Shown: in pieces, positions 1 to 32,545 of the stretch | Layout: every line of letters begins with the position of its first letter | Position numbering within the stretch: the stretch's first letter is position 1 | Assembly: GCA_012728535.1 (NCBI GenBank) | Contig: JAAYEX010000119.1 | Span: 1 to 32,545 of the forward strand | From: Clostridiaceae bacterium | GTDB lineage: Bacteria; Bacillota; Clostridia; Saccharofermentanales; DTU023 | Length of the DNA stretch: 32,545 bases | Direction: 5' to 3' | The notes under the pieces: generated by a model | The model's input: the letters and a program-made list of their open reading frames with translations, nothing else | Told to the model about the DNA's origin: nothing | Databases searched by the model: none | Made by a program: the position numbers and the translations under genes

Positions 1-95
1 AATTGAATATCTAATAGGTTTGGGATATCGAGAATCTCGTCAATCTTAGAATAAGACACTCTCTGAACACGTCCATATTGAACGGACTTTGGCAT
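1..95 (-). CDS. rpoB: DNA-directed RNA polymerase subunit beta, N-terminal fragment (continues beyond the window start)
   Basis: Reverse-strand ATG at 95-93 lies 6 nt downstream of GAGGTGA (102-108). Translation MPKSVQYGRVQRVSYSKIDEILDIPNLLDIQ matches the conserved bacterial RpoB N-terminus (B. subtilis ..[29 protein letters not shown], from memory). Too short to appear in the ORF track. Confidence 0.7.
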   Translation of the reverse strand, partial: MPKSVQYGRVQRVSYSKIDEILDIPNLLDIQ

Positions 96-155
96 CAGTG
101 GTCACCTCACACGATTGTACCGGTCATCCCATAGAGAAACCGTCGCGGACCGGTC

Positions 156-183
156 TTGACGGCATCTCTCTACATGTTATAAT
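156..183 (+). promoter_or_regulatory. SigA/sigma70-type promoter facing murT: TTGACG, 16-nt spacer, TGtTATAAT
   Basis: -35 TTGACG at 156-161. Extended -10 TG at 175-176 and perfect TATAAT at 178-183. Predicts a roughly 140-nt leader before the murT ATG at 329. Confidence 0.45.
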
Positions 184-260
184 CGACCTATCACAGCGTC
201 TGTTTTCAGAGCGCTTGATTGCGCGACAAAAGCCGCACGGGTCTATTGACACATTTAATA

Positions 261-289
261 AGTTTATCCCATTACTGCGACTCCGTCAA
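261..289 (-). promoter_or_regulatory. Candidate promoter facing rpoB: TTGACG, 17-nt spacer, TAAACT
   Basis: Reverse strand has -35 TTGACG (289-284), a 17-nt spacer and -10 TAAACT (266-261). Motif match only. Confidence 0.3.
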
Positions 290-328
290 TTATTTTTACA
301 AGTTTGTATAGAAAGTAGTTAATCTGCG

Positions 329-1762
329 ATGAAGAACCGTAATTTACGTTTCTTAGTAACAATTTTGATTGTTCGTATGACAACTGCTTTCATGAAACTG
401 ATCGGATTAAAGGCAACACACTTCCCGGGCCAGTTGGCTAAACGTCTCTGTCCCGACTTCCTTTCCCGCATAGAAAAACCGGAAACAATCATCGGAATTA
501 CCGGCACTAACGGCAAGACCACCATATCGAATTTAGTAGCTGATATGGCTGATCATTTTGGGCTGGATTTTGCCCATAACGCCTATGGCAGCAATATTGA
601 AGAAGGCATTATCACCACCCTGATTGAAGCCGGAACATTTTTCGGTAAACAAAGAAAGAAACTCGCCTTTCTAGAAATAGATGAGCGCCTGACCCGGGTA
701 ATCTTTCCCGATATAAGCCCCGACTATCTCATAGTGAGCAATCTTTTTCGTGAATCCTATCTCAGAAATGCCCACGCTGAATTTATTTACGGTGTTTTAA
801 GGGAAAACATACCTGCCGGGACCAAGCTGATTCTGAACGCGGATGACATGTTATCTTACAATCTGGCTGAAGGACATGAAGCTGTAAGTTTTTCTATCGC
901 CAGACTGGCCGGCGAACCGCAATTTACCAGGAATTTAATACGCGATGTTGTCCTCTGCCCCAGCTGTCATCAGCCTCTGGAGGATGAATTCATCCGCTAT
1001 CATCACATAGGTCGTGCCCACTGCAACAATTGCTCCTGGCGAAACGGTCCGGCTGATTATGAGCTGACTTTCTTAAAGAAGCAGGATGCTCCTGAAAAAG
1101 AAATCAACGCCAATGAAATGGACGTAGCCGACGAACTGGCGGTTTCATCGCTGTGCTGGCAAACCGGCCCCGGAGAAGAGCTTTTCCCTTTTGCAGGAGA
1201 AAACATGCTGGATCTATACAATTCTCTGGCAGCAATTACTCTTTACTCAGAACTGGGATACACTCCTGAATCCATTGCAGGTGCGCTGGCCGGAGTCGCT
1301 ATCGGGAAATCCCGTAAGGAAATAGTGAAAATCGGACCTCACACTGTTTATCGCATGCTGGCCAAGGGCAAAAATCCGATCGCAGTGACACGTGTTCTGG
1401 ATGCCTTGATGAAGCGTCCGGGTGATAAGTATGTTGTTCTTCTGGTAGATACCAGCGTCAAGGAAATGAGTTCTGAAGACAATGTAGCCTGGATCTTTGA
1501 TGCTGACCTTGATTTGCTGGCAGCTGACGAAGTGAAGCAGATAGTCGTAGCCGGCATGCGGTCTGAAGATATCCGCCTGGCCTTGCTTTTTGCCGGAGTA
1601 GCCGACGAAAAAATCGTCAGCTGCCGTGATAAGGAAAAAAGTGCGGACTTGCTCCGGACCGGGGAAAAAGAAGCGACAATAGCTATTCTCTACGAGCTGT
1701 ACTCAGAAAGCATCTCGCGAAAGCTTGTGAAAAAGCTGCAGCAACGATGGGATGGTAAATAA
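329..1762 (+). CDS. murT: Mur ligase family protein with DUF1727-type C-terminal domain, MurT-like (lipid II isoglutaminyl synthase ligase subunit)
   Basis: P-loop GITGTNGKTT. Four-Cys ribbon CPSCH..17 residues..CNNC, as in S. aureus MurT (CPNCG..CQCG). C-terminal NPIAVTRVL...DNVAWIFDADLD resembles MurT NPAGMNASL...DTSWIYDADFE. Followed 3 nt later by a GatD-like gene. Confidence 0.85.
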   Translation: MKNRNLRFLVTILIVRMTTAFMKLIGLKATHFPGQLAKRLCPDFLSRIEKPETIIGITGTNGKTTISNLVADMADHFGLDFAHNAYGSNIEEGIITTLIEAGTFFGKQRKKLAFLEIDERLTRVIFPDISPDYLIVSNLFRESYLRNAHAEFIYGVLRENIPAGTKLILNADDMLSYNLAEGHEAVSFSIARLAGEPQFTRNLIRDVVLCPSCHQPLEDEFIRYHHIGRAHCNNCSWRNGPADYELTFLKKQDAPEKEINANEMDVADELAVSSLCWQTGPGEELFPFAGENMLDLYNSLAAITLYSELGYTPESIAGALAGVAIGKSRKEIVKIGPHTVYRMLAKGKNPIAVTRVLDALMKRPGDKYVVLLVDTSVKEMSSEDNVAWIFDADLDLLAADEVKQIVVAGMRSEDIRLALLFAGVADEKIVSCRDKEKSADLLRTGEKEATIAILYELYSESISRKLVKKLQQRWDGK

Positions 1763-1765
1763 GAC

Positions 1766-2482
1766 ATGCGTATTGAAATCATCTATCCGGAAATTGCCAA
1801 CCTTCTGGGCGAACATGGCAGCCAGCAACTGCTGCAAAGAACATTTGCAGATGAGGAAATAATCTGCACGAAATTTCCTGACCTGCCTCAATTTTTCACA
1901 AGTAAGATTGACTTCATTTATATGGGAGCGATGACTGAAAGTACCCAGGCCCTGGTTTTGGATCTCTGGAGGCCCTATGCCGGAGACTTCAGACAAAAGA
2001 TTGACAACGGACTGGTCGGCTTTTTTGCAGGTAATGCCCTGGACCTGCTGGGGAGAAATATTGTTTATGAAGAGGCGGATACGATTCAAGCCCTGGGTCT
2101 TTATCCCTTTGACACTCTCTGCAAGCGCTTCGACCGCAAGAACGAGATCGTCCGGGGTAAGTTCCATGAGTTTGAGGTCATGGGCTACCGTTCGCAGTTT
2201 ACCACTCACACAGGTGACAGTTCTGCCTTTCCCTTTATTGAAGTCATAAATGGCAGCGGTATGAATCCGGCGGTGAAAACCGAAGGTGTCGCAGACAGAA
2301 ACTTTTTTGCCACAAGTCTGAACGGGCCTTTTTTGATACTCAATCCCGAATTCACGAAATGGCTGTTCGGCCTTTTCGGCTACAGGGGAGAGCTGCCTTT
2401 TGAGGCAGATCTGCTGGCTGCTGCCGACCTGCGTCGTGAGGATCTCAGCCGCCGTTTTGATAAGAAAAAAGCTCGGAAATAA
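1766..2482 (+). CDS. gatD: GatD/CobQ-type glutamine amidotransferase-like protein, MurT partner, with a degenerate catalytic site
   Basis: Near-gapless alignment by eye to S. aureus GatD, e.g. EGVADRNFFATSLNGPFLILNPEFT against [25 protein letters not shown]. The nucleophile segment is GFFAGNALDLLG against GLTICGGYQFLG. Size (238 aa) and position after murT fit. Confidence 0.75.
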   Translation: MRIEIIYPEIANLLGEHGSQQLLQRTFADEEIICTKFPDLPQFFTSKIDFIYMGAMTESTQALVLDLWRPYAGDFRQKIDNGLVGFFAGNALDLLGRNIVYEEADTIQALGLYPFDTLCKRFDRKNEIVRGKFHEFEVMGYRSQFTTHTGDSSAFPFIEVINGSGMNPAVKTEGVADRNFFATSLNGPFLILNPEFTKWLFGLFGYRGELPFEADLLAAADLRREDLSRRFDKKKARK

Positions 2483-2500
2483 ATTTGTTTTTGCTCATGC

Positions 2501-2537
2501 AAAAGGCCGGTATCGCTCTGATCCCGGCCTTTTAAAA
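2501..2537. terminator. Bidirectional rho-independent terminator between convergent genes
   Basis: AAAAGGCCGG-tatcgctctgat-CCCGGCCTTTTAAAA: GC-rich stem flanked by an A-run upstream and a T-run downstream. Confidence 0.6.
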
Positions 2538-2563
2538 CTAAATCAATAAATTCGGAGCTTTAT

Positions 2564-4213
2564 TTAATCGTCGCTTGGAGTAGTTGCAACTGCTGCGGGG
2601 TCTCCGGCAAAGAGTGACTTGAAGAATGCTTTTCTACCGACAAAACCCATACCAAAACTATGGCGTTCAAATTCAACACCATCAATCAGGCTTTGTGACA
2701 GATTATTGATCTTTTCCGTTTTGGCCAAAGCTTCTACACGATGGTCGATACTCTTAACATCACCTAAACCGACAAAATACATGATGTGGTAGCCATAATC
2801 GGTTTCAACGATTCCGGTATCTCCGGTCTTGCGTGACTCATCCAGGCTCCAGTCCTGGAAAGCTTCAACCATCATGCCGTAAGGTACATTTTCATATAAG
2901 CCGCCGTTATCAATGCTACCCGTGTCACTGGTGTATGTCTCAGCCAATTCGGCGAAAGCTTCTTCCGTTTTGGCACCGGCTTCAAATTCTGCCAGGATTT
3001 CTTCAGCTCGGGCCTTGATTTGATCGTTGGAAACAGGATCACCATCTGATCCGGTAACGGCTGAGGCGTCAACCAGGATGTGGCGTACGCTATAAACATA
3101 AACATCTTCAAAGTCGGCGCTGTGAAAAACCAGGGCGGTAACGGTTTTTGTGCTCTCTATCACTGTGGTGTCACCGGCTTCACGCTCTTCATCGGTCAGC
3201 CAGCTCTTTTGGTTGCTGGTGAGACGGCTCCCCTGCATCAGATAATCCAGATCTTCCGGCTGGTCCTTGAGTTTGTCAAGTTTGTCCTCATCAGTTTCAA
3301 ATTCAGCCATAGCTTCAGCGAAACTCATTTCGCCTTTTTCATAGAGCTCGAGTGCGGCGGCGGCGTCTTCAGATAATTCCTGCAAAGCTGCTTCCAGCTC
3401 ATCTTCAGCCAGCTCTTCCTCATCGTCAGTTGCCGGCAAGGAGAAGGTATAGGAAGAATATGAGTATATTTTGAGGTCAGCAGCATTCTCTTCCTTGTAC
3501 TCTTCAATCTCAGCTGCAGTAACCTCAGTCGTGTCTGCCAGATGCTGGTTATATTCCTGTAACATCAAAGATTGGCGCACAAACTTCATATAATGTGAAG
3601 AAGACACGCCCGGACCGAAATATGATTCCAGCAGCCTACCGACTCCGACGCCTTGACTCTGGGCACCCTGTGCCATATCCACTTCAAAATCTCTGACTGT
3701 TTTATCAATTTCTGCCAGTTTCTCGTCAGATAAGACGAAGCTGTCATCATTATTCATGGCCAAAACCATGGCATAGGTCGGAGCCATCTGTTCCAGGGTT
3801 AAGTCGATCAGATCATCCCTCAAGGTGCGGTCTCCTGATGTAGTACGTTCAAGCATTTCCTGCATCTCATCGGTAAAGGCATAACCCAGCTGTGCCTGCA
3901 TACTGATGTTACCTAACTCAACGTTCAGATCAGCAGGACTCATGGTCATGCTGGCTCCCGTAACTTCAGAGTTTCTGATCGTAATTGCTGTCAGGCTTTT
4001 TTGCAAAACACCAAAACGGGCGACCGCCCATACAGCAGCAACAAGAATCAGGGCTACGACAATGACGATGGAGGCAATACGTCCGACAATGCTCTTGGAG
4101 CTGATCTTCTTCTTTCTGCCGTCGCTGTCCTTTAGATTTGCCAGGCGCTGCTTGCGCTCAGCACGATCTATTTCAGCCTTCCATTCGCTTTGCTCATTTG
4201 TTTTCTTGGCCAT
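2564..4213 (-). CDS. Membrane-anchored peptidylprolyl isomerase (parvulin/PpiC domain, PrsA/SurA-like)
   Basis: Basic N-terminus followed by a TM segment (IVGRIASIVIVVALILVAAVWAV). C-terminal parvulin signature SVRHILV...GGLYENVPYGMMVEAFQDW...TDYGYHIMYF. SD AGGAAGGT upstream of the ATG. Confidence 0.8.
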   Translation of the reverse strand: MAKKTNEQSEWKAEIDRAERKQRLANLKDSDGRKKKISSKSIVGRIASIVIVVALILVAAVWAVARFGVLQKSLTAITIRNSEVTGASMTMSPADLNVELGNISMQAQLGYAFTDEMQEMLERTTSGDRTLRDDLIDLTLEQMAPTYAMVLAMNNDDSFVLSDEKLAEIDKTVRDFEVDMAQGAQSQGVGVGRLLESYFGPGVSSSHYMKFVRQSLMLQEYNQHLADTTEVTAAEIEEYKEENAADLKIYSYSSYTFSLPATDDEEELAEDELEAALQELSEDAAAALELYEKGEMSFAEAMAEFETDEDKLDKLKDQPEDLDYLMQGSRLTSNQKSWLTDEEREAGDTTVIESTKTVTALVFHSADFEDVYVYSVRHILVDASAVTGSDGDPVSNDQIKARAEEILAEFEAGAKTEEAFAELAETYTSDTGSIDNGGLYENVPYGMMVEAFQDWSLDESRKTGDTGIVETDYGYHIMYFVGLGDVKSIDHRVEALAKTEKINNLSQSLIDGVEFERHSFGMGFVGRKAFFKSLFAGDPAAVATTPSDD

Positions 4214-4325
4214 AAAGTTACCTTCCTATATAAAAAAACTCACTCAGACACCGGTCAAAGTGACCTGCTTTTAAGCTACAAACAAGAGTGTACCACAAAT
4301 GTGATAAAAATCGATCAAAACATGG

Positions 4326-4985
4326 TCAAATCAGTGACAATGATCGGGGAAGGTCCATGGCCTCTTCAATCCAGAGATCAGGCTCCAAAGCCCTCAGCTC
4401 TTCCTTGTCCATACTGGTCCAGTCGACAACCGCGCTGCGGCAACCTGCTGCATGGGCGCTTTTTACATCGTGCACACTGTCGCCGACATACAAAATCCGG
4501 GACATATCACTTATTGACATGCGTTCTGCCGCCGCCAGCAAAGGTTCCGGCCCGGGCTTATGTCCTGTGGAATCCTCCTGTGAGAGGAGAATTTCAAAAT
4601 AATCTGCTAAGCCGTGCACCCGCATACAGTCTTCCAATCCTTCACGGAAGCGCGAGGTTACAAGGCCAAGTCGGAAGTTCATCCGCTTGAGCTCTTCCAA
4701 CATGGCTACTACACCTACATATATGCCGGTATGTGTATCAGTCTTGCCTTCACACCAGATCCGATATGTGTCTACCATCTTCAGCGGATCTTCCATGCCG
4801 GGATAGGCTTCCTGCAATGGTTTACCGATTTGTGAAAGGATCATCTCCCGTGGGGGGACAGATCCGGTATATTCTTTCCAGGTATGTTCGTGTCCTGCTA
4901 CTATAAGTCCTATTGAATCAACCAGGGTGCCATCCATATCGAAGAGCACAGCTTCAACTTCAATTTTCTTCATCTTTTCCGTCAT
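4326..4985 (-). CDS. HAD-superfamily hydrolase (phosphoglycolate phosphatase/PpaX-like)
   Basis: Motif I VLFDMDGTLVDS, motif II LVTS, motif IV YVGDSVHD. Start moved to the ATG at 4985 (GGAGA 5 nt upstream); 4997 and 4973 are alternatives. Confidence 0.8.
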   Translation of the reverse strand: MTEKMKKIEVEAVLFDMDGTLVDSIGLIVAGHEHTWKEYTGSVPPREMILSQIGKPLQEAYPGMEDPLKMVDTYRIWCEGKTDTHTGIYVGVVAMLEELKRMNFRLGLVTSRFREGLEDCMRVHGLADYFEILLSQEDSTGHKPGPEPLLAAAERMSISDMSRILYVGDSVHDVKSAHAAGCRSAVVDWTSMDKEELRALEPDLWIEEAMDLPRSLSLI

Positions 4986-6348
4986 TAATATCTCCATCGG
5001 TTTCTATGGTTAAACGCAGCTGTTCGATACGATTGTCAGCCACGGATAATACCGTAAATCTCAAATTCTTGTAGACTACGTCTACCTTTTCATCCTCTTC
5101 CGGAATACGGTCCAGAAGGTCGATAACAAATCCTGAAACAGTATCATAAGCGTCATCCGGAAGTTCCAGTCCGAGTTCTTCCGACAAAGTCTCCAGAGGG
5201 CAGGAGCCGGAAATGAGCCAACTGTTGTTGCTTTGTTCCTGCAAGAGCCGCTCTTCTTCATCGTACTCGTCTTCTATATCGCCGAGAATCTCTTCGATCA
5301 GGTCTTCCATGGTGACTATTCCTGCGGTACCGCCATACTCATCAATTACTATGGCCAGCTGGACGTGTTGTCCCTGCATCTCAAAAAATAAGTCCCGGAC
5401 TACCCGTGTTTCAGGAGTGAATATCGGCTGCCTCATTTCAGCTGCCAGTGAAAAGTCACGCTTGAGCTCTTCGTCGCCCAATAAAGGCAATAAATCTTTC
5501 ACATGCAGGACACCGACAATCTTGTCGATAGTATCCTCATAAATCGGAACCCGGGTATATTTTTCTTCCTTAATCACCTCCAGAGTTTCCTCAAAGGAAG
5601 CGTCCAGCGGCAGGGCCACAATATCTGTCCGGTGTGTCATAACGTCGACTGCGCAGATATCATCAAAACGGAAGATATTACGGATCAGTTCATGATCCTT
5701 TGCTTCTTCATCCCATGAGCTTTCATCTGAATCGAGCATCTTGAAATACTCTTCAACCTGCATTATTGCATTATCATCTTCCGATTTTCCGGTAAAAAGT
5801 CTTGATAAAAACTCAACCAGTAGGTTGATCAGACGTTCCAGCGGACGCAGGACAAGCAGTAAAGGCTTGAAAAAGATCAGGCTGAATCGCAGAAAACCGA
5901 TTCTTGCCTTAGAATCATTGTCGCTTCGCCGCACCAGACGGGCCGGCAAATTTTCGCCCAGAAGAGCATAGAGGAAGAAGGCGACAAGGCTGTAGCCGAT
6001 GTAAATAAGAGCATACAGCCAGCCCTCCAAAGCTGAAGGCATCAGGAATAGCGGTGCAAAAAAGCCCATTGTCCATACAAAATATAAAAAGACAAACAAT
6101 ATTCGCAGAAGATGCAGCTCGCGCAGTAAAATCTCCATTGAGTCGTTCCTGCAAATTTTCTGCAAAGATTTGGGCAAGTCGGTTTCCTGATCGGAAGACT
6201 GTCTGAAAGCTGAGCTGCGGTTGAACTCGAGCAAGGCCATATCATACGCCTTTGATATGGCACTCATGAGCAATAATAAGATGGTCAGAAGTGATGCACC
6301 TAAGCTGTTGAAGCTACTCAAGACCGCGCTCGCAGGGTGAGGGTCCAT
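4960..6348 (-). CDS. Hemolysin-family/CNNM protein (DUF21 TM domain, CBS pair, CorC_HlyC domain)
   Basis: N-terminal multi-TM region, a CBS pair (VMTHRTDIVAL...KYTRVPIYEDTIDKIVGVLHVKDLL) and a C-terminal transporter-associated domain (SWLISGSCPLETL..DTVSGFV). Overlaps the downstream HAD gene. Confidence 0.85.
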   Translation of the reverse strand: MDPHPASAVLSSFNSLGASLLTILLLLMSAISKAYDMALLEFNRSSAFRQSSDQETDLPKSLQKICRNDSMEILLRELHLLRILFVFLYFVWTMGFFAPLFLMPSALEGWLYALIYIGYSLVAFFLYALLGENLPARLVRRSDNDSKARIGFLRFSLIFFKPLLLVLRPLERLINLLVEFLSRLFTGKSEDDNAIMQVEEYFKMLDSDESSWDEEAKDHELIRNIFRFDDICAVDVMTHRTDIVALPLDASFEETLEVIKEEKYTRVPIYEDTIDKIVGVLHVKDLLPLLGDEELKRDFSLAAEMRQPIFTPETRVVRDLFFEMQGQHVQLAIVIDEYGGTAGIVTMEDLIEEILGDIEDEYDEEERLLQEQSNNSWLISGSCPLETLSEELGLELPDDAYDTVSGFVIDLLDRIPEEDEKVDVVYKNLRFTVLSVADNRIEQLRLTIETDGDINDGKDEEN

Positions 6349-6395
6349 TATCGTTTTCTCCCGGGTGTAGGTAGAGCTCAGAGCTCAATACTGTA

Positions 6396-6430
6396 AGGAG
6401 CGCGGACCGGACCTGCCGGTATGCGCTCCT
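6396..6430 (-). terminator. Stem-loop downstream of the EF-G paralogue (weak U-tract)
   Basis: AGGAGCGC...GCGCTCCT, an 8-bp GC-rich stem. On the minus strand it is followed by TTACAGTATTG. Confidence 0.4.
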
Positions 6431-6469
6431 CTTGAGTATAGCAAAATAAGCAATATTAATTACTCGGTT

Positions 6470-8542
6470 TTATTCTTCTTCGCTGGCTGCCGCAACTATC
6501 TTTTCAGAGATATTCTGCGGAACCGGTTCGTAACGGGCCATTTCTCTGGTGAAATAACCGCGACCCTGGGTCATGGACTTAAGGTCTGTAGCATATTTAG
6601 CGATTTCTGCTGCCGGAACTTCTGCCTCAACTACCTGGAAACCGGGGACAGTATCGGGATTAATACCGAGAATGCTGCCACGACGTTTGCTCAGGTCGCC
6701 CATAATATCACCCAGGAAATCATCCGGGATATGGACTGACAGGGAGTAGATGGGCTCAAGAAGGATCGGTTTTGCCTGAGGCATACCATTGCGGTAGGCC
6801 AGACGTGCTGCCAGTTTAAAGGACATTTCGTTTGAGTCGACGTCATGGTAGGAACCATCTACCAGAGTAGCTCTCAGATTCACTACCGGATAACCGGCCA
6901 GAGGTCCTTCGTCGATCGCTTCACGCAGACCCTTTTCAACAGCCGGGAAATAGTTCTTCGGAACTGAACCGCCGAAAATCTTTTCCTGGAAATCAAGATC
7001 CAAATCATCACCGGGTTCAAACTCAATCCACACATCACCAAACTGTCCATGTCCACCGGTTTGCTTCTTATGGCGGCCCTGAACTTTGACCTTCTGGGTG
7101 ATTGTCTCACGATAAGCTACGCGAGGCTCTGTCAGACGGGCTTCAACGCCGAACTTTCCTTTAAGCTTGGCTGTCAGCACATCGAGCTGAACTTCGCCCA
7201 TTCCGGAAAGCAGGAATTGATGGGTCTCGGGATTGTTCTCTATCTCAAAAACGATATCTTCGTCTTTCAGCCTGACCAGGCCCTGCATGATCTTGTCATC
7301 TTCGCCCTCGTTTACGGCTGATATAGCTAAAGTCAGACTCGGAGTCGGCATTTCCGGCGCTTCGATCTTCAAAGGATTATCGCGGTCTGTGAGTGTATCC
7401 AAAGTGCTGGTGTCATTCAATTTTGTTGTGGCTCCGATGTCACCGGCAATTACAGTATCAACCGAGATCTGCTTTTTACCGCACATGCTGTAAAGACCGT
7501 TGATGCGTTCATCAGTTTCCTTATTGACGTTATAGACTGAACCGGAATCTTTAAAGACACCGGAATATACACGGAAAAGGGAGATTTTACCGACAAAGGG
7601 GTCGACTATTGTTTTGAAAACCAGGGCTGCCAGAGGACCGTCCTGATCGGTCTTGATCTGGAAGCTCTCGCCACTGCGGTTGACCGCTGTCATGGCGTGT
7701 CCGTCTTCAGGTGTGGGGAAGAAACGAATCATCAGGTCCAAGATGTGGGAAACGCCCCAATTGGCATTGGCGGATCCGGCGAAAACAGGATAGAGGGAGG
7801 CTTGTGAAATCGCTTGACGCAAACCGCGCTCTTCTTCTGCAGGAGTGAAGGCTTCACCTTCGAAATATTTCTCCATCAGCTCTTCGTCGCTTTCAGCGAT
7901 CTGTTCGACCAGCTGCTCATGATAGTTCTCAGCTAATTCCTGAAGATCTGAAGACATTTCGGTCGGCTTCATTTCACCTTTATTGCCGGTGAAGCTGTAA
8001 GCCTTCATTGAAACAACATCAACCAATCCGGTCATTGTTTCGCCATCCATGATAGGAAGGGTCATGGGGATTACGAGATGGCCATAGGCTTCTCTCAAGG
8101 CTTCAAGCGTAGCTTCGAAATCTGAGTTGGGCTCATCCATACGGTTGATGAAAAAAGAGATGGGCATCTTCTCATCACCGGCTATACGTACTGCTTTTTC
8201 CACACCGACAGCAACACCGTCTTTGGCTGACATCACGATCAGTACTGCATCGCCCACATCCATACCCAGCATTTGTTCTCCAAGGAAATCAAAGTCACCG
8301 GGTGTATCGATCAGATTTATTTTATTCTTTTTCCACTCAAAGGCAGCCAGGCTGGTGTTGATGGAAATACCGCGACGGATCTCTTCAGCGTCAAAGTCAC
8401 TAACCGTATTGCCTTCGTTGCTCTTCCCCAGACGGTTGACGACTCCTGCGTTAAATAATGCGGCTTCGACAAAAGCGGTTTTGCCGGCGCCGCCATGCCC
8501 CATGACGGTAATATTACGTATATTCTCTCTTGTGAATTTCAT
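6470..8542 (-). CDS. fusA: Elongation factor G paralogue (EF-G-II-like translational GTPase)
   Basis: Full five-domain EF-G layout. G1 GHGGAGKT, G3 DTPGDFDF, G4 NRMD. Domain IV block HKKQTGGHGQFGDVWIEFEP, then domain V. Confidence 0.85.
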   Translation of the reverse strand: MKFTRENIRNITVMGHGGAGKTAFVEAALFNAGVVNRLGKSNEGNTVSDFDAEEIRRGISINTSLAAFEWKKNKINLIDTPGDFDFLGEQMLGMDVGDAVLIVMSAKDGVAVGVEKAVRIAGDEKMPISFFINRMDEPNSDFEATLEALREAYGHLVIPMTLPIMDGETMTGLVDVVSMKAYSFTGNKGEMKPTEMSSDLQELAENYHEQLVEQIAESDEELMEKYFEGEAFTPAEEERGLRQAISQASLYPVFAGSANANWGVSHILDLMIRFFPTPEDGHAMTAVNRSGESFQIKTDQDGPLAALVFKTIVDPFVGKISLFRVYSGVFKDSGSVYNVNKETDERINGLYSMCGKKQISVDTVIAGDIGATTKLNDTSTLDTLTDRDNPLKIEAPEMPTPSLTLAISAVNEGEDDKIMQGLVRLKDEDIVFEIENNPETHQFLLSGMGEVQLDVLTAKLKGKFGVEARLTEPRVAYRETITQKVKVQGRHKKQTGGHGQFGDVWIEFEPGDDLDLDFQEKIFGGSVPKNYFPAVEKGLREAIDEGPLAGYPVVNLRATLVDGSYHDVDSNEMSFKLAARLAYRNGMPQAKPILLEPIYSLSVHIPDDFLGDIMGDLSKRRGSILGINPDTVPGFQVVEAEVPAAEIAKYATDLKSMTQGRGYFTREMARYEPVPQNISEKIVAAASEEE

Positions 8543-8576
8543 TAAAAATCTCCCTTGAATTTATTGTTTCTCAGCT

Positions 8577-8605
8577 ATTATACAATGACTGTCCCTGACT
8601 GACAA
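8577..8605 (-). promoter_or_regulatory. SigA-type promoter for the EF-G paralogue: TTGTCA, 17-nt spacer, TATAAT
   Basis: Reverse strand has -35 TTGTCA (8605-8600), a 17-nt spacer and perfect -10 TATAAT (8582-8577). It lies about 35 nt upstream of the ATG at 8542. Confidence 0.5.
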
Positions 8606-8625
8606 GAAGACTCAGCGCCCACAGC

Positions 8626-10008
8626 TTAGGGCGTATACGGTTTTAGTCTGGCTGTAAAATGCCGCAGAACTTTTGCCTGTTCGACCACTTCAAAACCCTG
8701 GAATTCTTCACTGCGTTTCATTACGTCAGCCAGCTTCTCAGCTACATAATCAAGATGTGACTGTGTATATGTCCGGCGGGGTATGCAAAAACGTGACAGT
8801 TCGAGAGCTGCTTCCAATTGCTCCCCAGTTTGCGGGTCCAAATCCAGGATAAAAGATCCGATATCACAGCCACGGATACCGCCTTCAAGATAAAGCGCTA
8901 CGCAGAGGGTATGGGCCGGGAAGTGATAATAGGGAATATGCGGCATTGCTTTTTTCGCATCAACAAAGATGGCATGGCCGCCAGTCGGATACTGAATCGG
9001 CACACCCAGTTCCAGGCAGCGGTCTCCCAGATACTGCGTCTGTCCGATATAGGAACGCAGGAAAATCTCATCAAGTCCTTCAGCCAGTCCCCCAGCCATG
9101 GCTCCCAGGTCTCTGCCGGTCAAGCCACCGTAGGTCAGGAAACCCTCGTAAGGGACAACTCGTGCTTTGATGCCTTTGATCAGATCGGCATCTTCTCTTA
9201 CGCCCACCAGGCCGCCCATATTGACTATGCCGTCTTTTTTAGCGGAAAAAGTGAAGGCGTCTCCTTCAGCAAACATGTCACGCACGATATCTTTAATCGG
9301 CCGGTCTTCCTGGCCTGTTTCACGTTCTTTGATGAAAAAGGCGTTCTCTGCATAACGGGCAGCATCTATGACCAGTGGAATTTTATGCTCGCGGGCAATA
9401 GCTCCCGTCTCCTGAAGATTGGCCAGGGAGACAGGCTGTCCTCCGGCTGAGTTGTTGGTAATGGTCATGACGATGCAGCCGATTTTTTCCGCACCATATT
9501 CAGCAATCAGTTCCCGGAGTCTGGCGATATCCATGTTGCCCTTAAAAGGAGCGTAGTTCTCTGTATCTGCTGCTTCAGGAGAGACGCAGTTGACAACTTT
9601 GGCACCGGTCAGGAGTACATGCCCCGATGTAGTATCGAAGTGAAAATTCGAGATAGAAATCATGCCTTCTTTCAGCAAGAGGGGGAAGAGCATATTCTCC
9701 GCAGCCCGCCCCTGGTGGACCGGCTGTATATACTGATAATTGAATATGTCATGCGCCACTTCCATCAACTGCTCGTAGCTGCGGGACCCGGCATAACTCT
9801 CATCTCCCATCATAACAGCCGCCCACTGCCGGTCGCTCATGGCATTGGTGCCGCTGTCAGTCAGCATGTCGATATAGACATCCGAAGAAGCCAGGCTGAA
9901 CATGTTGTAATCAGCCGTCTTGATTGCCTCTTCCCGTTCCTCGTAACTTGTCTGTCTGATTGCCTCAACCATCTTGATCCGGTATGGTTCCGGAATGTAC
10001 TTTGCCAT
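8626..10008 (-). CDS. Beta-eliminating lyase: tryptophanase / tyrosine phenol-lyase family (PLP)
   Basis: [46 protein letters not shown], PLP-lysine block [13 protein letters not shown], C-terminal [11 protein letters not shown]. Start moved to the ATG at 10008 (AGAGGGGA SD). Confidence 0.85.
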   Translation of the reverse strand: [460 protein letters not shown]

Positions 10009-10054
10009 ATTTTCCCCTCTTTTCATCTGTTTGATTTGTTTTTTTTGTGATTTT

Positions 10055-10987
10055 TTAAATATTTTCTTTTATAAAAGCTAAAATATCCAGATCAACTTCT
10101 TCATGGTTAGTCTCATTCAGTAATTCATGCCTGGCACCGGGATATTCCTTGACAGTTACATTTGTCATTCCCAGACTTTCATACTGGGTGGACAAGGCTC
10201 TGACCGCCTTTCCCATTTCGCCTACGGGATCATCACTGCCGCTTACTATCAGTATCGGCAGGTCGCGTCGCATCTGCTTAAGGTTGTCCTCGTCATAAAG
10301 AGTCAGTATGCCGTCAAACATGTCTCTATAAGCACGTGTCGTAAACATAAAGCTGGTGCGGGGCTCAATTACATATTGTTCACTGATAGCTGAATCCCGG
10401 CTCAGCCATTCAACACCGGTCTTGTCTTCCTCTTTGAAAGTCTTGTTGTTTACTCCCAGGACCATCTTCCTGATAAATGGGCTGCGATAACGGGAACCAC
10501 GGAATTTTCCCACAAGAGTAGCCAGGGAACGACCGGCACGCACAGCAGCTTTTGCCTGCATACCCGTACCCATAATAATGGCACCGGTTAAATCTTCATC
10601 GGGGAAACGGTAAAGGAACTGCCTCAGATAAAAGGAGCCCATGGAGTGGCCGAGAATAAAGTAAGGCAGGTCTGGATACAGGCCTCGGGTGTCTTTATAG
10701 ACTTTGTAAAGATCCTGCAGGACCAGTTCATTGCCGTTTTCTTCAGCGAAAAAACCCCAATCGTCAGTACTTTCAACTGAATCACCATGACCCAGGTGGT
10801 CATGGCCTACAACGAGGATTCCCGCTTCTGTCATGAAACGGGCAAAGCGGTCATAGCGTTCAATGTACTCCACCATTCCGTGGGAGATCTGCAGGACAGC
10901 CCACGGTTTTTCTTCAGGCAGCCAGCTCACTACATTGAGTTTGGTCTTACTGTCATTAGAAAGAATTTGCTTAACTTCACTTTTCAT
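10055..10987 (-). CDS. Alpha/beta hydrolase (lysophospholipase/monoacylglycerol lipase-like)
   Basis: Nucleophile elbow GHSMGS, HGxxE oxyanion region (SHGMVEY) and late Asp/His (GSDDPV ... ARHELL). Start moved to the ATG at 10987 (AAGAGGA SD, just after the dus stop). Confidence 0.75.
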   Translation of the reverse strand: MKSEVKQILSNDSKTKLNVVSWLPEEKPWAVLQISHGMVEYIERYDRFARFMTEAGILVVGHDHLGHGDSVESTDDWGFFAEENGNELVLQDLYKVYKDTRGLYPDLPYFILGHSMGSFYLRQFLYRFPDEDLTGAIIMGTGMQAKAAVRAGRSLATLVGKFRGSRYRSPFIRKMVLGVNNKTFKEEDKTGVEWLSRDSAISEQYVIEPRTSFMFTTRAYRDMFDGILTLYDEDNLKQMRRDLPILIVSGSDDPVGEMGKAVRALSTQYESLGMTNVTVKEYPGARHELLNETNHEEVDLDILAFIKENI

Positions 10988-10991
10988 ATTT

Positions 10992-12020
10992 TTATCCTCT
11001 TCTTTCCGCAACTTCAAGTAGAATATCTACGGCACTTTGGCGGTCCTCTGTTTGCATCAGCCGGTCACGGAAGTCCGCAGCATTGCGGACACCGCGCACA
11101 TAGTAGGCAAATTGTGATCGCATTTCACGGCAGGCCGCCTCTTGTCCCAGAAGTTCAATCATGCCGTCCAGGTGATTCAGAACTGCTTTGAGCCAGCGTT
11201 CACTGCTGATCTCCGGTGGTAGACCCTCGCTTTTCATACCCTCCCGTATTTGTTCAAAGACGAAAGGATTGCCCATGGCTGCTCGGCCTATCTGGTAGGC
11301 ATCAAGTCTGACCAGTTCCTGCAAGCGGCGAATATCCGCTGCGGTCTTGATATCGCCATTACCACAAAGAGGGAGACTGCACTCTTCGCGAACAGCAGCA
11401 AAGATCTCCCAATCAGCCTTTCCGCTGTAAAACTGGTCCCGGCTGCGGGCGTGTACAGTAATACCGGCAACGCCCTCGCTTTCCAGACGTCCTGCCAGAG
11501 AGGGAGCGTTAATCTCCCGTGCATCCCAACCGCTGCGCATCTTAACGGTAACTAATTTATTAAATTTCGCTGCAGCTTCCACTGCAGCCGCAGCTATGGC
11601 GCAGGCCAGATCGGGCTTAAGCATCAGGGCAGCTCCTGCTCCGGTCCCGCAGACCTTCTTAACCGGACATCCCATATTTATGTCGATCCAATCGGTCTGG
11701 CTGTAAACCGGATGGGCCAGCAAAATCTCTATAGCTGTCGAAAAATCTGCAGGATCATGGCCGAATAATTGAATAGCGTAAAGCCTTTCTCGAGGGTCCG
11801 GGAGAAGGTAGCGCGACACTTTCTCCATGTGTGGATTATATACAATTCCACGCGCACTAACCAGTTCGCTTATGGTGAATGTGGCCGACAACTCGCTGAC
11901 CAAACCCCGAAAGGGTGGCGTACTGGTTCCGGCCATCGGAGCCAGGCCCAGGATCAGCCCGTCTTCTGCTCTAAACATTGACATGAAATCACCGGGCTTG
12001 CTGTTCATCGCGGCCTCCAT
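10992..12020 (-). CDS. dus: tRNA-dihydrouridine synthase
   Basis: LAPMAGTS, IDINMGCPVKKV (catalytic Cys loop), VKMRSGWD, ITVHARSR, NGDI. The exact start among the N-terminal Met codons is uncertain. Confidence 0.85.
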   Translation of the reverse strand: MEAAMNSKPGDFMSMFRAEDGLILGLAPMAGTSTPPFRGLVSELSATFTISELVSARGIVYNPHMEKVSRYLLPDPRERLYAIQLFGHDPADFSTAIEILLAHPVYSQTDWIDINMGCPVKKVCGTGAGAALMLKPDLACAIAAAAVEAAAKFNKLVTVKMRSGWDAREINAPSLAGRLESEGVAGITVHARSRDQFYSGKADWEIFAAVREECSLPLCGNGDIKTAADIRRLQELVRLDAYQIGRAAMGNPFVFEQIREGMKSEGLPPEISSERWLKAVLNHLDGMIELLGQEAACREMRSQFAYYVRGVRNAADFRDRLMQTEDRQSAVDILLEVAERRG

Positions 12021-12047
12021 GGAAGGGATTGTCTTTTTTTTAAAAAA

Positions 12048-12779
12048 TTAATCGAGTAAATCAAGCAATTCACTGTAATGGTTAATTATATCCATTTGTG
12101 GCCGCATTTCATCAGTAATCTCAGCCGCTGCACGTTCATAAAAACAGGAATGACCGCTGTCATACCAGACCGGGTGCATACCGACCCCCAGGGCTCCACC
12201 GACATCACAGTGGATATCGTCACCGACATACCAGCATTCTTCAGCCCTGAGACCGCTTTTTTGCAAGGCTCTGAGGAAGATCCATTTCTCAGGTTTACGT
12301 AATACCGTTTCGCTGGAAGTCACGATAAATTCAAGCTTATGATCCAGATGATTATCAATACGCGCTTTCATCGATTCACTGCTGAAGGAAATATTGGAAA
12401 TAACAGCTGTACGGATGCCGCGCCGGTCCAGCTCTATCAGTGTCTCCGGGAGGCCCGGCAGGACTTCTGCGGGGCAGGCTGAAAACCAGTAGAGTTTTTC
12501 GCATTCAAGGATGGGCAGGTCACAGCTGAGGTCGAACATATCCAACAAAAAATTGAAGTAGGCTTCGAAGGAAACTTCTACTGAGTTGGTGAAGGCCCTT
12601 TTGCGTAAATCATCATAGAGCTCGTCGGATAGTTCCATCATTTTATCAATATCGACGTTTTCTTTGGGATGCAGGTGGGGTATAAAAGCTTCATAGGCGG
12701 CACGGAGGTCAAAGGTCTCCTCGTGCAGCAAAGTCTGTCCGTAATCAAAGAAAATCATACGCGGATTAATTCTTGCCAT
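12048..12779 (-). CDS. HAD-superfamily hydrolase, subfamily IA-like
   Basis: Motif I FFDYGQTL, motif II VISN, motif IV YVGDDIHCDVGGA. Start moved to the ATG at 12779 (AAAGGTG SD). Confidence 0.7.
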   Translation of the reverse strand: MARINPRMIFFDYGQTLLHEETFDLRAAYEAFIPHLHPKENVDIDKMMELSDELYDDLRKRAFTNSVEVSFEAYFNFLLDMFDLSCDLPILECEKLYWFSACPAEVLPGLPETLIELDRRGIRTAVISNISFSSESMKARIDNHLDHKLEFIVTSSETVLRKPEKWIFLRALQKSGLRAEECWYVGDDIHCDVGGALGVGMHPVWYDSGHSCFYERAAAEITDEMRPQMDIINHYSELLDLLD

Positions 12780-12985
12780 AAGTACACCTTTCTGATTATT
12801 AACACACAATTAGACACTTATCATATAAATTAACATGTTCAGCTGAAATTTGCTCTTAGAGTCGCAAATATTCACCTTTTCCCACTCCTCTGACGCTATA
12901 AAAAGACTCTTAGTGTATGATAAAATACATAAGTTCAAGAATTAACAATCATAGGGTCCTGACGGACGAAAGAGTGGATATACAG

Positions 12986-15088
12986 ATGAAAAGAACAAAG
13001 TACTGTGGTCATTTCTCTGAGGGAGATGTAGGAAAAAAGGCTTGCGCCTGTGGCTGGGTACAAAGCAAGCGCGATATGGGAGGCGTCATTTTTATCGATC
13101 TAGTCGATCGGGAAGGTGTATTACAGATTGTTTTCAATCCTGAAAATACGGATGCCGATACTTTCGCCCTGGCCGAACGCGTTAGGAATCAATCCGTCCT
13201 GGAAGTAAGCGGCAATTTACGTCTGCGCGATCCTGAGACTGTAAACCCTAAAATTACTACAGGCACAGTTGAGCTCAGAGTTGAGGAAGCCACCATTCTT
13301 TCTGCTGCGGAAACTTTACCTTTTGTGCCTGAAGAAGCCGGCAATGTCAGAGATGATCTCAGATTGCGCTATCGTTATCTGGACCTGCGCCGTAGTGAGC
13401 TGAAAGACAATCTGCGTCTGCGTCATCGTGCCGGTGTCCTGATTCATTCTTTTATGGCGGATAGGGGCTTTATCGAGGTTGAGACTCCGGTACTCGGTAA
13501 AAGCACTCCGGAAGGTGCACGTGATTTCCTCGTGCCCAGCCGTGTTCATCCCGGCAACTTTTTTGCACTGCCGCAGTCACCTCAGATCTACAAGCAATTA
13601 CTCATGGTCAGCGGCTTTGACCGCTATTACCAGATAGCCCGCTGCTTCCGCGACGAAGACCAGCGTGCCGACCGTCAGCTGGAATTCACCCAGCTCGACC
13701 TGGAAATGTCTTTTGTCGAAATGGATGACGTGCTGGAAATTCTGGAAGCACTGATGAAGCACCTGGCACGTGAACTTAAAGGCGTTGAAATCGAAGCTGC
13801 CTTCCCCCGCATGTCCTGGAAGGAAGCTATGGATAAGTACGGTTCCGACAAGCCGGACTTGCGCTTTGACTTGCCCATTATCGACATCAGCGACATCGCT
13901 GAGAAATCCGATTTTTCCATATTCCGCCAGGCTTTAAAGAGCGGTGGCGTGGTACGCGCCATCTGCGTCCCCGGCAAAGCTGATTTCCCGCGATCTGTTA
14001 TAGATGATCTGACCGATTTCGCCATTTCAGAAGGCGCCAAAGGCATGGCCTGGATAGCCTGGCGTGAAGATGGTGAGATATATTCCATCCTTGATAAATA
14101 TTTCACGGAAGATCTGATGCAGGAGTTATTGGAAGCTGTCGGGGCAAAGCCCGGCGACTTCATCCTCTTCTCTGCAGACCGGCTTGATATAGTGCGGCAT
14201 GTCAGCGGTGCTATCCGCCTGCACCTGGCAGACCTGCTTGACCTGCGCACACCTGGTGAACTTAACTTTTCCTTCGTTGTCGACTTTCCCATGTTTGAGT
14301 TCAGCGAAGAAGAGGGGCGTTATGTAGCCCAGCATCATCCTTTCACCATGCCGAAACTTGAAGACCTCCATTATCTGGAAACTGAACCTGAACGCATGGA
14401 ATCCCAGGCCTACGACCTGGTTCTGAACGGCACTGAACTGGGTTCAGGCAGCATCAGAATACACGACAGAGACATTCAGGCACGTGTATTCCGCCAACTC
14501 GGGCTTTCAGAGGAAGATATCCGGGACCGTTTCGGCTTCTTGCTTGATGCCTTCCGTTTCGGAACACCGCCGCACGGTGGATTTGCCCTGGGTCTGGACC
14601 GCCTGATCATGTTGCTGGCGAACGCGCCCTCCCTGCGCGAGGTAATCGCCTTTCCCAAGCTGAGCAACGCTTCTGACCCCCTCACTGATGCGCCTAGTAC
14701 GGTAGACCGGCAACAGCTGGACGAACTGCATATCGTTCTTGCAGCTGATGTGGTTGCCGGCAGCGAGATTTTCAGCGGCAAAAAGGATGCACCCGCAGCA
14801 AAGACCTTCAACCTGGAGCACTTGGAACAGCTGTCCAATATTATGCTGACTGAATCCGAACGGGTCGGTATGCAAACCGAGATTGAAACCCTGATCGATT
14901 TCGCAGATCAAATGGCAGACCTGGATACCAGGGCGGCAGAGCCTACCCGTTCTATGATTACGGAGCATGGGGTGTTTCAGGGAGAAGAGCGTGAGCCCTC
15001 TCTCAGCCAGGAAGATGCTCTGGCAAATGCCGCCGAGTCTGAAGACGGAGCCTTTGTAGTTCCGGCCGCAGTGGAACAGGAGCTATAA
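12986..15088 (+). CDS. aspS: Aspartate--tRNA ligase (bacterial type, GAD insertion) fused to a C-terminal GatC domain
   Basis: OB anticodon-binding domain (GWVQSKRDMGGVIFIDLVDREG). Class II motifs (FRDEDQRADRQLEFTQLD; GTELGSGSIRIH; GGFALGLDR). GAD insertion between them. The ORF continues without a stop through a GatC-like tail. Start set at the ATG at 12986 (MKRTKYCG). Confidence 0.9.
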   Translation: MKRTKYCGHFSEGDVGKKACACGWVQSKRDMGGVIFIDLVDREGVLQIVFNPENTDADTFALAERVRNQSVLEVSGNLRLRDPETVNPKITTGTVELRVEEATILSAAETLPFVPEEAGNVRDDLRLRYRYLDLRRSELKDNLRLRHRAGVLIHSFMADRGFIEVETPVLGKSTPEGARDFLVPSRVHPGNFFALPQSPQIYKQLLMVSGFDRYYQIARCFRDEDQRADRQLEFTQLDLEMSFVEMDDVLEILEALMKHLARELKGVEIEAAFPRMSWKEAMDKYGSDKPDLRFDLPIIDISDIAEKSDFSIFRQALKSGGVVRAICVPGKADFPRSVIDDLTDFAISEGAKGMAWIAWREDGEIYSILDKYFTEDLMQELLEAVGAKPGDFILFSADRLDIVRHVSGAIRLHLADLLDLRTPGELNFSFVVDFPMFEFSEEEGRYVAQHHPFTMPKLEDLHYLETEPERMESQAYDLVLNGTELGSGSIRIHDRDIQARVFRQLGLSEEDIRDRFGFLLDAFRFGTPPHGGFALGLDRLIMLLANAPSLREVIAFPKLSNASDPLTDAPSTVDRQQLDELHIVLAADVVAGSEIFSGKKDAPAAKTFNLEHLEQLSNIMLTESERVGMQTEIETLIDFADQMADLDTRAAEPTRSMITEHGVFQGEEREPSLSQEDALANAAESEDGAFVVPAAVEQEL
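14807..15085 (+). other. gatC: GatC-like domain (amidotransferase subunit C) encoded in frame as the last 93 codons of aspS
   Basis: FNLEHLEQLSNIMLTESE..LIDFADQMADLDTRAAEPT..GVFQGEEREPSLSQEDALANAAESEDGAFVVP aligns end to end with GatC (S. aureus ..EEVEHIANLARLQISPEE..ILDFAKQ..DTEGVEPT..NVLREDK..ALKNAKETEDGQFKVP, from memory). There is no separate gatC ORF before gatA. Confidence 0.8.
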
Positions 15089-16573
15089 ATGTTAAAAGAA
15101 AAAATGACAATCTATGAAATAGGCGCAGCTTTGCGCCGCAAAGACTTTTCTTCCCGCGAACTGACAGAATCAATTCTGGATAAATGCGCCAAGCAGGAAG
15201 ATCGGATCGGCGCTTACATCACTCTGACTGAAAAGGAAGCTCTGCAGCAAGCTGACCGGGTAGACAAGCTTCTGGCCGCGGGGGCTGAGCTGCCGCTGCT
15301 GGCAGGTATTCCGCTGGCAGTCAAGGACAATATCGCCGTTAGGGGTATTCCCCTGACAGCAGGTTCAAAAATGCTGGAAACTTTCCGTCCGCCATACAGC
15401 GCATTTGTCTGGGACGAACTTGTAAAAGCTCAGGCAGTCCTGGTCGGAAAAAGCAACATGGATGAATTCGGCATGGGTTTTTCCACAGAAAACTCATACT
15501 TTAAAACGACAAGAAACCCGCATGACCTGACCCGCATTCCCGGCGGCAGTACGGGTGGGTCCGCAGCAGCTGTGGCGAGCGGTGAAGCAATCTATGCTCT
15601 TGGTACTGATACCGGCGGTTCAATCCGCCAGCCTGCTGCACATTGTGGCGTCGTCGGTCTGCGCCCCAGCTATGGCCTTGTTTCTCGCCGTGGAGTCTCC
15701 GCACTGGCTTCTTCCATGGATACGGTCGGTCCTCTGACCAGAACCGTCCGCGACAACATGATTGTCCTTTCGGCGATCACAGCCCGGGATGCCAAAGACT
15801 GCTCTTCCAGCAGACATGTTTTCAAACTTGATGAAGATCTTTTAAAGCAAGACAGTTCAGAGACCAAGCCCCTGACCGGTATCAGCATAGGCTGGCCGGA
15901 GCAGTGTTTTGATATCGAGCTGGAGGAAGACGTCAGGCGGGGTCTTGAAGCCGCTTTGAAAGTTTTCGAATCACTGGGAGCGACAATCAAAAAGCTGCAA
16001 ATCAGCTCGCTGAATGCCGCCCTTTCCGCCTACTACATTCTAATGACCGCTGAAGCAGCTTCAAACCTGGGACGCTTTGATGGTGTCCATTACGGTTACC
16101 GCAGCCCCGGGGCTGAAAAGTTGGAAGACCTTTATATCAACTCCCGCTCCGAAGCTTTCGGCTATGAGGTTAAGCGTCGTATCCTGCTGGGCAACTTTGC
16201 ACTTTCTGAAGAATACTACGAGGACTATTTCGTAAAGGCGCAGAGGGTCCGCACGGTTGTCATCCGCGAGTTCACAGGACTGTTGGAAGACTGTGACCTG
16301 CTTTTCATGCCTGTGACCACTTCAACGGCAGGAAAAATCGGTTCAGCTCCGAAAAATCCGGTCGATCTGTACCGCGGCGACATCTTCACAACGCCGGTAT
16401 CAGTGGCCGGGCTGCCCGCACTGTCACTGCCCTGCGGCAAAGATTCACAGGGTCTGCCTATCGGCATGCAGCTGGTCGGCAGGCAATTCGATGAGGCTTT
16501 GCTCTATCGCGTCGGAGCTGCTTACGAAGACCGGCATAGCCCGGCTTTTGAACTGGCGGAGGTAAAAGCATGA
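15089..16573 (+). CDS. gatA: Asp-tRNA(Asn)/Glu-tRNA(Gln) amidotransferase subunit A
   Basis: Amidase signature AVKDNI ... [14 protein letters not shown] ... [12 protein letters not shown]. The ATG directly abuts the aspS TAA. The stop overlaps the gatB ATG (ATGA). Confidence 0.92.
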
Positions 16574-18012
16574 GCATGAAAAACCACAAAAAGTACGAAG
16601 CTGTCATTGGCCTGGAAGTTCACGTAGAGCTCAAGACCAAATACAAAATTTTCTGTGACTGCGAGGTCACTTTCGGCGAAGAGCCCAATACTCATGTCTG
16701 CCCGGTCTGCCTGGCAATGCCCGGGACTCTTCCTGTTTTAAATCATGAGGTGGTTGAATTCGCAGTACGCGCCGGCCTGGTGACTCATTGCGAGATTTCG
16801 CATTCCTAACGCATCGACCGAAAAAACTATTTCTACCCTGACCTGGCCAAGGCCTACCAGCTGTCACAAGCTGATGAGCCGCTTTGCCTGAACGGCTATG
16901 TGGATGTAAGCACAGAAGATGGAAGATCCAGAATCCGTGTTAACCGCATACACATCGAGGAAGATGCCGGCAAACTGATTCACACCGACAAAGGCAGCTC
17001 GCTGGTTGATATGAACCGTGGCGGTGTGCCTCTGATTGAGATTGTTTCTGAGCCGGATATTCACTCGGCAGATGAAGCTGTCGCCTACCTGCGGAAATTG
17101 CGCTCTCTGGTTCGCTACACCGGCATTTCCGATGGCCGCATGAACGAAGGTTCCCTGCGCTGTGACGTCAACCTTTCTATCAGAGAAAGGGGCACAGAAC
17201 GATTGGGCACCCGGGTCGAGATGAAAAACATCAACTCTTTCAACTATGTCGCCAAGGCTATTGAAAGTGAGTTCGCCCGTCAGGTTTCCATCCTGGATGA
17301 AGGTGGAATAATCACCCAGGAAACGCGCCGCTATGATGAAAAGACTGATCAGACAACAGTCATGCGCAGCAAGGAAGATGCGGCGGACTATCGTTACTTC
17401 CCGGATCCTGATCTCTGTCGAGTCGAAGTAAGTGATGCAGAAATAGCAGAGATACGTGCCTCTATCCCTAAAATGGCTGAGGAGCGCAAAGAAGAGTATA
17501 TCGAAAGATTCTCTCTCAGTGATTATGAAGCCGAGCGCCTGACTGAAGACAAGGTTGTGGCGGATTTCTTTGAAACTGCAGCTAATGAGAGCCGCTATCC
17601 CAAAGTTCTGTCAAGTCTGATCATGACAGAACTGTCTCCTCTCTTTGATGATGAGGGAGACTCTGTGTTGCCGCTTGAAGCCCTCAGCCTGGCAAAACTT
17701 GCCGACCTCCTGGGTGATGAAAAAATCAACAGCAACACCGGAAAAAAAGTCCTGCGCCTGCTATTGGAAGATGACTTTGATCCGGAAGCTTACGTCAGAG
17801 AAGAAAATCTGTTGCAGATCACGGATCGCGAAGAGCTCCTGGAGATAGTGGAAAGTGCTCTTGCAGCTAACCGGAAGGCAGTTGAAGATTACCGCAAGGG
17901 TAAGGAAACTGCGATTAAAGCAATCATCGGACGTGTGATGAAAGAAACCTCCGGCCGCGCCTACCCGCTGCTGGTTGAAGAAATGATACTTGAAAAGATC
18001 AGTGAAAATTAA
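16570..18012 (+). pseudogene. gatB: Asp-tRNA(Asn)/Glu-tRNA(Gln) amidotransferase subunit B interrupted by one in-frame TAA (16807-16809)
   Basis: ORFs 16570..16809 and 16900..18012 share one frame. Reading through gives ..[26 protein letters not shown].., the canonical GatB block. The rest is intact ([45 protein letters not shown], YqeY-like tail). It could instead be an assembly error or readthrough. Confidence 0.85.
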
Positions 18013-18024
18013 ATCTAAGTGAAA

Positions 18025-18048
18025 CGGGCAGTGTAGCCACACTGCCCG
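18025..18048. terminator. GC-rich stem-loop between convergent gatB and the M42 peptidase gene (no clear U-tract)
   Basis: CGGGCAGTGT-agcc-ACACTGCCCG, a 10-bp perfect stem. Confidence 0.4.
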
Positions 18049-18082
18049 CTGAATAACTGAATAACTTAGGTGCCTGGCACCA

Positions 18083-19192
18083 TCAAAGGCCGTCTCCGGC
18101 CAGAATTTCTTCATATGTATCGTCGTTAATTGCTTTCAGCAAAGCTACAGCAAGGTCGGCTGTTTTTTCCAGGTCGTACAGTTTGGCGATACCATAAGAT
18201 GTGTGTATATAACGCACGGGAACACCCAAAACAATAGTCGGAATACCCCCGCCCATTTTATGAATAATTCCGCCATTGGTGCCGCCTCCTGAACGTACGG
18301 CTTCCTGAACCGGAATTCCCTCTTTCTCCGCCAGGTCCAACGCGAAGCGCTGGAAGCCCGGATGGGTGATCATGGAGACGTCCAAATGGCGCAGCATGGG
18401 CCCTTTGCCCAGCAAAGTCTGCTGGCTGTCCGGGCTGCCGAAAGTATCATCTGCCGGAGTACCTTCGAAAACTATGGCCAGATCAGGCTCTGTCATGCGC
18501 GTCGCCACTTCCGCTCCGCGACCGCCGACTTCCTCCTGGCTGCTGAGAGCTGCGATCACATCGCAAGCCAGCTCTTCTTCCGCCAGGCTGCTTAAGGTCT
18601 CTACCAGAGCCGTGCAGCCGATGCGGCAGTCAAAAGCCTTGCCGATCAGGACGTCATTCTTTTCATCGTAAAAAAGGTCAACATCCGGCACCACAGGAGC
18701 AGCAATACGGATCTTGAATTTTTCACTTATTTCTTCAGCGGAGGTCGCTCCGACATCCAGCTGGATCGCGGTAAAGACAATCGGGCTGTTGCGTTCGGCA
18801 TCGCTCATGTAATGAGGAGGTTTGCTTGTCGCCAGTGCCGGTATCCACTTCCCTTCGGAGTTGCGCACCCGAAAGCGATGTGAAGGCACATTGGAGGCCA
18901 CCCAGGAACCCAGGGGCAAAATACGCAGAAGACCCTGTGGGCTCACCGATTGCACAATCAGTCCTACTTCATCCAAATGTGCATCGAGCTGCACTAAAAC
19001 ACGGTCGCGGCTATTTCCGGCCCGTTCCAGATAGACATTCTGCAGCGAATCGATATAGCTTTCACCATAAGGCTGCAATACCTCCAGAGCTGTTCTTGCC
19101 AGTTCGTGCTCAAAGCCCGACGGTCCGTTTGCCTCCGAAAATATGCGCAGGGTCTGCAATAATTGTTCTCTTCTTTCTGTGCCGGCCATCAT
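18083..19192 (-). CDS. M42 family metallopeptidase (FrvX/glutamyl aminopeptidase-like)
   Basis: GPSGFE near the N-terminus, LDAHLDEVGL, KAFDCRIG, SSQEEVGGRGA, and a C-terminal RYIHT motif. The layout is typical of M42. Confidence 0.8.
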   Translation of the reverse strand: MMAGTERREQLLQTLRIFSEANGPSGFEHELARTALEVLQPYGESYIDSLQNVYLERAGNSRDRVLVQLDAHLDEVGLIVQSVSPQGLLRILPLGSWVASNVPSHRFRVRNSEGKWIPALATSKPPHYMSDAERNSPIVFTAIQLDVGATSAEEISEKFKIRIAAPVVPDVDLFYDEKNDVLIGKAFDCRIGCTALVETLSSLAEEELACDVIAALSSQEEVGGRGAEVATRMTEPDLAIVFEGTPADDTFGSPDSQQTLLGKGPMLRHLDVSMITHPGFQRFALDLAEKEGIPVQEAVRSGGGTNGGIIHKMGGGIPTIVLGVPVRYIHTSYGIAKLYDLEKTADLAVALLKAINDDTYEEILAGDGL

Positions 19193-19254
19193 CCGATCCT
19201 TCCTTTCCTCTTGGTTGATTAGCTTTATCTTAACACTGATAAGTTACTGTTTTT

Positions 19255-20163
19255 CTAGAGTATTGTCGTTTCAAAGACAAGTGATTGCGGGAATAGCTCT
19301 TGCAGTAAGCCGGCCTTTTTGCTCAAATCACAGTTTTCTTCATACAGGGCGAAAACTGTCGGGCCGGAACCGGTCAGGGAAGCGTAAATACTTCCTGATT
19401 GTCTCAGTGCCAGCAGGAAGTCTTCTGTTTCCGGATAAACTTCCCGCAAATAAGGGAGGAAAGAATTCTCCAGGATTCCATTGAATTCGGAATATCTCCT
19501 GCTTGAGAGTATCTTTCCATAAGCTTGCAAAATGGCCTGCAGCTCAGTTCCCGGCGATCCAGATTTATTCCTGTCTAAAGCAGCAAAGGCCTCTTTTGTC
19601 GATACATTAAAGGGAGGCTTGATCAGCAAAAGCGGAAGCTGTGGAAAGGGCTCCAACTCCGTCATGACTTCACCGATACCGCTGACGAACTGCGTTCCAC
19701 CCTTGTAGCAGTAAGGAACATCCGCACCTATTTTGTGTGCCATGTAGGCCGCCGGTACAGGCTCAAACTTTCCGTCAGGGAAAAAGGCCCGCTCCAGGAG
19801 ACGTATGGTTGCGGCTGCATCTGCACTGCCTCCTCCCAGACCTGCCTGATCGGGAATATTTTTTTTAATCTTCAGCTGTAGGGAATAGTCTGCCGGGTTA
19901 ATCCGATGCCAGTCAAAGAAGGCCCGTGCCGCTGTGTAAGCGATATTTTTCTCATCCTGAGGCAAGCTAGGATGATCACCGGAAACACTCCAATTCGACT
20001 GTGCATCTGAGTGCAAAAAAAGTGACAGCTGATCACAAAGATCAACTGTCACCATCAGCGATTTTATATTGTGATAATTGTCAGGACGACGCTCCAGGAC
20101 TTCCAAAGACAAATTTACTTTTGCCGGAGCAGCTTCTGTACCGCTAAAATTCAGCTTATCCAT
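19255..20163 (-). CDS. ispE: 4-(cytidine 5'-diphospho)-2-C-methyl-D-erythritol kinase
   Basis: APAKVNLSLEV N-terminus. GHMP kinase motif IPDQAGLGGGSADAAA. C-terminal LTGSGPTVFAL. Sits next to veg, as in Bacillus. Confidence 0.9.
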   Translation of the reverse strand: MDKLNFSGTEAAPAKVNLSLEVLERRPDNYHNIKSLMVTVDLCDQLSLFLHSDAQSNWSVSGDHPSLPQDEKNIAYTAARAFFDWHRINPADYSLQLKIKKNIPDQAGLGGGSADAAATIRLLERAFFPDGKFEPVPAAYMAHKIGADVPYCYKGGTQFVSGIGEVMTELEPFPQLPLLLIKPPFNVSTKEAFAALDRNKSGSPGTELQAILQAYGKILSSRRYSEFNGILENSFLPYLREVYPETEDFLLALRQSGSIYASLTGSGPTVFALYEENCDLSKKAGLLQELFPQSLVFETTIL

Positions 20164-20172
20164 AAAGCCGGA

Positions 20173-20448
20173 TTATTCGTCCTCTTCCAGGATCTCGTCC
20201 AGTTCATCCGCATTAAATGCTATTTCAACTACACCGGTGAGCACATCAACATAGCTGAAGCAAACGTGTTCGTCGTAGTTTGTGCTGACAGGGCAGCGGA
20301 CTGTAAAAACATTGGGCGAGCAGCTCTCCAGGTATCCCTCATGAACCACTGTACGCCTGCGCCCCCCATTTGAACGGAGGTAAATACGGTCACCAATATG
20401 GCTGGAAAGTGTGTCTCGACAATTTAAAACATCGGTTTTTGCGATCAA
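20173..20448 (-). CDS. veg: Veg family protein (biofilm formation stimulator Veg)
   Basis: RIYLRSNGGRRRTVVHEGYLESCSPNVFTV...FSYVDVLTGVVEI matches B. subtilis Veg ([43 protein letters not shown]). Start set at the TTG at 20448, 6 nt after GAGGTG (20460-20455), rather than the track start at 20484. Confidence 0.8.
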   Translation of the reverse strand: MIAKTDVLNCRDTLSSHIGDRIYLRSNGGRRRTVVHEGYLESCSPNVFTVRCPVSTNYDEHVCFSYVDVLTGVVEIAFNADELDEILEEDE

Positions 20449-20496
20449 TAGAATCACCTCAATATTTAAAATATATTTGCACACATATGCTTGTAT

Positions 20497-20525
20497 ATGG
20501 TACTATAATTGGCTAAAATTGTCAA
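20497..20525 (-). promoter_or_regulatory. Candidate veg promoter: TTGACA, 17-nt spacer, TACCAT
   Basis: Reverse strand has a perfect -35 TTGACA (20525-20520), a 17-nt spacer and a weak -10 TACCAT (20502-20497). Confidence 0.3.
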
Positions 20526-20582
20526 ATTTTGTGCAACCTGCACATGGATCGGATCAAATTTTCGGCAATAGATACGCAGGTC

Positions 20583-21701
20583 CTAGTCAGCCGTTGAACT
20601 CAAAACCACGGCTCCCCCAAGGACCATCTTGTCCTGATAAAATACTGCAGCCTGGCCGGGTGCGGTAAGCCGCTGTGCTTCCGCAAATCTGATCACTGCC
20701 CGGGAGCCATTATCTATTAATTCGATGGCGCAGGGAATTGCCTGTCCCTGAGAACGCAGCTGAACCAGAAGCGTGACTTGATCCTGATCTCTCAACATTT
20801 TTTCCAAAAGATCAGTAAAAACTAAATTAGCCAGAAGGATTGAACTACTTCGGCACTCAATCTCATCTCCCAAAACAATCGCGTTCCTGGCAGCATCAAT
20901 GCTCAATACAGTCATACGTTTACCGAAAGACTGTCCGAGTTTCTTTCGCTGCCCCACGGTATAACGGCCAATGCCTGCATGTTGGCCGATAAGCTTTCCT
21001 TCAGTATCTAGATAGGGTCCGGGTTCACCCAGGGCATCCTGTTCGCGTAAGAAATCGATGCGGTCATCATCGGGCAAAAAGCAGATTTCCTGACTGTCGG
21101 CTTTTTGTGCCAGTTTAATACCGCGATCCTCAGCCAGAGCCCGTACTTCTATTTTTGTCAGCTCACCCAGGGGAAAGAGAACTCTGCTGAGAATCTCCTG
21201 TGGCAAAGCATAAAGGAAGTAACTCTGGTCTTTCCGGCGGTCAGTGCCCCGTAGCAGGCTCACTTTCCGGTCTCTCCTGCGTTCATTAAAGGGAATAAGT
21301 TTACCCTCTTCATCTCCGATGGCAGCATAATGACCGGTTGCAATAAAGTCACAGCCGTATTCATCTGCCAGGCTGATCATGCTGGGGAATTTCATTATCG
21401 GATTGCATAAGACGCACGGATTCGGAGTTTCTCCCCGACGCCAGGCGTCAACAAAGGGAGTCATTACTTTTTCTTCAAATTCGGTGTGTGCTTCATGTAC
21501 AAAATGTTCTATGCCCAGATCGGCAGCAAGAGATTTCGTATCCCGGATCATATTATCGCGGGTTTCTTCAGAGCGGCAGGAAAAATCAAGGGTAAGGCCA
21601 ATAACTTGGAAACCTTGCTCCTGAAGCAGGACGGCGGAAACAGCACTGTCGACACCACCAGACAAACCCAGCAAAACTTTTTTATTCACGGATTCAGACA
21701 T
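20583..21701 (-). CDS. mnmA: tRNA 2-thiouridine(34) synthase
   Basis: PP-loop LGLSGGVDSAVSA, CNPIMKF (catalytic Cys region), ATGHYA, KDQSYFL. Start set at the ATG at 21701, since the track start at 21707 is a TTG two codons upstream. No clear SD. Confidence 0.9.
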   Translation of the reverse strand: MSESVNKKVLLGLSGGVDSAVSAVLLQEQGFQVIGLTLDFSCRSEETRDNMIRDTKSLAADLGIEHFVHEAHTEFEEKVMTPFVDAWRRGETPNPCVLCNPIMKFPSMISLADEYGCDFIATGHYAAIGDEEGKLIPFNERRRDRKVSLLRGTDRRKDQSYFLYALPQEILSRVLFPLGELTKIEVRALAEDRGIKLAQKADSQEICFLPDDDRIDFLREQDALGEPGPYLDTEGKLIGQHAGIGRYTVGQRKKLGQSFGKRMTVLSIDAARNAIVLGDEIECRSSSILLANLVFTDLLEKMLRDQDQVTLLVQLRSQGQAIPCAIELIDNGSRAVIRFAEAQRLTAPGQAAVFYQDKMVLGGAVVLSSTAD

Positions 21702-21767
21702 GCACAAACTTTAGCACATAAATTCTTCAGATGCTGTAATGGAAATTACTGTCGTTACAATACGAAA

Positions 21768-21807
21768 CAGGCAGGTGTCCAGCAATCAGTGGTGGGCTAC
21801 CTGCCTG
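21768..21807 (-). promoter_or_regulatory. Terminator-like hairpin inside the mnmA leader
   Basis: Minus strand reads CAGGCAGGT, a 22-nt loop, ACCTGCCTG, then TTTCGTATTG. It lies about 65 nt upstream of the mnmA ATG. Confidence 0.35.
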
Positions 21808-22089
21808 CTTCTTTGAGGTGTACTTCCAACGTACGTCCTCCTTTCTCAGTCTCGCGCTGAATTCAAATTACCCGGGGAGACAAACCGATCTTCTCTCGAT
21901 GAAACCGGATAGACAAGCCGTGCATTCTCTAAAAAGCTGCTCCATTTTGTTTTACTGAAGGGAAACCCCCTGTGGTTACGGAGCCTTCTCTCTTCCACGG
22001 TCTTTTGTTGCGCGGACTCCTGCTTGTCTGATTACTAAATCATTTTCTGCGTTGATTTCTTCTATGTAATCCTCCAAGAGGTTAATTTA

Positions 22090-22118
22090 ATTTTAGGTAG
22101 GTCGCTGAGTTTTGTCAA
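22090..22118 (-). promoter_or_regulatory. SigA-type promoter for the mnmA leader: TTGACA, 17-nt spacer, TAAAAT
   Basis: Reverse strand has a perfect -35 TTGACA (22118-22113), a 17-nt spacer and -10 TAAAAT (22095-22090). Confidence 0.5.
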
Positions 22119-22195
22119 GAACATTTTTGATGATCTTCCACAAAATAATGTCAAATATGAGTCAGCATGCTAACATATTGTGCAGGAGGGAATTT

Positions 22196-23263
22196 ATGAA
22201 AAGTGTTCTGAAGATAGTCGGAGGTTTGATTCTCGCCTTTGCAATACTGGCATCTGTAGTCTTGATTCTGATTGCAGTATATCAATACAGGCCGGCTGAA
22301 GTAGTGGAAATTGATCTTCCCTCAGGCTGGCAGGACTCCCCTCAACTAAGCTTTGACAGGGAGTACAGTCTTTTGAGCTGGAGTATCGGTTTCGGAAGCC
22401 GTAATAGCAGCAGCGATAATTTCATGGAAGGCGGCTATGGGGTCAGGGCCAGAAACAGGCAGGTTGTCAGAGAAAACCTCGAAGGGATTTATGCTGAAAT
22501 AGCTGAACACGATCCCGATCTTATCCTCCTGCAGGCAATCGACCATGAATCAAAACGTTCCTTTAATCTCAGACAGGATGAAATACTTGGTGAAGCTCTG
22601 GGTTATGGAGTATATACCCCCAATCATAAGGCTTACATACCCAGGCCCTGGCCACCTTTGGGCAGAACTGACGCCGGACTTGCCGGCTTCAGCAAGCTGA
22701 AAGTTTCTTCTGCTGTCCGCCTGCAACTGACGAATAATTATTCCTGGCCGGCAAGGATGTACAGCATCAGACACTGCCTTGAAGTCTTACGCTTGCCTGT
22801 GGAAAATGAGGAAGCCGAGCTTATCCTGATAAATCTTGATCTGAAATCTTATGCTGGTGATACAAAAAATCTGGAAAGTCAGATGAAGGAGCTTTTTGAG
22901 GTCATCGAGTCTGAGCGTGCTCTGGGCAATTATGTAATCGCGGGCGGAGATTTCGGGCAGACTTTATTGCCTTTTTCCGACTTGAGCTACAAGTCGGAAA
23001 ATCCTCACTGGGAGCCGTCTCTACTGGACAGCAAAAGCTTACCGGAAGGTTTCACACTGGTATATGGCGACCCCGATATTGCGACCGCCAGGTTGAATGA
23101 CAAGCCATATGATCCTGAATCAGCGGAGATGACATGTTTTCTGACAGATGCTTTTATTGTTTCAGACGGAATTGAAATAATATCTTGTGAGACTTTTGAT
23201 CTGGGGTTTGAATTCAGCGACCACAATCCCCTGCTTCTGAACTTCAGCCTGGGTCAGCACTAA
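22196..23263 (+). CDS. Membrane-anchored endonuclease/exonuclease/phosphatase (EEP) family protein
   Basis: Start at the ATG at 22196, 5 nt after AGGAGGG. N-terminal TM segment (IVGGLILAFAILASVVLILIAV). EEP-like blocks DLILLQAID, IAGGDFGQT, FEFSDHNPLLLNF. Confidence 0.7.
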   Translation: MKSVLKIVGGLILAFAILASVVLILIAVYQYRPAEVVEIDLPSGWQDSPQLSFDREYSLLSWSIGFGSRNSSSDNFMEGGYGVRARNRQVVRENLEGIYAEIAEHDPDLILLQAIDHESKRSFNLRQDEILGEALGYGVYTPNHKAYIPRPWPPLGRTDAGLAGFSKLKVSSAVRLQLTNNYSWPARMYSIRHCLEVLRLPVENEEAELILINLDLKSYAGDTKNLESQMKELFEVIESERALGNYVIAGGDFGQTLLPFSDLSYKSENPHWEPSLLDSKSLPEGFTLVYGDPDIATARLNDKPYDPESAEMTCFLTDAFIVSDGIEIISCETFDLGFEFSDHNPLLLNFSLGQH

Positions 23264-23280
23264 TCCCATTGTTCACCAGC

Positions 23281-23323
23281 AAAGAAAAAAGAGAAGCTAT
23301 CCTGTTATTTCAGGATAGCTTCT
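23281..23323. terminator. Rho-independent terminator between convergent genes (13-bp perfect stem)
   Basis: AGAAGCTATCCTG-ttattt-CAGGATAGCTTCT. An A-run on the plus side gives a U-tract for the minus-strand operon. Confidence 0.65.
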
Positions 23324-23368
23324 GATTAATCTGTGCTTTTGCTATGTAGTAGTGAATTCCTAAACTCA

Positions 23369-23788
23369 CTATTCCTCATCTTCCAGCTGATCAAGATCAG
23401 CAAATACCTCCTCAAACAAAAGATCAAGATTTTCCTGAGTTCTAAGTTCGAGTTCCCGGTATTTCTCCATCAGGTATTTACCATTAGCGGTCAATTTGCT
23501 TTTTCCGCCTCCGGCGCCGCCATGAAAGCGTTTGATCACTTTAAAACAAAGGCCGTCTTCCATGGTATTCAGCAGTTGCCAGCCCTTACTATACGACAAA
23601 TTCATAGCGGCGCATGCTTCACTGACCGAACCCGTCTCATCTATATATTTCAAGAGTCTTACCGGTCCGGGACCGAAAACAGCCTTATCTGTGACAAGCA
23701 TAACTTTTGCTTTCGCAGAAAGCTTTTCTGTCGCCTCATTAATATATTCGTCGTTATTGCCTTCAACTATTTCATCCAGCCGGCTCAT
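23369..23788 (-). CDS. ModE N-terminal-like winged-helix DNA-binding protein (no Mop domains)
   Basis: GPVRLLKYIDETGSVSEACAAMNLSYSKGWQLLNTME...GGAGGGKSKLTANG parallels E. coli ModE RRISLLKHIALSGSISQGAKDAGISYKSAWDAINEMN...GGKGGGGAVLTRYG. Acidic C-terminal tail. Confidence 0.75.
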   Translation of the reverse strand: MSRLDEIVEGNNDEYINEATEKLSAKAKVMLVTDKAVFGPGPVRLLKYIDETGSVSEACAAMNLSYSKGWQLLNTMEDGLCFKVIKRFHGGAGGGKSKLTANGKYLMEKYRELELRTQENLDLLFEEVFADLDQLEDEE

Positions 23789-23794
23789 TTTTAT

Positions 23795-25117
23795 TTACAT
23801 GTCTTTCCAGATCTCACGCGCTCTTTCAGTATGACGCGCATAAACCGCATCTTCATCAACTGTCAAGAGCTCCCGATCACGCATTACCATTTGACCGTTG
23901 ATCATAACATCATTTGTCATACGACCATACATGCCAAAGAGGAAATGTCCGCCCCAGTTGTTGCCATTCATCGGTGTATGTGTTTTGTAATCCATAGTAA
24001 TTATATCAGCATAAGCATTGGGCTTGAGAATACCGATGTCATGGCTGAAGTAATTTCTGGAGATCTCAGGATTACCCTTGAACAGGAGTTGCAGGGCCTG
24101 GCCGAATCCTACGGTAGGATCACTGAGATGATGGCTTTGCAGGATCTTGGCAACCTTGGCTGATTCAACCATGTCATGTGTATAAGCATCTGTTCCCAGA
24201 CCGACACGCATGCCCTTTTCCAGCATTTTGACAACCGGAGTGGTACCAATGGCATTGCCCATGTTGGACATGGGGTTATGGACAACACTGGTATCTGTAT
24301 CCTTAAGGATATCGAGCTCCAGGTGGTTGGTATGAACTGCGTGAATGGCCAGGGTTTTGGGCCCTAAGAGATCCCAGTTGAAGAGGCGCTCTGTTACACG
24401 GCGGCCATATTTCTTCAGTGAATCCAGCTGGTCCTCAATGCCTTCGCCCACATGGATATGGTAGCCGGCATCAATGCCTGCCATCGCTTCTTTAACTTTA
24501 TACAAGGTATCATCAGAAATGGTAAATGAAGCGTGCATGCCAAAGAGACCCTTGACCATGTCCTGGTCATCTGTATTGTAGGCATTGATGAATTCAACAT
24601 TCTCAATGATCTCTTTGTCTGCGAATTCAACACCTTCACGGTCAGTCAGTTCCAGAGAGTAGGTACCGCGAACACCGATTTCATTGGCTGCTTCGGCAAT
24701 GGCGAACAAAGACCCCTGGGCTGCATGAGGGCTTGCATGATGGTCAAAAACAGTTGTTACACCCAGGCGAATACCTTCAATGAACAAGGTTTGGGCATTC
24801 AGCTTGCAGTCTTCCAGGGTCAATTTGCGGTCCAGTGACCACCACTGATTGTCCAGAATTTCCAGGAAATTCCTGGTAGGCTTGGAGACGGCCATGCCGC
24901 GGGCATATGAGCTGTATATATGGGTATGAGCGTTAATCAAGCCGGGCATAATCACTCGGCCTTTAACATCAAGCACATCATCTTCAGGATATTTCTTTTT
25001 TAATTCTTCAAAATCGCCTACAGCATCAATAAGCTGGTCAACGACACGAACAGCACCATTTTCAAAATATGGATTTTCTGTATCATTGGTGATTAGTTTT
25101 CCGTTACCAATAATCAT
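23795..25117 (-). CDS. ssnA: Amidohydrolase, SsnA-type (putative aminohydrolase linked to Se/Mo-hydroxylase systems)
   Basis: Metal-binding INAHTHIYS (HxH), later HASF/HVGE and VHNPMSN/GTDA blocks. About 440 aa, like E. coli SsnA. Lies directly downstream of ygfK, as in E. coli. Confidence 0.75.
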   Translation of the reverse strand: MIIGNGKLITNDTENPYFENGAVRVVDQLIDAVGDFEELKKKYPEDDVLDVKGRVIMPGLINAHTHIYSSYARGMAVSKPTRNFLEILDNQWWSLDRKLTLEDCKLNAQTLFIEGIRLGVTTVFDHHASPHAAQGSLFAIAEAANEIGVRGTYSLELTDREGVEFADKEIIENVEFINAYNTDDQDMVKGLFGMHASFTISDDTLYKVKEAMAGIDAGYHIHVGEGIEDQLDSLKKYGRRVTERLFNWDLLGPKTLAIHAVHTNHLELDILKDTDTSVVHNPMSNMGNAIGTTPVVKMLEKGMRVGLGTDAYTHDMVESAKVAKILQSHHLSDPTVGFGQALQLLFKGNPEISRNYFSHDIGILKPNAYADIITMDYKTHTPMNGNNWGGHFLFGMYGRMTNDVMINGQMVMRDRELLTVDEDAVYARHTERAREIWKDM

Positions 25118-25227
25118 AATTCTTCCTCCTATATATACCGGAAATTGCCGGGTCTGAGCGTGCTTTCACACTCACAGTCTTTTCAGAGCTCCCATGTTAA
25201 GGAGCTCTGAAACAATTTTCTATTTTT

Positions 25228-28200
25228 CTATGCGTCGTATGTCAACAGCCAGGGATAGTCAGCTTCGACTGCTGAGATCATGGCAACAAAGCCATCCAGC
25301 ATACGGTCATCACGGTCGTCACGGATTCCGCTTTCAAAGACCTGAGTGTTTGCATCGCGGACCAGATATTTGTCGTCATCGAGTTTCAGGAAACCGACAT
25401 TAGTGGAATCTTCAAAGTCTTCTTTGGTCCAGTAGAGGGTAAACTTGTCTTTGTAGGGCAGTCCGGCATGCGGGCAGAATGTGCCGCAGTTGCCGCACTC
25501 GTTACACATACCATCCATGTGGAGAATCTGATGCAGGTTCTCGTAGCCCGGAACGCTGATCGCCACATTGGCGCGGTTGGGGCAGACTTCTTTACAGATC
25601 TCACAGAACTGATCACACTTGAGACAACGTTCGCCTTCAGAATCGCGCTCTCTTGAATGCATCAAAACACCACGGCGCTTGTTAATATCATCCTGCTCCA
25701 TTGCTACTTCGACACGTTCAAAATCATTTGCAAGGCCTTCTCGTCTGAGGATTTCTTTTGCCACGGTGCGAGAGTCACCCATTGCCGCCACTACTGTGGA
25801 AGGTCCACGGCGACAGTCGCCCACAACGTAGACGTTGGTCTCACTTGATTCGAAAACTTCTGACAGTTTGGGACGTTTGCGTTCGTCAAGGGCCAGACCG
25901 AATTTCTCAAAGAGAGCCGGACTGACTGAAGCACCGGTTGCACCGATAACAAAGTCATACTCGAGATCAATGTATTCAGCAGTTCCGTTAACTGACTTGC
26001 GGCCTGAGGCGTCGTAATCGCCCAATTCCATTTTTTCACATCTGAGGGTCTTGCCGTCATAGGATACAGGGGCGACCAGCTCAAGTACGCCGACACCTTC
26101 AGCCAGAGCACCGTCATACTCATCCTGGCTTGCAGGCATATAAGCTTCAGTACGGCGATAAACAATGTCAACATGTTCAACACCGGCTGTATTTTTGGCC
26201 AGGCGGGCACAGTCCATGGCCACATCACCGGCACCGACTACTGCTACACGTTTGCCCATATCGAGGGCTCCGCCCTCTTTTGCCTTGAGCAAAACATCAA
26301 GAGCGTCATGAACCTTGTCTCTGCCTTCTTTTACCGGTGAGCGTCCTTCAGCCCAGGCTCCGACTGCAACTACTACGTAGTCATAGTCTTTGCGTAATTC
26401 GACCAGGTCGAAATCCGGATCACAGTTGAAGTGGAAATTTACACCTTCAGCTACTGCTATATCGTAATCACGGTCAATTTGCTCTTCTGAAATACGGAAA
26501 GTCGGTATGGCATAACGCACAATTCCGTGAGACTTGGCACGTTTTTCAAAAACATCAACCTCGAGACCGTTTCGACGCAGATAAACTGCAGCTGCAACAC
26601 CGCCGGGTCCGGCGCCGATCACAGCAATCTTTTTGTCAGTCCTGAGGTCAGAAGCTGTGATATTTTTGACATATGGATTTTGACTCTCATCTGCTGCCTT
26701 CAGCTTGACATCACGCATATGGATAGCTGTGTCGTAATCGAGGCGGGTACACTTGTCACGGCAGGGTTGTGCGCAAAGAACGCCGGTGATTGTCGGACAG
26801 GCGTTATCAATAGCAATGACACGCATTGCTTCGTCATACTCACCATCGGCAACAAGTTTGAGGTATTCGGGAATCTGCTGGTTAATGGGGCAGCCGCCAT
26901 CTTTACAAGGTGCTTTGTAGCAATCAAAAAGTTCGAGTTTTGAATCAGTCTTGCGGGAAGCGACCTTTTCGCGATAACGCTTCTGGTTGGTGAGAATCTG
27001 ATAACTCTTGTCGCGCAGGTCTCTCAATGCTTCGAGGTCAACTTCTCCGCTAGAATTATCTTTCAGCATATATTCGGTTTTCTGGGCGATTTGATTGAAA
27101 CGGGCATATCCGCCCGGCTTCAGGAGAGTAGTCGCCATCGTCACAGGGGCGATTCCTGTTTTGAGAATGTCATTGATATTGAAAGCATCTGCACCGCCGG
27201 AATAGGAAATCGGCAGTTTGCCGTCAAAGGCTTCAGATAGCTTGGTGGCCAGGCTTACTGTCAAAGCCATCAGAGAACGTCCTGACATATACATGGACTC
27301 TGCAGGAAGCTGATTATTGTCAGTGTCGCAAGGGAAAGTGTTGGTCAGCTTGGCACCGAAGGCAAGACCTTTTTCTTTGGCCAAAGGCAGGAGGCGGCCG
27401 AACATTTCTACTGCGTCATCATACTGGAGGTCACCCTTGAAGTGCGTATCAGGGAAGGCCACATAGTCATAACCCAATTTGTCCAGAGCTTCACGGGCAT
27501 AATCATAGCCCAGCATGGTCGGGTTGCACTTAACAAACACGCTGACATGTTTTTCAGTCAGGAGATATTTTGAAATGGCTTCAATTTCATCAGGCGGACA
27601 TCCGTGCAGGGTCGAAAGGGTTGCCGCATTACAAATATTGGGAGATATCGCAGCAACATCGTCCGCAGATATCTGTTCAAAGAGATCAAGATTATCTTCC
27701 AAAAACTTAATGCCCTCTTTGAAAACCGGTCTGTCTGATGCGTCTTTCAGTCCTTCAATAAAACTATCAATTTTTTCTGTCTTAATACCTGCCAGATCGT
27801 AGCCGACACTCATATTGAAAGCGAAATCGTCTGCGTCCGATACGCCGAATTCAGGTGCCAGCACATGAATGGCAAGCCAGGCTTTGACATACTCTTCGTA
27901 AGCTTCCTCAACTGTAAGTTCTGTTGACCACTCACAGTTGTAGCATTCGTCTTCTGCAGTAATACAAGGTTTGGGTACAGCATTGCGAATTTCTTCGCCA
28001 TCCATGATCTGTACAGTTTTCAACTCCAGGAAGCGGGCTCCGCCCAGATAGGCCGCAACAATATTTTGCGCCAGTTGGGTAGCGGGACCGGCTGCAGGTC
28101 CTACAGCTGATGCAAGCTTATCGCCTAAGACAGTCGTCATCCGACGTCCCGAACGGTTCTTGTAGAATTTCTCTTTTTTTACTCCGAAGACCGAATTTTC

Positions 28201-28269
28201 TTGCTTGTATTCTGATAGGCTCCAGTTGATCAGTTGATCGAACCCCATCGGTCGCATTATGTCTCCCAT
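25228..28269 (-). CDS. ygfK: YgfK-type iron-sulfur flavoprotein (annotated as putative selenate reductase subunit YgfK)
   Basis: N-terminus MGDIMRP, as recalled for E. coli YgfK. DPD/DHODH-like barrel, then GltD-like region with Cys clusters and dinucleotide folds (VIGAGPGGVAAA, VVGAGDVAMDCA). C-terminal 2x[4Fe-4S] motifs (CLKCDQFCEICKEVCP, CNECGNCGTFCP). About 1013 aa. Confidence 0.9.
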   Translation of the reverse strand: MGDIMRPMGFDQLINWSLSEYKQENSVFGVKKEKFYKNRSGRRMTTVLGDKLASAVGPAAGPATQLAQNIVAAYLGGARFLELKTVQIMDGEEIRNAVPKPCITAEDECYNCEWSTELTVEEAYEEYVKAWLAIHVLAPEFGVSDADDFAFNMSVGYDLAGIKTEKIDSFIEGLKDASDRPVFKEGIKFLEDNLDLFEQISADDVAAISPNICNAATLSTLHGCPPDEIEAISKYLLTEKHVSVFVKCNPTMLGYDYAREALDKLGYDYVAFPDTHFKGDLQYDDAVEMFGRLLPLAKEKGLAFGAKLTNTFPCDTDNNQLPAESMYMSGRSLMALTVSLATKLSEAFDGKLPISYSGGADAFNINDILKTGIAPVTMATTLLKPGGYARFNQIAQKTEYMLKDNSSGEVDLEALRDLRDKSYQILTNQKRYREKVASRKTDSKLELFDCYKAPCKDGGCPINQQIPEYLKLVADGEYDEAMRVIAIDNACPTITGVLCAQPCRDKCTRLDYDTAIHMRDVKLKAADESQNPYVKNITASDLRTDKKIAVIGAGPGGVAAAVYLRRNGLEVDVFEKRAKSHGIVRYAIPTFRISEEQIDRDYDIAVAEGVNFHFNCDPDFDLVELRKDYDYVVVAVGAWAEGRSPVKEGRDKVHDALDVLLKAKEGGALDMGKRVAVVGAGDVAMDCARLAKNTAGVEHVDIVYRRTEAYMPASQDEYDGALAEGVGVLELVAPVSYDGKTLRCEKMELGDYDASGRKSVNGTAEYIDLEYDFVIGATGASVSPALFEKFGLALDERKRPKLSEVFESSETNVYVVGDCRRGPSTVVAAMGDSRTVAKEILRREGLANDFERVEVAMEQDDINKRRGVLMHSRERDSEGERCLKCDQFCEICKEVCPNRANVAISVPGYENLHQILHMDGMCNECGNCGTFCPHAGLPYKDKFTLYWTKEDFEDSTNVGFLKLDDDKYLVRDANTQVFESGIRDDRDDRMLDGFVAMISAVEADYPWLLTYDA

Positions 28270-28369
28270 TGTCTTCTCCTTACTGTTTTTGATTAGATAG
28301 ATAATGCTATCATCCTCAAATCAGAGAACGAAAGCACTAATCCAATCCTGAGTTATTTTTTATACAAGA

Positions 28370-28400
28370 AAGGCCGGAGTCCTTACGGTACTCCGGCCTT
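28370..28400 (-). terminator. Stem-loop between ygeY and ygfK (possible intra-operon terminator or attenuator)
   Basis: AAGGCCGGAGT-ccttacggt-ACTCCGGCCTT, an 11-bp stem. On the minus strand it is followed by TCTTGTAT, a weak U-tract. Confidence 0.4.
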
Positions 28401-28412
28401 CTTACACAAGTC

Positions 28413-29642
28413 TTACTCTTTGTCCATGTACTCAACGTAATACGCGGGCATGGTGCTGTAAATTGCTGCTGTCCGGACGAGGTCTTCTTTCCAGGTGATC
28501 TCGTTAGGTGCGTGAGCCTGGGCTTCCTTACCCGGGCCTAAGCCGATGCAGGGGATACCATGGCGACCCATGATCGCAACACCGTTGGTGGAGAAGGTCC
28601 ATTTGTCGAGCTTGGGCTCACCGTAGAGATCGGTGTAAGCGTCAACCAGGGCACGGGCCTGCGGTGCATCCTCATCAATTTTCCAGGTGGGGAAGTAGCA
28701 GTCCTGAACGTATACTTCACCTGTCCATGAGGGACGGTCGTATTCGTACATGCTGACGACTGCGCCATACTTCTTGACTGAAGGCAGATCTTCGATTTCC
28801 TTCAGAGCGCTCTGATAGGTTTCACCCCAGGTCAGGCGACGGTCAAGAGAGATTGTGCAGCTGTCGGCTACTGCGCAGCGTGAAGGTGAGGTGAAGTAAA
28901 TCTGAGAAGTGGTAACTGTGCCTTTGCCCAGGAAAGAGTCATCTTTCAGGTGGGCATTGAGGTCACGGACTTCCTGCAGAATGTCTGCCATCTTGTAGAT
29001 AGCATTGTCACCGCGCTCAGGAGCTGAGCCGTGGCATGAAACACCCTTAACTTCAACTTTGATTTCCATGCGGCCACGATGTCCGCGATAGACGTGCATG
29101 TCTGTGGGTTCGGTCGAGACAACAAAGTCAGGACGAATTTCATCTTTTTCGATGATGTAAAGCCAGCACATACCGTCACAGTCTTCTTCCTGGACGCTGC
29201 CGACTACAAGAATCTGAACGCCTTCAGGGATCAGGCCGAGATCTTTCATGATCTTGGCACCGTAGGTTGAAGAAACCATACCACCGAGCTGGTCGGAAGC
29301 ACCGCGGCCACCGATTATTTCATCGTCTTCCATACCATCATATGGATCAAACTCCCAGAGAGAGATGTCACCGATACCGACGGTGTCAATATGTGAGTCA
29401 TAAGCAATCAGGACATCGCCTTCGCCCATCCAACCCATTACGTTACCAAGCGGGTCGACTTCAACGTTGTCATAACCGAGCTTGATCATTTCTTCTTTAA
29501 TGCGCTCAACTTTGGGGCCTTCTTCACAGCTTTCGCCGCCAATCTTAATGAGGTCGCGCAAGAACTTGGTCATATCTTCGCGGTAATTCTCCGCTTCCTG
29601 ACGCACGCGGTCAAGATCAAGATTCAACTGAACTTTTGTCAT
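28413..29642 (-). CDS. ygeY: YgeY family selenium-metabolism-linked hydrolase (M20 peptidase fold)
   Basis: M20 metal ligands ([27 protein letters not shown]-terminal HAPNE). About 409 aa. Sits between ygeW and ygfK. Confidence 0.85.
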
Positions 29643-29752
29643 ATTTACTCCTTAAAAATTTATTGACGTTTATCGTCGGCCAAATAGGCAGTGTAAATGT
29701 ATTGTGCAAGCGGAGATGCCGGCCGGCATCTCCGGACTAGCTAAATGGGTTA

Positions 29753-30949
29753 TCAGGCGTTATCCGCCAGACGGGCTGCTTCTGCTGCCCACAGTTCTTC
29801 CAGTTTCGCCGCAGGATTTTTGATCTTCTGCATGAAAATCATTGCAGCAATGATATAAGGCTTGTAGCTGGCCTCTTTGTAAAGAGGTATGCGATAACGT
29901 TCGAAAACGCTGGCGTCAACTTCGCCTACTTCTGTGCTTACGCCGGTAATGTCTGCCGGCAGGCAGTGGAGGTAGAGAGCTTTACCATCTTTGGTGGTCT
30001 TCATTAATTCTTCAGTACACTGCCAGTCCATGTGGCTCTTATTCTGCTCAAGCAATTCCTGCTCGAGTGCATCAATACCGGCTTTATCGCCCTGGGCGTA
30101 AAGGTCAGTACGTTTTTCCATGGCTGCATAAGGTGCCCAGCTCTTAGGATAGACAATATCTGCATCTTTGAAGGCTTCTGCCATTGAATAGGTCTTGGTG
30201 AACTTGCCACCGTACTTATTCTCGTTTTCTCTGGCGATATCTTCTACTTCAGACATAATCTCGTAGCCTTCGGGATGTGCCAAGGTGACTTCCATGCCGA
30301 AGCGGGTCATCAGGCCGACTATTCCCTGGGGAACCGAGAGAGGTTTGCCGTATGAGGGTGAGTAGGCCCAGGTCATTGCGACTTTTTTGCCGCGTAGGTT
30401 TTCTACTCCGCCAAACTCATGAATCAGGTGAAGTGCATCAGCCATGCTCTGTGTAGGATGGTCAATGTCGCACTGGAGGTTAACGATTGTCGGACGCTGC
30501 TCGAGAACACCGTCGTTATGGCCTTCCTGAACATGCTCTGAGAATTCTTTCATGAAGGTATGGCCTTTGCCGATGTACATGTCATCACGGATACCGACAA
30601 CATCAGCCATGAAGGAAATCATGTTGGCAGTTTCTTTAATAGTTTCACCGTGTGCAATCTGAGATTCACCTTCGTCAAAGTTTTGGATTTCAAGTCCCAG
30701 CAGGTTGGCTGCAGAGGCAAAAGAGAAGCGGGTTCTGGTTGAATTATCGCGGAACAGGGAGATTGCAAGTCCTGAGTCTGCAATGCGGCAGCTCTTATTA
30801 TTCTCACGCAGCTCACGCAATGCGTCGGCTACGGTAAAAATAGCCATGAGTTCGTCCTGAGACTTATCCCAGGTGTGGAAAAAATCGTCGTGATACAGAT
30901 TTCCGAAATCGTATCCTTTAAGTTGATTAACTAATGATTCCAATGACAT
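29753..30949 (-). CDS. ygeW: Knotted carbamoyltransferase YgeW
   Basis: FRDNSTRTRFSFASA, SQIAHGETIKETANMISF, LQCDIDHPTQSMAD, WAYSPSYGKPLSVPQG, HCLPA. Near-colinear with E. coli YgeW from memory. Start set at the ATG at 30949, 5 nt after AGGAGGA (track start 31000). Confidence 0.9.
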   Translation of the reverse strand: MSLESLVNQLKGYDFGNLYHDDFFHTWDKSQDELMAIFTVADALRELRENNKSCRIADSGLAISLFRDNSTRTRFSFASAANLLGLEIQNFDEGESQIAHGETIKETANMISFMADVVGIRDDMYIGKGHTFMKEFSEHVQEGHNDGVLEQRPTIVNLQCDIDHPTQSMADALHLIHEFGGVENLRGKKVAMTWAYSPSYGKPLSVPQGIVGLMTRFGMEVTLAHPEGYEIMSEVEDIARENENKYGGKFTKTYSMAEAFKDADIVYPKSWAPYAAMEKRTDLYAQGDKAGIDALEQELLEQNKSHMDWQCTEELMKTTKDGKALYLHCLPADITGVSTEVGEVDASVFERYRIPLYKEASYKPYIIAAMIFMQKIKNPAAKLEELWAAEAARLADNA

Positions 30950-31228
30950 ATATTCCTCCTGAATTTGATATCTGTTTGAGTTGGTTACTGACTGTAACAA
31001 GCTTTTTCTCTCGTTATCTCGGGAAATTCAACAAGTAAACAAATTTCCTCCCGACAGATTGCATAAATACACGTAATCATGGCCGAAAATGCTTTTACAT
31101 TATACTAAACAAGCTTCTTTGAAGCACGCAAAAAGTAGCATAAGCTTTAAATATTCTTTTGTTAAGGATTTCAGCCCGATTGCTTCAGCGCGCTGCCCCG
31201 CTGAGGCGGGACAGCACGCAAATTCATA

Positions 31229-32545
31229 TTAGTCCGGCATGTTTGCCAAAACGCCGGTTTTCTCGTTAAACTCTTCGATCAGACGATCTATATCTTCGAC
31301 CTGATCATGTATATTGCTCCAATAATGAGGATCATACCACTGAGCATCAAGTTCGTTGACATCTCTTTCCTGCTGTTCAACCCAGGTGTAATACTTGAGG
31401 TTGTGAACTCGTTTTCTGGTGATATAGGTGAATTCTTCCATATTGTCAGTACGAACATCGAAGAGATAACGATTGTAGTCGCGGGCAGCCATTTCAGTTG
31501 AGTACTTACCCTCTTCTTCATCCATCTCCGCAAGACGTGACTGGTACATTTCCGCAGAGTCGGTCGCTACTGTTCCGAGTACATCATCTTCAGTCAGTTC
31601 ATAGTATTTAGCCATCTTAATGCAGCCGAGAACGTTGGCAAAGCCGCTGATTCCGAGCATAGTCAGATCGTAAAGCTGCTTGTCTGTCAGGCCGAATTCT
31701 TCGCGCAGATACTCCTGACCCGCTTCTGTATTGCAGAGGCGGAAGATGTTCAGTGCGTGATTGTCATCGATAGCTGCGACCATGTCAGTGTTTCTGACGT
31801 TGTGGACCCAGGGAATATGCTTGTCGCCGATACCTTCAATACGGTGATAACCGAAACCGTTATTCAGGATCGTCGGGCACTGCAGGGCTTCGCCGACTGA
31901 AACTTTGAGGTGAGGATAATGTTCCTTAAGATAGTCGCCGGCACTCATGCTGCCGCCGCTGCCACTGGTGAAGAAGGCGCCGAAGAAGCGAGATGTATCA
32001 GTCTTCATCTGTTTCTCATAAGCTTCTTCCATGGCCGGGCCTGTGCCGTGATAATGCCACAGGACGTTGCCCATTTCTTCAAACTGGTTAAAAATTACAC
32101 ACTCAGGACGTGTTCTGCGAATCTCCCAAACTTTATTGAAGATTTCAAATACGTCACTCTCACCACCCGGGGTTGAGATAACTTCATCAGCAATATGTTC
32201 CAGCCACTCATAGCGCTCTCTGCTCATCTCTGCAGGCAGAATAGCTACTGATTCGCAGCCGAGCAATTTGGAGTTAAATGCGCCACCACGACAATAGTTG
32301 CCGGTTGAAGGCCATACTGCCTTGTGTATGGTGGGGTCGAATTGACCGGTTACCAGACGAGGTACCAAACAACCAAATGATGCACCTACTTTATGACATC
32401 CTGTAGGGAACCACTTGCCAACCATGACAAAGATGCGGGCATCGATACCGCTAAGTTGTTGAGGGAACTCAATAATATTCACGTCGCCATAGCCGGCCCC
32501 CTCTAGAGTAGGCTCATTTTTCCAGGTTACACGGAAAAGGTTCAA
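31229..32545 (-). CDS. Fold-type II (TrpB/cysteine synthase superfamily) PLP-dependent enzyme, unassigned subfamily; reaches the window edge, so it may be 5'-partial
   Basis: Candidate PLP-lysine in PTGCHKVGASFG (compare TrpB TGSHKIN). STGNYCRGGA (compare SSGNxG). Gly-rich phosphate loop TSGSGGSMSAG. EGIGDKHIP. A roughly 120-aa C-terminal extension has no motif I recognise. Confidence 0.7.
   Translation of the reverse strand: MNLFRVTWKNEPTLEGAGYGDVNIIEFPQQLSGIDARIFVMVGKWFPTGCHKVGASFGCLVPRLVTGQFDPTIHKAVWPSTGNYCRGGAFNSKLLGCESVAILPAEMSRERYEWLEHIADEVISTPGGESDVFEIFNKVWEIRRTRPECVIFNQFEEMGNVLWHYHGTGPAMEEAYEKQMKTDTSRFFGAFFTSGSGGSMSAGDYLKEHYPHLKVSVGEALQCPTILNNGFGYHRIEGIGDKHIPWVHNVRNTDMVAAIDDNHALNIFRLCNTEAGQEYLREEFGLTDKQLYDLTMLGISGFANVLGCIKMAKYYELTEDDVLGTVATDSAEMYQSRLAEMDEEEGKYSTEMAARDYNRYLFDVRTDNMEEFTYITRKRVHNLKYYTWVEQQERDVNELDAQWYDPHYWSNIHDQVEDIDRLIEEFNEKTGVLANMPD

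Follow-up and report, generated by a model that had tools for sequence, protein, structure and literature searches.

A natural MurT/GatD-like pair of the Clostridia without the known glutaminase residues, and its possible dependence upon ammonia

What does a MurT/GatD-type enzyme do once its glutaminase subunit has lost the residues for glutamine hydrolysis? In staphylococci, streptococci, and mycobacteria, MurT/GatD is an essential enzyme, which is understood to work by coupling a glutaminase to a ligase. The question is raised by a locus of a Clostridiaceae bacterium (Saccharofermentanales, DTU023), for which the entire stretch of DNA analyzed here, termed the window, comprises positions 1–32,545 (32,545 nt) of contig JAAYEX010000119.1 (GCA_012728535.1). 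A murT-like gene (329..1762, plus strand), an open reading frame of 477 aa for an ATP-dependent Mur-type ligase subunit, is followed on the same strand after 3 nt by a gatD-like gene (1766..2482, plus strand), an open reading frame of 238 aa for a protein with the class I glutamine amidotransferase fold but no catalytic machinery. In the literature, we found no paper describing a GatD that naturally lacks the Cys or a MurT that depends on ammonia. As a natural family in which the glutaminase has been discarded and the subunit kept, such pairs provide a test of the role of GatD beyond ammonia and of the route by which a nucleophile reaches the acyl-phosphate. Many gut Clostridia may amidate their walls from free ammonium or else bear another substituent at position 2. 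Whether D-iso-glutamate is amidated affects how the host recognizes muropeptides, and muramyl dipeptide, the NOD2 ligand, carries iso-glutamine.

Ligase and glutaminase residues of the pair

Judging by its residues, the ligase half of the pair appears to be intact, with every ligase residue retained. The MurT-like protein matches Pfam MurT_C (DUF1727, PF08353) with 64.7 bits against a cut-off of 25 (E 9.3e-18) and S. aureus MurT among PDB sequences (7q8e/6gs2) at E 8e-42; Mur ligase profiles match it only around the P-loop. Its columns were compared between 78 MurTs associated with Cys-less GatDs (pseudo-associated MurTs) and 57 canonical MurTs, and all coordinates given for residues of either protein are on the plus strand. 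The ATP-binding P-loop G59-T-N-G-K63-T-T65 (residues 59–65, 503..523) is 100% conserved in both groups, as are N89 of the acceptor-carboxylate motif G87-S88-N89 (587..595; S. pneumoniae G83-A84-N85) and the Mg-binding acidic residues of E116-I-D118-E119-R120 (674..688), namely E116, D118, and E119 (D118/E119 being S. pneumoniae D112/E113). The four cysteines of a zinc-ribbon insertion (C210, C213, C232, and C235; 956..1033) are 98–100% conserved in both. In S. pneumoniae MurT, the P-loop mutant K59A and the mutant N85A are both inactive (PMC6085368). Invariant across the 78 pseudo-associated MurTs are the P-loop, N89, E116/D118/E119, R141, R146, and the four cysteines, as well as R329, K346/N349/P350, W388, and D391. 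The P-loop, four-Cys ribbon, and DUF1727 tail described in the original prediction are all present.

Other parts of the MurT-like subunit differ from those of canonical MurT. R120, which directly follows the Mg-binding residues, is found in 100% of the 78 pseudo-associated MurTs, whereas the 57 canonical MurTs have Ala (79%) or Gly (19%) in this column. The same “DER” also occurs in three other Cys-less types and is replaced by DEG or DEA in variants having only the Cys-to-Gly change; all Cys/His-less types examined have Arg120, which is absent from the canonical MurTs. This covarying arginine (“E-x-D-E-R”) provides a simple sequence marker separating glutaminase-dead systems from canonical ones. 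The interface loop R141-E-S-Y-L-R-N-A-H-A-E-F-I153 (749..787) is remodeled relative to the canonical R-D-Q-L-D-R-Y-G-E, with S143 (99%), N147 (100%), A148 (95%), H149 (95%), E151 (92%), and I153 (99%) conserved in the pseudo group, as opposed to Q143, D145, and E149 (each 100%) in the canonical group. Further along, S381-S-E-D-N385-V-A-W388 (1469..1492) replaces the canonical A-D-G-R-D-x-S-W in the HMMER alignment to S. aureus MurT, which places N385 in the column of the triad aspartate (S. aureus D349, S. pneumoniae D355). All 57 canonical MurTs have Asp in this column, as opposed to Asn in 79% of the 78 pseudo-associated ones, which also contain a 3-residue insertion upstream of it. In S. 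aureus MurT, D349N results in the loss of glutamine-dependent activity, and a motif written DNADD has been proposed to contact stem-peptide residue 3 (PMC6113224). The segment matching the DNADD motif is altered in the MurT-like protein, so substrate recognition may differ.

The GatD-like subunit retains the GatD fold. When compared to PDB sequences using phmmer, it matches S. aureus GatD (5n9m, 6gs2) at E 2.5e-8, in an alignment pairing GLTICGGYQFLG with GFFAGNALDLLG at the nucleophile segment and the histidine segment with TSLNGPFLILN. Initially (and fairly) described as almost gapless, this alignment has one 4-residue gap over residues 46–222 at ~20% identity. No Pfam match was obtained at E 0.01, GATase_3 (PF07685) included, and many of the gut-clade relatives have a precomputed PF07685 match. 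The best structure matches of the AlphaFold model (pLDDT 92.7) are all to GatD (6h5e, 6gs2, 6fqb, and 9sq9; TM 0.73–0.81), and Gly89 is found at the strand-to-helix nucleophile elbow (strand 85–87, helix 89–95).

The catalytic columns were examined in a joint alignment of 82 pseudo GatDs, i.e. those of the Cys-less type, and 56 canonical Clostridia GatDs, which have Cys (100%) and His (100%) in exactly the columns where the original prediction had placed them. At the former nucleophile elbow G85-F-F-A-G89-N90-A-L-D93-L-L-G96 (2018..2053), the GGT codon of Gly89 (2030–2032) stands for the nucleophile (S. aureus C94), a column which is Cys in 100% of the 56 canonical GatDs and Gly (87%) or Ala (12%) in the 82 pseudo GatDs. 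In the histidine segment, both the alignment and the DNA place the AAC codon of Asn186 (2321..2323) at the catalytic His (S. aureus H189, HGP motif), just as originally proposed; this column is His in 100% of the canonical GatDs and Leu (38%), Ile (26%), or Val (23%) in the pseudo GatDs, with Asn or Thr among the nearest relatives of the window. Likewise, G54-A55-M56 (1925..1933) occupies the columns of the GGG assigned as the oxyanion hole (PMC6085368), which are G100/G95/G93% in canonical GatDs versus G (99%), P (54%) or A (28%), and M (85%) in pseudo GatDs. The canonical F-E-N-H-x-G, of which E142, N143, H144, and G146 are each 100% conserved, is replaced by Y141-R-S-Q-F-T146 (2186..2203), with K/R, S, Q (84%), F (98%), and T/S in the pseudo group, and the GNNGxD motif is replaced as well. 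The canonical Arg (S. aureus R128; S. aureus numbering is that of the query residue plus 5) is followed in the next column by R124 (2135..2137), which belongs to a set of pocket residues conserved throughout the pseudo family, which includes N90 (100%), E58, Q61, and R124 (99% each), and F145 (98%). According to these alignments, no residue of the triad is left: Gly stands for the Cys, Asn for the His, and Asn again for the Asp of MurT. With the triad, the oxyanion hole, and two invariant GatD motifs lost, glutamine cannot be hydrolyzed by the known Cys-His-Asp mechanism, which is a stronger case than the one first made from the Cys and His.

The claim that the nucleophile segment has no cysteine at all holds for 2018–2053; the whole protein does have one, C119. 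It is conceivable, though very improbable, that the GatD-like protein is a cryptic glutaminase employing other residues, such as C119 together with H17 or H148. Among the 26 closest homologues, C119 and H17 are invariant and H148 is nearly so, and residues 12–18 and 121–128 are near the former pocket and the interface in the model. However, position 119 is Arg in 72% and Cys in only 23% of the 82 pseudo members, His is found at positions 17 and 148 in only 24% and 23%, respectively, and the elbow glycine, the lost oxyanion hole, and the Asn in place of the MurT Asp all argue against it. C119/H17/H148 was rejected as a family mechanism, being conserved only in the window's own clade (23–24% of members).

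Selection, pairing, and replacement of the canonical pair

The loss of the glutaminase residues is not decay, as both genes are under purifying selection (dN/dS of 0.07–0.08 for the gatD-like gene and 0.08–0.09 for the murT-like gene). The replacement residues of the pocket and loop are themselves 95–100% conserved. A MurT-like gene is located directly upstream on the same strand at 79 of 80 loci, and there are four independent fused MurT::pseudo-GatD proteins of 698–758 aa. Presumably, the two subunits form a heterodimer, since their complex model yields an ipSAE of 0.91 versus 0.00 for the best control, with a partner pLDDT of 92 and agreement between runs in at least 95% of contacts. Among solved complexes, 58 of 80 reach the calibration mark that this model passes, compared to 2 of 110 mismatched pairs. 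As MurT/GatD complexes have already been solved, the pass may partly reflect likeness to them. The modeled interface takes in the ex-glutaminase pocket and the remodeled MurT loop: residues 144–152 of the MurT side touch the GatD-like chain and 203–216 are included, while the GatD-like side contributes R124 and residues 141–145.

When examining the distribution of the Cys-less form, it is evident that the Cys/His loss is clade-wide, a point for which a survey of orthologues had been suggested: it defines one clade, with at least 476 species genomes from the Saccharofermentanales, the Oscillospirales, and the gut Clostridia. MurT_C has one match in the source genome and GATase_3 none, and the second, canonical murT-gatD pair that had been suggested as a search target was not found in it. 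Because this genome is only 87% complete, five genomes of the same genus were checked too, and each has one gene, of the pseudo type. Among 50 carrier genomes searched, the Cys-less gene forms the sole MurT/GatD-like pair in 44, the remaining 6 have only further Cys-less copies, and none has a canonical Cys/His GatD. Within the window's order, and even within one genus, genomes encode either a canonical or a Cys-less pair, with a single type in each. The Cys-less pair replaces the canonical pair and is not added to it. The source genome still encodes other class I amidotransferases, so the loss is specific to the MurT/GatD enzyme. Some genomes encode two tandem pseudo pairs. Coprococcus sp. 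OM04-5BH is an example of a cultured carrier.

Compared to the glutamine-hydrolyzing MurT/GatD lipid II isoglutaminyl synthase (EC 6.3.5.13) of S. aureus, S. pneumoniae, S. pyogenes, and M. tuberculosis (6gs2, 6h5e, 6fqb, 9sq9), the two-gene operon order is the same, and the MurT P-loop, acceptor Asn, Mg acidic pair, Cys4 ribbon, and MurT_C are all common to both, as are a partner with the GatD fold and heterodimerization, here predicted, on the same surfaces. In contrast, the Cys, His, GGG, FENHxG, GNNGxD, and MurT triad Asp are all replaced in the present pair, whose MurT side also has a rewritten interface loop and the additional Arg120.

The distribution also bears upon an early suggestion that the pair is a paralogue with a non-cell-wall substrate. 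Such a diverged relative, as opposed to a replacement, would act upon some other carboxylate-bearing polymer or metabolite outside of peptidoglycan synthesis. It would account for NCBIfam equivalog scores far under the cut-offs, both for MurT (NF052464/NF045635; 154 and 121 bits versus 800) and for GatD (NF052463/NF045636; 38 versus 450 and 32 versus 400 bits), and for the altered MurT C-terminal segment with the proposed stem-peptide contact. The window also has no cell-wall gene cluster around the pair. However, canonical murT-gatD is likewise located outside of the dcw cluster, and the neighbors of the pair, which include rpoB and genes for a PPIase, a HAD hydrolase, and a CorC-type transporter in the window's clade, are mnmA, rlmN, and a PP2C phosphatase/PASTA kinase module in the gut clade. 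As the pair is the only MurT/GatD-like system in the source genome and in most carriers, alternates with the canonical pair among close relatives, and has kept the acceptor-carboxylate Asn along with the whole ligase core, we consider a substrate outside of peptidoglycan synthesis improbable.

Nitrogen donor and substrate

The reading we favor, to which we would assign an even chance, is that the pair is an ammonia-dependent complex amidating the D-iso-glutamate of lipid II with the aid of a non-catalytic scaffold subunit. The two genes would encode an obligate MurT/GatD-type heterodimer, in which the MurT-like subunit would employ ATP-dependent Mur-ligase chemistry to convert a carboxylate into an acyl-phosphate. 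The activated group would most likely be the D-iso-glutamate alpha-carboxylate at position 2 of the lipid-linked peptidoglycan precursor, i.e. lipid II would presumably be the substrate. The GatD-like subunit would be a dead pseudo-glutaminase, retained as a structural partner needed by MurT, with its former glutamine pocket packed against the co-remodeled MurT loop. Since the glutaminase residues are lost, the nitrogen source should not be glutamine, and carriers would need another donor for their peptidoglycan modification. This donor is most likely free ammonia drawn from an ammonium-rich anaerobic habitat, and the product would be D-iso-glutamine, as with the canonical enzyme. Judging from record titles, the carriers originate from biogas reactors, anaerobic membrane bioreactors, and guts, all of which are ammonium-rich habitats.

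A parallel can be found in carbamoyl-phosphate synthetase I of ureotelic vertebrates, which uses free ammonia and yet retains a glutaminase-type domain without the catalytic Cys. The analogy is one of principle only, as this is a single polypeptide with an unrelated synthetase and substrate. A much closer experimental precedent supports the free-ammonia scaffold already considered in the original prediction, the donor itself being an inference for the present pair. The engineered S. aureus MurT/GatD_C94G has the same Cys-to-Gly nucleophile change and retains NH3-dependent lipid II amidation at pH 8.5, and S. aureus MurT without its partner shows no activity, whichever donor is supplied (Muench et al. 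2012, PMC3266927). Thus, a dead GatD is both a sufficient and a necessary partner for ammonia-dependent activity. The natural substitutions match S. aureus changes that abolish or severely reduce glutamine-dependent activity, i.e. Cys to Gly (C94G) and MurT Asp to Asn (D349N). Unlike the mutant with its single change, the natural family has remodeled the whole pocket and the facing MurT loop. Ammonia use by the S. aureus complex is seen at pH 8.5 but not at pH 7.5 (PMC3266927), and an enzyme naturally reliant upon ammonia would have to be adapted.

The remodeling can also be viewed in another way. Against a role in packing only, the conserved pocket residues, the MurT loop, and the invariant R120 could form a site for a different ligand, while the tandem pseudo pairs hint at diverged specificities. 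The same chemistry and complex might then join another nucleophile, i.e. an amine or amino acid such as glycine, a D-amino acid, a diamino acid, or a polyamine, to the D-iso-glutamate alpha-carboxylate or another precursor carboxylate, with the nucleophile bound by the remodeled pocket, loop, and R120. We regard this as possible, but rather doubtful. It is established peptidoglycan chemistry, reportedly described by Schleifer and Kandler in 1972, that the alpha-carboxyl of D-Glu can bear glycine, glycine amide, diamines, or cross-bridges. Similarly, MurC–MurF and Mpl have a central and C-terminal domain fold and acyl-phosphate chemistry in common with the MurT-like subunit and add amino acids, not ammonia, which makes them a model for such a reaction; however, they are without the Cys4 ribbon, MurT_C-type domain, and GATase-like partner, and act upon UDP-linked rather than lipid-linked precursors. 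At 95–100% conservation, the new pocket and loop residues are not noise, Arg120 stands beside the Mg site in all Cys/His-less types examined and could bind a carboxylate, the glutamine-pocket Arg persists one column along (R124), and tandem duplicated pairs exist. Mutual exclusion with the canonical pair would fit as well, because both would modify the same carboxylate. On the other hand, most of the new conserved residues lie in the modeled protein-protein interface, which alone would explain their conservation, and such peptidoglycan is known from no carrier. Nor did clustering of the flanking ORFs at 80 loci yield a conserved racemase, amino-acid ligase, or other supplier gene beside the pair, only housekeeping neighbors and antisense shadow ORFs. 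It is similarly a tentative, minority prospect that the Arg-marked Cys/His-less pairs of the Clostridia are not amidases but the unassigned ligases joining an amino acid or diamine to the D-iso-glutamate alpha-carboxylate, in which case gut and digester anaerobes would have position-2-substituted peptidoglycan of a kind not described for them.

Flanking elements and annotation

Upstream of the pair, a consensus scan identified a promoter-like site TTGACG-16-TATAAT with an extended TG (156..183, plus strand; 11/12 matches, as a pattern match only), ~145 nt before the murT-like start. Downstream, a perfect hairpin of AAAAGGCCGG and CCGGCCTTTT (2501..2533; 10-bp stem, 13-nt loop) can be read from the sequence between the gatD-like gene and the convergent PPIase gene, which ends at 2564. 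This hairpin is a candidate bidirectional terminator, missed by the terminator scan with its loop limit of 8 nt. A minus-strand ORF (1703..2209, 168 aa) was taken as an antisense shadow of the gatD-like gene and not as a gene; antisense shadow ORFs recur over the neighboring murT-like gene in related loci.

Two high-GC members, P0143 and P0100, were examined for a connection to the Actinobacteria having group B walls, but none was established. The P0143 contig encodes a desulfoferrodoxin, which fits an anaerobe, and the P0100 contig contains tandem pairs. Genes of this type are currently labeled “hypothetical protein” or “CobQ-like glutamine amidotransferase”, which hides the dead-GatD state, and the protein atlas label for the GatD-like protein of the window is “GATase_3-like, Bacillota”.

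The MurT-like and GatD-like genes and the extent of glutaminase loss

The MurT-like ligase gene (329..1762, + strand, 477 aa) and the GatD-like gene (1766..2482, + strand, 238 aa) are encoded in the same direction with a 3-nt gap between them. A pattern scan places a good match to a sigma-70-like site at 156-183, upstream of the MurT-like ORF, while a perfect 10-bp inverted repeat with a 13-nt loop (AAAAGGCCGG/CCGGCCTTTT, 2501-2533) was read from the sequence between the GatD-like gene and a convergent PPIase gene. This hairpin is a candidate bidirectional terminator, which the terminator scan did not call due to its loop limit. The MurT-like protein contains a MurT_C domain (Pfam, 64.7 bits vs. 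a cut-off of 25) and matches S. aureus MurT structures (E 8e-42). A Pfam search of the GatD-like protein yielded no hit; this protein matches S. aureus GatD (5n9m, 6gs2) at E 2.5e-8, in an alignment that sets GLTICGGYQFLG opposite GFFAGNALDLLG and the 11-residue His segment opposite TSLNGPFLILN. The DNA places the codons of Gly89 at 2030-2032 and Asn186 at 2321-2323, which confirms the coordinates and the loss of the glutaminase Cys and His described in the original prediction.

The same columns were compared between 56 canonical GatDs, i.e. those with intact glutaminase residues, drawn from 300 sampled genomes of this phylum, and 82 members of the window's Cys/His-less (pseudo) family. Canonical proteins invariably encode the nucleophile Cys at position 89 and the catalytic His at position 186, which in the pseudo family are replaced by Gly (87%) or Ala (12%) and by Leu (38%), Ile (26%), or Val (23%), respectively. 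The loss reaches well past these two residues: the oxyanion hole G-G-G (54-56) is G-[PA]-M, F-E-N-H-x-G (141-146) is F-[KR]-S-Q-F-T, N-N-G-x-D (166-170) is lost, and Y-Q (92-93) has become a variable residue followed by [ED]. The replacing residues of the pseudo family are strongly conserved in turn, namely N90 and N12 (100%), E9, E58, Q61, and R124 (99%), and F145 (98%; n=82). In the AlphaFold model, Gly89 sits exactly at the strand-helix nucleophile elbow (pLDDT 92.7), and the closest structures are the GatD chains of 6h5e, 6gs2, 6fqb, and 9sq9 (TM 0.73-0.81, ~20% identity). A cryptic glutaminase using C119/H17 would be highly improbable, as both residues are clade-specific.

The ligase subunit, its interface, and the probable reaction

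In a comparison of MurTs (canonical, n=57; pseudo-associated, n=78), the residues conserved at ≥90% in both groups comprise the P-loop, the four Cys, the G87-x-N89 acceptor-carboxylate motif, E116/D118/E119, R141, R146, R329, K346/N349/P350, W388, and D391. Together with the MurT_C match, this bears out the prediction that the P-loop, four Cys, and DUF1727 tail are kept, and the ligase half is intact. Mutation of the acceptor-carboxylate motif in S. pneumoniae MurT (N85A) abolishes activity (PMC6085368). The canonical motif A-D-G-R-D-x-S-W is lost in pseudo-associated MurTs. Its second Asp (S. aureus D349/S. pneumoniae D355), the third triad residue, is found in 100% of canonical MurTs and is Asn in 79% of pseudo-associated ones, including Asn385 in the window; S. 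aureus MurT D349N is severely impaired (PMC6113224). With the Cys, His, oxyanion hole, and MurT triad Asp all replaced, the earlier inference that this partner cannot split glutamine by the known mechanism holds. The interface loop R-D-Q-L-D-R-Y-G-E is likewise rewritten to R-[DE]-S-x-x-R-N-A-H-x-E-F-I. Directly after the Mg-binding D-E pair, canonical MurTs have Ala or Gly, whereas 100% of the pseudo-associated MurTs have Arg (Arg120 in the window's protein). The motif E-x-D-E-R also accompanies three further, more divergent Cys-less GatD-like types and is absent from the MurTs of GatD variants that lost the Cys only.

Both genes are functional. Their dN/dS is 0.07-0.09 (vs. relatives at 78-89% identity), and the MurT-like gene lies directly upstream of the GatD-like gene in 79 of 80 loci, the remaining locus being cut by a contig end. 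Single-chain MurT::pseudo-GatD fusions (698-758 aa) occur in four separate 50%-identity clusters. The predicted complex scores an ipSAE of 0.91 vs. 0.00 for the best control (≥95% contact agreement between runs, partner pLDDT 92), passing a calibration mark reached by 58/80 solved complexes and 2/110 mismatched pairs, although this may partly reflect likeness, since MurT/GatD complexes are already solved. The modelled interface nevertheless remains informative. On the MurT side it takes in residues 144-152 and 379-388, and on the GatD-like side residues 55-59, 124-128, 141-145, and 186-188, exactly the segments that are remodelled in the two proteins.

A precedent is provided by the engineered S. 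aureus GatD_C94G, the same Cys-to-Gly change as in the natural pseudo family. With MurT, it lacks glutamine-dependent activity and retains NH3-dependent lipid II amidation at pH 8.5, whereas no donor supports activity of MurT on its own (Muench et al., PMC3266927). We give roughly even chances to the pair being an ammonia-dependent complex that amidates D-iso-Glu and in which the GatD-like subunit is a non-catalytic scaffold. The remodelled MurT loop and Arg120 would then be adaptations for direct ammonia uptake into the reaction, and Arg120 could conceivably lower the pKa of bound ammonium. The main rival, attachment of another amine or amino acid instead of ammonia, seems appreciably less probable: the conserved new residues of the pseudo family, Arg120, the retained glutamine-pocket Arg (R124), and tandem duplicate pairs would all suit it, but no supplier gene, and no racemase-type gene in particular, is found among the conserved neighbors of the pair and most of the new conserved residues lie inside the modelled interface.

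Distribution and replacement of the canonical pair

An exhaustive search for pseudo-GatD homologues returned 806 cluster representatives with E ≤1e-3, of which 328 reach E ≤1e-10. Among the best 150, the His is missing from every representative and the Cys from all except one; these departures are single outliers. A species-genome scan identified at least 476 carriers of the pseudo pair, including MAGs labelled Mageeibacillus, Saccharofermentanales, and Clostridiales DTU032/DTU023, anaerobic-digester bins, Acutalibacter, Neglectibacter, Oscillospiraceae, and uncultured gut Clostridia; one isolate is named among them, Coprococcus sp. OM04-5BH. In an unrooted maximum-likelihood tree (quick search), all 42 pseudo sequences included are separated from the others by a single branch (SH-aLRT 96).

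The window's genome (87% complete) contains a single match to MurT_C and none to GATase_3, and hence no second, canonical pair was found, while other class I amidotransferases are kept. Of 50 carrier genomes, 44 encode the window-type gene only and six have additional Cys-less copies; canonical Cys/His GatD was seen in none of the 50. Canonical GatD is the common form in the phylum sample (57/61 fetched), and the canonical and Cys-less types alternate among 40 relatives. The pseudo type occurs in 5/6 same-genus genomes, and within a single GTDB genus each genome has just one type, be it the canonical pair (G384), the type seen in the window (G387, G390), or another Cys-less form (G375, G381). 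Such mutual replacement suggests that the variants share one cellular role, which argues against a paralogue with a side activity; a substrate outside peptidoglycan is accordingly rated improbable.

The window's pair is a structural and evolutionary relative of MurT/GatD, yet it lacks the glutaminase features that define this enzyme and scores below the NCBIfam equivalog cut-offs, which makes the "glutamine-hydrolysing" isoglutaminyl synthase label unsuitable. A literature search found no paper on natural Cys-less GatDs, and a survey reporting murT-gatD as widespread in Clostridiales does not mention them (PMC6085368).

Two pseudo-type pairs lie in tandem on L174 (the contig of family member P0100) and in genome G362 (C45:49298-52296), and on separate contigs in genome G385; such doubled pairs may have diverged in specificity. 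In the gut clade, e.g. ENA contig L002 (6573-12523), the pseudo pair lies between mnmA on one side and a cluster of rlmN, a PP2C phosphatase, and a PASTA Ser/Thr kinase on the other, an arrangement present in ~24/80 loci; this nearness to a cell-wall-sensing kinase module is positional only.

Other GatD variants and neighboring genes

The engineered S. aureus C94G change is also found in nature at loci L042 (on contig C8 of G178, which has two murT-gatD pairs in tandem) and L069 (G252), having arisen twice within canonical GatDs in the tree. Their nucleophile segments read LAIGGSYQLLG and LAIGLGFQVLG; the His, FENHxG, and GNNxxD are kept, as are DEG/DEA, RDQLDR, and DG[RT]D in the partner MurTs, and the GGG oxyanion stretch is matched in L069 and one L042 copy. 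The same order or phylum also harbors at least three additional divergent types of Cys-less GatD-like protein, each paired with an E-x-D-E-R-bearing MurT-like ligase: loci L157, L158, and L151 (G375, G381, G345); L032, L152, and L153; and L167 and L168 (G358, G367). The G358/G367 type keeps the His, and its MurT partner lacks the four-Cys ribbon. Loci L162 and L163 (G363, G371) encode canonical MurT and GatD, complete with Cys, His, GGG, and FENH, as a single open frame (755-822 aa), and thus represent a naturally fused form of this enzyme.

Elsewhere in the window (12917-15088 and 15089-18012), Pfam matches indicate an AspRS that shares one reading frame with a GatC domain, ahead of gatA; the next ORF, presumably gatB, is listed at only 370 aa. 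At 6470-8542 (- strand), a solitary member of the EF-G family, in which Pfam matches all five domains, is encoded outside any str operon.

Follow-up and report, generated by a model that had tools for sequence, protein, structure and literature searches.

The locus raises the question of why an aspartyl-tRNA synthetase (AspRS) gene runs on in frame into a GatC domain directly ahead of gatA and gatB, and what the resulting protein does. The window, by which we mean the whole stretch of DNA that was analysed (32,545 nt), carries this aspS::gatC gene in the order AspRS, linker, GatC (Table 1). The fusion gene is genuine and is encoded across a whole Clostridia lineage. Judging from sequence comparisons, it probably builds a hard-wired machine for Asn-tRNA.

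Organization of the locus

The ORF listing contains a single open frame from 12917 to 15088, with a 700-aa product from the ATG at 12986. An alternative ATG at 12917 would extend the gene to 723 codons; in the relative L003 a TAG stands immediately 5' of the equivalent ATG, which makes 12986 the likely start. The initial annotation described an uninterrupted 700-codon ORF. This is borne out by the listing and by the sequence read from 14600 to 15200, which crosses the linker without a stop and ends the gene at the TAA at 15086-15088.

HMM searches of the 700-aa product recovered four Pfam domains: tRNA_anti-codon (PF01336, residues 22-105, 51.7 bits), tRNA-synt_2 (PF00152, residues 124-559, 402.9 bits), GAD (PF02938, residues 313-403, 80 bits) and GatC (PF02686, residues 621-692, 41.8 bits, cut-off 23). 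The GAD insertion domain distinguishes bacterial-type from archaeal-type AspRS (PMC4206432). The body has this domain and the class IIb features, and it is the full bacterial-type AspRS that was proposed at first. It scores 811 bits with the NCBIfam aspS model NF001750 (cut-off 443) and 738 bits with TIGR00459 (cut-off 374). Most of the body is modelled by AF2 with a pLDDT above 85, and its top PDB match over residues 1-586 is the Asp/Asn ligase of Pseudomonas aeruginosa (4wj3_M).

The fusion and the two genes that follow are tightly packed. As originally read, the fusion TAA (15086-15088) abuts the gatA ATG (15089), and the gatA TGA overlaps the gatB ATG (16570-16573). In the window gatA has a good SD of its own (Table 1), and relatives carry GGAGG-type SDs in a spacer of 5-25 nt before gatA. 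The window's gatB is interrupted by an in-frame TAA at 16807-16809, which the initial annotation overlooked. The frame is identical on either side of it, and three close relatives have TCC (Ser) at this position. Stop-codon reassignment, considered for this TAA and for the in-frame fusion-gatA junction, was rejected because the fusions of relatives terminate at any of the three stop codons (TAA, TAG or TGA), with a spacer beyond the stop, and because the window has about 20 other, intact genes.

Table 1. Coordinates of the fusion gene, its parts and the downstream genes in the window.
Feature	Position	Strand	Description
aspS::gatC fusion ORF	12986..15088	+	700 codons + TAA; AspRS / linker / GatC
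AspRS body, residues 1-586	12986..14743	+	OB-fold anticodon-binding domain, class II catalytic core, GAD insertion
Linker, ~residues 587-606	14744..14803	+	DVVAGSEIFSGKKDAPAAKT
Full-length GatC domain, ~residues 607-700	14804..15085	+	
gatA SD	15078..15082	+	AGGAG, 6 nt before ATG, within 3' end of GatC coding region
gatA	15089..16573	+	494 aa, amidase family; PF01425, 464 bits
gatB	16570..18012	+	480 codons; GatB_N and GatB_Yqey on both pieces

Conservation of the architecture

The same architecture is found in more than 200 protein clusters (90% identity) down to 55% identity, with homologues of 690-720 aa that bear the same four Pfam domains. Among the matches listed, 118 of 119 non-self homologues combine AspRS and GatC domains, again down to 55% identity; the exception (P0060) has 638 aa and a query coverage of 85%. 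All of the best 120 matches around Fournierella carry both parts, and about 100 of these are new. Cultured carriers are Allofournierella massiliensis, Fusibacter sp. 3D3 and Clostridiaceae bacterium NSJ-31.

At the DNA level, the junction frame is open in all 56 fusion loci from Clostridia, cultured isolates included, and leads into a tail of 102-117 codons. Neither a stop nor a frameshift was seen between AspRS and GatC in these orthologues, which use all three stop codons at the end of the gene. The tail is closely tied to its presumed partners: gatA lies directly downstream in 55 of the 56 loci (the other is truncated by a contig end), gatB is present at 50, and none of 29 unfused aspS loci has a gatA within 4 kb.

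Fusions were counted by frame extension and HMM. A tblastn search with the window's GatC tail missed many, since the tail is too divergent; its median identity across the family is 29% versus 63% for the AspRS body. The tail used alone as a protein query returned five matches, among them partial proteins with an open junction, and this low number reflects the few exact words that GatC shares. In the 50%-identity library, AspRS representatives stand in for the full-length fusions, and the matches consist of junction-bearing fragments and free GatCs. A profile search of this library aligned free GatC from about residue 7 to the end.

T-box leaders and the link to asparagine

An nhmmer survey placed a T-box upstream of the fusion in 35 of the 56 loci, and seven of 17 relatives have a T-box (RF00230) above the Rfam gathering threshold. 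The leaders of relatives contain the sequence GAA-N-AAC-A. The specifier register was set from the Rfam structure line and the glyQ Stem I layout, which is GAA-codon-A. Read this way, the specifier triplet is AAC (Asn) in 35 of 35 leaders and never GAC (Asp). The unfused aspS loci, intended as a GAC-specifier control, yielded no T-box.

Because every leader-bearing relative specifies AAC, we infer that the operon serves the synthesis of Asn-tRNA(Asn). For the window itself this link is an extrapolation from relatives of 55-66% identity, since no T-box was found in its own clade (the window, L003 and L007); the search of the window with RF00230 gave none even at E up to 1.

The specificity of the synthetase was also considered. 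Suzuki et al. 2015 reportedly identified His31 and Gly82 in the anticodon-binding domain (P. aeruginosa numbering) as marks of bacterial non-discriminating AspRS. Both are absent from this domain across the fusion family, in which Met31 is invariant and Glu or Asp takes the position of Gly82; in the discriminating AspRS of both E. coli and T. thermophilus residue 31 is Leu. We give this criterion little weight. The AAC specifier in all 35 leader-bearing relatives and the PDB match to an Asp/Asn ligase lend indirect support to a non-discriminating fusion AspRS.

A putative tethered transamidosome

The explanation that we consider likely is a vertically conserved fusion that would form a covalently tethered Asn-transamidosome, with gatA and gatB co-transcribed. 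The initial annotation put forward a covalent transamidosome, and the AAC leaders of relatives support this idea and its link to Asn synthesis. GatA folding and GatB binding require GatC (PMC2330236), and by homology the GatC domain would wrap and stabilise GatA/GatB as free GatC does. Given the architecture of the fusion, each protomer of the AspRS dimer would hold one GatAB, so that synthetase and amidotransferase would be tethered at a fixed 1:1 ratio. Regulation in the relatives suggests that tRNA(Asn) is aspartylated by the AspRS moiety. The tethered amidotransferase would turn this Asp-tRNA(Asn) into Asn-tRNA(Asn) nearby, and the fusion may channel the mischarged tRNA.

The fused enzyme could also be a paralogue devoted wholly or chiefly to charging tRNA(Asn) and not the general AspRS of the cell, a possibility that we treat as doubtful. 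It would resemble Helicobacter GluRS2, which is dedicated to tRNA(Gln). If so, the assembly would be obligate and tRNA-independent, and aspS::gatC-gatA-gatB, induced by uncharged tRNA(Asn), would replace AsnRS with a self-contained set of three polypeptides. The specificity signature of the enzyme would then be Met31, Thr85 and Asn87 of the anticodon-binding domain, which are invariant in the family.

Alternative readings of the fusion

In one alternative, the fusion is transcribed and translated as one ORF but a functional free GatC arises by proteolysis of the linker or by internal initiation, so that the fusion would serve co-expression and stoichiometry and not tethering. Across 118 homologues the linker has 13-25 residues with a mode of 20, which agrees with the stretch of about 20 aa first noted after AspRS (residues 587-606), and is rich in A, K, S, E, G and R. 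Only about 10-15 of its residues have no homology to either partner when the family profile is compared with solved chains. It is variable (dN/dS 0.3-0.87), it lacks the purifying selection seen on the GatC part, and its AF2 pLDDT falls below 50 (residues 585-607). Disordered and evolving almost neutrally, it could therefore be accessible to proteases, and in-frame ATG, GTG and TTG codons occur near the window's GatC start. The initial annotation was correct that the linker contains no ATG, but ATG codons 620 and 629 and TTG codon 613 are in frame inside the GatC part. None of these three is conserved in relatives. No Met is conserved in the linker or junction of the 118 homologues, of which only 27 have any Met in the region, and no conserved internal SD and start codon were found at the junction of six diverse loci. 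Initiation at ATG codon 620, which is Arg in L003, would lose the first GatC helix. Moreover, the open frame in more than 200 clusters exceeds what co-expression needs, since the coupling of gatA and gatB involves no fusion. Release of a free GatC is thus unlikely.

Equally improbable in our estimate is a neutral 'Rosetta-stone' join of adjacent genes, in which an ordinary discriminating housekeeping AspRS is tethered without any channelling role and GatCAB acts mainly on Gln-tRNA(Gln). The missing His31 and Gly82 attributed to bacterial non-discriminating enzymes, the generic aspartate--tRNA ligase class to which NCBIfam assigns the body and the lack of a T-box in the window's clade are consistent with such a join. 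It is at odds with the specifier, which is always Asn and never Asp in the 35 T-box loci, with the near-perfect co-occurrence of the tail and gatAB, and with the nearest solved relative being the Asp/Asn ligase of the P. aeruginosa transamidosome.

The tail might also be a decayed or re-purposed GatC remnant, the real subunit being encoded by a separate gatC at another place in the genome. Its low identity, given above, and its modest Pfam and TIGRFAM scores would fit this reading, although GatC is normally poorly conserved. The initial annotation called the tail a complete GatC, and the profiles agree: besides the Pfam match, it covers positions 5-93 of 93 in gatC TIGR00135 (50.6 bits, cut-off 47.1), and an HMM that we built from 87 free-standing GatC proteins aligns at positions 6-95 of 95 with residues 609-698 (E 6e-20, 70 bits). 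The family profile matches the solved GatC chains 2df4_C (residues 6-95), 4wj3_C (residues 9-103) and 3kfu_G. In the AF2 monomer GatC-like helices (610-617 and 623-644) come after the disordered linker, and the rest is disordered without partners. Purifying selection acts on the GatC part (dN/dS 0.16-0.22); values are 0.06-0.08 for the AspRS body, 0.11-0.13 for gatA and 0.06 for gatB. The free-GatC HMM found no GatC in the window besides the fusion tail, in accord with the first reading that no free-standing gatC precedes gatA, and, at the 56 fusion loci, no second GatC ORF up to 4 kb from the fusion gene. We hold a remnant to be very unlikely.

That the fusion is an artefact of assembly or sequencing, through a chimeric contig, a frameshift or a stop that was missed, is effectively refuted: the unexpected gatB stop in the same window and an N-gap in the linker of the relative L001 might hint at one, but the junction is open at every fusion-type locus, in independent NCBI, ENA, JGI and Logan assemblies and in isolate genomes, and it is intact even in the error-prone long-read contig L006, which has frameshifts in other genes.

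Relation to known systems

The initial annotation implied that the architecture is novel. It is under-studied, not new: it is widespread in Clostridia, and one UniRef member is already labelled 'Multifunctional fusion protein'. A curated NCBIfam model for another lineage, NF009460 (PRK12820), is named 'bifunctional aspartyl-tRNA synthetase/aspartyl/glutamyl-tRNA amidotransferase subunit C'. The clostridial fusions share its order of AspRS, linker and C-terminal GatC, with profile positions 24-719 of 723 aligned. The window protein scores 650 bits and ten diverse relatives 578-664, against a cut-off of 1379, which places them outside this narrow equivalog. Literature searches found no published description or characterisation of a natural AspRS-GatC fusion.

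A close functional counterpart is the non-covalent Asn-transamidosome of P. aeruginosa (4WJ3), T. thermophilus (3KFU) and Mycobacterium tuberculosis, which has the same components and the same presumed task of making and amidating Asp-tRNA(Asn) without release. Transamidosomes are usually transient and tRNA-dependent, and their stability tunes mistranslation; the mycobacterial one needs tRNA to assemble (PMC8406222). Here, in contrast, a single polypeptide comprises both the synthetase and the GatC scaffold, so that they would associate regardless of tRNA or concentration and at a fixed stoichiometry.

Covalent joining of GatC to a component of its pathway is also known from a gatC-gatA fusion polypeptide of Mycobacterium smegmatis, although this one is the product of a fidelity-lowering laboratory mutation and the partner is GatA, not a synthetase (PMC7541841). 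In the crystal of the Thermotoga maritima Gln-transamidosome, chain C of PDB 3AL0 ('subunit C,Linker,Glutamate--tRNA ligase 2') joins GatC to the non-discriminating synthetase of its own pathway. That chain differs in being engineered, in having GatC at the N-terminus (the reverse order), in its class I GluRS partner and in belonging to the Gln pathway.

Another clostridial operon invites comparison. The tRNA-dependent amidation operon of Clostridium acetobutylicum (Saad et al. 2012, 2013, cited in PMC4206432 and PMC4574755) is devoted to the transamidation route to Asn-tRNA(Asn) and is controlled by an 'NT-box' T-box, whose 8-nt specifier loop belongs to the dual-codon class and can be compared with GAA-N-AAC-A in the relatives studied here. 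The window's operon, unlike it, has no T-box. The C. acetobutylicum genes are reportedly separate.

Implications

NCBI names the clostridial fusions only 'aspartate--tRNA ligase', and carrier genomes therefore appear to have no gatC. This apparent absence could mislead reconstructions of Asn and Gln charging pathways. A natural covalent transamidosome would be a system in which to ask whether channelling of Asp-tRNA(Asn) is obligatory, how the acceptor end is handed over from the synthetase to GatB, and what benefit fixed stoichiometry brings to the cell. Such experiments are feasible because the fusion is found in many gut and digester Clostridia, culturable strains among them.

Domain organization of the fusion gene

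The fusion gene lies in a single open frame (window 12917-15088 in the ORF listing) and encodes 700 aa from the ATG at 12986; almost all close homologues have this length. This ATG is the likely start codon, since a TAG sits right before the equivalent ATG in relative L003. An alternative in-frame ATG upstream (12917-12985) would add 23 residues, and this 723-aa form is called in some database entries. The region 14600-15200 is free of stops, frameshifts and gaps, confirming the uninterrupted AspRS-GatC frame described in the initial annotation. Its reading of the downstream junctions also holds: the fusion's TAA (15086-15088) abuts the gatA ATG, and gatA overlaps gatB. An SD dedicated to gatA lies at 15078-15082 (AGGAG), and relatives carry GGAGG-type sites in a short spacer.

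The product matches the NCBIfam aspS model NF001750 (811 bits, cut-off 443) and gatC model TIGR00135 (50.6 bits, cut-off 47.1; profile positions 5-93 of 93). An HMM trained here on 87 stand-alone GatC proteins (88-101 aa) aligned to the tail over positions 6-95 of 95 (70 bits, E 6e-20), and the tail was its sole match among stop-to-stop frames of the 32.5-kb window. The family's C-terminal profile matches the solved GatC chains of S. aureus (2df4_C, residues 6-95), Aquifex (3h0l_C), P. aeruginosa (4wj3_C, residues 9-103) and T. thermophilus (3kfu_G). From these full-length matches, and the Pfam hit to PF02686, we conclude that the tail is by homology a complete GatC, as first proposed. Only ~10-15 residues are homologous to neither AspRS nor GatC.

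Coordinates of the fusion protein's domains and marker residues, its downstream genes and the Rfam T-box leaders of relatives
Feature	Sequence	Location	Remark
tRNA_anti-codon	fusion protein	residues 22-105	Pfam, 51.7 bits
Met31	window	nt 13076-13078	
Thr85	window	nt 13238-13240	
Asn87	window	nt 13244-13246	
tRNA-synt_2	fusion protein	residues 124-559	Pfam, 402.9 bits
GAD	fusion protein	residues 313-403	Pfam, 80 bits
GatC (PF02686)	fusion protein	residues 621-692	Pfam, 41.8 bits (cut-off 23)
gatA	window	15089-16573	Amidase, 464 bits (Pfam)
gatB	window	16570-18012	ATGA overlap with gatA end
T-box leader	L005	5694-5930	upstream of fusion
T-box leader	L013	156-398	upstream of fusion
T-box leader	L016	1054-1336	upstream of fusion
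T-box leader	L021	1856-2115	upstream of fusion
T-box leader	L024	1956-2195	upstream of fusion
T-box leader	L036	2051-2293	upstream of fusion
T-box leader	L047	1979-2234	upstream of fusion

Distribution of the fusion

The fusion is neither an artefact nor rare. Among the 120 best homologues of the full-length protein, AspRS domains and PF02686 occur together in 118 of the 119 non-self proteins; the lone exception (P0060) has 638 aa and 85% query coverage. These homologues span 666-750 aa (most 683-721), reach down to 55% identity and derive from NCBI, ENA, JGI and Logan assemblies. The best 120 of a Fournierella-seeded search all have the same domains, and ~100 of them are clusters not in the first listing. 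The co-occurrence of AspRS and GatC, whose spread the initial annotation could not gauge, is thus widespread. An assembly artefact is rejected because the same open frame recurs in independent assemblies, in cultured isolates and in an error-prone long-read contig (ENA contig_756, locus L006), where the 696-codon fusion frame is intact. On that contig TrmK (2026-2698), NFACT (3758-5522) and gatB (9552-10984) are in pieces, by appearance through frameshift errors. In partial proteins that end at contig edges the junction is still open.

With each GTDB species represented by one genome, a scan returned at least 80 loci. The AspRS frame was extended past the body in 85 loci, comprising 80 from the scan and five from exact protein look-up (L002-L006); L001 was excluded for a scaffold gap in its linker. 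Of the listed loci, 56 of 85 are fusion-type, with 102-117 codons after the AspRS body and TAA, TAG or TGA stops. Among the matches listed, gatA lies downstream in 55 of these (the remaining one meets a contig end) and gatB in 50. The other 29, mostly from Lachnospiraceae and Anaerotignum, are unfused with tails of 3-16 codons, and neither gatA nor gatB lies within 4 kb of any of these listed loci. As the initial annotation noted, no free-standing gatC precedes gatA: none was found in the window or the flanks of the 56 fusion loci, where the free-GatC HMM matches the AspRS frame only.

Carriers include Mageeibacillus sp. UBA5439 (nearest among the matches listed, 93% identity in the AspRS body) and Allofournierella massiliensis in the Oscillospiraceae, as well as Christensenellales, Fusibacteraceae (Fusibacter sp. 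3D3) and some Lachnospirales; three are cultured isolates. Three fusion loci (L014, L032, L039) fall in bins labelled Bacteroidaceae, Prevotella or Bacteroides. These bins are probably mislabelled or contaminated, since the loci have the sequence of ordinary clostridial fusions and carry T-boxes.

AspRS specificity

The closest solved structure is the Asp/Asn ligase of the P. aeruginosa transamidosome (4wj3_M), matched over residues 1-586. His31 and Gly82 are reportedly markers of bacterial non-discriminating AspRS, as put forward by Suzuki et al. in 2015. The P. aeruginosa non-discriminating enzyme has His at position 31, and the discriminating AspRS of E. coli and T. thermophilus have Leu; the fusion family has an invariant Met there, and Glu or Asp at the Gly82 position. 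Met31, Thr85 and Asn87 of the anticodon-binding domain are invariant across the 118 fusion homologues and may mark the specificity of the fused clade. The 32.5-kb window contains no asnS, glnS, asnA/asnB, second aspS or tRNA genes.

T-box leaders

In 7 of 17 relatives, an Rfam T-box leader scoring 98-129 bits (gathering score 93) immediately precedes the fusion gene. All seven alignments have GAA-N-AAC-A at the eight unpaired positions of the specifier loop's 3' side, and the triplet ahead of the conserved purine is AAC, an Asn codon, not GAC. Surveying by nhmmer with a model of Stem I and then aligning with hmmalign added 28 T-box loci upstream of the fusion in relatives, giving leaders at 35 of 56 fusion loci among the matches listed. 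The specifier is AAC in 35/35, and the antiterminator box TGGNACCRCG follows 100-140 nt downstream in 32. The model's seeds all bear AAC, but the codon occupies only 3 of its 110 positions, so seed bias does not explain this uniformity.

Given the AAC specifier throughout, the operon of T-box-bearing relatives is predicted to be induced by uncharged tRNA(Asn), so that the fused AspRS would serve the synthesis of Asn-tRNA(Asn). In the clade of the window itself (window, L003, L007), even a permissive threshold yielded no T-box, so the Asn link for the window gene is an extrapolation from relatives. The N of the loop is usually G, creating an overlapping GAA (Glu) triplet, or A in L011 and L036 (AAA). 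The C. acetobutylicum 'NT-box' is reported to be a dual-specificity T-box controlling tRNA-dependent amidation (PMC4574755, PMC4206432); the relatives' 8-nt loop with its overlapping second triplet belongs to the same class.

Linker, selection and predicted structure

Across the 118 full-length homologues, median identity to the window protein is 63% for the AspRS body and 29% for the tail; low sequence identity is usual for GatC. The linker has 13-25 residues (mode 20), with A, K, S, E, G and R abundant. Comparison of the window with its two closest relatives gives dN/dS values of 0.06-0.08 for the AspRS body, 0.16-0.22 for the GatC part and 0.3-0.87 for the linker. Only 27 of the 118 homologues have any Met near the junction, and a DNA comparison of six diverse loci revealed no shared in-frame start codon accompanied by an SD there. 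The window has an ATG at codon 620, where L003 has Arg; a start there would lose the first GatC helix.

An AlphaFold2 model (64 homologues, mean pLDDT 77.6) is confident in the AspRS body and falls below 50 at residues 585-607. Helices are predicted at 610-617 and 623-644, and the rest of the tail is disordered, as we would expect for GatC modelled without GatA and GatB.

Neighbouring genes

The window's gatB has an in-frame TAA at 16807-16809 (codon 80), a two-base difference from the TCC (Ser) of L001, L003 and L007. Long-standing decay is rejected: the frame past the TAA is intact, its dN/dS of 0.06 resembles that of relatives and indicates strong purifying selection, and ~20 neighbouring genes are intact. 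The stop is either a consensus error or a nonsense mutation that arose very recently in this population.

Window 329-2482 encodes a MurT-like ligase with a MurT_C domain, followed by a 238-aa ORF without a Pfam match. These may form a MurT/GatD lipid II amidation pair unrelated to the fusion.

Proposed mechanism and significance

AspRS is a dimer, and the GatC tail of each protomer would hold one GatAB. The resulting particle, (AspRS-GatC)2(GatA)2(GatB)2, would assemble independently of tRNA, and Asp-tRNA(Asn) would be amidated within it near its site of synthesis. Asn-transamidosomes ordinarily need tRNA in order to assemble (PMC8406222), and GatC is required for GatA folding and GatB binding (PMC2330236). 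The crystallized Thermotoga Gln-transamidosome contains an engineered 'GatC,Linker,Glutamate--tRNA ligase 2' chain (PDB 3AL0 chain C), used to stabilise the complex. This man-made analogue, in which the domain order is the reverse of that in the natural fusion, shows that tethering of this kind can work in principle.

The initial annotation knew of no characterised example, and our literature search, thin on subscription journals and therefore weak evidence of absence, turned up no account of a naturally occurring AspRS-GatC fusion. The architecture itself is already recognised, as UniRef names one member 'Multifunctional fusion protein' and NCBIfam holds a curated 723-position model, NF009460 (PRK12820), for a 'bifunctional aspartyl-tRNA synthetase/aspartyl/glutamyl-tRNA amidotransferase subunit C'. 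The clostridial fusions match this model from one end to the other, yet their scores of 578-664 bits lie below its cut-off of 1379. They are a separate lineage that shares the architecture, and their NCBI name is just 'aspartate--tRNA ligase'. We rate the clostridial fusion as widespread and uncharacterised. It sets an annotation trap, in that carrier genomes seem to lack gatC, and offers an experimental handle on channelling.
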